Shown: positions 1 to 64,000 of the stretch, piece after piece | How the letters are laid out: every line of letters starts with the position of its first letter | Numbering within the stretch: position 1 is the first letter of the stretch | Source: Scyliorhinus canicula | Lineage: Eukaryota | NCBI RefSeq assembly: GCF_902713615.1 | Contig: NC_052158.1 | Coordinates: 2,418,001 to 2,482,000, forward strand | DNA: 64,000 nt | Direction: 5' to 3' | The notes under the pieces: model-generated | What the model saw: only the letters and a program-made list of their open reading frames with translations | Told to the model about the DNA's origin: nothing | Databases searched by the model: none | Position numbers and translations under genes: made by a program

Positions 1-278
1 TGATCATCAAATTCAATACCCTGATCCAGCCTTCCCCCCATATCCCTCGATCCCTTTATCCCCAAGAGCGATATCTAATTCCTTCTTGAAATTGCACAAC
101 TTTTGGTCTCAGCTACTTTCTGTGGTAGTGAATTCCTCACAGATTCACCACTCTCTGGGTGAAGAATTTTCTCCTCACCTCACTCCTTAAAGGTTCATCC
201 CTTATCCTCAAACTATGACCCCTAGTTCTGGACTCATCCACCATCGGGAACATTCTTTCTGAATCTACCCTGTCTAAT
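1..278 (-). mobile_element. Older CR1 LINE 3' fragment (resumes at about 2204-2365)
   Basis: FFTQRVVNLWN-type coding remnant; continuity across the younger insertion. Confidence 0.75.
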
Positions 279-2203
279 CATAAGAACATAAGAACTAGGA
301 GCAGGAGTAGGCCATCTGGCCCCTCGAGCCTGCTCTGCCATTCAATGAGATCATGGCTGATCTTTTGTGGACTCAGCTCCACTTTCCGGCCCAAACACCA
401 TAACCCTAATCCCTTTATTCTTCAAAAAACTATCTATCTTTACCTTAAAAACATTTAATGAAGGAGCCTCAACTGCTTCACTGGGCAAGGAATTCCATAG
501 ATTCACAACCCTTTGGGTGAAGAAGTCCCTCCTAAACTCAGTCCTAAATCTACTTCCCCTTATTTTGAGGCTATGTCCCCTAGTTCTGCTTTCACCCGCC
601 AGTGGAAACAACCTGCCCACATCTATCCTATCTATTCCCTTCATAATTTTAAATGTTTCTATAAGATCCCCCCTCATCCTTCTGAATTCCAATGAGTACA
701 GTCCCAGTCTACTCAACCTCTCCTCATAATCCAACCCCTTCAGCTCTGGGATTAACCTAGTGAATCTCCTCTGCACACCCCCCCCCCCCCCCCCCCGTGC
801 CAGTATGTCCTTTCTCAAGTAAGGAGACCAAAACTGAACACAATACTCCAGGTGTGGCCTCACTAACACCTTATACAATTGCAACATAGCCTCCCTAATG
901 TTAAACTCCATCCCTCTATCAATGAAGGACAAAATTCCATTTGCCTTCTTAATCACCTGTTGCACCTGTAAACCAACTTTCTGTGACTCATGCACTAGCA
1001 CACCCAGGTCTCGCTGCACAGCGGCATGCTTTAATATTTTATAGTTTAAATAATAATCCCGTTTGCTGTTATTCCTACCAAAATGGATAACCTCACATTT
1101 GTCAACATTGTATTCCATTTGCCAGACCCTAGCCCATTCACTTAACCTATCCAAATCCCTCTGCAGACTTCCAGTATCCTCTGCACTTTTCGCTTTACCA
1201 CATATCTTAGTGTCATCTGCAAACTTGGACACATTGCCCTTGGTCCCCAACTCCAAATCATCTATGTAAATTGTGAACAATTGTGGGCCCAACACGGATC
1301 CCTGAGGGACACCACTAGCTACTGATTGCCAACCAGAGAAACACCCATTAATCCCCACTCTTTGCTTTCTATTAATTAACCAATCCTCTATCCATGCTAC
1401 TACTTTACCCTTAATGCCATGAATCTTTATCTTATGCAGCAACCTTTTGTGTGGCACCTTGTCAAAGGCTTTCTGGAAATCCAGATATACCACATCCATT
1501 GGCTCCTCGTTGTCTACTGCACTGGTAATGTCCTCAAAAAATTCCACTAAATTAGTTAGGCATGACCTGCCCTTTATGAACCCATGCTGCATCTGCCCAA
1601 TGGGACAATTTCTATCCAGATGCCTCGCAATTTCTTCCTTGATGATAGATTCCAGCATCTTCCCTACTACCGAAGCTACGCTCACTGGCCTATAATTTCC
1701 TGCTCTCTGCCTACATCCTTTTTTAAACAGTGGTGTCACGTTTGCTAATTTCCAATCCACCAGGACCACCCCAGAGTCTAGTGAATTTTGGTAAATCATC
1801 ATTAGTAGGGCAGCACGGTGGCCTAGTGGTTAGCACAACCGCCTCACGGCGCTGAGGTCCCAGGTTCGATCCCGGCTCTGGGTCACTGTCCGTGTGGAGT
1901 TTGCACATTCTCCCCGTGTCTGTGTGGGTTTCGCCCCCACAACCCAAAAATGTGCAGGCTAGGTGGATTGGCCACTCTAAATTGCCCCTTAATAGAAAAA
2001 ATAATTGGGTAATCTAAATTTATAAAAAAAAAAAAAAAAATTAGTGCATCTGCAATTTCCCTAGCCATCTCTTTTAGCACTCTGGGATGCATTCCATCAG
2101 GGCTAGGAGACTTGTCTACCGTTAGCCCCATTAGCTTGCCCATCACTACCTCCTTAGTGATAACAATCCTCTCAAGGTCCTCACCTGTCATAGCCTCATT
2201 TCT
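279..2203 (-). mobile_element. CR1/HER1-type LINE, 5'-truncated, RT ORF largely open (351-1802)
   Basis: YLDFQKAFDKVPH, GVPQGSVLGP, KFADDTK; repeated TTCTTATG tail at 279; nested in an older CR1 and interrupted by a SINE. Confidence 0.93.
1808..2040 (+). mobile_element. HE1/V-SINE-type tRNA-derived SINE, poly(A)-tailed subfamily
   Basis: A box TGGCCTAGTGG, B box GGTTCGATCCC, V-domain core, poly(A); TSD ATTAGT. Confidence 0.9.
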
Positions 2204-2739
2204 ATCCTGTTAGAATTTTATAAGTTTCTATGAGATCCCCTCTCACTCTTCTAAACTCCACTAAATATAATCCTAACCAACGTTGCCTCTCCTCATGTGA
2301 CAGTCCCACCATCCCAGGAACCATCCTGGTAGACTTTCGTTGCGTTCGCTCCATAGCATCCTTCCTCATCGGGAACACCATAGGGAGGCTATTTGAGTGT
2401 AATGATGGTCGAGGTAGGTATCTTGCAAATGAGTGCGGTTGCTGGAATCTGAAAGAAAAACAGAAAGTACTGGACAATCTCAGCAGGTCTGACAGCCTCT
2501 GTGGAGAGAGAAGGGAACTATCGTATCGAGTCTGGGTGGATCTTTGTCAAAGCTCGGACCTGTGAAAGTTATTAGTTACATTCATTAGTAACTGGGCTAC
2601 TGCAGCGACCCACACAACAAAACATCCAGGTGAATAAGCGGATACCACACCACCTCCATCACTGGGTCAAATGTGAAATTTGAGATCGTATTGATGAAGT
2701 GAATGTTTTCACAGACTTTGTTAGAGGTGAACCCTATAA

Positions 2740-3026
2740 TCTGTGGTTAGCACTGTTGCTTCACAGCGCCAAGGACCCGGGTTTGATTCCCCGCTTGGGT
2801 CACTGTCTGTGCGGAGTTCTCCGTGTGTCTGCTTGGGTTTCCTCCAGGTGCTGTGGTTTCCTCCCACAAGTCCTGAAAGGTGTGCTTGTTAGGTGAATTG
2901 GACATTCTGAATTCTCCCTCTGTACCCGAACAGACGCGGAATGTGGCGACTGGGGGCTTTTCACAGTAACTTCATTGCAGTGTTAATGCAAGCCTACTTG
3001 TGACAATAATAAAGATTATTATTATT
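2740..3026 (+). mobile_element. HE1-type SINE with Rex-like tail
   Basis: Same head and core; tail CTTGTGACAATAATAAAG(ATT)n. Confidence 0.8.
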
Positions 3027-3587
3027 AAATAGAATTGAGTGAATGTTAAGAATCAAGCCGTTGCAGGTTGAGAGAGTTATGGGAAATTTGTGAGACACGG
3101 AATGTTATCTTCTTTTAATTTTTTTGGGGGGGGGAAAAGAGACGAAGCTGTACATAATAGTCGCAAAGGAGAAATTAGACAAACAATGTGCTCCGAAGGA
3201 GAGACATGTTGGACTGCAAAAGTTAACTCAGTCACTCTCTCTCTGTCCACAGATACCAGGAGTTTGGCTGTTGCTTTCTGCCTTTATTGTACAAACTGGG
3301 AGCTGTATCCCCTGGGATTCAGAAGTTTAAAACTGAACTGATCGAATTTTTCAACACTGTGTCGATCAAATAAGGTCGATTGGGTGACATTTTCTGCTGC
3401 TCGAGGAGTTTCGAAATCAGAGAGAGATTTTTCAGGGGTGAAATTGAGAAACACTTGATCATTCAAACGATGCTTGAAGTTTTGAACCCGATTCAACAAC
3501 CGGGAATTGATGGTGCATGAATTGTTACTTGCAAAATTTGGGATTGTTGGACGACTGTCTACGAAAGGATGGAGACAGATTCCAGAA

Positions 3588-3866
3588 TCATAGATTCCCT
3601 ACACTGCTAAAGGAGGCCACTCGGTTTATCGAGTCTGCACCGTCCATCCAGGCCCACTCCCCCACCCTATCCCCACCTAATCTTTGAACATTAAGAGGCA
3701 ATTGTTATCATGGTCAATCCACCTAACCTACACATCTTTGGAGGAAACTGGAGCACCCAGAGGAAATCCACACAGATAGAGGGAGAACGTGCAAACTCCA
3801 CACAGTCACCCAAGGCCGGAATTGAACCCGGGTCCCTGACGCCGTGAGTCAGCAGTGCCAACCACT
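3588..3866 (-). mobile_element. HE1-type SINE, diverged
   Basis: Reverse-complement match to the other copies. Confidence 0.75.
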
Positions 3867-4414
3867 CGAATCAACCATGTTGTTGAATTCTGCGCTCTCA
3901 GCTGATGTTACTACTGGAAAGCCAGGTCCCGGAATGGAAAACTAGCTCCGTGGACCTGCATGAACGGAGTCACAGAACTGCCAATTGACTTTTAACGAAA
4001 AAATGAGACATTTATTCAACAAGAATAGATGGACTATAATACACTACTCCTTCATTCCCAGTTGATCATTGATGCGCACAGATCTAAAAGGATTACATAA
4101 ATTCCAAAATATCTTCCTCTCTAATATTTATTTATTTATTTTTATTGTCATACAATGCAAAGCACATAGGCACAGTATTAAAACCAAGAACATCAGCAAC
4201 AACATCAGACAATGCATGCATCAAAATCACATTCACTTTTCCCGCTGGCAGCACACCCCCATCTCTGGATTCCCCGCATTCCTGGGAAATCCCATTGACA
4301 AGCAGCGGGAAGACAGTATCCCTCTGCCAGCGGAAAGCACCCATGGCTATGGGACCAGAGAATCCAGCCCTTTTTTTAAGGTCTTCTAAAGGCCACTACA
4401 TTTTCAACAGTCAC

Positions 4415-5428
4415 AACAAAATCCACGATAGTCCTCAATACCGAGACCCCGCAAAGCTGTGTACATGGCCCCCTGCTATACTCCCTGTACACACTCGACT
4501 GTGTGGCAAAATTTGGCTACAACTCCATCTACAATGTTGCTGCTAACACAACTGTAATGGGTCGGATTTCGAACAACGATGAGTCAGAGTACAGGAGGGA
4601 GATAGAGAACCTAGCGGAGTGGTGTAACGACAACAATCTATCCCGCAATGTCAGCAAAACTAAGGAGCTGGTCATTGACTTCAAGAATCAAAGTATCGTA
4701 CACACCCCGATCTGCATCAATGGGGCCGAGGTGGAGATGGTTGACAGCTTCAAATTCCTAGGTGTGCACATCACCAACAATCTGTCCTGATCCACCCACA
4801 TCGACGCTACCACCAAGAAAGCTCAACAGCGGCTATTGTTTCTCAGGAAACTAAGGAAATTCGGCATGTCCACATTAACCCTGACCAACTTTTACAGATG
4901 CACCATAGGAAGCATCCTATCGGGCTGCATCACAGCCTGGTATGGCAACTGCTCGGCCCAACACGCAAGAAACTTCAGAGACTCGTGAACACAGCCCAGT
5001 CCATCACACGAACCTGCCTCCCATCCATTGACTCCATCTACACCTTCTGCTGCCTGGGGAAAGCGGGCAGCAGAATCAAAGACCCCTCCCACCCGGCTTA
5101 CTCACTCTTCCAACTTCTTCCATTGGGCAGGAGATTCAGAAGTCTGAGAACACGCACGAACAGATTCAAAAACAGCTTCTTCCCCACTGTCACCAGACTC
5201 CTAAATGACCCTCTTATGGATTGAACTGATCTCTTCATACATCTTCTCTATTGAGTCCCACTACACTCCTGTATGCTTCACCCAATGCCTGTGTGTATGT
5301 ATGTACATTGTGTATTTATGTTTGCTCTCTGTAATTTTTTCATGTATAGAATGATCTGCCTGGACTGTACGCAAAACAATACTTTCCACTGTGCCTCAGT
5401 ACATGTGACAATAAACAAATCCAAATCA
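4415..5428 (+). mobile_element. Rex1/Babar-type LINE 3' fragment
   Basis: YRREIENLAEWCNDNNLS..VSKTKELVIDF, KDPSHPAYSLFQLLP, RFKNSFFP; tail GTGACAATAAACAAATCCAAATC. Confidence 0.8.
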
Positions 5429-6389
5429 GGCAAAGTATTCCATCAACAATTCTGCGTGAATATAAATTGTGAACATCAAGACGTGAACCAAATTTCTGTA
5501 GTTTATGTTGATGACCACGCAAAATGCTGTAATTCCGAGTAAAGAGCTTTTCAGGCTGAGAGGCAGGTAGTCAGGCCATGTGTCAATTTCTAAACTTCAA
5601 CTAAATCAAAAAGCAATCTTCTCTTCTCCAAAGATTGCAATCCAAGAATCCTTAAATGCTCCTCATCAGGAATTCCATTCATACCTTCCATTTTGCTGGT
5701 AACATGACTTTCCACTCTCTCTATGAGCTGTGTATCTCTCTGAAAGTGTGGATTCCAAATTGTGGGTATACCTGCTGCTTATAGAGTTTAAGGATTCTCA
5801 GTAAGTACACAGTCCATGTGAATCAATAGGCAAAATGTGGGCATGCACCCCACACTCTGAATCCCAGTGGCAGATGCCAATCAACGCAACTTCTCTGGAT
5901 TTCTCATGAAATATCCCCAGATGTTTGTTACACTTTGAACCAACCAGCCTCACTGGAACTCTAACTTCCACACAAGAGTTTCTACTCGTCACTGTTGTAG
6001 AACATGCTTAGAATCTTCTCTCACAAACAAGGTTTTCTCTCAGATGCCTTCACCAAGGATCCACTTCCAGGAGTTCAATCTCCCCTTTCAGTAGTCCTCT
6101 GCCTTGGATTGCCATGTGTTTTCAAGGCTCCACACAACCTCTCAGATACCCAGCCATGACAACGGAGCACAGGCTGTAGTAAGGAAGCACCCACTTTAGG
6201 ATGACTTCAGATGTTTGGCTTCTTGCTAGCCGCTTGTCCGTGTCTGCACCTTTCAGTTCTCTCTTTAACTGGGGGCCTCTTTCTTCAACTTAACTGAACA
6301 GTACCTTGTTCGCATTCCAGTTCTTTATCCCTTGACTCCAGTCTCTTTGGGGCTTCACATTCATTGCCTGGTTTCTTGAACTATATGTA

Positions 6390-7655
6390 TAATAATAATC
6401 TTTATTGTCACAAGTAGGTTCACATTAACACTGCAATGAAGTTACTGTGAAAAGCCCCTAGTGGCTACATTCCGGGGCCTATTCAGAGGATAAATTCACA
6501 ATGTCCAAATTACCTAATAGCACATCTTTCGGGACTTGTAGGAGGAAACCGGAGGAAACCTACGCAAACACGGGGGGAACGTGTAGTTTCCATACAGACA
6601 GTTACCCAAGCTGGGAATTGAATCCCAGGTTCGATTCCCTGCTGGGTCACTGTCTGTGAGGAGTCTACACATTCTCCCCGTGTCTGCGTGGGTTTCCTCC
6701 GGTTTCCTCCCACAGTCCAAAGACGTGCAGGTTAGGTGGATTGGCCACGTTAAATTGCCCTTAGTGTCCAAAAAGGGTTATTGGGTTACGGGGATAGGGT
6801 GGAAGTGAGGGCTTAAATGGGTCGGTGCAGATTCAATGGGCCAAATGGCCTTTCTGCACTCTATGGGTGTGATTCTCCATCCCCCACGCCGGGTGGGAGA
6901 ATAGCAGGAGGGCATCCCGACATTTTTCACGCCCTCCCGCTATTCTCTCCCCCCCCCCCCCCCCCCATGCCACGAATTGCTGCTCGCCGTTTTTTACGGC
7001 AAGCGGCGATTCTCCGAGGCCGATGGGCCGAGTGGCCAGGCCTTCACGCCCGTTTCAACACGGCAGCAAACACACCTGCTCACTGCCGTCGTGAAACGGG
7101 CGCCAGATGCCCGTTTGGGGCATCTAGAGGCCCTATTTGCACGGGAGCACCACGACTGTGCTCGGGAGGGGACAGGCCCGCGATCGGTGCCCACCGATTG
7201 TCGGGCCAGCGTCCAAAACAGACGCACTCTTTCCCCTCCGCCACCCGGCAAGATCAAGCTGCCACGTCTTGCCGGGCGGCTGAGGAGAAAGGCGCCAACT
7301 GCGCATGCGCGGGTTGGCGTTGTCCAACCTGCGCATGCGCGGCTGACGTCATCGGCTGCGTTAGCCGCCGTGATGCTTGACGTGCGGCCTTGTTGACCGT
7401 CGTCAAGGCCGCGCCGCCGTGACGCGCGGGGCCGCGCTCCTAGCCCCAACCGGAGGGGAGAATCGGCCCCGGAAAAGGCTGTGAAGGCTGCCATGGGTCA
7501 CGGCCTGTCCCACGGCAGCCTTTACGATTCTCCGCATTTGCGGAGAATCTCGCCCTATGTTCTATGTTCTATGACAGTGACCCAAGCCGGGAATCGAACC
7601 TAGGACCCTGGTGCTGTGAAGCCATAGTGCTACCCACTGTGCTACCGTGCTGCTG
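6390..7655. mobile_element. Nested SINEs: minus-strand HE1-type SINE (6390-6624 plus 7575-7655) interrupted by a plus-strand SINE (6625-7574), which carries a MITE
   Basis: About 25-bp duplicated segment CAGT(T/G)ACCCAAGC(T/C)GGGAAT(T/C)GAA at 6599 and 7575. Confidence 0.75.
6865..7555. mobile_element. PIF/Harbinger-type MITE
   Basis: TIRs GGGTGTGATTCTCC / GGAGAATCTCGCCC, 3-bp TSD TAT, GC-rich; related to 33426-34140. Confidence 0.8.
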
Positions 7656-8019
7656 TGTTGATTAGCTTCTGGGACTTTTGTCCTGCCTCTGCTGGCAGTT
7701 TCTGTGACAGATGATTTCTTCTCGGATAGCTGGTGCCAACTGAACTGCAAGTGCCTATGTTTTTCAATGTGGGCCCTGGTTGCTAAGCAACAGCCTAGTC
7801 TTTCTTTAAACACTGTTCTTTTTTCTCGTCATCAACCTTTAATTATAATGCCAGAACAGTTTGAAATAAAACCCAGATTAACACAGGCCTCTCCTGTCCC
7901 TCTTCTCCTGGAAGGCACAGAATTCAAAAGCATCAAAGTTTGATAAAATGTGTATGTAACATAGGTTCAGCCTCAGCTGGAGCATTGTTCTGGACAATGA
8001 ATTTTAGGAAGGATTATGG

Positions 8020-8600
8020 AATCATAGCAACAGTACAGTGCAGAAGGAGGCTATTCGGCCCATCGATTCTGCACCGGCCCTTGAAAGAGCACCCTTCTTT
8101 TTTTTAATAAATTTAGAGTGCCCAGTTATTTTTCTTTCCCAATTAAGGGCCAATTTAGCGTGGCCAATCCACCTAACCTGCACATCTTTGGGTTGTGGAG
8201 GTGAAACCCACTCAGACATGGGGAGAATGTGCAAACTCCACACGGACAGTGACCCAGGGCCGGGATTCGAACCCGGGTCCTCAGCGCCGCAGTCCCAGTG
8301 CTAACCACTGCGCCACATGCCGCCTAAGAGCCCCTTACTTAAGCTCAGGCTTCCACCCTATCCCTGTAACCCAGTAACCCGACCTAATCTTTTGGACGCT
8401 AAGGGCAATTGATCACGGCCAATCCACCTAACCCGCACATCTTTGGATTGTGGGAGGAAACCGGAGCACCTGGAGCAAAGCCATGCAGACACGGGAAGAA
8501 CGTGCAAACTACACAGAGACAGTCACCCAAGGCCGGAATTGGACCTGGATCCTTGGCTCTGTGAGGCAGCAGTGCTTACTGCTGTGCCACCGTGCCACCC
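8020..8600 (-). mobile_element. Two nested HE1-type SINEs (poly(A)-type copy at about 8097-8325 inside a HER1-tailed copy)
   Basis: Two SINE heads and cores; tail split around the inner copy. Confidence 0.78.
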
Positions 8601-9639
8601 ACAATTCAATTTAAATTCCACCAGCTGCCTCGGTCTCCAGAATCTGGGCCTCTGGATTAGGTAGCCAATATGTCATCTGTATTACCACAATTGGCTTCAT
8701 TTGGAATAAAACTATTTGGTTGTAAAGTTGGTCCAGGAACAATGTGAGTTGGGGTTTCTGGGGGTTGGAGGGGTGAGGGGGGGGGGGGGGTCTGCTGTCC
8801 ACAAATCGCTGAAAGTGGCATTTGAACTCGTATTTCTGGGGCATTACGCATCATTGCTCAGCTTTTTGACCACTAATCCTGTCGAGATACCACTCTACTC
8901 CTGTGCAACCCAGCGCCCTTCCCCCTCAACACCCCCCCCCCCCCAATCTTCATGTTTCCTTTCATGTCTTCATACAACATATTTTGAAAGGTACTGTTGA
9001 ATCTGCTTCTACCATTATTGCACACTACATTACAGATCACAACAAACTGTTGTGGGAAGTAATGTAGCCTCCAATTATTTTGCTAATCACCTTAAATCTT
9101 TGTCCTCAAGTAACCAACACTCTTGTCACTGGAGAGAGTTCCTATTGATCGACACTAGCAAAACCCTTAATGATTTTTGGCACATCTATCCAATCAACTC
9201 TTAACATTCTCTCTTTGAAGGAAAATTATTCCCATTTCTCCAGTATCCTGACAGTAAATAAAGCCCCTCATCCAAGATTCCATTGTCATGGGCAACACGG
9301 TAGCACAGTGGTTAGCACTGTTGCTTCACAGCTCCAGGTTCCAGGTTCGGTTCCCGGCTTGGGTCACCATTCGTGCGGAGTCTGCACGCTCTCCCCTGTC
9401 TGGGCGGGAAAAAGGTCCCAGGATACGAAAACTCGCGTGACAACGAGGGCGACACATGCGAGGATTGGCTCTGTCGAAAATGCTGTTCTGCCACTGGGCA
9501 GCGAACACAGAGAGGAACACAGCGGGGCCCTCACTTCTTCTTGGGAAGAAGATCGGGAGTGATTGGAATTGGAAGAGGAACCTTGGCAGCACATTCATTT
9601 TTAATCATCTGTACTCTTCCCGCCAGGGAGAGCAGGAGT

Positions 9640-10765
9640 GAGTCCCATCTCCACAGGTCCCTCTTCACCTCCTCCACCAGGCTGGACAGTTCCACTTATG
9701 GAGTTGTGCTCATTCGTGGACGATCTGGATCCCCTGCATTATGAACTTGGTTTGGGCCACCATGCATGGCAGCATTTCCTGCTCTGCTCCTCCCTCTGGG
9801 GGGGTTTAACGGGAAGATTTTGCACTCGCTCAGGTTAACTTTGCCTGTCCACCCCTTCACTGATCTAAGAGCGATGGCCAACGGCTCAATTGTCATTGCC
9901 AACAGCAGTGGGGACAATGGCCACTCCTGCCTCATCTCTCAGTGCAACCGGAAATATTCTGAGTTGGTGGCGTTCGTCCTTACACTCATCGTGGGAGCTC
10001 CAAACCCTGACTGGTCAAGCACCTCCATGAGATGCCTCCATTCGACTCGGTCGTAGCTTTCTCAGCGTCCAGGGAGATGATGACTTCTGGTGTCCCCTCC
10101 CCGGTTGGGGGTCACGATCTCGTTCAGCAGGCATCTGATATTCGCTGTTAGCTGTCTGCCCTTGACAAACCCGATCTGAATTTCCGCGATCACTTCTGGA
10201 AAGCGACTCTCTCGGTTAGAGTTTCACCAGGACTTTAGAGTCCGTGTTCCTGAGTGGGATAGGTGTGTATGACCCGAACTCCGTCAGGTCTTTGCCTTTT
10301 TGGGGGATCAGTGAGATCGAGGCCTGTGCCAGCGGAGGCGGCAGGACCCCCCCCCCCCCCCTCGACAGTGAGTCGTTGAACGTTTACTGCAGATGAGGGG
10401 CCAGTGCTGCCTAAATTTGTGTTAGAGGTCCACTGGGAACCCGTCCGGTCTGGTCCCTTCTCTATCTGGATGGAATCAATGCATTCCAGTCCGAGCAGTG
10501 CTTCCAGTCCCTGTCTCCTGTCCTCCTCCACAACAGGTATCTATGTGCAGCATCCATGGGGGCGCTGCGCCCCGGCCCATCTCCAACCTCACGTCCATGG
10601 AGTGTGGAGCATGGTCTGAGATCACTAGCGGGGAGTATTCCGCCCTCACTACTCCTGGGAGCACCGATTTCCCCGCTATGAAGAGGTCTATGTGGTAGTA
10701 GCCTGTGTGAACATTGGAGAAGAAGGAGAACTTCTCTCTTCGGTGGTTGAGTATCCAAGGGTCTA
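9640..10765 (-). mobile_element. Degenerate L1-clade ORF2 fragments (RT and endonuclease)
   Basis: PLSPLLLAMTIEPLAIALR; AEYSPLVISDHAPH. Confidence 0.7.
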
Positions 10766-10769
10766 TACC

Positions 10770-10992
10770 ACTCAGTCCAAAGATGTGCAGGTTAGGTGGA
10801 TTGGCCATGATAAATTGCCCTTAGTGTCCAAAATTGCCCTTAGTGTTGGGTGGGGTTACTGGGTTATTGGGATAGGGTGGAGGTGTTGACCTTGGGTAGA
10901 GTGCTCTTTCCAAGAGCCGGTGCAGACTCGATGGGCTGAATGGCCTCCTTCTGCACTGTAAATTCTATGTAAATTCTATCTATGTAAATTCT
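10770..10992 (+). mobile_element. HE1-type SINE 3' part with GTAAATTCTAT tail repeats
   Basis: Matches the SINE core and the HER1-shared tail. Confidence 0.8.
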
Positions 10993-11414
10993 GCAATGTG
11001 TTTGGTTCTTGTGTCGTGCCTGATATGGCGCCCATTCAAGAACTGGGCCTGTCCATTCTGGGGTCTTGACACAGTTGTCGACCCCCATCCATGATGGGAG
11101 TCTAGTTCTGGGATTTCTGCCATTGTTTTATTGAAGCCAATGCGCAGAGTGGACAAGGACAAGCCCTCAAACCACCTCATTGTCTCTTTCAAAAAACAAC
11201 CCAAATTGAACCCAGTTCATGGTCCCCAGAACGAGAGGCAGACCAAGGTCCAAGCTGACAGGAAAAGGCTCATCTTGGGCTTGACCTGACTTTTGATCAT
11301 TTTTTTTTCCAGCCGTCCTTTTTGCTTTCATTTCATTTTACAAACTGGATGTGGGATTTCGAGGTGTCAAATTTTTGTTTGCCTTGCTGAGCTGCAGGAC
11401 GGGGGCTGCTGAAT

Positions 11415-11560
11415 ATGCTAATTAGGGATGGGGTGGGCGCCGATTTCCATTGGCTGATGGCTGGGAATGTTTCCAATTGTCGGCGTCCAATCAGAAACAA
11501 AGGGACTCCACCGGCCAATGGGGAGCGACCCGCATGCCGATCCTGCCGAGAGGTATAAAA
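11415..11560 (+). promoter_or_regulatory. H2A promoter: octamer-like ATGCTAAT (11415), inverted CCAAT (11449), CCAAT (11473, 11487, 11515), TATAAAA (11554)
   Basis: Motifs read directly; usual histone promoter spacing to the ATG. Confidence 0.8.
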
Positions 11561-11590
11561 GGCGAGGCGGCGGTGCGGTGGGCCCATTGA

Positions 11591-12013
<423 letters not shown>

Positions 12014-12071
12014 GTGCGGGGGAAGGAGTGACCAAAAAATCCAATCAATCCACAAGAAAAAACACCAAAAA

Positions 12072-12110
12072 GGCTCTTTTAAGAGCCGCTCACCACTTTC
12101 CGAAGAGTTT
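12072..12110 (+). terminator. Histone 3' stem-loop (GGCTCTTTTAAGAGCC, 12072-12087) and purine-rich HDE (GAAGAG)
   Basis: SLBP-type hairpin about 60 nt after the H2A stop, preceded by CCAAAAA. Confidence 0.93.
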
Positions 12111-12519
12111 AATCCAAAACAAAACGGCCAACAGGGGGGAAAACTTTTACTTCTGAAGGGACTTTATTTTTAAAACTTTTGCCCTATTTCGGCGAACTTT
12201 TCTTCTTTTTGCTTTCATTTATTTTCGCACTTCGCTGAAAAATTATTTTTGAGGGGGGAGGAAGAGAAAAGTAACCATGCCCCGACCGAAAAAGAGAAAA
12301 CGTGGAAGATTTGACCCCAATGGGATGTGGACGCCACATAACACAACCCCCCCTCCCCTCTTCAGAAAAGACACCGAAGCCGGGGGTGCGGCGGCGCATC
12401 CGACCAAATATTTGCGAGAAACCAGGAATGTGTTTGGCTGTGATGAAGAATATTAAAAGATCGATTGTTGCTTCAAAAGAGTTGTCTCGATTCTTGACCT
12501 CTTAAAACTAACAAGTTGC

Positions 12520-13580
12520 TGTGAAGGAATAATGTATTCCTTATCTGGTGTGAAAGGGTGATAAATTCCCGCTCTGGTGTGAAGGAGTGATACATTCGCT
12601 CCGGTGTGAAGGAGTGATACATTCGCTCCGGTGTGAAGGAGTGATACATTCCCCCTCACGTGTGAAGGAGTGATACATTCCCCCTCAGGTGTGAAGGAGT
12701 GATACATTCCCCCTCTGGTGTGAAGGAGTGATACATTCCCCCTCTGGTGTGAAGGAGTGATACATTCACTGGTGTGAAGGAGTGATACATTCCCCCTCTG
12801 GTGTGAAGGAGTGATACATTCCCCCTCTGGTGTGAAGGAGTGATACATTCCCCCTCTGGTGTGAAGGAGTGATACATTCCCCCTCAGGTGTGAAGGAGTG
12901 ATACATTCCCCCTCTGGTGTGAAGGAGTGATACATTCCCCCTCAGGTGTGAAGGAGTGATACATTCGCTCCGGTGTGAAGGAGTGATACATTCCCCCCTC
13001 AGGTGTGAAGGAGTGATACATTCCCCCTCTGGTGTGAAGGAGTGATACATTCACTGGTGTGAAGGAGTGATACATTCCCCCTCTGGTGTGAAGGAGTGAT
13101 ACATTCCCCCTCTGGTGTGAAGGAGTGATACATTCCCCCTCAGGTGTGAAGGAGTGATACATTCGCTCCGGTGTGAAGGAGTGATACATTCCCCCCTCAG
13201 GTGTGAAGGAGTGATACATTCCCCCTCTGGTGTGAAGGAGTGATACATTCACTGGTGTGAAGGAGTGATACATTCCCCCTCTGGTGTGAAGGAGTGATAC
13301 ATCCCCCCCCCCCCCCCCCCCCCCCCCAAGGAATGATACATTTACTCTCTGGGGTGAAGGAATGATACATTCACTCTGGTGTGAAGGAATGATACTTTCA
13401 CTCTGGTGTGAAGGAGTGATACATTCACTGCTGTCAAGGAATGATACATTTATTCTCTGGTGTGAGGGAGTGATACTTTTACTCTGGAGTGAAGGAGTGA
13501 TACATTCGCTCTGGTGTCAAGAAATGATAGTCACCCTTTGGTGTGAAGGAATGACACATTCACTCTGTTGTGAAGGAATT
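12520..13580. repeat. Minisatellite, 25-30 bp units (core GTGTGAAGGAGTGATACATTC), with a 198-bp higher-order duplication
   Basis: About 26 near-perfect cores at 12575-13302, degenerate units on both flanks. Confidence 0.95.
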
Positions 13581-14859
13581 ATCCCCCCCCCCCCCCCCCC
13601 CCCCCCATCTCTCTCTCTCTTTAATTTATATTATCTGTTCTAACTGATTCATGGTCTTGGCGATGGAAGGTGCTAATAAATGGAGAGGGGGGGGGGGGGG
13701 GTGTGGAGAGGAAGGAATAGACTGCGACCCACTTTTTCAAAGCCTTGATAATTCCATCCATTGGAAATTGCCCCGGGGTCGTTTTCATTTCATGGCGTGT
13801 TATGAAGATGCGAAGATGACATAGTTCTTTGCGATTCTTTTCTTTTTATATTGAAATCCAGCGGTGTAAAATGTGAGCGTTGATGTTGGCAACCTTGCAA
13901 ATGTTTTGTAAATGATCTAAGTCGGAACCCTCCTGTGACAAAAGGATGTTTCATGTGCGGCCAAGTTTAAGATACCCGGGAAAACAACGTGGGCGGGAGC
14001 GGAAAAGGGTGAAAGAACGCAAATGGTGTTTGTAAACTCCGTTTACCGGGCTGGAAACAATTTGGTAACAAGTGAGGGACATCGCCAAAGAGTCAGACCA
14101 GCTGTAAAATGTTGGCTCAATGTTTCAAGACCAATGTTTTGATTGAGACTAATTAAGGCGTTTTCCCCTAAAACCTGCCTCAACGCAAAAAAAAACCATT
14201 GTTACGCGTGCATTTAAGCTGCAATTTTTGCCCATTTTTGTGCAGATTGCTGAAACAATCTGGCAGGATAGGGTTAAACCTGAAAAGTTTTATGTCAACC
14301 TGCTGATGTGGTTTAAAGATCCAAATGAACTCAAATCTCCAGAACCATGTTGAAACTACCCTACCCCACTCCATAACTCTTGGGAATGTTGGTAGAAGTG
14401 CAATAGCGCTCAACACTGAGCTTTATAACTTAGGGCAAATGGGCGCATTTTACGGCGCCGAGACTAGGCGAATCGAACGCCCGGAGAATCCCGCCAGGAC
14501 TTTTCACCCATTCATTTCAAACCTCTTCCCCCCTCGCTCCCTGCGCCTCAGAGAGTCGACACTCCCAGACTACAAAGACGAAAGTCGACCCAAATGAATC
14601 TGCAATAAATATCTAAATCATTTTTTAAAAAAACAACAGGTTCTGAGTTATATTCGCGTGTTTTATGTTCATATGAAAGGTCGTTGACCTGAAACGTTCA
14701 GTGTTTCGCTGTCCACAGATACCCCTGAGTTTTTCCAGCACTTTTATGTTTTAAGACCACGCGATGTAGGGGCAGAATTCGGCCTTTCGGCCCATCTTGT
14801 CTGCTCCGCCTTTCAATGGCTATTCTGATGTGATGATCCTCAATTCCCCTTTCCGACCT

Positions 14860-17800
14860 CATTGTGATCATTGTGCACAGCTTTGGTCTCCTTCTCTGAG
14901 GAAGGATGTTCTTGCTACAGCGCCAGAGGAGGGTGACCAGACTGATTCCTGGGATGGCGGGACTGAGTTAGGAGGAGAGATTGAGTCTGTTAGGATTGTA
15001 TTGATGAGTTCAGAAGCATGGAGGAGGGGGGGGGGGGGTCTCATAGATGACCTAAGACGTGCAGCTCAGGTGGATTGGCCATGTTAAAATGCCCCTTGGT
15101 GTCCAAAGATTAGGTGGGGTTAGAGGGATAGAACCTGGGTGGGACTTGATAGGCCGAATGGCCTCCTGCACTGTAGAGATTCTATTATTCTATGATCTAA
15201 TAGAAACCTATAACATTCTAACAGGACCAAACAGGGTAGATGGAGGAAGGATGTTCCCCATGTGTCCAGAACCAGGGGTCACAGTCTGAGGATTCAGGGC
15301 AAACCATTTCGGACAGAGATGAGGAGACATTTCTTCACCCAGAGAGCGGTTGGCCTGTGGAATTCATTCCGACAGGAAGTGGTTGAGGCCAAAACATTGT
15401 ATGTTTTCAAGAAGCAGTTAGACCTCGCAGTTGGGGCGAAGGGAGAAAAGGATATGGGGAGAAGGCAGAATTTCTTTTAAAATTCATTTACAGGATGCAC
15501 TGCAGTTATTCGTTAGGCCAGCATTTATTGCCCATCCCTAGTTGCCCTTCAAAAGGTGGTGGTGAGTTGCCTTCTTGAACTGCAGCAGTCCTTCAGGTGT
15601 AGATACACCCACTGTGCTGTTAGGGAGGGAGCTCCAGGATGTTGCCCCAGCGACAGTGAAGGAACAGCGATGTATTTCCAAGTCAGGGTGGTGAGTGACT
15701 TGAAAAGGAGTGACAACGGAGAGTTTTCCCCCTGATTCCCATTAATTCCAGTTAGTTAGGGCTCCTTGATGCCATATTCGATCAAATGCTGCCTTGATGT
15801 CAAGGACAGTCACTCTCACCTCACCTCTGGCATTCAGCTCTTTTGTCCATGTTTGAACCAAGGCTGTAAGGAGGTCAGGGGCTTCATGGGATCCAGAGTC
15901 GACGTTGAGGACTCCCAGGGCAATTCCTCCATTGTGCCGCCAGGATCAAGTTATTGAGTTGGATGATTAGCCATGATCATAATGAAGGCCTCCTCCAGAT
16001 CCTGTTTTCTATGTTAGCCCATAAGCCTCGATTCCCTTGCTGAATAAACAGCTTTAACAGAATAAATGTCTATCTCAGCCTTGAACGTACTTAACGACCC
16101 AGCCTCTACAGCTCTCTGCGGTAAAGAATTCCACAGATCCACTCCCCTCTGAGGGAAGAAATTCCTCCTCATCTCTGTCTCAAATGGACGACCCCCCCTC
16201 ACTCTGAGATTGTGCCCTCTGGTCTCAGACTCTCCCACAAGAGGAAACACCCTCTCAGCATCGACCCTGTCAAGCCCCCTGAGAATCCGATATGTCTCAA
16301 TAAATTCAATAAAAGTTTCAGCATTAGCGGTAATTTGCTTTTTATTTGCTTTGAGAAGGTAGATAGAATCCTTTCCTTTATTAGCCGAGGTATTGAGTGT
16401 AAGAACACTGCGGTTCTGCCAGAGTATAAAACATCAGTTAGGCCACAGCTTGAGTATTGCGCGTGCAGTTCTGATCACATCGTTACAGAGAGGGAGTAAT
16501 TGCACTGGAGAAGGTAGAGAGGAGATTTACGTGGATATTGCCAGCCAGGGCTGGGAAATTGCAGCGACGAGGAAAGGTTGGAGAGGCTGGGGTCCTTCCC
16601 CCGGGAACAGAGGAAGCTGAGGGGAGATTTGATTGAGATGTTTGAAATTGTGAAGGGGCCTGGGTAGAGTGGGTGGGAAGGGACTGACTGCTGTAGCAGA
16701 GAGGTCAGTGACCCAGGGGGCATCGGTTTGAAGTGATTGGCGGAAAGATCAGAGGGGAGATGCCAATGTCATCTCCACGGCTAAAAACGAGGGTGACCCC
16801 GAGTCCATGTGTGGCAATTTTTGGAGTGTTGGAAGACCCTGGAGTCCGGGGGCGAGAGAAGCTGATGTTTTTGCCTTTGCCTCCTTGGTAGCCCAGAGAA
16901 GGATCTTATTAGCGTGGAGGGATGCGGAGCCCCCAAACCGGTGGTATGGGTTAGTGACATGGCTGGGTTTCTCAGGCTTGAGAAAATTAAATTCGGCGAG
17001 AGGATCAATTTAGGGTTCGTCCGGAGGTGACAGTCGTTTATCAACTTCTTCGGGGAAAACTAAACTGTTAGCAGATACAATAAGAGGGGGGGGGGGTTTA
17101 GGGAATAAAGGGGATTAGTTTAGGCAGGAACAGCGAGAACTGGTGGAGGGACTTGGGGAATGTGTGTGGAGGCCAAGTTGGCTGGGTATGGTTGTTGTTT
17201 GGAGGAGTGTTACGCACTGAACTATGTTTACATTTGTATTTGTATCTTTTGTTGTTATAAAACCATAAATGCCTTCAAATGTTTGTTTTTAAAAAAACTT
17301 ATTGAAAAGGTGTCGGGCAGCATGGTGGCGCAGTGGTTAGCACTGCAGCCTCACGGCACCAAGGTCCCAGGTCCAATCCTGGCTCAGTCCGTCTGGAGTT
17401 TACACGTTCTCCCCCTGTCTGCGTGGGTTTCGCCCCCATAACCCAAAGATGTGCAGGCTAGGTGGATTGGCTGCGCTAAATTGCCCCTTAATTGGAAAAA
17501 TTAATTGGGTACTCCAAATTTATTTTTTTTAAATAAAGAAAAGGTGTCTGGATATGGACCTGGAGTGTCGTAACCTTCAGGGCTACAGGCCAAACGCTGG
17601 TGGGATTAGGCTGTGGGGGGGGGGGGGGGGGGGCGGCGCTGTTCCTAAAGACAGAAGCAATGGGCAGAGCGGCCTCTCTGTATATCTTTCCTACAATTTC
17701 TAAGTTGGGTGTTGTGTTGTGTGGAGGGGGGGGGCGGTGGTTGTTGGGTGATTGTGTCACACAGCCGAGAAACAAGAGTGCCCCTGCCTCCACCATCCTC

Positions 17801-18800
17801 TCAGGCAGCACGTTCCATATCCCCACATCCTCTCAGGCAGCACGTTCCATATTCCCACCACCCTCTGGGTGAAAAAATGTTCCTCAGGTCCCCTCTCTTC
17901 TAAACCACTTCTCACCTTAAACCCGTGTCCTCTGGTGTTTGACACCCCTGCCATGGTGATCTACCCCTCTTTGTGCCTCTCATAATGTTGTATATCACGA
18001 TCAGGTATCTGGCTCAGAAATATACCTCAGCCTCTTCTGCTGACAGGGAAAGCAACCCCAGCCTATCTATTCAGTGCCTCCCCATAGCTCACTTTCCATC
18101 CCAGGCAACATCCTGATGAATCTCCCTTGCACCCCCTCCAGTACAATCACATCCTTCCGATGGTGTGGCGACCAGAGCTGCACACAATATTCCATCTGTG
18201 GCCCAACCAATATTTTGTAAAGTTGTACTATGATAGAATCTACTTATGCCCAAGCCTCCACCCTATCCGCCGTAACCCCACCTAAACCTTTTGGGCACTA
18301 AGGGCAATTTAGCATGGCAAAAACCACCTAACCTGCACATCTTTGGATGGAGGGAAGCCAGAGCACCCGGTGAAATCCCATGCAGACACTGGAAGCGCAA
18401 ACTCGACAGTGACCCAAGGCCGGAATTGAACCTGGGACCCTGCAGCAGTGCCACCCCTAAATCCTATTCTCCGGTTAATGAAGGCAAGCATTCCATACGC
18501 CTTCTCCAGCACCCTATCTACCTGTGCTGCCATCTTCAGGGACCCATGGGCTTGTGCACCAAGTGTCTTGTTCCTCAATATTCCCTAGGTATCTACCACT
18601 CCTTAATAGACCGTCCAAAATACAGCACCTCACTCATCAGGACTAAATTCCATTTGTCATTGCTCTGCCCAGTTCAGCAGCGATCTATATCAGTCTGAAG
18701 CCCAAGACTATGCTCCTATCAACACCACCAATTTTCGAGTGATCTGCAGCCTACTAATGAAATCTAACGTTCACATCCAAGTCGTTCATATTTAGGATCA
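14860..18800. mobile_element. Patchwork of old CR1 3' fragments (both strands), an L1 3' end (about 16770-17300) and SINEs (about 15060, 17316-17535, 18230-18455)
   Basis: TRGHSLRI/FFTQR CR1 motifs; FAFASLVAQRRILLAWR L1 motif; SINE cores. Confidence 0.7.
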
Positions 18801-18893
18801 GCAACTGTTTGCAGGCGAATGGAGGTATGTAGGTCTCAGCTTCGTGATTTTTTTTTTTGCACGGTACAGCAGTCTTCCAGAGGAGTATTTGGT

Positions 18894-18909
18894 GGCTCTT
18901 AAAAGAGCC
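18894..18909 (-). terminator. Histone 3' stem-loop of H3
   Basis: Reverse complement GGCTCTTTTAAGAGCC followed by ACCA. Confidence 0.95.
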
Positions 18910-18941
18910 TTTTGGTTTCATCATTAGCATGGGCAGCGGGT

Positions 18942-19370
<429 letters not shown>

Positions 19371-19445
19371 TCACTTCTGCCTCGAAACCTTTTCCAATCA
19401 CTCGCCTCTCCGCAGCTATTGAGCAGAAGCCCGCCGAGCGGCTCC

Positions 19446-19560
19446 TTTTATAGAGCCGGCCGGCTGGCCGCTGTCTCCTCATTGGCTGGAAGCTCGACAA
19501 AGGCTCGGCGTTCCGATTGGCGCGTCTTCCAATCCCGCTCGAGAGGCGGGGCTTGGGGGG
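19446..19560 (-). promoter_or_regulatory. H3 promoter: TATAAAA (19446-19452), two CCAAT boxes (19481, 19516), GC box
   Basis: TTTTATA and two ATTGG on the + strand, 35 bp apart. Confidence 0.82.
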
Positions 19561-20400
19561 AGCGGGAAAAGGGCGGGAAAACCAAGTGGCGGGAAAAAAG
19601 GCGCGGTTTCGGAAGCATCTACTTTTGTTTCCAGTTTGTTTTTCCCGAGGCGCGCAACATTTCATTTTGCTCTTTATCCAGCTTTGCTCCGTACGGGAAG
19701 GAGATCGGAAGCTGCCTTCCATGGGGAAGTTGGGGTTGGCCAAAGGGCGCAAACACTTACTCAAATGGAAGTGTGCATTCACCATGCACGCTCAGCCCGG
19801 GTTGTTGCTGCACTACATCAGGAACGTGGCTCCCAAAGCGCATGGTGGCCACCCCCACTCCATCTTGTCGACGTGGCTGTAAAACTTTGCTAAGGTCTGG
19901 AAAAGAACTGCAAGTCTTTCCGTCGGCGCTCACTTGGGGCACAGCAGACCGAATGCTCTACCTGAAAAAGTGTTTGTTCCTGGGACACCCATCCACACAC
20001 ACACCCCAAGGGAACTCACCTTGGCTGCAAAAGCAATTTGCTGAAATATTGAAGCACAAAAACGCTTAAAGAAAATTTGAGGTTGGTGGAATTCATTCCA
20101 CTTTAGCTTCCCCCCTCCTCCCACCAGCCCCAAGTCAATTCATAAACCAGCAAAGAATGTAGCAAATTCAAAAACTTAGGTCAAGAAACCCATCTATTTT
20201 CAGTGAACCAAGATGCATTAATTACAAAAAGAAACATCAGATTTGATAGAAAGTAGACTAGTAAAACTGATTAATAAAAGATTAAGCCATTATCAAACCG
20301 ATGGCCAAGTCAGGAAGCTTTTCTTTTAAAAAATATCATTAAAGGTTGTCTTTTCTTTCCGAGACGCTTGTCCATGTCTTTTTTTGGTAAGAACCGAGAT

Positions 20401-20441
20401 AGTTCCTTTTCTGGATATCTTGAGTGGCTCTGAAAAGAGCC
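20401..20441 (-). terminator. Histone 3' stem-loop of H2B (20426-20441) and HDE
   Basis: Reverse complement GGCTCTTTTCAGAGCC-ACTCA, then purine-rich AGAAAAGGAACT. Confidence 0.93.
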
Positions 20442-20500
20442 TTTTTTGGGAGGGGTTGAAGTTATTTATTTTTAAACGCGGTCCGTCCGTCCGGGCGCCC

Positions 20501-20881
20501 TCATTTGCAGCTGGTGTACTTGGTGACTGCCTTAGTGCCCTCGGAGACGGCGTGCTTGGCCAGCTCGCCGGGCAGCAGGAGACGGACGGTGGTCTGGATC
20601 TCCCGGGAGGAGATGGTCTGGCGCTTGCTGTAGCGGATGAGGCGGGAGGACTCGCAGGCGATGCGCTCGAAGATGTCGTTGACGAAGGAGTTGATGACAC
20701 TCATGGCCGAGGAGGAGATGCCGGTGTCCGGGTGCACCTGTTTCAGCACCTTGTAGATGTAGATGCTGTAGCTCTCCTTACGGCTCTTCTTGCGCTTCTT
20801 CTCACCCTTGACGCGCTTCTTAGTAGCCGCCTTCTTCGGCCCCTTCTTGGGGGCCGAGCCTTTCCCCGCCGCCTCGGGCAT
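20501..20881 (-). CDS. H2B: Divergent histone H2B, 126 aa, two cysteines
   Basis: [14 protein letters not shown]...[23 protein letters not shown]...[26 protein letters not shown]; intact ORF with promoter and stem-loop. Confidence 0.95.
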
Positions 20882-20936
20882 AACACAAGCTTTGTTCCCC
20901 GACTGCTGGATATCGCGGCCCCGCAGCGGCGCCTGG

Positions 20937-21056
20937 ATTAATAGCAACGCGTATGCAAATGAAGGATCAGCGAGCGGCGCCTTCCTATTGGTCGAGAGGG
21001 CAGAATCTGAATGTATCCATTCTGTGATGTGCAACAATGGGCACCGATCAGCCAAT
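20937..21056 (-). promoter_or_regulatory. H2B promoter: TATTAAT, octamer ATTTGCAT (20953-20960), CCAAT (20987), opposite-facing CCAAT (21052)
   Basis: An octamer just upstream of TATA is the established H2B subtype element. Confidence 0.85.
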
Positions 21057-21324
21057 CAGAGATGCTCGTTAGTTCTTTGCACGTGACCTCAGACATGGTC
21101 GCGGGCGTGAGGGAAGATCTGCTCTTCCCACTTCCTTCATCCTCCCCCTCTATCTCGCTACACCCCAGCACCCATTCACTGGGAAATAACGCCCAAAAAT
21201 TCTGCAATCTATCAATTTAATAATAATAGTCACTTATTGTCACAAAGAAGTTACTGTGAAAAGCCCCTACTTATGCAGAGAGAGAGGGGGATTTGTAGAA
21301 CTGTTGTTAGAACGCAAAAGACTA

Positions 21325-22270
21325 TAAGACATTGGAGCAGAATTAGGCCACTCGGCCCATCGAGTCTGCTCCGTCATTCAATCATGGAGGATATTTTTCT
21401 CAGCTCCATTTTCCTGCCTTCTCCCCATAATCCCCAATCCCCTTATTGATCAATAACCTATCTCTGTCTTAAAGACACTCAGTGATTTGGCCTCCACAGC
21501 CTTCTGCGGCAAAGAGTTCAGATTCACACCACCCTCTGGCTGAAGAAATTCCTCCTCATCTCTGTTTTAAAGGATCGTCCCTTTAGTCTGAGATGGTGCC
21601 CTCTGCTTCTAGTTTTTCCTACAAGCGGAAACATCCTCTCCCCGTCCACTCTATCCAGGCCTCGCAGTATCCTGTAAGTTTCAATAAGATCCCCCATCAT
21701 CCTTCAAAACTCCGGCAATTACAGACGCAGACTCCTCAACCATTCCTCATATGACAAGCCCTTCATTCCAGGGATCATTCTTGTGCACCTCCTCTGGACC
21801 CTTTCCAAAGTCAGCACATGTTGCCATTCTGCCATTCCTACTGCAGAAGGAAGCCATTCTGCCCACTGTAGTCTGCGCCCACCCTCCGGAACAGCGTCCT
21901 AGCAGTGCCCGCACCCCTGCCCCATCCCTGTGACACCCCTCCACAACCCCCCCCCCCCCCCAGCTAACCTTTTGGACATCAACATCATAAAATTTACATT
22001 GCAGAAGGAGGCCATTTGGCCCATCGAGTGTGCACTGGCCCTTGGAAAGAGCCCCCTACTTACGCCCGCACCGCCACCTTATCCCTGTAACCCCACCGAA
22101 CCTTTTTGGACACTCAGGGCAATTTTGCAGGGCCAGTCCACCTAACCGGCACATCCTTGCACTGTGGGAGGAAACCAGAGCACCCGGAAGAAACCCACGT
22201 CAGACACAGGGACAACGCACAGACTCCGCACAGACAGTGCCAAGCCAGGAATCGAACCGGGGTCCCTTGC
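21325..22270 (-). mobile_element. CR1 3' fragment (about 21325-21810) and two SINE fragments
   Basis: Reverse complement resembles the CR1 3' end at 26300-26770; SINE tails and core. Confidence 0.75.
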
Positions 22271-23199
22271 GCTGAAATGCATTTTAAGTCAATGCCCTCT
22301 CGTTCTGGATTGTTTTAGGAGCGGGATCGGTTTCTCCCTCTGTAAATCTCCCCCACCCCCTGTTGGTTTTGAACATCACTGTCAAATCTCAGCCCTGCCC
22401 TCCTCTATATATCAGGAAAAGCAAGGAGGGAGACAGGAATGAGCATTTCGGCCCTGACCTTGTCAACCTAAAACTCGGTTTCTCTCTCCACAGATGCTGA
22501 ATGTTTCCACCATTTCCAGTGTTTGGTTGAGGTCTCCAGCATCCACGTACCGTGCTTTTGTTTTGATATAAGTTAAGAAAGAACCACAATCATCGTCCCC
22601 CCAACATCCACACTCAATTCAACTTTAGTGTGGTGTCCTTCAGGGGCTGCAAAATGCTTCAAAAGGCAGTTAGCGCTCTAAGCACGGCAAAGAGTTTGAT
22701 CATTCCTGCGAGCAGAAGGTAGAATTTAAGCTCAGAGACTCATAAATCCATATAACACCGAAGGAGACATGTCCATGTCAAGACTTCACAAGGGTTGTCA
22801 AATCAGTTTCACTCATAGGCCCACAATGTTTCCCTCTTCCAGAATCTATCCACTTTCTTTTACAAAGTCAGTCACAAACCTGCTTTAATCACCCATTTCA
22901 GGCAGTGCAATTCACCCAATTCAACAGTTCACTGTGCAATAAAATAACTTGAATTGTTTTGATCAAGAAAATGGCTGGCTTTGTTTAACTATGTATCATT
23001 TTCTGATTCCTGATAGTGAAACAGCAGCCTGTGTTGCTCCAACCGTTTGTACCTCCTTAGTGGGGTGAAATTGGACTTGGGTGAGTCAACAAAACATATT
23101 GTTCATCAGTTCAACACCGAGTCAAATTCTATTGACATCAATTCAGAGTAGGACTCTGCGACACATCAGGGAGGGGGAGAGGTACCTGGACACTGTGTT

Positions 23200-26100
23200 C
23201 TAGGAGGCAGTGGTCAGGGGCACGAGGGTGTGGCTGCGAGTGAGGCAGGCAGAGAGATCCAGGAGGTAGGGTTGCAGGAGCCTCAGACAATGTCTTTGTC
23301 CGATATGTTCGTGATTCTTGATCCCTGTGTGGACGGGAATGGGGTCTGTAGGGAGGATGAGCAAACTGACCACAGCACCGTGGTACAGGGAGCACTTCAA
23401 GTGGTGGGGGGGGGGGGGGGGGGGGGGGGGGGGGAGAAACTGAGTCATAATTGGGACAGTATAGTTAGGGGCTGCAAGGGGATCAGGGTTGGGATCTAAA
23501 TATCCAAGGAAATGCGTCCTGTAGAAAGTACACTGTTCTCTGTGACCAGGATCGAGAATCCCAAAGGTTGTGTTGCCTGCCTGGAGCTCCGGTTGGGGAG
23601 CCCATCTGGACTGTAGAGGAACCTGGAGTGGGAGGGAAAAGATCCAGTTATCGTGGTCCACGTAGGTACCAACTACATAGGTGGAACAAGGACAGAGGTT
23701 CTACTAAGGGAGAATGAACAGTTGGAGCGCAATGAAAAATCAGAACCAAAAAGGTAATAATCTCTGGATTACTAGCTGAGCCAGGAGCTAATTGGCACTA
23801 ATAGAACAGAGAGTATAGAAAGTGGCAGCAATATAACTTCAGGCAGAGCACTAAAAGGGACAAATATGAGAAGGGGGGTGGTCAATGAAGGACTGAGGGT
23901 GTTGTTCCTAAATGTGCGCAGTATACGGAACAAGGTAAATGAGCTTGTTGCGCACATTGAAATTGGCCGGTACGATGGTGTGGGCATCACAGAGACGTGG
24001 CTGCAAGGGGATCTGGGCTGGGATCTAAATATCCAAGGATTTGTGTCCTATCGAAAGGACGGGTAGATGGGTAAAGAGGGCTGGGTTGCATTGTTAGTAA
24101 AGAATGAAGTTAAATCGATAGCAAGGAGCGATATAGGATCAGAAGGCATTGAATCTCTGTGGGTAGAGTTGAGGAATCGCAAAGGTAAAAAGACCCTGAT
24201 GGGAGCTATATACAGGCCCCCGAGCAGTAGTCAGGATGTGGGACAGAAAATAAATCAGGAGATAGAAAAGGCATATAAAAAAGGCAATATTACAATAATT
24301 ATGGGGGACTTCAATATGCAGGTGGACTGGGAAAATAAGGTTGGTAGTGGATCCCAAGAAAAGAAATTTGTGGAATGTCTAAGAGATGGTTTTTTTGGAG
24401 CAGCTTGTGACAGAGGCTACGAGCGAACAGGCAATTCTGGATTTGGTGATGTGCAATGAGGCAGACTCGATTAGGGAACTTAAGGTGAAGGAACCCTTAG
24501 GGAGCAGTGACCACAATATGATAGAATTTACCCTGAAGTTTGAGAGGGAGAAGCTGCAATCAGATGTAACTGTATTACAATTAAATAAGGGTCACTACAA
24601 GGACATGAGGGAGGAGCTGGCCAGAGTTGATTGGAAAAGGGAGCCTAGCAGGGAAGGCAGTGGAACAGCAATGGCAGGAGTTTTTTTTTTGGGGGGGGGG
24701 GGTTATTCAGGAGGCACAATAGAAATTCATCCCAAGGAGGATGAAGGAAGGTCAAGGCATCCATGGCTGACGAGGGAAGTCAGGGATAGCATAAAAGCAA
24801 AATGAAAAGCATACAAGGTGGCGAGGATTAGTGGGAAGCCAGAGGATTGGGAAGCCTTTAAAAGCAAACTGGACAACTAAAAAAGCAATAAGGGGGTAGA
24901 AGATGAAATGTAAGTGTAAGCTAGCTAGCAATATAAAAGTAGACAGCAAGAGTTTTTTCAATATATAAAAGGTAAGAGAGAGACTAAAATAGACATTGAA
25001 CCACTGGAAAATGAGTCTGGAGAAGTAGTAATAGGGAACAAGGAAATGGCAGGGGAACTGAATAGTTACTTTGCATCAGTCTTCACGGTGGAAGACACCA
25101 GTGGGATGCCAGAGCTCCAGGAGAATTAGGGGGCAGAGGTGACTGCAGTGACCATCACCAAGGAGAAGGTTCTGGGGAAACTGAAAGGTCTAAAGGTGGA
25201 TAAATCACCTGGACCAGATGGACTACACCCCAGAGTCCTAAAAGAGAGAGGATATTGTGGAGGCATTGGTGATGATCTTTCAGGAATCACTGGAGGCAGG
25301 GAGGGTCCCAGAGGACTGGAAAATGACTAATGTAACACCCCTGTTTAAGAAGGGAGGGAGGCAGAAGATGGGAAATTATAGGCCGGTTAGCTTAACTTCG
25401 GTTATTGGTAAGATTTTAGAGTACATTATTAAAGATGAGATCGCAAAGTAGTTGGAAGTGCATGATAAAATAGGACTGAGTCAGCACGGCTTTGTCAAGG
25501 GGAGGTCATGTCTGACAAATCTGTTAGAGTTCTTTGAGGATGTAACAAGGAAGTTAGACAAACGCGAACCAGGGGACATGATTTATTTAGATTTAAAGAA
25601 CATCTTTGACAAGGTGCCTTATAGGAGATTGTTAAATACGTAAAGAGCCCATGGTGTTCAGGGTAAGATCCTGGCATGGATCGAGGATTGGCAGACTGGT
25701 AGAAGGCAGAGAGTTGGGATAAAGGGGTCTTTTTCAGGATGGCAGCCAACGACTAGTGGTGTGTCTCAGGGGTCTATGCTGGGACCACAACCTTTCACAA
25801 TATACATTAACGATCTGGCGGAATCAACTGAGGGCACTATTGCTAAGTTTGCAGATGATACAAAGATCTGTAGAGGGACAGGTAGTATTGAGGAAGCAAG
25901 GGGGCTGCAGAAGGACTTGGACAAGCTAGGAGAGTGGGCAAAGAAGTAGCAGATGGAATACAAATTGGAAAAGTGTGAGGTTATGCACTTTGGTAGGAAG
26001 AATGGAGGCATAGACTATTTTCTAAATGGGAAAAGACTTAGGAAAGCAGAAGCACAAAGGGACTTGGGAGTCCTTGTTCACGATTCTCTTAAGGTTAACG

Positions 26101-26772
26101 TGCAGGTTCAGTCGGCAGTTAGGAAGGCAAATGTAATGTTAGCGTTCATGTCGAGAGGGCTGGAATACAAGAGCAGTGATGTACTTCTGAGGCTGTATAA
26201 GGCTCTGGTCAGACCCCATTTGGAGTTTTGTGAGCAGTTTTGGGCCCCGTATCTAAGGAAGGATGTGCTGGCCTTGGAAAGGGTCCAGAGGAGGTTCACA
26301 AGAATGATCCCTGGAATGAAGAGCTTGTCGTATGAGGAGCGGTTGAGGACTCTGGGTCTGTACACATTAGAGTTTAGAAGGATGAGGGGGGATCTTATTG
26401 AAACTTACAGGATACTGCGAGGCCTGGATAGAGTGGACGTGGAGAGGATGTTTCCACTTGTCGGAAAAACTAGAACCCAAGGGTACAATCTCAGACTAAA
26501 GAGATGATCCTTTACAACAGAGATGATTAGCAATTTCTTCAGCCAGAGGCTGGTGAATCTGTGGAACTCTTTGCCGCAGAAGGCTCTGGAGGCCAAATCA
26601 CTGAGTGTCTTTAAAACAGAGATAGATAGGTTCTTGATCAATCAGGGGATCAGGGATTATGGGGCGAAGGCAGGAGAATGGGGATGTAAAACATATCAGC
26701 CATGATTGAATGGTGGAGCAGACTCGATGGGCTGAAGGGCCAAATTCTGCTCCTATGTCTTATGGTCTTATG
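23200..26772 (+). mobile_element. Near full-length decayed CR1 LINE (ORF1 esterase remnant, ORF2 endonuclease and RT)
   Basis: LFLNVRSIRNK, GITETW, MGDFN, SDHNMIEF, KSPGPDGLHP, KFADDTK; many stops; repeated TCTTATG tail. Confidence 0.9.
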
Positions 26773-29187
26773 ATGTTCTTTTTGCTTAATGGCAGGTACA
26801 TGGAATTCAGACAATTTTGCCTTCCTGGTCAGATCCAATTGCAACGACCTCCGGTGACGACCATGGAGTGAAAGGTCGCACATTTGGCAGCTCCCCCTCA
26901 TAGTGGTCTTTATGTGGCTTTTACGACGGATCGCTGCAGGAAGCAGGAAGAGAAGGTTTATGGAGCGGTGGCCCAGAAAATATCGGAAAAGAAGGAATCA
27001 GAAGTTGGTGGCGAGTGAGGAGCAGATATCGAGTGTGGCAATGGCAGGTGCGCAGGGTCCGTCCCCGACAGCTCAGTGGTCGATGGACCGGCTGGTGAGC
27101 TTCCTCAATGAGAAGTTCACTCAACAACGCAAGGAGTGTGTGCAGGACCTGGCCGGGCGGTGGACTTGATCAGGGCAGTGGTTGACCGCGTGGAGGCCCA
27201 GGGACAGGCGATCCAGAGGCTGGAGAAGCTGGCGGGGGAGCAGGAGGAGCAATCCACCTTGCCAGCAGGGGAGCAGGACCAGCAGAAGTGACTGCTGGAG
27301 GAAGTGGAGGAGCTGGAGAACGGTTCTCGGAGGCAGAACATTCGGATCCTGGGTCTGCCGGAGGGTAAAGAAGGATGGGATGCTGGTGCGTATGTGGGGA
27401 CGATGTTGGAGAAGCTGCTGGGAATAGGTGTGTTCAACAAGCCGCTGGAGGTGGACTAGGCCCATAGGGCGCTTATGCGTAAGCCCCAGGGGGGTGAGCC
27501 CCGAGGGCGATGGTGGTACGGCTGCATCGGTTCCTGGACAAGGAACGCATTATGAGGTGGGCCATGCAGACGAGGCAATGTACATGGGAAGATGCTGAGA
27601 TCCGGGTGAACCAAGACCTGGGAGCAAAGCTGGCGAAGAGGTTGACAAACTTTAATAAGGCCAAGTCGGCCCGGTATAAGAAGGGCATAAAGTTTGGACT
27701 GATGTACCCAGCCCGCCTGTGGGTGACATATACGGGTTGGGAACTGTAGTTTGGCTCAGCGGAGGACGCGACGGACTTTATGAAAGATAATAAACTGATG
27801 GGAGAAGGAAGACCTTGAACCATGACTGTGGGGAACTGAGCCACGTTTTGAAAAACTTGTAACTTTTGACTTGCAATGTTCGGACTGGCTTTGGAGGGTC
27901 TGTATATATTTGTTCCGTTTTTCTTTCGCTTCTGACTGGGATTAGGTTGACTTTGTTAAGGGAAGGTGGGGGGGTGGGGGGGGGGCAGCTAGGGGGGTGA
28001 GATGCTGGGTGCCAGGGGCGGGGGCTGCCAGGCTAGCTGGGAGGGCTAGTTCACGGAAGCAAAGTGGGGAGTGAGCTGAGGACCAATGTGCTGTGGGGAG
28101 AGGGTGGGGTGGGAAGGGGGGGGGGGGGGGGGGGGCGTTGGGGAGGGCTATACTGCTGTGATGGGGAGGGGACTTTTAAATTGGTGGAGGAGGAGAGTTG
28201 ATGGCGGTAGCTGCCTGGGGGCGGGCCAGGTACGGGACATGGGCCAAGGACTGGCCTAGGAGAGGTTGTGGCTGACCGGCAGGGGAGGGGGGTGGGGTGC
28301 CCCTCCCCCCGACTAGGCTGGTCACGTGGATCGATCGCGGGCTAACTGGGCCGGTCAATAGGGCCCGTGTGTTCACACACTTGAAGCAACTGAAGGCGGA
28401 CGTGGCCATGGTGCAGGAGACACACTTGAAGGTGAGGGATCAGGTTTGGTTGAGGAAGGGTTGGGTCGGACTGGTGTTCCATTCAGGATTGGACTTTAAA
28501 ACAAGAGGGGTGGCAATCCTGGTCAATCAAAGGGTGGCATTCGAGGTGGGGAAGATAGAGGTGGACCCGGGGGGTTAGATTCACCATGGTTGGTGGGAAG
28601 TTGGAGGGAATTCACCATGATTGGTGAATATATATGCCGCAAACTGGGATGACGTCGGGTTTGTTGGACGGGTGCTGAGGAAGATCCCGGACCTGGATTC
28701 ACATCGACTGATTATGGGGGGAGACTTCAACACGGTCTTGGATCCAAGACTGGACTGGTCGAGTCCCAGGTCTGGAAAGGTGTCAGCTATGGCAAAGGAG
28801 CTTCGGGAGTTTATGGAGCTTATGGGAGGGATGGACCCGTGGAGATTTGGGAGATCAATAAGTAAGGAGTTTTCATTCTACTCCCATGTGCATAAGGTGT
28901 ATTCCCGGATAGACTTCATTGTCATGGACAAAAAGCTGCTGGCGGAGGTGGTGAATACTGAATATTCAGCAATTGTGGTGTCAGACCATGCCCCACACTG
29001 GGTAGACCTGCAAGTGACCAAAGGAAAGGCCCAGTGCCCGCAATGGAGGTTAGATGGAGGGTTGGTAGCGGAGGACGTGATGTGTGAGCGGGTGAGGGAG
29101 GACATTCGGGGCGACATAAGGATCTGGATGAGATCTCGGCAGAGGTGGTGTGCGAAGCAATGAAGGCAGTTATCAGAGGGGAACTCA

Positions 29188-30750
29188 AAGAACAAAGAAC
29201 AAAGAAAAGTATAGCACACGAACAGGCCCTTCGGCCCTCCAAGCCCGTGCTGACCATGCTGCCCGTCTCAACTAAAATCTTCTGCACTTCCGGGGTCCGT
29301 ATCCCCTATTCTCATCCTATTCACGTATTTATCAAGATGCCCCTTAAACATCATTATCGTCCTTGCTTCCACCACCTCCTCCAGCAGCGAGTTCCAGGTA
29401 CCCACTACCCTCTGTGTAAAAGACTTGCCTCGTACATCTCCTCTAAACCTTGCCCCTCGCACCTTAAACCTATGCCCACTAGTAATTGACTCCCCTACCC
29501 TGGGAAAAAGCCTCTGACTATCCACCCTGTCTATGCCCCTCATAATTTTGTAGACCTCTATAAGATCGCCCCTCAACCTCCGTTGTTCCAGTGAGAACAA
29601 ACCAAGGTTATTCAACATCTCCTCATAGCTAATGCCCTCCATACCAGGCAATATCCTGGTAAATCTCTTCTGCACCCTCTCTAAAGCCTCCACATCCTTC
29701 TGGTAGTGTGGCGACCAGAATTGAACACTATACTCCAAGTGTGGCCTAACTAAGGTTCTATACAGCTGCAACATGACTTGCCAATTCTTATACTCAATGC
29801 CCCGGCCAATGAAGGCAAGCATGCTGTATGCCTTCTTGACTACCTTCTCCACCTGTGTTGTGCATCAGTGACCTGTGGACCTGTACATCAAGATCTCTCT
29901 GACTGTCAATACTCTTGAGGGTTCTACCATTCATTATATATTCCCGACCTGAATTAGACCTTCCAAAATGCATTACCTCACACTTGTCCGGATTAAACTC
30001 CATCTGCCATCTCTCCGCCCAAGTCTCCAAACGATCTAAATCCTGCTGTATCCTCTGACAGTCCTCATCGCTATCCGCAATTCCACCAACCTTTGTGTCA
30101 TCTGCAAACTTATTAATCAGACCAATTACATTTTCCTCCAAATCATTTATATATACTACGAACAGCAAAGGTCCCAGCACTGATCCCTGAGGAACACCAC
30201 TAGTCACAGCCCTCCAATCAGAAAAGCACCCTTCCATTGCTACTCTCTGCCTTCTATGACCTAGCCAGTTCTGTATCCATCTTGCCAGCTCACCCCTGAT
30301 CCTGTGTGACTTCACCTTCTGTACCAGTCGGCCATGAGAGACCATGTCAAAGGCCTTATTGAAGTCCACATAGACAACATCCACTGTCTTATCTGCATCA
30401 ATCATCTTTGTGGCCTCCTCGAAAAACTATCAAGTTAGTGAGACACAACCTCCCCTTCACAAAACCGTGCTGCCTCTCTCTAATACATCCATTTGCTTCC
30501 AAATGGGAGTAGATCCTGTCTCGAAGAATTCTCTCCAGTAATTTCCCTACCACTGATGTAAAGTTCACCGGCCTGTAGGGAAAAAGCACCTTCTCCCACC
30601 CTGCACTGAATTACCAAGTTCCAATTCCCACTCTGGAAGTGTCTCACTCACTCAGGGTGTGTCTCCTTCACCTGCGCAAAGCTTACTGAGTGCGCTTTCT
30701 GTCTGTCTTTTATACAGAGCTCAGCTAAACAGAGTGACTCAAATTACTTC
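29188..30750 (-). mobile_element. CR1 LINE inserted in the L1
   Basis: RT motifs GVPQGSVLGP and KFADDTK; repeated CTTTGTT tail; TSD AACTCA (29182, 30751). Confidence 0.88.
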
Positions 30751-31339
30751 AACTCATTTCGATTCGGGCCCATAAGGAGAAGGCTGAACAGGCGGAGTTG
30801 GTCAGGTACACGGAGTCTCCAATGAGGGGCTTCTGAAGGAGTGTCAGAGATTACACCGAGAGAGAAAGGATACAGGGGGCAAGGTGGTTGCGGATCCGGC
30901 GGGGGTGAATGATGTGTTTCGGGAATTTTACAGTAAACTATACAAATCGCAACCCCCAACCGGGGAGGAGGGCATTAAGCAATTCCTAGCGGGGGGGGGC
31001 GGAGTTCCCGAGGATAGACGAGGAGCTGGTGGAAGGTTTGGGAGGCCCAATCGGGCTTGGGGAGATTATAGACAGGTTGGGGGGCGATGCAATCGGGCAA
31101 GACTCCGGGACCAGATGGATACCCGGTCTAGTTCTACAAAACCTTTTCTGGGCTGCTGGGGCCGCTCCTGGTAAAGGCTTTTAATGAGTCCAAGGACCTG
31201 GGAGTGCTCCCCCCCCTCCCCCCCACCCCCTCCCCCCCACCCCTCCCCCACCCCCAACGTTATCGCGGGCATCGATTTCCCTTATTCTGAAGCGGGATAA
31301 GGAACCAGAGAACTGTGGATCGTATAGGCCGATCTCCCT

Positions 31340-31555
31340 TTTTAAAAAAATTTGGAATATCCAATTAATTCTTTTCCAATTAAGGGGCAATTTTAGCGTG
31401 ACCAATCCACCTAACCTGCACATCTTTGGGTTGTGGGGGCGAAACCCACGCAGACACGGGGAGAATGTGCAAACTCCACACGGACAGTTACCCAGAGCCT
31501 GGGACCTCAGCGCTGTGAGACTGCAGGGCTAACCCACTGTGCCACCATGTTGCCT
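31340..31555 (-). mobile_element. HE1-type SINE, poly(A)-type
   Basis: SINE core splits the L1 YRPISL motif. Confidence 0.8.
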
Positions 31556-33425
31556 CCAATCTCTCTTTTAAATTTAGATGCAAAATTGCTGGCAAAGATC
31601 TTGGCCACGCGCATGGAGGATTGTATCCCAGAGGTGATGGGGGAGGACCAGAGGGGGTTTGTGAAGGGACGTCACCTGACATCCAACATTAGACGGCTCT
31701 TAAATGTGATAATGATGTCAGCAGAGGGGCGCGAGGTCGAGGTGGTGGTGGCCACGGATGCAGAAAAGGCCTTTGATCGGGTAGAGTGGAAGTACCTGTG
31801 GGATATCCTGGCAAGGTTTGGGTTCGGGCAGGGATTCATTGACTGGGTCCGGCTGTTACATCAGGCACCGGTGGCAAATGCAAGGACCAACCAGGTCCGG
31901 TCAGAATATTTTAGTTTAGGGGAACAAGACACGGATGTCCACTCGCCCCACTGCTGTTTGCTGTGGCCGTAGCGCCCTTGGCAATGGCCCTTAGGTCATC
32001 GAATGCCTGGCGGGGGATAGTGAGGGGGGGGGTGGAGAACAGGGTTTCACTCTACGCGGACGACTTGCTCCTTTACATAACAGACCCGTTGTGGGGGGGC
32101 TGGCTGGGATCATGGAGATATTGGAGGAATTTGGTCGGTTCTCGGCTACAAATTAAACATGGGTAAGAGCGAGGTGTTGCCGATTCCGGCATGGGGGCAG
32201 GAGAGGAGACTGAGGGAGTTACCGTTTAAAGTGGTGGGAAGGGGTTTTCGGTACCTGGGGATTCAGGTGGCAAGGGACTCGTGTCAGCTCCATAACTTAA
32301 ATTTGGGCAAGGCGGTTGAGCAAATGAAAGGGGACTTCCGCAGGCGGGACGTGCTCCCGCTGTGATCGGCGAGGAGGGTACAGACTGTGAAGGTGACTGT
32401 ACCCCGGAGATTGCTCTTTGTGTTTCAATGTCTTCCAATTTTTATCCCTAAGGCATTTTTCAGGAAGATGAATGCGGAGATCTAGGGTTTTGTATGGGCT
32501 GGTAAGGCCCCGAGGGTGAGGAAGGTTCTTTTGGAATGGGGGTACGGGATGGGGGGGGGTTTGGCCCTTCCGAAATGTATTAATTATTACTGGGCGTTTG
32601 AATATATGCATGGTTAGGAATGGGTAGTGGGGGAGGGGTCGGTGTGGGAGCGAATGGAGGCGGCATCCTGTAAGGGTACGAGTTTGGAGGCTTTGTTAAC
32701 GGCGTCTCTGTCGTTCACGCCTGCTCGGTACTCCACAAGCCCAGTGATAGTGGCAGCCCTGAGGGTGTGGGGGCAATGGAGGCAGCACATGGGACTGGAG
32801 GGGGCGTCGGTGTGGTCACTGATCTGTGAGAATCATTGTTTTATTCCTGGAGGATTGGACGGGGGCTTCAGGAGATGGCAGTGGGCAAGGATCGAGAGAT
32901 TTGGTGATCTCTTCATTGAAGAGGGTTTCCCGAGCCTTGATAGATTAGAGGAGGAGTTTGAGTTACTGGGTGGGAACGGATTTTGGTACCTGCAGGGACG
33001 GGACTTTGTCAGGAGGCAGGCTCCAAACTTCCCTCGCCTCCCTCTAAGGGGATTACAGGATAAGGTGATGTCTAAAACAGGGGGAGGGGAGGGTCTCGGA
33101 AATATACAAGGAACTGATGGAGTGGGAAGGGATCCCAAACGGAGAGGTGGAGAGGAAGTGGGAGGAGGAGTTGGGAGGTGAGTTGGAAGTTGGATTATGG
33201 GAGGAGGCCCTGAGGAGAGTCAATGCATCCTCGTCGTGTGCCAGGCTGAGCCTGATCCAGTTGAAGGTGGCCCACAGGGTTCATATGACTGTGGCCCGGA
33301 TGAGTAGGTTTTTTGAGGAGGTGGAGGACAGGTGTGGGAGGCGCGGGGGAAGCCCGGCGAATCAAGTACACATGTTTTGGGCGTGTCCGAAGCTGAGGGG
33401 GTTCTGGCAGGGATTTGCGGACGTC

Positions 33426-34140
33426 GGGCGCGATTCTCCCAAAGGGAGACAAAGTGCCGACGCCGGAGTGAAAACCGGAGTGTTTCACTCCGGCGTCGGA
33501 GGCCGCTCCTCGTCCCCTATTCTCCCATCCCCAGGGGGCTAGAGCAGCGTTGCATCAATTACACACGCCGGGCCTTGACACCTGCGTCAAAGCGGCGCCA
33601 CGTAAATGAAGTGGCCGGCGGCGCCTAAATGACGTCACCCGCGCATGTGCGGTTGCCGTCCTCCCCTCCGCTGCCCCGCAAGACATGGAGGATTGATCTT
33701 GTGGGGCGGCGGAGGGAAAAGAGTGCGTCTTTCAGAGACGCCGGCCCGACGATCGGTGGGCACCGATTGCGGGCCAGACCCCTCCTGAGCACCCCTCTGG
33801 TGCTCGATCCTCCCTCCCCCCCCCCCCCCCCCCCCCCCCACAGGCCCCACACGCAACAGTCGCGCGCTGTTGACGCCGGCAGCGAGCAGGTGTGGTTGGC
33901 GCCGGCGTGAACCAGTCGGATTAGGCAGGCCACTCGGCCCATCCGGGCCGGAGAATCGCCACTTGACCATTAGAAACAACGAGCGGTGATTCTCCGAACG
34001 GCCTGTCGTAAAACGCGACACAACATTTTGGGGGGGGGGGGTGGGAGAATCGCGTGCGGGTGCCAGGGCGGCGTGGCGGGAATCGCCTGGCACTCCTGCG
34101 ATTCTCCCACCCGGCGTGTGGGGGTCGGAGAATCGCGCCC
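33426..34140. mobile_element. PIF/Harbinger-type MITE
   Basis: Perfect 14-bp TIRs GGGCGCGATTCTCC / GGAGAATCGCGCCC, 3-bp TSD GTC; splits the L1 frame GFADV|MSEIL. Confidence 0.88.
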
Positions 34141-34982
34141 GTCATGTCAGAGATCCTGGAAGGGAGGGTTACATCGAGTCCAGAGATGGCAATATTTGGG
34201 GTTTCGGAGGATCTGGGGGCCCAGGAGGGGAGGGAGGCTGATGTTTTGGCCTTTGCCTCCCCCGGTGGCCCGGAGACGGATTTTGCTGGGATGGAGAGAC
34301 TCGGAGCCCCCATGTCAGCGACATGGCAGCGTTTCTTAGGCTGGAGAAGATTAATTTTGCCTTAAAGGACAAGCAGACCAGTAGCATGGAGAGTTGGTGA
34401 GTGCTGGCAGACACGCAGAGGCAGGTGCCACCAATGTAAGAGTGCCAATTGAATGGTGCCACTCAAAGGACAGCATATAGGTGAAGGACATTCGCTGCAG
34501 CAACTCACCGAGGTTCCTCAGGCAGCACCTTCCAAACCCACGGCCACCACCATCTAGAAGGACAAGAGCAGCAGATACCTGGGATCACCCCCACCTGGAG
34601 GTTCCCCTCCAAGTCACTCCCCATCCTGACTGGGAAATATATCGGCCGTTCCTTCAGTGTCGCCGGGTCCAAATCCTGGAGCTCCCTCCCTAACAGCACA
34701 GTGGGTGTACCTACACCTCAGGGACAGCAGCGGCTTCTAGACGGCAGCTCAGCACCACCTTGTCAAGGGGCAATTAGGGATGGACAGTAAATACTGGTCT
34801 CGTCAGTAAGCCCCACATCCCACAAATGAATTTTCAAAAGGACAATGAATCCTTTGCAGACATGCGAGGTGAAAGTAGAAGGTTGGAAAGGGACCAAGTT
34901 GTAAAGGACCAGCGTCTATATTCATGGATAAGACTAGATATAATGGTGTCACACTGAGGTGGACAGTAGAAGCAAGGTGTTA

Positions 34983-35328
34983 TCATAGAATTTACAGTGC
35001 AGAAGGAGGCCATTCGACCCATCGAGTCTGCACCAGCTCTTGGAAAGAGCACCCCACCCAAGGTCAACACCTCCACCCTATCCCCATAACCCAGTAACCC
35101 CACCCAACACTAAGGGAAATTTTGGACACTAAGGGCAATTTATCATGGCCAATCTACCTAACCTGCACATCTTTGGACTGTGGGAGGAAACCGGAGCACC
35201 CGGAGGAAACCCACGCACACACGGGGACGATGTGCAGACTCCGCACAGACAGTGACCCAAGCCGGAATCGAACCTGGGACCCTGGAGCTGTGAAGCAATT
35301 GTGTTATCCACAATGCTACCGTGCTGTC
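34983..35328 (-). mobile_element. HE1-type SINE, nearly full length
   Basis: Head, V-domain and HER1-shared tail. Confidence 0.88.
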
Positions 35329-35361
35329 CAGGAGGATTGTTACAGGAGTGTTACAGGAGGA

Positions 35362-36185
35362 TGATTGGATTTGTTTATTGTCACATGTACCGAGGTACAG
35401 TGAAAAGTATTTTTCTGCGAGCAGCTCAAACACATCATTTAGTACGTGAAAGAAAATATGTAATAGGGCAACACAATGTAAATACATAGACACCGGCATC
35501 GGGCATACAGGGTGTAGTATTAATCATGTCAGTCAATAAGAGGGTCATTTAGGAGTCTGGTAACAGTGGGGAAGAAGCTGTTTTTGAGTCTGTTTGTTCG
35601 TGTTCTCAGACTTCTGTATCTCCTGCCCGATGGAAGAAGTTGGAAGAGTGAGTAAGCCGGGTGGGAGGGGTCTTTGATTATGCTGCCCGCTTTCTCCCGG
35701 CAGCGGGAGGTGTAGATGGAGTCAATGGATGGGAGGCAGGTTCGTGTGATGAACTGGGCTGTGTTCACGACTCTCTGTAGTTCCTTGCGGTCCTGGGCCG
35801 AGCAGTTGCTATACCAGGCTGTGATGCAGGCCGATAGGATGCTTTCTATGGTGCATCTGTACAAATTGGTAAGAGTTAATGTGGACGTGCCGAATTTCCT
35901 TAGTTTCCTGAGGAAGCATAAGCGCTGTTGTGCTTTCGTGGTCGTAGCATTAACGTGGGTGGACCAAGACAGATTTTTGGTGATGTGCACACCTAGGAAT
36001 TTGAAGCTGTCAACCACCTCCACCTCGGCTCCGTTGAGGCAGACAGTGGTGTGTACAGCACTTTGCTTCCTGAAGTCAATGACCAGCTCTTTAGCTTTGC
36101 TGGCATTGAGGGAGAGATTGTTGTTGTTACACCACTCCACTAGTGAAATCTATCTCCTTCTTGTACTCTGACTCCTCGTTGGTGC
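35362..36185 (-). mobile_element. Rex1/Babar-type LINE 3' fragment
   Basis: 203-aa ORF EWCNNNNLSLNASKAKELVIDF...RLKNSFFP. Confidence 0.82.
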
Positions 36186-37129
36186 AACATTGAGGGTAGA
36201 TTGAGGAAATTCAGGAGGGACGGGAATTGTGACATGGTTTCAGGCACAGAGAATGGTTTTCATCAGATTTATTCAGACTCTTTGGGTGCCCCGAATTATT
36301 GTCCTGAAGAAAACAAGTTTACAATCCTTGGAAACAATTAAGTTTGTTCAGAAACCTGACTTCAAAAGTCTTTGGGATTAAATTTGCCACAAGATATCTG
36401 TGCCCTTACTACCAAATCATTCCTCGCTCAGTCACTACCGCAGGTGAAATGGACTTTGCTTAAACCTAGCTGACTTCCAATCAGAGACCATCCATCACCG
36501 AGACCATCAACTTCTACTCCCGTTTCATTTCCCGCTGTTTGTTCAGTTTGTGAGGTCGGAAATCAGACACTGGCTGCATTCGCCATTTCAGTGGCTACGT
36601 GCCGGTGCCAACGACCGGAAAATTGGCACGATTCCAGCATCAGTGAGTGGCTGACACTTGGCGACTGAAACACCCGCCTACTGCGCCGTACAACATGCCG
36701 CTGGCCGTGCGAGGACCCAACCCGCCATCCGTGACCCCACAACCCACCCGCTGGCCACCCCCACCAGTCCCTCCAGCCCTCGGAGAAGCCCACTGGCCAA
36801 GGACATGGATCCCAGCCAAGTGCGATGGCGCTGGATGCAGTCCACAGTGTCTGAATTATTGACGTTTTGGCCAGCATTCCTGGATTAATTTATCAAAGGG
36901 TGAAAGAGAGGTGCAGGTTTTAGTTCATAGATGGCCAGTCCTTTTTCTTTTATATGATCGAGGTCCTTGCCACCCATTATAAGTCTTTGGGTTGGCAATA
37001 GGTGTTCCTTCCTGCTCAGTGATAGCTGCCTCTTCCATGCGTGGACCCCACATCTTGTATGATTGGGATTTAAACGTGGCTGCTCAAATAAACAAATATA
37101 GCCTACAATGGGATGTGTGGAGTCAAAAT

Positions 37130-38600
37130 AATGAAACATCACTGTATATGCATGATTTTTTTGTGATAGATAGAAACGATTTAGAGATGGGTGTTGAGGA
37201 CAAAATTTCTAAATTTGCAGATGACACTAAGCTAGGGTGAATAGTGAATTGTGAGGATGATGTTGAGTGACTTCAGAGGGACATCGACAAGTTGGCCAAA
37301 TGGGTACACACCTGGTGGATGAATTTCAATGCAGAGAAATGTGATATAATGCATTTTGGGAAAAGAAATATGGGGACCCACCCATGGTCCCCTCGCCACA
37401 CATCTACATCTGTCACAGCTTACCCTCTGATTTTAGTTTCTCTGGTGTTTGGCCTTTCACATCTTTTGTTCTCTCTGGGGACTGTCATTAGCACTCTGTT
37501 CCCTTGGTTTCTGTGGCCATTAGCAGTCCGTTCCCTTGGTTTCTGTGGCTGTTAGCACTCTGTTCCCTTGGTTTCTGTGGCTATTAACACTCTGTTCCTT
37601 TGGTTTCTGTGGCTATTAGCACTCTGTTCCCTTGGTTTCTGTGGCTGTTAGCACTCTGCTCCCTTGGTTTCTGTGGCTATTAGCACTCTGTTCCCTTGGT
37701 TTTTGTGGCTGTTAGCACTCTGTTCCCTTGGTTTATGTGGCTATGAGCACTCTGTTCCCTTGGTTTCTGTGGCCATTAGCATTCTGTTCCCTTGGTTTCT
37801 GTGGCTATGACTCATCTTTCATTCCCTTGCCTCACAGTATAAATATCTCCCACTTTCTATGCCTTTTAGCTTTGACAAAGGGTCATCTGGACTCGAAACG
37901 TTAGCTCTTTTCTCTCCCTACAGATTCTGCCAGACCTGCTGAGATTTTCCAGCATTTTCTCTTTTGGAAATGCTGCAACACCTCTGCAAATCATTGCCAA
38001 AAGAGAAAGCACTGGAAAATCTTTTTTTCTACATATCATTGGTCAGACTACATTTGGAATATTGTGTTCAGTTCTGGGCACCTTATTTAAGGAAGGATGG
38101 TAAAGACCTGGAGAGAGTGCGGAGGAGATTTACTAGAATGATACCAGGATTGAGGAATTTTACATACAAGGACAGGTTAGAGAATTTGGGCTCGTTCTCC
38201 TTGGAGCCGAGAAGATTAAGAAGCAACCTAATTGAGGTGTGCGCAATTATGAACAATTTTGACGGGGTAAAGAAGGATATTCTGTTTCCACTATTTGGTA
38301 AGACAGTGACTGGAGGAGGGGGTCACAATTTCAAGATGGTCAGCAAGAGAGCTCGGAGCGAGATGAGGAGAAACATCTTTACTCAGAGAGTTGTTGGGGT
38401 TTGGAATGCGCTGCCTGGGAGAGTAGTGGAGATGAATTCCATAGGAGGTTTCCAAAAGACAGCTGGATATTTATTTGAAAGTGATGGATTAAGAGGGCAA
38501 TGGAGATAGGGCTGGAGGATGGGACTAGCTCTTTCAGGAGCTGGTGCGGACATGAAGGGCCGAATGGCCTCCTTCTGTGCTGCAAAGTTCCATGATTCTA
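37130..38600 (+). mobile_element. Old CR1 RT fragment interrupted by a roughly 590-bp insert (37380-37965)
   Basis: KISKFADDTKLG before the insert and LEYCVQFWAPY after it. Confidence 0.75.
37488..37808. repeat. 32-bp minisatellite TTAGCACTCTGTTCCCTTGGTTTCTGTGGCTA, about 10 copies
   Basis: Direct tandem units. Confidence 0.93.
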
Positions 38601-40263
38601 TGATGCTTTAACTATCCCAGCATGCATTTCTCCTATCCTCTGGAAAACCTGTCAATTTCCCCTCCCATTCAATCATGGAGGATAATCATTGAGCTGAATC
38701 CTAAATGGGTGTCGCCACGAGGACAATGTGGTTACTCGAGGAGAATAGTGTTTCTCTTACATTTCTAACATTTCCCAGTTCTGATGAAAGCTCACAGACT
38801 TAACCCTGTTTTTCTCTCTCCACATATACTGCCTAACCTGTAGATTTATTTCTTTCCAGCATCGGCCGTGTTTTGCTTTACAATTAATGGTTAATTCACT
38901 GCCCCTTCGCTCCCAGGAAATGCCTACCTTGATGAAGTCCTGCCCTTCTCTCCCGTAGCATTCTTGTTTGTCTCTTTCACATCTCTAACTTTCACCAGTT
39001 CGCATGAACGGCCACAGATCGACACAGCGCGCTTTCTGACAAGTAGCTCGCCCTTCCGTTCCTTCAGCTTTGCTGGGGCAATATTCTGGAACTCCCTTCC
39101 GAACAATGCTTAGACTACAATGGTTCAAGTAGGCAGCTCGCATTCATCTCCACAGGGGTAATTAGAAATAGAAATGGATCATCAACACTGGCCTAGCCAG
39201 TGATGCCCATGTCTCATAATTTAAAAAAGATTCTCCACTATGTCTTCGCAAGATTGGGTAAAGGGTGTCATGGATTACTTGCCATTAGCCCAGATGGGTA
39301 TCGCACAAGAAACTGAAAATTGTCAGGAAATAGTCCGTTCGCCTTGAATAGATCCCATGCACCAGGGTACTGTTGTTGCAACTTGTTTTATCAACGGGAT
39401 GCACAACGCATCCCTCCTGTCCCTGTGCCATACCGGATGACACAGTGGCACAGTGGTTGCATGACTGTCACGCAGCACCAGGGACCCGGTTTTTGATTCC
39501 GGTCTCGGATGACTGTCTGTGTGGAGTTTACACGTTCTCCCAGTGTCTGCATGGGTTTCCCCTGGGTGCTCCGGTTTCTTCCCACAGTCCAAAGAAATAC
39601 AAGTTAGGTGGGGTTGCGGGATGGGTGGGGCAGGGGAGTGGCCCTAGGTAGGGTGCCCTTTCAGAGTCGGTGGAAACTGATTGGGCCGAATGGCCTCCTT
39701 CTGCACGGGAGGGATTCTATACCAAAATTAGAATGCAATTATCTCGTGGGGATATCAGCCCCTCCCTGTTCCCTTCAAAGCCACACACAATAAGGCGGAA
39801 GATGTACAAAGCGGCCATATGTCTCATCGAAACTGCTCTGCCATTCAATGAGATTGTTACTGATCCGATACTCCACCTTCCCGCCTTGTTCCCATAACCC
39901 TTGATTCCCTTACTGATCACGGTGGCGCCCTGGTTAGCACTGCTGCCTCACGCCGCCAAGGACCCGGGTTCCATCCCGGCCCCGGGTCACTGTCCTTGTG
40001 GAGTTTGCATAGTCACCCTGTGTCTGCGTGGGTCTCACCCCCACAACTCAAAGATGTGCAACGTAGGTGGATTGGCCACGCTAAATTGCCCCTTAATTGA
40101 AATTATTTTTAAAATCTGTCCATCTCAGCCATCGACATATTTAACGACCCAGCCTCTACACCTCTCTGTGATAAAGAATTCCACATTCACTACCTTCTGA
40201 GAGATTTAGAACAGTACAGCACAGAACAGGCCCTTCGGCCCTCGATGTTGTGCCGAGCAATGA

Positions 40264-40442
40264 ATGAAATGAAAATCGCTTATTGTCACGAGTAGGCTTC
40301 AATGAAGTTACTGTGAAAAGCCCCTAGTCGCCACATTCCGGCGCCTGTCCGGGGAGGCTGGTACGGGAATCGAACCGTGCTGCTGGCCTGCTTGGTCTGC
40401 TTTAAAAGCCAGCGATTTAGCCTGGTGAGCTAAACCAGCCCC
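40264..40442 (-). mobile_element. Short (about 180 bp) tRNA-derived SINE of a second family with a Rex-like tail
   Basis: Reverse complement GGGGCTGGTTTAGCTCA...GGTTCGATTCCCG...CTCGTGACAATAAG; TSD TGA. Confidence 0.75.
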
Positions 40443-41199
40443 TGATCACCCTACTCAAACTCACGTATCCACCCTATACCCGTAACCCAACAACTCCCCC
40501 TTAACCTTACTTATTAGAACACTACGGGCAATTTAGCATGGCCAATCCACCTAACCCGCACATCTTTGGACTGTGGGAGGAAACCGGAGCACCCGGAGGA
40601 AACCCACACACACACGGGGAGGACGTGCAGACTCCGCACAGACAGTCACCCAGCCGGGAACCAAACCTGGGACCCTGGAGCTGTGAAGCATTGATGCTAA
40701 CCACTATGCTACCATGCTGCCCCAGATGAAACTCTTTCTCATCTCTGTATTGAACAGGCAACCTCCTTAGTCTGAGATTATGTCCTCTGGTCCTCGTCAC
40801 TCCCACAAGGGCAAAACAACCTCTCACCACACTGAGTGGGTATATACCACAGATCTTTCATCCTACCTAGTTCTAAATCCAGGAATTCCTGAATTGACGC
40901 CACCACGGGAACACCATCATCGCAAGGATTGAAGGAGATCGCTTTCTATCACATCCTCGGAGTTGTGTAGAGGGGGCAGAAATTAAAATGGTGCTTTGCT
41001 GGTACCACGTATATTCTGTAAACAAATAGAAATATAAGGTTGAAGCCATGAGGTAACAAGTAGGCAAGAAAGAGCTTCAATGCACATCGCCACTTTCATG
41101 TGAACAATTCCTGAGTGAACTTTGACGAGGGCACCAGGACAAGGCCCCTGATTTTTGTTTTCAGATGTGATTATTTGCATTCATCCAAACAGACAAACT

Positions 41200-41355
41200 A
41201 CATCCCATCTTAACGTTTCATCAATTATACATTGCCACGAATGCAGCACTCCCTCAGTATTTCACAGAGGAGTTCCCCTACGTTGTACGCTGCCGAGGAA
41301 CTGCACTTGAACTTTTTAGTCAGAGCCGAACGCTGCTACCAATGAATCAAGTTGG
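41200..41355 (-). mobile_element. Ancient DeuSINE-like fragment
   Basis: TGCAGCACTCCCTCAGTA motif resembles AmnSINE/SacSINE-type sequence (from recall, not searched). Confidence 0.4.
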
Positions 41356-42504
41356 CAAAAATGTGGAGGACTGTTCCTCGCAAGAAGGAAGGAAGGAACT
41401 GAAACAGTAGCGGGGAGATTAGCAGCACAGTGGTCAGCACTGCTTCCTCACAGTGTCAGAGACCCGGGTTCAATCCGGCCTCGGGTGACTGTTTCTGTGG
41501 AGTTTGCACTTTCTCCCCGGGTCTGCGTGGGTTTCTCCGGGTGCTCCGGTTTCCTCCCACAGTCCAAAGATGTGTAGGTTAGGTGGATTGGCCATGCTAC
41601 AAAATTGCCCCCGTGTTCAAAAGATGTACAGATTAGGTGGGATTAAAGGGATAGGGCAGACGAGTGGGCCTAGATGAGGTGCTATTTCAGTGGGTCGATG
41701 CGGACTCGATGGGCCGAATAGCCTCCTTCCGCACTGTAGGGATTCTGGGATTCTCTGATGGGGTTTGAAGCACAGCTCAATCCCATCGCATAGCACGTGA
41801 CATAAGTTTTAGGGCTAACAAACCCAGGCTAGAGTAGGATGAGGGGGGGGGGGGGGGCGGTGAAGCAAATGTGCGATTTGTACCCAGAGCTAAACTGAGC
41901 AGGCTATGATGCAAAAGGGTGTTGAAAGGTTCCAGTTCAGCTTGGCGTCACCAGCACACACAGAGACGTTGGCAGACACGTCGCGGGGTGATTGATGCCA
42001 ATGCCGAAAACAACAGGTGGACAGGTAACTTGAGTTAGCCACACCTAGTTGGAGATATGAGTCCGTTTTTGTCGCGTTGGGGTAGATCAAATTAAAGGGA
42101 GGGCAGCCCAGCATGGAAGATGACAGAGAAGGATGGAGAAAATAATCTTGGGGGGCCCCCAAAAGGTGTCAAGGAGAGTGAGCCACAATTAAATGGTTCA
42201 TAAGAATATCATGGGTAACCTTGCCCAGAACACACCCAATGCTATGGGGAGGGTTGAATACTTTTAAATCAGAAATAGCTCTGGTGACATGTGGAAAAAA
42301 CGAAGTAGGTGAGGTGTGATTCGCCTGTCCAAAGTGTGAATGGCGTCAGATCACCTCAGGGCATTGGCCAAAGGGCTAAAACTAAATAGAGTTCAGAGGG
42401 GAGCCGAACATCCCTCCTAAAGTCTCACAATATAAAAGGTGGCAAATATTCCCTCAGATGTTGTCAGTGGTTAACAGGTTTGAGTGAATATTTTGAGCCC
42501 AGTG

Positions 42505-42700
42505 TGGGTTTGAAATGGGGGAGGAAGCCCGAGTTGGTTTTTGGCGGTTAAACCCGCGCGCGCCAGCCGCTTTGAAAATTCAACGGCCAACGGCTGACCG
42601 TTTGTGACGTCATCGGACACTCATTTGCATAAGAGGATTGAAATTGAACCGCCCACCCAGCGGCAGCCAATCAGAAACCGGCGTCAATCAGCCAATGGCG
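42505..42700. promoter_or_regulatory. Orphan CpG-rich promoter/enhancer module (CHR, MYB, CRE, octamer, GC box, two CCAAT)
   Basis: TTTGAA 42509 and 42571; CAACGG x2 from 42581; TGACGTCA 42605; ATTTGCATAAG 42623; CCGCCC 42649; CCAAT 42667 and 42692. Confidence 0.6.
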
Positions 42701-43099
42701 TTACAGGAACGCTGACCCAGTCAGGAATTTCGGCCCCATCCGAAATGTTGGGTCTTTGCAGTGACCATTTGAAGAGTGGTTCACAGATGGGCCAGATTTC
42801 TTGCCCAATGACACAAATGGCGATCAGCAATGGTTTTCATGGTCTTTTAGGAGACTTTTTATTGTCTGGCTTACTGATCCAGTCCCACTGTGCCCACCTC
42901 CTCCACTTAAGTATTAATATTAAAATTAACTGGGTTGTAATATCTTGGGAGGCCATCGGAAGATCCCCTTGTCTTTGTTCTCTGAGTACAAATGCTTATT
43001 CATTCACTGCGACCCCATGAATAAGATTAAATACATTTAATACGCGCCGAATATTTCAGGACGAATTATACAAAATGTTTAATCAATCATGTATTATTA

Positions 43100-44095
43100 A
43101 GACCATAAGAGATAGGAGCAAAAGTTCAGCTAATCTGATGTGATAATCCTTAACTCCACTTTCCTGCCTTATCCCCATTACCCTCGATTCCCCTCGCCGA
43201 TTAAAAATCTGTCTCTCACAGCCTTGAACATACTCAACGGCCCAGTCTCTACAGCTCTCTGCATTAAAGAATTCCACAGATTCACTCCCCTCTGAGGGAA
43301 GAAATTCCTCCTCATCTCTGTCTCAAATGGACCAAACCCCTCACTCTGAGATTGTGCCCTCTGGTCCCAGACTCCCCCACAAGAGGAAACATCCTCTCAG
43401 CATCGACTCTGTCAAACCCCCTGAGAATCCGATATGCCTCAATAAGGCCGCCTCTCATTCTTCTAAACTCCAATGAGTTCAGGCCTAACCTACTCAACCT
43501 CTCCTCATTAGAAAATCCCTCCATACCTGGGATCAACCCAATGAACCTTCTCTGCACTGCCTCCAATGCCAGTATATCTTTCCATAGAAGGAGGGAGGAT
43601 CCCTCCCACCCGGCTTACTCACTTTCCCAACTTCTTCCATCGGGCAGGAGATACAGAAGTCTGAGAACACGCACAAACAGACTCAAAAACAGCTTCTTCC
43701 CCACTGTCACCAGACTCCTAAATGACCCTCTTATGGACTGACCTCATTAACACTACACCCATGTCTGCTTCATCCGATGCCAATGCTTATGTAGTACATT
43801 GTATATATTGTGTTGGCCTATTATGTATTCTCATGTATTTTCTTGAATTCTGTTTAATTCCCTTTTCTTCCCATGTACTGAATGATCTGTTGAGCTGCTT
43901 GCAGAAAAATACTTTTCACTGTACCTCGGTACACGTGACAATAAACAAATCCAATCCAATCCAAAATAAGGGGAACAAAACAGTTCACAGTACTCTAGTT
44001 GTGGCCTAACCAGTGTCTTGTTTGGTTTTAGAGGATGTCCCTATTTTTATACTCCATTGCCGTTGAAATAAGGGCCAACATTTCTTTTGCTTTCC
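43100..44095. mobile_element. CR1 fragment (-) interrupted by a Rex/Babar 3' end (+, about 43598-43962)
   Basis: EAVQRRFIGLIPG and DPSHPAYSL...RLKNSFFP motifs. Confidence 0.8.
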
Positions 44096-45305
44096 CAGTC
44101 AGTGTTGTGAGCGATCAGCACAAACCTCACTTCACAGCCTCGCTTTACGTGCAAATCACTTCAGTCAAACCAGTGGGAGGAAAAACCTACACGGATGGAA
44201 ACCAGCGGAATGTGGTGACTATGCGCATGGACAAGGTTAACACAACGTCTCATGGGCCGTACTCAGACCCCCAGGTGGGCCACACGTGGCCCTCCGGCTG
44301 TAGGTAATCCACCGCTGATCTCTTAGAGGGTTATCGAAAACGAGAAACCATTTTCAAGAATCAGCCAAATGCAAAGCAGTCTTCTTCCATTAAAAGTAAG
44401 GGAAAGTCGCCCTGGTCCCAGATGACCATAGGCTGCTTTCCCCCTTGAGGGGGGAGAGCTGACTGGTGGTGGTTTAACCTGAGGATCACCACACCTCAGG
44501 CGAGGGACAAGGTTGAGAATGCAGGGACCTACATGAATAACCTCAGCCAATCTCAATTGAACCTGCACTGTTGGCCTCGCTCTGCATCCAGTTTGAACTA
44601 AATTGCAACAAAGAAAAACTGAGAATGTTACGGTCAGATACTTTGCACTTTCATTCTCAACCAAATGAGCAGGGTATTGAAGTAAAAAGAGAAAATGCAG
44701 GAGAAACCCAGCAAGACAGGCAGCGTTTATGGCTCCCAAGAAGTGCCAAACGAGCTCGCCCCCTTCCCAGCGTAGTCCCACTTTCCAGCACTTGGTCCGT
44801 AGACCTGGATGTCACCTTACCTCAGGTGCCCACGCGGACACCTCTTATTGAGGCATTGAGTGTGTCTGCCTCAACTATTCTTTCAAGCAGTGAATTGCAG
44901 AGAACCACCCTCTTGATCTTATTTTTCCACCACACCACAGCCCCCCATCAGACCCCCCCCCCCACCCCACCCCACTCCAAATCCCTCAACCAATCACTTC
45001 AAATCAATGCCCCCCCCCCTCCACCCCGCTAGTCACTGACCTCTTCGCTGAGGAAACTCAGTCCTTCTTATCCACACTATCCAATTTCGTCCTCCCTTCA
45101 AGCAACCACATTATTGCCCTTATATCTCCTGCACCGGACTGTTCTTGAGATCAAGAAGCGTTTAAGATGGCACGGGCAAGCACGGAGGAAGTCCCAAGTG
45201 CGAATGCCACAGGTTACTCTAAGATGGACACCAGCTACGAAATGTCAGCGGGGGGGGGGCAGGCTGGGAACAACATGCCGCAGGACTGCGATAACTGAAC
45301 TGGAC

Positions 45306-45935
45306 GGGCAGCACGGTGGCACAGTGGTTAGCACTGCTGCCTCACGGCGCCGAGGACCCGGGTTCGAATCCCGACCCTGGGTCACTGTCCGTGTGGCGTT
45401 TGCACATTCTCCCCGTGTCTGTGTGGGTTTCACCCCCACAACCCAAAGATGTGCAGGGTAGGTGGATTGGCCACGCTAAATTGCCCCTTCATTGGAAAAA
45501 ATAATTGGGTACTCTAAAAAAAATTTTTTTTTAAATAACTGAACTGGAAAAGATGGGCCCAGATAGGTGAGGCACAAGTCCGGGACATGGAGGAGAGGGT
45601 GACTAAGTGGTAGCACAGTGGTTCGCACTGTTGCTTCACAGCGCCAGGGTCCCAGGTTCGATTCCCAGCTTGGGTCACTGTCAGTGCGGAGTCTGCACGT
45701 TCTCCCCGTGTCTGCGTGGGTTTCCTCCGGGTGCTCCGGTTTCCTCCCACAAGTCCCGAAAGACGTGCTGTTAGGTAAATTGGACATTCTGAATTCTCCC
45801 TCTGGATGCAACCCGTACCAGCCTCCCCGAACAGGCGCCGGAATGTGGCGACTAGGGGCTTTTCACAGTAACTTCACTGCAGTGTAAATGTAAGCCTGCT
45901 TGTGACAATAATAAAGATTATTATAAATATTATTA
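45306..45935 (+). mobile_element. Two HE1-type SINEs: poly(A)-type (45306-45535) and Rex-tail chimera (about 45605-45935)
   Basis: Same heads, different tails. Confidence 0.85.
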
Positions 45936-46285
45936 TTTACTAACTTTCTGAAAGAGGCGTCTTAACTCGCAAGTAATCGGTTAAAGTGAAAACAATTGGG
46001 CAATTTGATTACTTTCAGAGTATGTGTTCTATAATTTATATGGAATCATATGAATCATTTATTAAAACAGTTTTCATGTCTTATTGTACAGCTCTTCAAA
46101 ACCCTCACAAGTAGATACATCATAGGTAACAGTCCGAACACAGTATGGCAAAATACCCTCGCTTCAGTTCCTAATCTTAACTAACAGCCATCCCAAACAT
46201 TACCGTCATTCCTTAATTACAGGTGTCAACAAGGCAGTGGTAGCATTTTCTGCTTTAATGTTTTGTCTCACAGTGACGTACGTGT

Positions 46286-47249
46286 TGTAGCCACTGTAGC
46301 CACCTAAAATGGACACTGAACTAAACAAAATGGAGAATCGCTAAGACTGCAGGGAAAAACAGTTTAGCCAAGGCAAGCAGCCTGCAAACACTCATTAGCA
46401 TTTTGCAAGCAGCAAAACTAGTTTCTGGCCAGGTGGAAGATCTCAAACCAAAGGTGATAATGGCAGAACGTTTTACATACTAATGAGGCAGTCCAGATCT
46501 AGGGACACACAATGGCAACATTTGGGTTTGAATAAGATACTTGAGTGGATGTCCAGACAGAGCGGCACCAGAAGTATCCACTATAGAAACCGCCCCCACC
46601 ATCAAGAGAGACCCTCACATTGGAGGAATTCAAAAGATATCGATTGGAAGCGATCCAATCGATACCTGAAGGTAAAGCCCGCCCAGGAAAAGGCAAGGAC
46701 ATTGGGGACCCCTATAAAAGTAGACCCCCACACATGGTCCTGTCTGTTGTTTCGTGCTCCGGCTTTGACCAAGACCTTGAACGTGTATCCTGACTCCAGC
46801 CGTTGAGCACCAGCCGCCGAACCGTAAGTGCCAATACGACGCTCGCTACGCGAACCAAGCCCGCTAGACCCCCAGTGACCAGCACGCTTTCTGAAGGTTG
46901 CAGACCAAGACCGGGACGAAGGCCTCGCTCCCTGACCTTGCCTGTTCCTGTGTAGTTAAGTATTCTGATTGCTTAGTTTAGTCATAGCTTAGTCCCTTAG
47001 TGTGTGCATGCGTATTTATTATAATTGTATAATAAATATTGATCGTTTGGAACTTACTAATCGGTGTATCGTTTTATTACTTTGAACCTGACCTTGGAAT
47101 ATTTGTGAGGTGTCTATACGGCATCTGGCGACTCCTGAGCTGAAAAATACATATACAGAGCCTAGTAGTGTTAAGCACACGGCCTTTAACGGAGGCAAGT
47201 TAATACACTCCAATAAACGCGTTTTACACCCATAGCAAAACGTGCAACA
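46286..47249 (+). repeat. 5' LTR (964 bp): TATAAAA 46713, splice-donor-like CC|GTAAGT 46824, AATAAA 47031 and 47212
   Basis: Direct repeat of 55109-56072 at offset 8823; three substitutions seen by eye. Confidence 0.96.
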
Positions 47250-47254
47250 TTTAG

Positions 47255-47272
47255 TGGCGACATCCTGACGGG
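47255..47272 (+). other. Putative primer-binding site TGGCGACATCCTGACGGG
   Basis: Starts with TGG, 5 nt after the LTR end; cognate tRNA not identified. Confidence 0.6.
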
Positions 47273-47565
47273 ACACGGTTATAAGTGGTACCCCCACTCC
47301 GTCGAGGACCCTGAAATTTGAATTAGAAATCTGGTAAAGAAAAAGGAAAGAAATCACAAATATTCAAGGTGTTCAAAGGAATAAACGTAATTTGGAAGTG
47401 TGTTTAGTGCATGCGTACTAACAGGGTTGTAAGGAAAACCTGAAAGCATTTTTGTTGCGACAAACTTTCGGTAGTTTTGTGAACGGAACATAGCGTAAGC
47501 CTTACCCGTTTCGTGAGACATAACCTCAACACCCCCTGTTCTAAATTTAAAGTGAGTCAGAGAAA

Positions 47566-49277
47566 ATGGCCATGCAGGCAATGGAACGCCTCATGAACCC
47601 AGAACGGTTTGTGGTCGCAGCGACCAGCAGTAGCCGAGTAGGTCAGTGTCCCATGTGGGAGCTGGAACTCCGCAAGTATCTGCAAGGAAAGGGATGGCCC
47701 CTTTGGAAAGAGTTTTGTTTGAATGAGGAGACAGGTCCCGGAAGTATAGGACATACTTGGTGGGAGAACCTCTCTCAAATTCACAAGAAAAACATGAGTA
47801 AAGCACGTAAGCCGATGTCCTGTTTGGCACAATTGCGAGGCACAGAGGAGGTCGTTCAGACGCTCCGGGCAGAATTAGAAGAAAGAGATAGAATGAGTAA
47901 AGTGGATGTCAGGGACATCGAAAAGGAAAATATGGATCTAAGAGGGAAGTTGGCAGAGAAAGGTAGAGAGGTGGATGATGCCAAGAGGGCACATCAGTCT
48001 TGTCTAGCCCATCTCAGCAGTTCCCAGACCCAGTACGAAAAGGCCTATCAGGACGTGCAACGTGCCGTCCTGATAAGAGAAGAATCAGAGAAGCAGGTAG
48101 AGGCTTTGCAGAGGCAATGCTCTGACCTTAAAGCAGCTTTGAGAGCACTCCATGCTGCCACCACAGAACAAAGGCAAAGTACAGTAGATCACGCAAAATG
48201 CAGGAAGCAGATTGCAGAGCTGCAATCGCTGCTTTCGGTGCAAAATGGGTTTCAAAGCACCTTTGGAACGCAGTTAGATGAGGAGAATGCCCCAGACTGG
48301 AAAGAGTTAAGTGAGACAGCGCAGCGTTATGTTCAGGGAACATGTGCGCCAGCAGCGCAGCAGAAAAGGCAAGCACCCCAACCCCCCACAGTTACCATTC
48401 CAATGAATCCAGTCACCACCCAGAGAAAAGCGACCATAGAAGGCGCACCCGATATAACTTACACCACCCCCTTAACTGTAACCCAACTCAGGGACGCGTG
48501 TGAGAAGATCACTCCGTTTCTCCCCACCGCAGACCCCCACCAGTTTTTCGCAAAGGTAAAGCAACAGGCTACGAGAGAGAGCAGGTTAAACTCACAGTTC
48601 TGAGTTTAGACCCATCGGTTGTAGCAGCCCTCCCCGACCCACAGAACGTTGGCGGAGGCACCCTAGAGGAAATGCACACCTCCATTTTAGACGCCATAGG
48701 GTATAATCGAGGTGACCCCGTAGAAGGACTTAATAAGTGCCGGCAGAAGAAATCCGAGCACCCCACAGCATTCGGCGGAAGGCTGTGGATCCATTTTAAC
48801 GCAGTATTTGGCGATTTAAATAGAGCCCATTTGAACCGTGAAAATATGGTTAAATGGACGCGCACCATAATTTCTCATGCAACAGAAGCAGGACAGAGCG
48901 CTTGCAACAGCTATGACCCCTCAGAGGAGGCCCATAATGAGAAGTGGGTCCTGAAAAGATTGTCCCGCGCTTGGGAGCAATCAGTTCAGGGCAGAGGTAA
49001 AGTGAAATCCCCAGAAGAAGCTCAGGCTGCAGCAGACATACAGGCAGTGAGAGAGCACCAAAAACCCGCGTGGGTGAATGAAGGAAAGAGCAGCCCTCCA
49101 CAGAAGTCGCAGGAATGCTACAACTGTGGCCAGTTAGGACATTGGGCTAAGGAATGTAATGGACCCCAGAGATCACAGAGAGGCCAGCAGACAGGCACTC
49201 TGAACCGGAATAAAACAAAACCGATCCATAGTATAGGGATCCAGTCAGGACAGACCAATGTGGACGGAACGGACTGA
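47566..49277 (+). pseudogene. gag: gag, with a frameshift near 48573: coiled-coil N-half, capsid-like region, CCHC zinc knuckle
   Basis: ORFs 47566-48603 and 48672-49277 join across a frameshift (...QQAT / EREQVKLTVLSLDP...); CYNCGQLGHWAKEC at 49116-49157. Confidence 0.85.
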
Positions 49278-52200
49278 CGGTGTTCGGGCTCCCCCACTTG
49301 GGTCTGTGACACACTATGGGATCCGTCAGGAAGACCGGTAGTCACGGCAAAGTTAAGAGGGAAGCCCATAGAGTTACTTTGGGACACAGGAGGCTCCCGC
49401 ACCACAATTAACTCCACCACCACGGCACAAGCAGACACGTGGCCGACCACCTCCACCATCACACTTAGCGGGTTCACAGGACACTCGCAGCAGGGACATA
49501 TCACAGCACCCGTAGCAATCCAGCTAGGGAACATTTCCACCAAACACCCAGTAGTTTTAGTAAATCTTCCCCGGACAGCAGAACACATCCTAGGGATAGA
49601 TTTTATGAATGCACATAGCCTGTCGTTCGACCCAGTGAACCAGTGTGTCTGGCGAATGGCAAGATCGGACAGAGCACCCGCTACTCTCACAGTAGGAGAC
49701 TACGCTAATCGGATTAGCGCAGTAGGAGAATACTCATTTGACTTGACTACACTAAACACGGACAGACAAGTTAAGGCAGTATTAAATAAACACAGGACAG
49801 CATTTGCCAGTCACCGGCATGACTGCGGCAGAATGGCTGGACAAATTCACGTTACCGGACCTGACCCCAGACCACAAAAACAATATAGATTTCCCCTAGA
49901 AGCAGAGGGAGAAATAGAGAAAGTGATAGGTAGCTTATTGGAGCAAGGTGTGCTTAGAACAGTAGCCTCGACCAATAATGCCCCTATTTGGCCAGTGAGA
50001 AAGCCCGACGGATCATGGCGTCTGACCATTGATTATCGGGAACTCAATAAAGTAACCCCAGCAGTAGCCCCCACGGTAGCAACAAGTCCCGAGACCATGC
50101 TCAAGCAGGGACTCAACTCCAAATATTTCACGGTATTGGACATTAGCAATGGCTTCTGGTCAATCCCATTGGCAAAGGCGTGCCAGTACAAATTTGCCTT
50201 CACTTTTAAAACACAACAGTATACGTGGACATGCCTTCCACAAGGATTCCACAATTCCCCCTCCATTTTCCATCGACAGCTGGCGAATGGTTTAGAGAAA
50301 TTTTCCCGCCCCGAATGTCTGGTACAGTATGTGGACGACCTACTACTGCAGACAGACACAAAGGCAGAGCACATTACGCTTCTGGCCGAACTCCTGGAAC
50401 TTTTAACCAAGATTGGATGTAAAGTTAACCCAAGAAAGGCCCAGATTTTGGAAAATAAAGTGATGTATTTGGGAACAGTCATCACACACGGCAAACGCGA
50501 GATCGAATTCAAAAGAATTGATTCGATTGTCAAATTGCCCCTTCCCCAGAATGTTTCAGCCCTCCGGTCGTTTTTAGGACTGGTTGGTTATTGTCGGAAC
50601 CACATCGACGGATTCGCGACAAAAGCCGCCCCACTCTCAGACCTCCTTAAGAAAGGAGCCCCCTGGGAATGGCTTCCGCAGCATACAGAGGCTGTGGAAG
50701 AGTTAAAGAAAGCCCTTAGCGCAGCACCCGCGCTACAAGTCCCAGACCAACTTTCCCCCTATGCAATAGAGGTAGCGAGCACAGATCTGACCCTCTCGGC
50801 CGTGTTACTTCAGGAACGGCACGAGCAGCTAAGACCAGTGGCTTATGCCTCCCGACTGTTAGACCCAGTTGAACAAGGATTTTCAGCCTGCGAGAGGCAC
50901 CTCCTTGCAGTCTTCTGGGCAGTGCAATATTTTTCTTACATTACCGGACTCAACCCCACCACCATTTTGACCGAGCACACCCCCACACAGTTACTCCTAG
51001 ACGGTCGACTGAAGGACGGTTCAGTTAGCCAGATTAGGGCAGCTAGGTGGACACTACTTTTACAAGGACGGGACATTACAGTTAAACGGACCCACACACA
51101 CACATTTTTAGCCGACAACCTCCAATACCCAGGACAGCCCCATGAATGTGAAATTGTAGCCCCCTTACATAACACAGGACCCTTTATAGCGAAGACACCC
51201 CCCAGGAAGATAGGGAACCCAAAACAAAGCCCCCAACACACAGACACGTGTGGACCACTGAGGATTTACGTAGACGGTTCATCCACAGTTTTAGAAGGTG
51301 AGCGTATCACAGGATGCGGCATCTATGTCGAGGACGCGCAGGGGCGCGCTCTCGAAGAGATAGCTTTAAAATTACCGGGCCACTTAGGCGCGCAGGCAGC
51401 AGAGCTCGCGGCCATAGCTTATATAGTGGACCACCCCGATTCTTTCCCCAGCCCAGCGGACATATATTCGGACAGTCTATATGTCTGCAATAGTTTAACA
51501 GATTTTCTGCCCCTGTGGAGGACACGAGGTTTTGTCTCCGCAGACGGGAAACCCCTTCCATCAGCCCCTTTACTCCAACACATTTTAGAGAAAGCGAAGG
51601 ACAGGACCTTCGGCATTATCAAAGTAAGAAGCCACCATAGGTCATCCCCCCCTGGGAATGTAAAAGCCGACGCACTGGCTAAGGCAGGTTCCAGGCGAGG
51701 ACACTTGTGGACACCCCCAGCTAGCGCACCAGCTAGCGCCCCTGTGAGCGCAGTCCAAGTCTCACAGACCGATATTAAAGATTTAGTAGAGGCACAAAAG
51801 CAGGATGAGGATCTCAGGGAGAATTTCAAAGGCAACTTTGTGCCACAGTATGACAAATTCAGACACGCACTGACCACACATGAGGGTGTGATCATAAAGG
51901 ATCAGCTTTATGTGGTCCCGCAGCAGGACAGGAATGAAATGATTGCTTTGTTCCATGATGGACACGGGCATCAAGGGATCGACGCAACCACGAGGCACCT
52001 CAGGCAACTCTGTTGGTGGCCTAACCTAAGGACAGATGTAAGTCACTACATCGAGAATTGCCTTATTTGCGCCCAGAATAACCCGGAGAGGTATTCTAAA
52101 AAGGCACAACTTCGGCATACTCGACCAGTTAATGGCCCCTGGACAAACCTCCAGATCGACTTTATAGGACCATTGCCCCCTTGTAGGAATGGCTATAAAT

Positions 52201-53506
52201 ACGTTCTGGTGGTCATCTTTACCAAATGGGTAGAGGCATTCCCCTCTAGAACGAATACAGCTAAGACAGCTGCAAAGATCCTGACCCACCACATCTTCAC
52301 GAGATGGGGTTTACCCCGTAGCATTGATTCGGACCAGGGATCTCACTTCACAGGACGGGTCATGAAGAACGTCCTGACAATATTTGGCATAAAACAAAAT
52401 TTTCATATTGCGTATCACCCACAGTCCAGCGGGATTGTAGAGCGCATGAATCGGACCCTAAAATCCACACTTCGCAAAATGGTTCAAGAGAACAACTCCA
52501 CATGGGATTCAGTGCTCCCATTTGCATTAATGTTCATCAGAAATACAGTTTCAACTTCCACAGGATACACACCACACACACTCATGACCGGACGCCCTAT
52601 GAAAGGTACAGAATTCCTTTTAGGACTGGACATGACTAGCCCCGAAGTGACGGCCCTCACACACGAAAAGACGGTTAAAGACCTGGTTGAGACTGTGAGG
52701 TCTGCACAGATTGCAGCCGCAGTTCAGCTAGGGAAACGCCGTAAACAACGCACAGCTTGTTTTAACAAGACCGTACACCCCACAGAATTCCAGGTTGGGC
52801 AACAGTAATGTTATCTGTTTACAACCCCAACAGTTTTTTGGCACCAAAATATTCCGGCCCATACTCAATGTCGGATAAAATTAGCCCCTCAGTTTATAGG
52901 ATAAAATATCCTAATGGTAAGACCGCGTGGTTCCATATCAACCAGTTAAAGGCATATGGAACACAGGCCAACCATGCACACCATGTCCTGCTAGACGCAG
53001 CAGAACACCTCACCCCACCCACTAGAGACACGTTTCCACCATCCCCCTCACAGACCAGTTCTTCATCGGACTCGCCCACGACTCCGCCCACAGACCACGA
53101 CAGACCACGCCCCGAAATGCCCACAAGCTGCCGCGGCAGAGACAGCGATACAGACACTGACTCTGAGGACAGCCACAGCACACCACACTACAGCCCACAT
53201 AGCAGCGACTATGACCCCGACTACAGTGACCCCATGGAAGTCACTTACATTAAAAACCCAGACCCACCACCCGACCCCGACTACCCCGACAATACCCATT
53301 CACTTTTGGACCCAACACTCTGGCACAGGGACAATTCGTACCGACTTGTCCGCAACGATGAAAGTGACCCCCGGTCACACAATTCAAAGATATCATGCCT
53401 GATCCACACAAGGGTGTGGGATCCGGGAGAGCAGGACGACACGGTGTCTGAATCCCGATACGGCAACCCCTTTGTGACCCTGTTCACAGAGACAGAGGAA
53501 AAGTGA
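49278..53506 (+). pseudogene. pol: pro-pol: protease, RT, tether RH, RNase H, integrase; 1-nt frameshift at about 52806
   Basis: LLWDTGGS (49383), ILGIDF, LPQG, YVDD (50328), IYVDGSS...AELAAI...YSDS...NVKADALA, HHCC, DFIGP/SDQGSHF/VERMN; KYSGPY continues in the next frame. Confidence 0.92.
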
Positions 53507-54386
53507 GGTGTCCAGATGATGTAAAATAGGAACCGCTTGAGGGAAGCGATGTCCTTTCTGATGGAACCTGCACGTATGTTTTTGTTTGTCAGTTTATGTT
53601 TTGTTTGTTAATATGTTAAGGGTTTGATTGCAGATCTTTTCAGCTGAAAAGATTGTGACCACCTCGCACGCACGTTAGTTTGTCTGCAGATACCTCTGAG
53701 AACTTCAGGTGTATCCTCTGGTGAACCGACACGGTTCACGACTTGTTCCCTGTTTTCAGATGAGGGAGCATCTTGGCTCCTCCATTGTTTTTAGGTGCCC
53801 CTCTATTCGGTGAATAGAGGCTGCAAATCCATGATAAACACATTCTTGCCCGTTTAATCCAGGTTACTCAGGCAGTGGACAAACGGCACTGAGGACCCGC
53901 CCTGTCTGAGAACCCACTTTGGTCAGCCAAGCTCGGGTATGGCACAGCACGCCCTACCCGGGGATCCCATTCAAATCGTACCCGTAGCGGCCCATACGCA
54001 ACCCATTCGACCTTTCATTTCCAATTTGTTTTCATTTTTCGTTAGGCAGCCCTTAGGCCGCCATCCCACATGCTATTTACATCCAGGAACATTCGGATGG
54101 TAAATGAGCAAAGCCTGCGAGACGGCTCGCAGGAGGAACGTTGTTAGGTGTATTGTGTTCATTAAATTCGCTTTTGAAAAAAAAAATGAGGGGAGTCACA
54201 GGGTGTGACTTGGCCAGTCATTGTAATGGGTCAATTGGAATTGAAAGACAGATACACTAACAAGTACGGATATTAAGCTGTATTGACAGATACTGTGCTT
54301 GATCCCATAGCTTTCGAAGGACGAAACAGAGATCACAGCAAGGATCGGCCATACAGGAGGAACAAAAGAAGGAGAACGAAGAGAAG

Positions 54387-54731
54387 ATGATGGAAGCCCA
54401 CTTATTGCTTTTAAATGTTATATTTGTTTGTGTGGGAGCAAGACACGTTTCCCCCACAACCCCCACCGTAAATGTTTCACTTACAGCAACTCCCCCGTGC
54501 TCAGCTCTGATCAGTGAGGTTCAGACCTGGTGCACAAAATTTATGACATGGTACTCCATGTCATACGTGATTGAATCACTGCTAGTGATTGCGATCCTCG
54601 CCATACTCGTACAGACCCTCAGGTTGAGGAAGTGGAAGAGGAGAGCCTCCCGTTCCTGCCCCTCAACCGTCTATGGAGTTCAATCTCCTATCTTCGGTTT
54701 CCACCAATCCCCCCAGCCCCTCAATGAATAA
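54387..54731 (+). CDS. Accessory ORF of the retroelement: 114-aa small type-I membrane protein
   Basis: Hydrophobic N-terminus ending VGA|R, NVS sequon, C38/C49, TM YVIESLLVIAILAILVQTL, polybasic RLRKWKRRASR; sits in the env position. Confidence 0.7.
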   Translation: MMEAHLLLLNVIFVCVGARHVSPTTPTVNVSLTATPPCSALISEVQTWCTKFMTWYSMSYVIESLLVIAILAILVQTLRLRKWKRRASRSCPSTVYGVQSPIFGFHQSPQPLNE

Positions 54732-55108
54732 TAAAGCACTGTGTGAATAAAATAAAATATATACCCATGTATTATATTGTCCTGAACTCGACTACCGAGT
54801 CAGGAAATGTTATGTGATGTGGTATGAATGGATGAGGTTTAGTCTGTAATGAAATGTTTAAGTTAAGATAAGGATAATTGTGATAGGTAGAGGTTCCCAG
54901 TTTGTGGTAATGCATGTCCCCTTTGACATAGCGCCAAGTAGAGATGTCAGTTAAAAAAAAATTTTCTTCCCATAGTTTAAGGACAGAGTAGACGCTCAGG
55001 AGCTTGCCGAGGTCAGGGAACACAAAGAAGGCAACCCAGATGCACTCAAGGCAACGTACATAGGTGATCCTTCACAATATTTTGATTGTGAGGATCACAA
55101 GGAGGGAA

Positions 55109-56072
55109 TGTAGCCACTGTAGCCACCTAAAATGGACACTGAACTAAACAAAATGGAGAATTGCTAAGACTGCAGGGAAAAACAGTTTAGCCAAGGCAAG
55201 CAGCCTGCAAACACTCATTAGCATTTTGCAAGCAGCAAAACTAGTTTCTGGCCAGGTGGAAGATCTCAAACCAAAGGTGATAATGGCAGAACGTTTTACA
55301 TACTAATGAGGCAGTCCAGATCTAGGGACACACAATGGCAACATTTGGGTTTGAATAAGATACTTGAGTGGATGTCCAGACAGAGCGGCACCAGAAGTAT
55401 CCACTATAGAAACCGCCCCCACCATCAAGAGAGACCCTCACATTGGAGGAATTCAAAAGATATCGATTGGAAGCGATCCAATCGATACCTGAAGGTAAAG
55501 CCCGCCCAGGAAAAGGCAAGGACATTGGGGACCCCTATAAAAGTAGACCCCCACACATGGTCCTGTCTGTTGTTTCGTGCTCCGGCTTTGACCAAGACCT
55601 TGAACGTGTATCCTGACTCCAGCCGTTGAGCACCAGCCGCCGAACCGTAAGTGCCAATACGACGCTCGCTGCGCGAACCAAGCCCGCTAGACCCCCAGTG
55701 ACCAGCACGCTTTCTGAAGGTTGCAGACCAAGACCGGGACGAAGGCCTCGCTCCCTGACCTTGCCTGTTCCTGTGTAGTTAAGTATTCTGATTGCTTAGT
55801 TTAGTCATAGCTTAGTCCCTTAGTGTGTGCATGCGTATTTATTATAATTGTATAATAAATATTGATCGTTTGGAACTTACTAATCGATGTATCGTTTTAT
55901 TACTTTGAACCTGACCTTGGAATATTTGTGAGGTGTCTATACGGCATCTGGCGACTCCTGAGCTGAAAAATACATATACAGAGCCTAGTAGTGTTAAGCA
56001 CACGGCCTTTAACGGAGGCAAGTTAATACACTCCAATAAACGCGTTTTACACCCATAGCAAAACGTGCAACA
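55109..56072 (+). repeat. 3' LTR (964 bp), preceded by PPT AAGGAGGGAA (55099-55108)
   Basis: Near-identical to the 5' LTR. Confidence 0.96.
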
Positions 56073-56137
56073 GTGTCAAATCCAGCATTTTCACCTATGC
56101 AAAGCATAAGATTGCACACATTTAAAACTATTATTGA

Positions 56138-59100
56138 CAATGGGGGGAGCAACGCAGCTAGGGGGAGATCTAGCTAGGGGGGGGAGTGGGGGGGGGTACC
56201 GGGTTGCTGCTGGAAGGGCCAAAGGGGAACTGAGGATGTTAAAAGGGGTCGGGACGAGGATTTGCCACTGTGGGGAACGGGACGTGCGGGGACCGTGGGC
56301 ACGTGGCTGGCCTAGGAGGCCTATTGCTGATCGGCGGGGGGGGGGGGGGGGGGGGGGCAATAGCCCCCCGATTCGGCTGGTCATCCGGAATGTAAGGGGA
56401 CTGAATGGACCGGTCAAGCGGGCCCGGGTAGTCGCGCATTTGAAGGGGCTGAGGGCGGATGTGGCCATGCTCCAGGAGACGCACCTTAGGGTGGTAGATC
56501 AGGTAAGGTTGAGAAAGGGGTGGGCTGGACAAGTGTTCCAATCGGGTATAACTGCGAATAACCGGGGGGGTGGCGATTTTGGTGTGGAAGAGAATACCGT
56601 TTGTGGCATCGAGTGCGGTGGCGGATAGGTGTGGCAGATATGTGATGGTAAGCGGTAAGCGGTAAGCTCCAGGGGGACCGGGAGTTGCTGGTTAATGTGT
56701 ACGCCCCGAACTGGGACGATGCGGGCTTCATGCAGCGCATGTTGGGCCGGATTCCTGACCCTGAGACAGGGGGCTTAATAATGGGAGGGGATTTTAACAC
56801 AGTGCTGGACCCAGCACTCGACCGCTCTAGGTCCAGGACGGGTAGGAGGCCGGCGGCGGCCAAAGTGCTGAGGGGGTTCATGGACCAGATGGGAGGGGTG
56901 GATCCTTGGAGATTTATGAGGCAGGGGGTTAGGGAATTCTCGTTCTTCTCCCATGTCCACAGGCTTACTCCCGGATTGACTTTTTTGTTTTGAGCAGGGC
57001 GTTGATTCCGAGGGTGGAAGGTGCGGAATACTCGGCGATAGCCATTTCAGACCACGCTCCGCATTGGGTAGACCTTGGGCTGGGGGAGGGGACGGACCAA
57101 CGGCCGATGTGGCGGTTAGAGGTGGGCTGTTGGCGGACGGGGAGGCGTCCGGGCGGGTCCGGAGGTGTATAGAGGGGTACTTAGAAAATAACGATAATGG
57201 GGAGGTGCAGGTGGGGGTGGTCTGGGAGACGCTGAAGGCGGTGGTTAGGGGGAAGCTGAACTCCATCAGGGCACATAGTGAGAGGGGGGAGAGGAGAGAG
57301 AGGGAGTGGCTGGTGGAAGAGATGGTGAGAGTAGACAGGAGGTCCCGGAGGTAGGGCTGTTGAGGAAGCGACGTAGCCTCCAAGCGGAGTTTGCTCTATT
57401 GACCACGAGGAAGGTGGAGGCGCAGTGGAGGAGGGCGCAGGGGGCAGTATACGAATACGGGGAAAAGGCGAGTCGGATGCTGGCGCACCAGCTCCGGAAG
57501 CAGGAGGCAGTTAGGGAGATACGGGGAGTTAGGGATGGAAGAGGGAGTCTGGTACGAAGTGCGAGGGGCATCAACGGGGTGTTCATGACCTTTTATGAGG
57601 AACTATACCGGTCAGTGCCCCCAGTGGAGGAGGGAGGGATGGGTCGCTTTCTGGGCAAGCTAAGGTTTCCGAGAGTGGAGGAGGAGCAGGTGGGGGGGTG
57701 TTGGGGGCACCAGTTTGGCTGGAAGAGCTGGTTAATGCGATGGGGAGCATGCAGACAGGGAAGGCACCGGGGCTCGATGGGTTCCCAGTTGAATTCTATA
57801 AGAAGTTTTCAGACCTGCTGGGCTCACTGCTAGTGAGGATCTTTAATGAGGCAAGGGAGGGGGGGGCTTTGCCCCCGACAATGTCTAGGGCGCTGATCTC
57901 ACTGATCCTGAAGCTGGATAAGGATCCCCTTCAGTGCGGGTCATATAGACCGATTTTGCTCCTGAATGTTGGCGCGAAGCTGCTCGCAAAGATATTGGCC
58001 AGAAGGGTGGCGGACGTCGTGCCGCAGGTCATACACGAGGATCAGACGGGTTTTGTGAAGGGCAGGCAGTTGAATGTTAATGTACGGAGGCTTCTGAATG
58101 CCATAATGATGCCGGCAGTGGAGGGGGAGGCGGAGATAGTGGTGGCGATGGACGCGGAGAAGGCCTTTGATAGGGTGGAGTGGGGATATCTTTGGGAGGT
58201 TTCGAAAAGTTTCGGGTTTGGAGAGGGATTTGTTAGGTGGGTGAGGCTGCTGTATGATGCCCCGGTGGCGAGTGTGGTGACGAATGGGAGAAGGTCGGAG
58301 AGTTTTCAACTGTACCGGGGGACGAGGCAGGGGTGCCCCCTGTCTCCCCTGCTGTTTGCGCTGGCGATCGAACCCCTGGCCATGGCGTTGAGGGAGTCGA
58401 GGACCTGGAGGGGGATAGTGCAGGGTGGGGAAGGAGCATCGGCTGTCGTTATATGCGGATGACCTACTGTTGTACATGGCGGACCCGGTGGGGGGGATGC
58501 CGGAGGTGATGAGGATTCTTAGGGAGTTCGGGGACTTCTACGGGTATAAGCTCAACGTGGGGAAGAGTGAGCTGTTCGTAGTACATCCGGGGGACCAGGA
58601 GAGAGGGATTGGGGAGCTCCGGCTGAAAAGGGCGGAGCGGAGTTTCAGGTACCTGGGGGTCCAGATAGCCAGAAGCTGGGGGGCCCTACACAGGCTCAAC
58701 TTCACGAAGCTGGTGGAGCAGATCGAGGAGGAGTTTAGGGGGCAGGGTCCAGTCTGTCAAAATGATGGTGCTCCCGAGGTTTTTGTTCCTCTTCCAGTGC
58801 CTCCCTATCATGATCCCGAAGGCTTTCTTCAGGCGGGTCAACAGGAGCATTATAGGGTTTGTGTGGACGCAGAAGACCCCAAGGGTGAGGAGGGTGTTCC
58901 TGGAGCAGGGTAGGGATGTCGGGGGGTTGGCGTTGCCCAACCTAGGTGGGTACTACTGGGCAGCCAATGTGGCGATGATACGTAGGTGGGTGATGGAGGG
59001 GAAGGGGGCTGCATGGAAGAGGCTGGAGGCGGCATCCTGTGTGGGCACAAGCCTGGAGGTGCTGGTGACGGCGCCGTTGCCGCTCCCCCCAACAAGATAT

Positions 59101-60265
59101 ACTACGAGTCCGGTGGTAGCGGCTACCCTCAAAACATGGGGGCAGTGGAGGCGGCATAGGGGGGGAGGTGAAGGCTTCAGTCTCGTCCCCGATACGGGGG
59201 AACCACCGGTTTGTACCAGGGAGGATGGACGGAGAGTTTCTGAGCTGGCACACGGCAGGTATCAGGTGGATGGGGGACCTTTTCCCGATGGGAAGTTTGC
59301 GACCCTAGAGGAGTTGGAGGGAAGGTTGGGCCTTCCCCCAGGGAACACCTTCAGATACATGCAAGTAGGGGCGTTTGTTAGACGGCAGGTGGCGGAGTTT
59401 CCACTGTTGCCGTCAAGGGGGGTTCAGGACAGGGTGCTCTCGGGGACGTGGGTTGGTGAGTGGAGAATCTCAGCAATCTACCAAGTGATGCAAGAGGGGG
59501 AGGAGGCCTCGGTGGAGGAGCTGAAAGATAAGTGGGAGGAGGAGCTGGGAGAGGAGATTGACGAGGGGACGTGGGCGGATGCCCTGGGGAGAGTGAATTC
59601 CTCCTCCTCCTGCGCGAGGCTCAGTTTAATTCAATTTAAGATGCTGCATAGGGCGCACATGACTGGGGCCAGGCTGAGCCGGTTCTTTGGGAGAGAGGAC
59701 AGGTGTGGCAGGTGTTCAGGGAGCCTAGCAAACCACACCCACATGTTTTGGGCGTGCCCTGCGCTGGAGGGCTTTTGGAGGGGCGTCCAGGGTTGAGCCG
59801 GGCTGGGGGCTCGCAATTTTTGGGGTGGCAGCGGAGCCGGGCGTGCAGGAGGCGAAAGAGGCCGGTATTCTGGCCTTTGCGTCCCTGGTAGCCCGGCGCA
59901 GGATTCTTCTGCAGTGGAAGGATGTGAGGCCCCCGGGCGTTGAATCCTGGATCAACGATATGGCTGGGTTCATTAAGGTGGAGAGGGTCAAGTTTGCCCG
60001 AAGGGGGTCGGTGCAAGGGTTCTTCCGGCGGTGGCAACCGTTTCTAGACTTTGTGGCGGAGTGTTAGAGGGCGGTCAACTTCAGCAGCAACCGGGGGGGG
60101 GGGGGGGGTTGTTTTTTCCTTTATTGGGTATGTGTATCTGTTCTCATGTTAATTATTTTTGTTAATTTATTATTTCTGTATTGGTGGGGCTACTGTTATT
60201 TTTATTTTTATTCTGCTTTTGTTGGTTAAAACTTGTTGAAAATTTGAATAAAAATTATTTTTTTA
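56138..60265 (+). mobile_element. 5'-truncated L1-clade LINE, ORF2 with several frameshifts
   Basis: NVRGLN, QETHL, GGDFN, RQGCPLSP, YADDLL, CxxC...HMFWAC; 14-bp TSD AAAACTATTATTGA at a TT/AAAA target. Confidence 0.92.
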
Positions 60266-60319
60266 AAAACTATTATTGATTCTTCAATTTAAAAAAAAAT
60301 GTGTTCATGGATATCACAT

Positions 60320-63170
60320 GTGGGGAGAGGGGCAGTTAAGGGTCAACTGTTGTGGGTCTGGAGTCACATGTAGGCCAGACCAGGTAAGGACGGCAGATTT
60401 CCTTCCCTTGAAGGACATTAGCGAACCAGTTTTTACAACAAACGACAATGGTTTCATGCTCATCATTAAACTCTTAATTCCAGATTTCTGTTGAATTCAA
60501 ATTTCACCATCTGCCCTGGTGAGGTTCAAACCCTGGCCCCCAGAGCTCCTGGATTACCAATCCAGTGACAAACCCACTAGGCCACTGCCTTCCATGTAGA
60601 GTAGTGGTAAACATGCCAAGGTGGTGAATGACTTGGATGGAACCTCCAGGTGGCAGTATTCGCACCTATCTGCTGCTCTTGTCCTTCAAGGTGGTGGTGG
60701 CCGTGGGTTTGGAAGGTGCTGCCTGAGGAACCTCGGTCAGTTCCTGCAGTGAATCTTGTCGATGGTGCACATGGCTGTTAATGTGTCAGTGGTGGAGGGA
60801 GTGAATGTTTATGGAAGGGTACATGTAGTTACATAGAAGATAGGAGCAGGAGGGAGACCTTTTGGCCCTTCGAGCCTGCTCCGCAATTCATCACCATCAT
60901 GGCTGATCATCCAACTCAATAGCCTAATCCTGCTTTCTCCCCATGTCCTTTGATCCCATTCTCCACAAGTGTTAAATCTAGCCGCTCCTTGAATATATTC
61001 AATGTTTTAGCATCAACTACTTCCTGTGGTAATGAATTCCACAGGCTCACCACTCTTTGGGTGAAGAAATGTCTCCTTATCTCTGTCCGAAATGGTTTAC
61101 CTTGAATCCTCAGGCTGTGACCCCTGGTTCCTGACACACCCATCATTGGTAACATCTTCCCTGCATCTATCCTGTCTAGTCCTGTTTTAATTTTATAAGT
61201 TTCTATGAGATCCACCCTCATTCCTCTGAATTCCAGCGAGAACAATACTAACCTAGTCAATCTCTCCTCATATGACAGTCCCACCATCCCTGGAATCAGG
61301 GGCTGCTTTGTCCTGGATGGTGTGGAGCTTCTTGAGTGTTGGAGCTGAGCTCACCCAGGCAAGTGGAGAGTTTACCATCACACTCCTGACTGTGCCTTGT
61401 AGATGGTGGACAGACTTTGGGGAGTCAGGAGGTGATTTACTAGCCACAGGATTCCTCGCCTCTGACCTGCTCTTGTAGCCACAGTATTCATAAGGCTAGG
61501 CCTCTGGCCAATTGCAACCCACAAGATGTTGATTCAGCGATGGCAATGCCATTGAATGTCAAGGGGCGATGGTTAGATTCACTTTTGTTGGAGATGGTCA
61601 TTGCCTGGCACTTGTGTAAATATTACTTATCACTTGTGACTTGTCGGTGCATGAGGAGGCCATTTGGCCTATTGACTCTGCACCGACCCTCTGAAAGAGC
61701 ACCCAATCCAATGCAGACATGGGGAGAACATGCAAACCCCACACAGACAGTCACGCAAGGTGGGAATTGAACCCGAGTCCCTGAGGCTGTGAAGCAGCAG
61801 TGCTGACCACTGTGCTGCAGGGTATGGTATGTATATATATATGTACAAATGTACATACAAGCCGAGATCCCTGAAAGAAGATTGCCATTTTTGGAAAGAA
61901 CATGAGGAACAGGAAAGATAATTTGTCAGATGAACACATAACTCAGGGTTTAAAAAATCAGAACCACATTTTTTTGACGTTCCATCTCTAATATTTACAT
62001 TTGAGCTGTATATGTTCCAGTACGATTCCAGTTCACATGCGGTTAGTACCACAACAAACAGAGGGGTCTTGGTGTATATGTACACAGGTCAGCGAAGATG
62101 GCAGGGCATGTCAGGAGAGCTATTAATAAAGCTTGTGGTATCTTAGCTTTATTGAAAGAAACATTGAGCACAAGAGCAAGGAGGTCATCTTCAATTTACA
62201 TTCAACATTCAACATACAGGGCACCACGGTAGCATGGTGGTTAGCATCAATGCTTCACAGCTCCAGGGTCCCAGGTTCGATTCCCGGCTGGGTCACTGTC
62301 TGTGCGGAGTCTGCACGTCCTCCCCGTGTGTGCGTGGGTTTCCTCCGGGTGCTCCGGTTTCCTCCCACAGTCCAAAGATGTGCGGGTTAGGTGGATTAGC
62401 CAGGCTAAATTGCCCTTAGTGTCCTAAAAAATAATGTTAATGGGGGTTGTTGGGTTACTGGTATAGGGTGGATACGTGGGCTTGAGTAGGGTGATCATTG
62501 CTCCGCACAACATTGAGGGCCGAAGGGCCTGTTCTGTGCTGTACTGTTCTAATTCTAATTCTAACATTAGCTGGGGGGTCATCTGGAGAACTACATTGAT
62601 TTCTGGATGCTGTACTTGGGGAGGGGCGTGAAGACATTTCTAGAGAGTAGAGGGAAAATTCACAAGAATGATTCCAGGGTTAAAGAACTGTAGCAAAAAG
62701 GAGTTTAGAGGTTGGGACTTGGAGGAAAGGCTGATAGGAGACTTGATAGAACTATTCAAGATGCTGAGGCGTGTGGGCAGGGGAAATAGTGACAAACTGT
62801 TCCCACTCAAGATGGCATCAAGAACTGTTGGACACAGAGTCAAATTAATTGGCCGAAGGAGTAGAAGTGATGTGACGGGGGAGAAAAAGGGGGGATTGGA
62901 ATCTGGAACTAAGATCCTGAAAGTGTGGTGGAGGCAAGTCCGCTCGAGGTATTCAAAGGGGATTTAAAAAAAAGATATTCTTTATTGTCACATGTAGGCT
63001 TACATTGCAATGAAGTTACTGTGAAAATCTCCTCATCGCCACATTGGATTGCCATCTGGGAGAGAGAGAATGTGCAAGGTTATGGAGTGGGAGTGGGTGG
63101 AATTCTCTTTCGGAGAGCCGGCGCACACCCGATGGGCTGAATGACCTCCTTCTGCACTGGTAAAAGATTC
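60320..63170. mobile_element. Old SINE/LINE debris: tRNA-SINE (-, 60320-60595), CR1 (-, 60830-61300), HE1-type SINEs (61650-61815 -, 62218-62565 +), CR1 (+, 62590-62970)
   Basis: Same motifs as the other copies. Confidence 0.7.
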
Positions 63171-63540
63171 TGCGCGACATCCTGAGTGTGCAGGTGCTTG
63201 CTGGCCACGAGGGAGCTGTGGGGAAATGTGCGTTAGCATTTTGACAGCTCTGCAACTTTAATCTCCAGGTCCATTCGTCACTATTTTTGGATCTGAGATT
63301 CACTTTAAAATGTGCTTTCATATTATTGATGGTGCGTCAGAATAAAGGTTTTCGACAAGAGCGATCCGCTTTGCTCTCACGTTATTGCGTTTCCCCCCCC
63401 CCCCCCCCTCTGTGGATCAACAGATCATTGCTAGTTTAACTATAAATGCTCATTCTGCTCACCCGCCAAATTGGAAACACTTGGGTTTGTGGCGGGAGGG
63501 CGAGCGTCACGCGGCCATCTGGCTCCGCCCCCTTTCGTTC

Positions 63541-63570
63541 TTCAACCAGGTCCGCGCTTCCGGTATAAAT
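63541..63570 (+). promoter_or_regulatory. H4 promoter: site-II/HiNF-P-like TTCAACCAGGTCCG and TATAAAT
   Basis: GGTCCG core about 10 nt upstream of TATA, as in vertebrate H4 promoters. Confidence 0.75.
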
Positions 63571-63609
63571 GGGCGACGGCAGCTGCTCGTGGCCCAGAGC
63601 AGGGTTTAG

Positions 63610-63933
<324 letters not shown>

Positions 63934-63963
63934 GAGCTGTTCACGAGGAGATTTCATCGGAAA

Positions 63964-63979
63964 GGCTCTTTTAAGAGCC
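63964..63979 (+). terminator. Histone 3' stem-loop of H4
   Basis: AAAGGCTCTTTTAAGAGCCAC, 30 nt after the stop. Confidence 0.95.
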
Positions 63980-64000
63980 ACTAATTAATTTATTGAAAGA

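Follow-up and report, generated by a model that had tools for sequence, protein, structure and literature searches.

The window, that is, the whole 64,000-nucleotide stretch of Scyliorhinus canicula DNA that was analysed, harbours an element at positions 46286 through 56072 that is very probably a disrupted copy of an endogenous retrovirus (ERV) which is young, high-copy and env-less and belongs to a deep, unnamed lineage of Retroviridae; in the same joint judgement, it carries a real small gene in the env position. NCBI proteins labelled Scyliorhinus canicula match at 100%, which supports the attribution to a shark in an earlier note. The small open reading frame (ORF) is kept under purifying selection. 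Env-less ERVs are usually regarded as intracellular retrotransposons with nothing to place in a membrane, and they can amplify inside germ cells without any membrane protein; a small predicted membrane gene kept under strong selection across families, in a clan with thousands of candidate loci, departs from this usual picture. The explanation as a whole, a deep env-less retrovirus lineage in which the small protein replaces Env, is favoured on balance, with modest confidence.

Organization and Age of the Element

The element is bounded at its two ends by long terminal repeats (LTRs) of 964 bp each (46286–47249 and 55109–56072; these and all features below lie on the + strand), which have TG...CA ends and differ by 3 substitutions, in keeping with the recent activity proposed in an earlier note on this DNA. 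The 5' LTR contains TATAAA at 46713 and AATAAA at 47031 and 47212. A primer-binding-site-like sequence that starts with TGG is located 5 bp past the 5' LTR (47255–47274) and follows the LTR in the other copies displayed as well, and a polypurine tract (55099–55108) precedes the 3' LTR. The 4-bp target-site duplication described earlier was recovered as GTGT on both sides (46282–46285 and 56073–56076, unstranded), and an exact 4-bp duplication is present in five of the six other copies with both flanks readable. The window copy is broken by frame breaks in gag (near 48570–48600) and near 52800; near 52215, its integrase core also has a small in-frame loss. These breaks, the in-frame TGA that ends gag and the ORF at 54387–54731 had been overlooked by the earlier note. 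Rfam returned no match.

No env-sized ORF was found between pol and the 3' LTR, as had been noted, and hence no env related to the paramyxovirus F protein, a hallmark of Lokiretrovirus. In the 35 of 40 loci with a locatable pol end, the longest stop-free stretch from there to the 3' LTR measures 125–224 aa. Among 450 scored hits, the best candidates of the genome search, the longest open frame spanning the small ORF is 361 aa, and its upstream part is read-through of non-coding sequence. A hidden env within long fused ORFs was rejected after three of them had been checked. Loss of env is common in ERVs (PMC12440569).

Gag and Pol

The gag gene (47569–49277) ends in TGA and encodes about 580 aa in unbroken relatives, with a start that lacks Gly2 myristoylation. 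The long coiled coil and the single CCHC knuckle reported earlier were both found, the latter as one zf-CCHC domain in Pfam. The coiled coil is the only portion of Gag modelled at moderate confidence by AlphaFold (residues about 120–200 of a relative; pLDDT of the Gag model, 39). The capsid region weakly resembles Gag of snakehead retrovirus (SnRV; probability 61%, E 8e-5), above its match to Loki Gag (4%), and an Atlas comparison gave Retrotrans_gag, DUF4939 and foamy Gag as leads, all below 0.9. The gag/pol junction is an in-frame TGA-CGG (49275–49280), a predicted readthrough site. This hexamer is conserved in 24 of the 25 loci, out of 40 examined, whose knuckle frame extends to the junction, the exception being TAA-CGG.

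Pol, about 1408 aa in unbroken relatives, comprises a protease (49278–49613; Pfam RVP and gag-asp_proteas), a reverse transcriptase (RT; 49866–50672; RVT_1) with the motifs LPQGFHNSP and YVDD (at 50328), a tether that consists of a degenerate Gypsy-type RNase H fold (50670–51065; Pfam RT_RNaseH_2 and alignment), and a second, complete D-E-D-D RNase H (51261–51692; RNase_H). These are followed by an integrase with HHCC, core and SH3/GPY-type domains (51915–52957), which contains the loss near 52215 and the break near 52800, and by an acidic, Pro/Ser-rich tail with a more conserved block at its end (52958–53506). Pfam places RT_RNaseH_2/RT_RNaseH at Pol residues 465–596 and the second RNase_H at 662–805, and also detects Integrase_H2C2 and rve, with SH3_Tf2-1 slightly below the cut-off. 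The altered tether motifs EVAS, ERH and TEH, like the complete D-E-D-D set, lie where they had been placed from the sequence. With a tether plus second RNase H, and an RT outside Gypsy, the element is not a typical Ty3/Gypsy (Metaviridae) retrotransposon.

A Conserved Small ORF in the env Position

The ORF at 54387–54731 encodes a protein of 114 aa, predicted to be a type I membrane glycoprotein. Its predicted layout comprises a signal peptide, an N-x-S sequon, a Thr/Pro stalk, a W-C amphipathic helix (hydrophobic moment 1.6) and a membrane helix with an invariant Glu63, followed by the polybasic segment RLRKWKRR and a tail with Tyr96. Across 22 sequences there is no variation at N29/S31, W48/C49, E63, R79/K82/W83 or Y96, and the hydrophobic, signal-peptide-like start is present in all full-length rows of the alignment. 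All 15 copies picked by pol alone have the ORF open, as do all 40 loci found via the ORF itself, the latter being a biased sample. Sequence of gag and/or pol type adjoins it in all 20 diverged loci examined, in which RT is mostly 78–97% identical where present and the small ORF 46–68%.

The dN/dS values are 0.13–0.42 in seven cross-family pairs, with all pN/pS intervals below 1, 0.09–0.16 in the juxtamembrane, membrane and basic core, and 0.16–0.23 in the pol-selected subfamily. Synonymous sites are near saturation between the families that share the ORF; purifying selection across such distances points to an undescribed step of the life cycle. The clan bearing the ORF has thousands of candidate loci, and homologues are present in S. 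torazame. Because of the dN/dS values, the invariant motifs and the occurrence in a second species, a chance ORF was ruled out.

No homologue was found outside Scyliorhinus in searches that included 1.84 billion representatives. Pfam gave nothing above its cut-off, a word-index search 0 of 12 candidates, and the Atlas comparison a best score of 0.88, below its recognition threshold. The AlphaFold model (pLDDT 67) contains two helices only, and no viral fold matched it at E<=0.001; in these searches, neither sequence nor fold linked the protein to any fusogen or Env. The gene was not found in print in the open-access literature or bioRxiv.

Upstream of the ORF lies a splice-acceptor-like motif (54296–54310, with AG at 54309–54310) followed by a purine-rich 76-nt leader. 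The motif is present in 43 of 45 extracted loci, with an AAG variant in a sister subfamily, and two gene models of NCBI have a junction there. Among the joints listed for eight Logan contig sets that cover the element, there was no GT-AG joint into this acceptor, a result that says little, since these are fragmented contigs from a repeat family. Both position and acceptor resemble those of env.

Possible Function of the Small Protein

From established retroviral biology, an LTR-driven full-length RNA would yield Gag and, by leaky readthrough of UGA-CGG, Gag-Pol; the second RNase H would perform cleavage while the tether is structural, and the integrase would generate the 4-bp duplication. A spliced RNA formed via the acceptor at 54310 would then produce the small protein, with its glycosylated stalk presumably outside the cell and its polybasic, Tyr-containing tail inside. 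Because Gag lacks a myristoylation start, it would need a membrane anchor or contact-site fusogen, a role the small protein may play in the manner of the Drosophila sORF2 and FAST-like proteins. That the protein in this way stands in for Env, helping the capsid to reach the surface or to enter a neighbouring cell, is a tentative proposal, to which we assign somewhat less than an even chance. If it is such an egress or fusion factor, the envelope-independent spread known from Drosophila Metaviridae would extend to vertebrate Retroviridae. The most far-reaching form of the proposal, a vertebrate lineage in which Env was replaced by a minimal, independently evolved FAST/sORF2-like protein and which has spread from soma to germ line by cell contact through many successive bursts in catsharks, is doubtful.

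The same features are also open to a rather unlikely reading, in which the element is germ-cell-bound and the protein is an accessory host modulator resembling Vpu or papillomavirus E5, whose buried Glu would engage a membrane protein of the host. Such a protein would counter restriction or signalling. The invariant intramembrane Glu63, the juxtamembrane Cys49 and the tail Tyr96 suit this role, a signal peptide and glycan site fit a trafficked surface protein, and M2 and DAP10 are among the weak Atlas look-alikes (both below 0.9 and leads only). However, the ORF lies precisely where env would be and follows an acceptor-like motif, its W-rich amphipathic helix and polybasic patch fit FAST/sORF2 features, and no host partner is known.

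It is less probable again that the ORF is a shrunken env remnant, a signal peptide fused to membrane-proximal, transmembrane and tail parts and retained to serve budding or trafficking instead of fusion. Its location, its acceptor and its type I layout match env, and env-bearing relatives may exist, because Han 2015 required a downstream env in the SnRV-related elephant-shark ERV lineage (PMC4422223). On the other hand, no Env similarity was detected among 5512 translated segments and proteins, Loki and SnRV env included, or among the 1.84 billion representatives, and the 361-aa frame described above has a non-coding upstream part.

Phylogenetic Placement

Across the split from Loki, the RT places the element within the retrovirus clade (100/99), and the retrovirus-type Pol claimed earlier is supported. 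In trees of RT or RT plus tether, from which Odin, fish foamy-like, alpha-, beta- and lentiviral sequences were absent, the window element groups with retroviruses against Loki plus Gypsy (99 by SH-aLRT; 100/99; 99/99), and a mixture-model tree recovers the same split at 100/99. The Loki rows had been assigned through agreement of their motifs with the published alignment, and Odin rows were compared by eye only; the Loki/Odin RT signatures of that alignment are absent from the window RT. In AU tests, a union with Loki is rejected for RT plus tether (p=0.0025) and falls short of formal rejection for RT alone (p=0.061), and a union with ERV-L is rejected (p=0.004). A clade with SnRV is not rejected (p=0.24) and was recovered in no tree; a union with foamy viruses (p=0.16) appears as a weak nesting at 47/44 and 48/93 under the mixture model. 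Backbone support among the retroviral clades is 35–58, with no stable place, and in the maximum-likelihood RT tree the lineage is the first branch on the retrovirus side (47/48). Its Pol may represent the earliest branch on that side of the Loki split.

The remaining domains lean elsewhere. In the integrase tree, which was built without CGIN1, the element falls outside the canonical-retrovirus clade (91/56), Loki joins the frog and coelacanth relatives (93/93) and the window sequence is unresolved nearby. The RNase H tree unites it with Loki plus foamy viruses (81/96). Because a retrovirus-side RT is combined with a Loki-leaning integrase and RNase H, the lineage is useful for rooting retroviruses. 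This unstable, mixed position preserves part of the earlier suggestion of a lineage near the retrotransposon–retrovirus transition, though not its Loki/Odin membership; the tether plus second RNase H, taken then as the mark of a sister lineage, is a layout common to all retroviruses (PMC7947760, PMC9040795). A chondrichthyan subclade, also suggested there, is plausible: the element pairs with P0003 (RT 91/83, RNase H 99/98), which by eye resembles the skate le_er_ERV4.

The element does not represent a new sister group of the Loki/Odin type. That it belongs to such a lineage, one that never had env, is very improbable and largely refuted: the Gypsy-like tether (37–41% identical to Loki versus 25% to SnRV), the integrase (44–47% to Loki, outside the canonical clade), the RNase H grouping, the in-frame TGA shared with Loki loci and the first-branch position of the RT are outweighed by the RT split at 99–100 in four trees, the AU rejection, the missing RT signatures, a Gag closer to SnRV and the treatment of its relatives as ERVs.

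No relative of Pol was found in viral_contigs, and metagenome contigs yielded only Loki, ERV-L-like and Gypsy loci. The available parts of PMC9447858 and PMC9514029 contain nothing that bears on placement.

Comparison with Known Systems

In the available portion of the S2 Data of Xu et al. 2018 (PMC6001957), relatives recognized by eye are already counted as ERVs. These unnamed ERVs are rh_ty_ERV2 of the whale shark, le_er_ERV4 of a skate, ca_mi_ERV1 of the elephant shark, la_ch_ERV1/4, Na_pa_ERV7, an_ja_ERV4 and pe_si_ERV1. The hosts of the relatives include whale shark, skate, chimaera, coelacanth, frog and turtle. These entries share the RT motif set of the window element, and Gag-protease of rh_ty_ERV2 is, by eye, plainly homologous to that of the window; the likeness concerns the first 400 letters of each entry, and the available portion of PMC6001957 describes no small transmembrane gene. 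Frog and coelacanth Pol proteins that databases name "NYNRIN-like" are 53–59% identical in RT. Among named viruses, SnRV (clade Huo / CmiERV lineage I; PMC6001957, PMC4422223) gives the highest RT identity (48%), along with the weak capsid match and an in-frame gag/pol stop, but its env is large, its tether is far more degenerate and its integrase is placed differently.

With Loki elements (PMC7947760, PMC9040795), the window element shares the dual RNase H, the Gypsy-like tether, the in-frame TGA junction and perhaps a CGIN1-type integrase, and with the Loki-related BHIKHARI a coiled-coil Gag (10.1101/2024.03.25.586437). By contrast, its RT lies outside the Loki clade and it has no F-type env; Loki was reported in none of six chondrichthyan genomes (PMC7947760, PMC9040795). 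Odin retrotransposons likewise have a dual RNase H and no env, but their RT is sister to Loki, whereas the window RT, with Odin rows compared by eye, lies across the Loki split, and they have been reported from sea anemones only (same sources).

According to the portions of the literature available, the sORF2 proteins of the Drosophila MDG1 group and the FAST proteins of reoviruses (PMC11952523, PMC12945298) resemble the small protein in size (about 100–200 aa), a single transmembrane helix, an amphipathic ectodomain segment and a juxtamembrane polybasic patch, and their carriers include env-less LTR elements. Env-less cell-to-cell spread by small transmembrane proteins, some encoded downstream of pol, is described in the available part of PMC11952523. 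The window protein differs by its signal-peptide-like start, glycan sequon, buried Glu and upstream acceptor-like motif; it lacks the myristoylation motif found in 4 of 6 sORF2 proteins, shares no homology with these proteins, and, unlike sORF2, is carried by a member of Retroviridae rather than Metaviridae.

Foamy virus Gag is not known to have a CCHC knuckle. The Gag of the window element has one, and its conserved in-frame TGA junction likewise sets it apart from Spumaretrovirinae, in which Pol has its own start in a different frame (PMC8278194). ERV-Spuma.0-Sca (PMC10699275) is a dual RNase H retrovirus of the same host species, but identity with it was rejected: it measures 9220 bp, with an 866-bp LTR of another start, its pol frame starts separately, and it has an "env" CDS of 1.3 kb.

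Structure of the element

The element, at 46286–56072 of the window, represents an env-less clan of endogenous retroviruses (ERVs) within an unnamed deep retroviral lineage. What sets the clan apart is a conserved gene for a small, predicted membrane protein. Each LTR measures 964 bp, the two differ at three sites (0.31% divergence), and GTGT flanks both ends. Pfam assigned a protease, RT, integrase, an SH3-type domain and one CCHC knuckle to Gag and Pol, as well as a Gypsy-type RNase-H-like domain (the tether) at Pol residues 465–596 and a second RNase H at residues 662–805. All that the earlier note read directly from the sequence is borne out. The LTR divergence corresponds to an age of about 0.7 to 7 million years under two assumed rates, both from PMC4422223. 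The copy is defective, with frame breaks in gag near 48570–48600 and in the integrase near 52800, and a small in-frame loss in the integrase near 52215. The host is the catshark, because proteins labelled Scyliorhinus canicula match the searched genome at 100%.

The element is located in a loose cluster of intact-looking histone genes, H2A (about 11.6 kb, forward), H3 (19.2 kb, reverse), H2B (20.8 kb, reverse; divergent N-terminus) and H4 (63.6 kb, forward). LINE fragments occur at 351–1829 (reverse), about 30.2 kb, 32.1 kb and 56.1–58.5 kb; they show CR1/L2-type RT motifs and, directly to the right of the element, Tx1/L1-type endonuclease and RT motifs. A tRNA-Phe-like match reported by ARAGORN at 40352–40441 (reverse) is probably a SINE head.

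Expansion in the catshark genome

Genome searches returned 2118 candidates with the LTR, 3032 with the 3' region and 8415 with the small protein, all first-look figures rather than copy numbers. LTR pairs could be compared in 17 of 20 fetched close copies, and were 98.5–99.9% identical in 16 and 96.5% in one partial pair. An exact 4-bp duplication was found in five of the six close copies with both flanks. Pol was open over at least 1400 codons in 7/20 close copies, and 3/20 had open frames for gag as well as pol. The top matches to Pol queries from other species, a set biased to the best, lacked internal stops in 40/40 and 35/37 cases. LTR pairs of older families were 92.6–97.6% identical. 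The LTR-pair identities, the open frames and the older families show repeated and recent expansion of the clan. Five loci (L043, L062, L162, L171 and L173) lack pol and retain the LTR region, the small-gene region and at least a part, in some cases most, of gag; these internally deleted copies are likely non-autonomous derivatives.

The gag–pol junction is in frame and reads TGA-CGG in 24 of 25 readable loci and TAA-CGG in the other. A UGA stop directly ahead of CGG or CUA is known to be leaky. Loci of lokiretroviruses (Loki) carry TGA-CTA at this position, and a TGA junction is described for XtERV-S (PMC8278194, seen in part); the catshark junction is therefore shared and not new.

A small gene in the env position

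No env lies between pol and the 3' LTR; the interval holds a 114-codon ORF at 54387–54731. HMMER searches of 1.84 billion representative sequences yielded four homologues, all Scyliorhinus gene models, and three of these four, used as queries, each gave more than 5000 candidates in the catshark genome. In 20/20 diverged loci the ORF occupies the same slot, preceded by sequence of gag type, pol type or both (in L164, no more than a distant integrase match), and is 46–68% identical as against mostly 78–97% for RT. It was also open in 15/15 loci drawn from 40 matches selected by pol alone, a choice that guards against the selection bias of searches based on the ORF itself. We found no description of the gene in open-access papers and bioRxiv preprints, to which the search was confined.

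Of 79 loci, 45 contributed distinct ORFs and 14 were left unextracted, the remainder being duplicates. Nei–Gojobori dN/dS was 0.24–0.32 overall and 0.09–0.16 in the core comprising the juxtamembrane W-C, the membrane helix and the polybasic stretch; the signal-peptide region is weakly constrained (0.45–1.16). Seven cross-family pairs, which are not fully independent, gave 0.13–0.42, each with a pN/pS interval below 1. Invariant positions include an N-x-S sequon, W48-C49, the intramembrane E63, R79/K82/W83 and Y96. Hydropathy and AlphaFold predict a hydrophobic helix at the N-terminus and a long one spanning residues 39–90. Because selection is seen across selfishly expanding families, we infer that the protein works for the element.

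A TGCTTGATCC..AG motif lies 46–87 nt upstream of the ORF in 43/45 loci, and the matching exon of two NCBI models starts at it; a sister subfamily has an AAG version. Public contigs showed no splice junction into the motif, an uninformative result. The non-coding interval that separates pol from the ORF (53500–54300) is about 68–77% conserved across families, and contains several more pyrimidine-AG sites and a variable tandem duplication near 53620–53710; it may hold extra small exons or RNA structure. Three NCBI host gene models (P0163, P0164 and P0166) carry the ORF as a 3' exon, and a HEPACAM2-like isoform of S. torazame ends in its membrane segment and basic patch, which reflects either exonisation or an annotation artefact.

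Phylogenetic placement

The database proteins closest to the RT are frog and coelacanth "NYNRIN-like" Pols (53–59% identity), followed by snakehead retrovirus (SnRV; 48%), whose entry (P0026) was confirmed by comparison with a published alignment and with a viral contig of 10,688 bp, by turtle and bird elements (39–47%) and by teleost Loki (about 38–41%). Bird Pol-like proteins from a related lineage (P0010, P0014–P0025) are almost identical in ostrich, crane, stork and hummingbird, and both of those inspected have lost the YxDD motif; they are possibly a co-opted ERV pol gene.

Every tree used a hand-picked subset of 34–61 rows, with foamy, gamma, delta, ERV-L-like, Loki and Gypsy references from fetched loci and no Odin, fish foamy-like, alpha, beta, lenti or CGIN1 sequences. 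In four RT or RT-plus-tether trees the element grouped with the retroviruses against Loki (support 99–100). The interpretation in the earlier note is partly supported. The dual RNase H does not mark the lineage as a sister group of the retroviruses. AU tests on RT plus tether rejected grouping with Loki (p = 0.0025) and ERV-L (0.004), and rejected neither foamy (0.16) nor SnRV (0.24); on RT alone, grouping with Loki scored 0.061. The retrovirus backbone lacks resolution: one tree placed the element as the first retroviral branch (47/48), and a mixture model mixed its lineage with foamy. The integrase lay outside the canonical-retrovirus clade (91/56); in the integrase tree Loki joined the frog and coelacanth relatives (93/93). 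The RNase H grouped with Loki plus foamy (81/96). The Gag capsid region gave a weak match to SnRV Gag (61% probability) and almost none to Loki Gag (4%). The non-RT domains look archaic.

In the parts seen of two papers, Wang and Han record Loki in none of six chondrichthyan genomes (PMC7947760), and Xu et al. (2018) count as ERVs a number of sequences that come from whale shark, skate, elephant shark, coelacanth, frog, eel and turtle (PMC6001957). Since the latter carry the same motif set, compared by eye in the first 400 letters of each, the lineage belongs to Retroviridae and had already been sampled.

Proposed role of the small protein

Established knowledge of retroviruses, applied to this anatomy, indicates that the element replicates by the retroviral scheme. 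We tentatively favour, at somewhat less than even probability, a small protein that substitutes for Env in egress or contact-dependent transfer. It is encoded in the env slot, and Gag lacks a myristoylation start and contains a coiled coil of the kind described in the Gag of foamy viruses and of BHIKHARI (10.1101/2024.03.25.586437, in the part seen). An accessory protein that modulates the host is a rather less probable explanation. A reduced env remnant is improbable, and such an origin would be compatible with either function. A bolder form of the Env-substitute reading is rather improbable: that a vertebrate retrovirus lineage swapped Env for a minimal FAST/sORF2-like membrane protein of independent origin and passes from soma to germ line through cell contact, in a long series of bursts in catsharks, while its Pol may represent the first branch on the retroviral side of Loki. 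The Env substitute is also favoured by the predicted amphipathic–TM–polybasic layout, which is that described for sORF2/FAST proteins in the accessible portions of PMC11952523 and PMC12945298. The catshark protein differs from typical FAST proteins in its signal peptide, its glycan site and its buried Glu.

Follow-up and report, generated by a model that had tools for sequence, protein, structure and literature searches.

The FAST proteins of reoviruses, cell-cell fusogens of about 80-200 aa, are described as inserting through a reverse signal anchor, with neither a signal peptide nor glycosylation (PMC3952855), and in the account given for p10 an N-terminal cystine loop is required and the membrane-proximal region (MPER) is polar and poor in aromatic residues (PMC3961370). 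A second group of small single-pass proteins, termed sORF2, has been reported from insect elements of the MDG1 group; these are Metaviridae genes of an origin given as unknown, and their products are mostly myristoylated, with an ectodomain of about 30 aa (PMC11952523, Voichek et al. 2025). The screen reported there covered arthropod elements, some lepidopteran elements carry sORF2 3′ of pol, and insect LTR elements are described as passing from follicle cells to the oocyte via sORF2 (PMC11952523). As these sources present them, FAST and sORF2 proteins work through an aromatic or amphipathic segment, a transmembrane (TM) helix and a basic cluster (PMC11952523, PMC3961370, PMC3952855). Among retroviruses, snakehead retrovirus (SnRV) is described with a full Env bearing a 136-residue tail, four accessory ORFs, and a 3′ ORF region acting largely in cis (PMC12193657), and its Gag is presumed to be unmyristoylated (PMC2717909). 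Superspreader ERVs are described as having a deleted or decaying env, and for ERVs that move only inside a cell constraint on env is expected to be lost (PMC4643047).

We analysed a stretch of 64,000 nt from the catshark Scyliorhinus canicula (GCF_902713615.1, contig NC_052158.1, positions 2,418,001 to 2,482,000), termed the window, and give all features in its coordinates on the + strand. An endogenous retrovirus spans 46286-56072, its LTR pair being 99.7% alike, between a 4-bp target-site duplication at 46282-46285 and its repeat at 56073-56076. The 5′ LTR (46286-47249, 964 bp, TG...CA) holds a TATA-like box at 46713, a splice-donor-like CC/GTAAGT at 46822-46829 and AATAAA at 47031, and the 3′ LTR (55109-56072) has 3 mismatches against it. 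A primer-binding-site-like stretch, recognised by its position and TGG start, lies at 47255-47272 and presumably resembles the 3′ end of tRNA-Arg. The gag gene (47566-49277) is in two frames in the window copy, with a coiled-coil N-terminal half, one CCHC knuckle and no Gly2 for myristoylation; in unbroken copies it is open over 582 aa. It ends in a TGA in frame with pol and followed by CGG (49275-49280), a read-through-like arrangement. Also in two frames in this copy, with a break near 52805, pol (49278-53506) encodes RT, a tether RNase H, a second RNase H, integrase, an SH3-like domain and a long low-complexity tail, and a pol of 1408 aa together with an open gag was found in 5 of 17 long copies. 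The integrase tail (52990-53506) is rich in Pro, Ser, Thr and Asp, and its conserved terminal motif, W-x-P-G-E...N-P-F-x-x-L-F, is common to several families. Downstream of pol lies a non-coding spacer of 880 nt (53507-54386) with 15 ATGs, the last at 54226, then acceptor-like sites ending at 54289 and 54310 and a purine-rich leader free of ATGs. There follows an ORF of 114 aa (54387-54731), hereafter mini-Env, 880 nt 3′ of the integrase stop and 377 nt 5′ of the 3′ LTR. A stem-loop at 55064-55098 (z -3.6, 1 of 200 shuffles being as stable) stands just 5′ of the polypurine tract (PPT, 55099-55108). Outside the element, the remains of a LINE, with frames resembling endonuclease and RT, occupy 56140-59800, 3′ of the LTR, and tRNA-like SINE repeats are found at 41421-41599, 45315-45751 and 62228-62407.

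The element is likely to be an SnRV-clade retrovirus, since its RT motifs, compared by eye with the supplement of PMC7947760, match the SnRV row of that material and not the lokiretrovirus rows. Its best solved pol relatives are the enzymes of foamy and murine leukaemia viruses, the nearest database pols are frog and coelacanth “NYNRIN-like” proteins (44-50%), and in an RT tree, built like our other trees without SnRV itself, the window element falls among these frog and coelacanth pols and apart from class I and gypsy-type rows. It shares with SnRV the order gag-stop-pol in one frame, a dual RNase H and, going by the description in PMC2717909, a coiled-coil, unmyristoylated Gag with one zinc knuckle; unlike SnRV, the window family has a single ORF of 114 aa in place of the full Env and four accessory ORFs. 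A lokiretrovirus identity, first taken from the dual RNase H that lokiretroviruses also have, was rejected, as the RT reads LPQG where lokiretroviruses read xPFG. With env-less superspreaders (IAP, FcERV-gamma6, MLERV1_3) the family has in common the loss of most of env and a high copy number, and it differs from them in that the env remnant is under stronger constraint than pol.

On sequence features mini-Env is predicted to be a single-pass surface glycoprotein. Its hydropathy peaks at aa 5-15 and aa 61-76, and the first belongs to a predicted signal peptide (aa 1-18, 54387-54440), called on hydropathy and the -3/-1 pattern. A Thr/Pro-rich stalk (aa 19-46, 54441-54524) that is variable between families carries the sequon NVS at position 29, and leads to a Trp-rich membrane-proximal segment (aa 47-58, 54525-54560) with W48 and W55. 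Next come a predicted TM helix (aa 59-78, 54561-54620), the polybasic cluster RLRKWKRRASR (aa 79-89), which includes the third tryptophan, W83, and a short tail (cluster and tail 54621-54728) with a conserved Y96 and a terminal P-x-F-G motif. Six residues do not vary across 16 reduced forms (W55, S59, Y60, E63, L66 and K82), and four more (W48, A69, T77 and Y96) are nearly invariant. Cysteines stand at 15, 38, 49 and 91. The preliminary description had reported this ORF with its cysteines, sequon and basic cluster, and each lies where it was placed; the three residues given weight there, the Cys38-Cys49 pair and the tail Cys, are not conserved. Cys38 is confined to subfamilies A and B (defined below), both loop cysteines are missing from family C, families C, D and E have no Cys pair and Cys91 is missing from subfamily B, so that a Cys38-Cys49 disulfide loop is not a trait of the family. 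A Pfam search of mini-Env gave only TMEM156 at E 0.025, far below the cut-off, a word-indexed protein search gave no homologue, and Atlas searches returned weak generic matches or none; among 1.84 billion proteins searched, its named homologues were solely gene models of two catsharks. No description of this protein was found in the literature searched, a scope outside which most subscription journals lie.

The layout invites comparison with three kinds of membrane protein. Like FAST proteins, mini-Env is small, with one TM after the signal, an ectodomain of about 40 aa and a juxtamembrane polybasic cluster; unlike them, it keeps the hydrophobic aa 5-15 and the sequon N29 in both A and B, with cleavage predicted, and has neither Gly2 for myristoylation nor a conserved cystine loop. 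Its membrane-proximal segment, in contrast to that of p10, is rich in Trp. No FAST protein matched it among the 1.84 billion proteins. The FAST identity suggested in the preliminary description does not hold: the loop cysteines vary, a signal peptide and sequon are predicted, and membership of the FAST family was rejected after neither signal- and glycan-free insertion nor the myristoyl or cystine-loop motif was found. Mini-Env may still work like a FAST protein. With insect sORF2, as PMC11952523 describes it, it shares the small single-pass form, an amphipathic ectodomain segment, a basic patch and the absence of a full env, and it departs from sORF2 in its vertebrate retroviral host element, its predicted signal peptide and sequon, and an ancestry traced to env; the window element, with its retroviral dual-RNase H pol, is not one of the Metaviridae, and the MGxxxS/T motif is missing. 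Like a complete retroviral Env, mini-Env has a predicted signal peptide, a TM anchor and a tail, and is encoded between pol and the 3′ LTR, as the preliminary description had recognised in placing it where env would stand. Unlike a complete Env, it lacks the furin site, fusion peptide and two heptad regions that an older family (below) has. None of these was found in the 114-aa or in a longer, 219-aa form, and without a fusion peptide or heptad pair mini-Env cannot drive classical virus-cell entry.

The family that bears mini-Env is large and young. Genome-wide there are 1,840 exact junctions of PPT and 3′ LTR, and an RT pattern, which picks up other families as well, gave 3,346 matches; LTR pairs were 98-100% alike in 15 of 15 A and B copies. 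Two subfamilies can be distinguished among the copies, A, which is window-like, and B; they are about 81% alike in the ORF region. An ~85-bp tandem duplication at 53622-53706 occurs in many A copies and is missing from the window copy. Picked by their junctions (the first 30 on one contig), 26 of 30 copies had an intact ORF of 113-118 aa and the remaining 4 were deleted or truncated at the ORF; it was intact likewise in 26 of 30 loci picked on 3′ non-coding DNA. A score-ranked search gave 150 of 150 matches free of stops, which we left out of the evidence because selection on score biases them. None of the 17 long copies (20 fetched, less L100, L105 and L110, which lay on the wrong side of the anchor) has a long env. 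Three young, internally deleted copies (L094, L102 and L070) have lost pol and keep part of gag and an intact ORF.

Between A and B, by simple Nei-Gojobori counts of one A copy against three B copies that are not mutually independent, dN/dS was 0.19-0.21 over the whole ORF (Fisher p 4e-9 to 3e-8) and 0.03 over a core of aa 38-90 (dS 0.5-0.6, dN 0.017), compared with 0.09 for gag and 0.07-0.09 for pol. By segment it was 0.30 in the signal, 0.57 in the stalk (aa 19-37), 0.003 in aa 38-58, 0.11 in the TM and 0.007 in the basic cluster (aa 79-90), and the two shifted frames gave no signal of purifying selection. Judged by these substitutions, mini-Env is under strong purifying selection between subfamilies, its membrane core is held more tightly than pol, and selection acts on the protein, between replicating lineages of the element. 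The conserved ORF length and the dN/dS below 1 that the preliminary description proposed to look for were thus both found when this check was run.

The history of the ORF can be read from older families at the same locus. Fifteen of 20 loci with a divergent RT fall in the same clade, 12 of them with a homologous small ORF in place, and the protein motif is kept among families whose pols share 55-85% identity, as well as in two named catsharks. Family C has natural open ORFs of 219 and 225 aa at this locus; here a signal, a Cys-containing head of about 110 aa and a Thr/Pro stalk precede the shared Trp-rich segment, TM, basic cluster and tail. A relative of this head, used as the query, brought up the older family F (638 first-look candidates for the full-env family), in which a decayed env of about 630-650 codons consists of the head, a furin-type site, a Gly/Ala-rich fusion-peptide-like stretch, a heptad region, a Cys-rich middle, a second heptad region, a Trp-Trp segment, a TM and a basic tail. 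These parts occur in this order at 11 or more distinct places and span some 1.9 kb where nothing interrupts them. In 11 of the 18 old copies checked, a furin-type site with the Gly/Ala-rich stretch after it can still be made out; none of the family F copies read is intact, the longest open frame being 335 aa. At other loci the head is joined to the TM with a varying middle lost (L206, L193, L191, L205, L207 and L204). Window-like gag or pol lies upstream in 7 of 11 family F env loci fetched, the family F pols and the window pol belong to one clade, and the gene starts 0.9-1.1 kb 3′ of the integrase tail in family F, family C and the window alike. In one place (L239:1-9976) a young window-family copy is apparently inserted within an old full-env copy.

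We call the old long gene an Env from its anatomy and position. Its signal, fusion peptide, coiled coil and TM correspond to those given, with an RxKR site, for the lokiretrovirus Env in PMC7947760, from which it differs in that the old env pieces have no PF00523 match. Its class found no match in Pfam, PDB or fold searches, and neither an Ig-like head nor a paramyxovirus-F-like class, which are not thereby excluded, gained support from Pfam or PDB profiles. AlphaFold models were poor (pLDDT 45 for the 219-aa form and 42 for a 292-aa old-env piece), and fold searches against viral models gave nothing at E 0.001. The head (L169:1684-2031 on the - strand, L206:1534-1908 on the + strand) had no match in Pfam, PDB or Atlas and matched just 5 proteins among 1.84 billion; it is likely to be a receptor-binding domain. 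Elsewhere in the genome, two class I elements (L141 and L142) have an env with a classical immunosuppressive domain and another ERV family (L144) has a different env-like gene, all three unrelated to the small ORF by tblastn.

That mini-Env derives from the Env of about 630-650 codons by stepwise loss we regard as highly probable. A profile comparison links the short forms to the 219-aa form (E 7e-19), and the latter matches the old Env pairwise both over its first 137 aa, against the Env N-terminus (46%, E 6e-43), and in the TM (E 4e-6), while the family C stalk matches the end of the second heptad region weakly (E 7e-4). Short forms and full Env compared directly gave 10 and 4 bits, with reversed controls of up to 2, and an HHalign probability of 67%; this direct match is weak, and the homology of the short form to Env runs via the 219-aa form. 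When non-coding DNA of the window was compared, 2 of 3 family C loci matched and 0 of 10 full-env loci did. The direction from long to short follows from Env being ancestral in retroviruses and from copy ages, the median identity among copies being 78% for the full env (F), 90.5% for the 219-aa form (C) and 98% for the short form of B. The pol trees, which do not fix the order of events, place family F among C and E, and the short-form family E groups with C and F and not with A, B and D; given this placement of E, the head was perhaps lost twice or the gene swapped by recombination. Reduced forms have about 10 residues fewer before the TM than two aligned F ends, and E63 is missing from the aligned full-Env TMs and present in the early reduced copies L204 and L207. 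With residues lost before the TM and a TM glutamate gained, the remnant did not simply decay: it was retained and reshaped. An internally deleted env had been offered as the alternative in the preliminary description; it is borne out as to origin by the longer forms and the full env at the locus, and, worded as a deletion remnant, leaves out that the remnant is selected more tightly than pol. Of the two observations named there as counting against a special protein, a full-length env was found, in older families, and loss of the ORF across copies was not.

Expression of mini-Env would need splicing because of the 15 ATGs between pol and the ORF. The donor-like motif is present in 22 of 30 3′ LTR copies, the acceptor-like site at 54289 in 25 of 26 copies, and that at 54310 was picked out by visual inspection in families A, B, C, E and F. 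In two stranded runs the ORF is covered by poly(A) reads from the sense strand, at depths of 13-15 and 26, most of pol having depths of 2-8 and 10-27; these reads stem from many copies and are not assignable to a single one. Among the splice joints listed for these two runs none leads into the ORF; loose read ends at 53635 and 55049, considered as joints, were rejected since by eye they match natural subfamily-B DNA. The deepest read coverage of the element in three RNA runs lies over the spacer at 53661-54250. Three S. torazame gene models splice host exons just 5′ of the ORF start, which speaks indirectly for splicing, and four models of that species (P0065, P0071, P0072 and P0073) are predicted isoforms of host genes (HEPACAM2-like, galectin-domain, SUGCT and CFAP36) that end in mini-Env sequence; such isoforms could possibly gain a membrane anchor, or else be annotation artefacts.

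As to function, the account that we prefer, tentatively and at a little short of an even chance, is that mini-Env is a miniaturised Env that likely helps capsids into a touching cell, for example a germ cell. Env would first have lost the furin site, fusion peptide, first heptad and Cys-rich middle, giving the 219-aa form, and then the head domain, giving forms of 100-130 aa; meanwhile the membrane-proximal segment would have been shortened and the TM would have gained a Ser-Tyr-x-x-Glu face. Made from spliced RNA, mini-Env would reach the surface by means of its signal peptide and basic cluster and would cluster via the polar TM face, while the Trp-rich segment and basic tail might bend or bridge membranes at cell contacts, as in insect sORF2. 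That mini-Env aids cell-to-cell passage is plausible to nearly the same degree; we favour such a role because selection is tightest on the parts that FAST and sORF2 proteins use, because an ERV confined to one cell would be expected to lose constraint on env (PMC4643047) and because the ORF is covered by sense poly(A) reads, although the glycosylated Thr/Pro stalk and the lost myristoyl or cystine-loop motif fit FAST action poorly. The stronger version, in which nothing but the membrane-proximal helix, anchor and basic tail of a class I fusogen was left, and these came to act as a FAST-like cell-cell fusogen carrying the element from soma to germ line, we consider unlikely.

Somewhat unlikely too, if quite conceivable, is that a protein of the same origin took on an accessory role, using the TM glutamate to bind a host membrane protein and the Tyr motif to re-route it, with Vpu-like counter-defence, receptor blocking or a small channel as variants. 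The invariant S59, Y60, E63 and L66 and nearly invariant A69 and Y96 in the 16 reduced forms would suit this, as would the appearance of E63 together with reduction, and a search by features returned only small single-pass proteins (flu M2, DAP10 and TMIE), all below 0.9 and taken as leads. However, action on the membrane explains the conserved Trp-rich segment and basic cluster at least equally well, and a counter-defence gene might evolve fast, yet the core dN/dS is 0.03.

In foamy viruses, Gag depends on the anchor and tail of Env to reach the membrane or to mature. By analogy mini-Env, again of the same origin, might be an assembly adaptor for an unmyristoylated Gag in an element that moves within one cell, which we think improbable. 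The Gag here lacks Gly2, as the SnRV Gag is presumed to be unmyristoylated (PMC2717909), the signal, TM and tail are the parts retained, and the pol-less copies L094 and L102 retain part of gag along with the ORF; but an adaptor leaves the near-zero change in the luminal Trp-rich segment unexplained, and budding at a membrane with no route of entry would, we infer, be a dead end.

Replacement of env by an independently captured gene, of FAST type or cellular, is very doubtful. The FAST- and sORF2-like layout (small ectodomain, TM, basic patch), the sORF2 genes reported after pol in lepidopteran elements (PMC11952523) and the weak direct similarity of short forms to full Env could be read in its favour, and against it stand stepwise intermediates at the same locus, of which the 219-aa bridge largely refutes it, the lack of a donor among the 1.84 billion proteins and the absence of FAST hallmarks. 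Scarcely credible is a functionless env remnant held open by the youth of the copies or by an overlapping RNA element, for although the copies are very young and the SnRV 3′ ORF region is described as largely cis-acting (PMC12193657), it is refuted by a core dS far above dN, the opposite of RNA constraint, and by a protein motif kept across families and in two catshark species.

In the standard view ERVs are found in two states, either with env kept and selected for reinfection or with env lost and movement intracellular. The catshark family presents a third state, in which nearly all of Env is gone and a 53-residue membrane core was held more tightly than pol during amplification. The life cycle of the element still needs a membrane protein. 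With full, half and minimal forms preserved as fossils at one locus, it can be asked which function of Env outlives the fusion machinery. Should mini-Env act in cell-cell fusion, vertebrates would have their own equivalent of insect sORF2, and one route by which small fusogens originate would be in view; and should the protein prove a FAST-like fusogen, the preserved intermediates would give a small fusogen a traceable origin.
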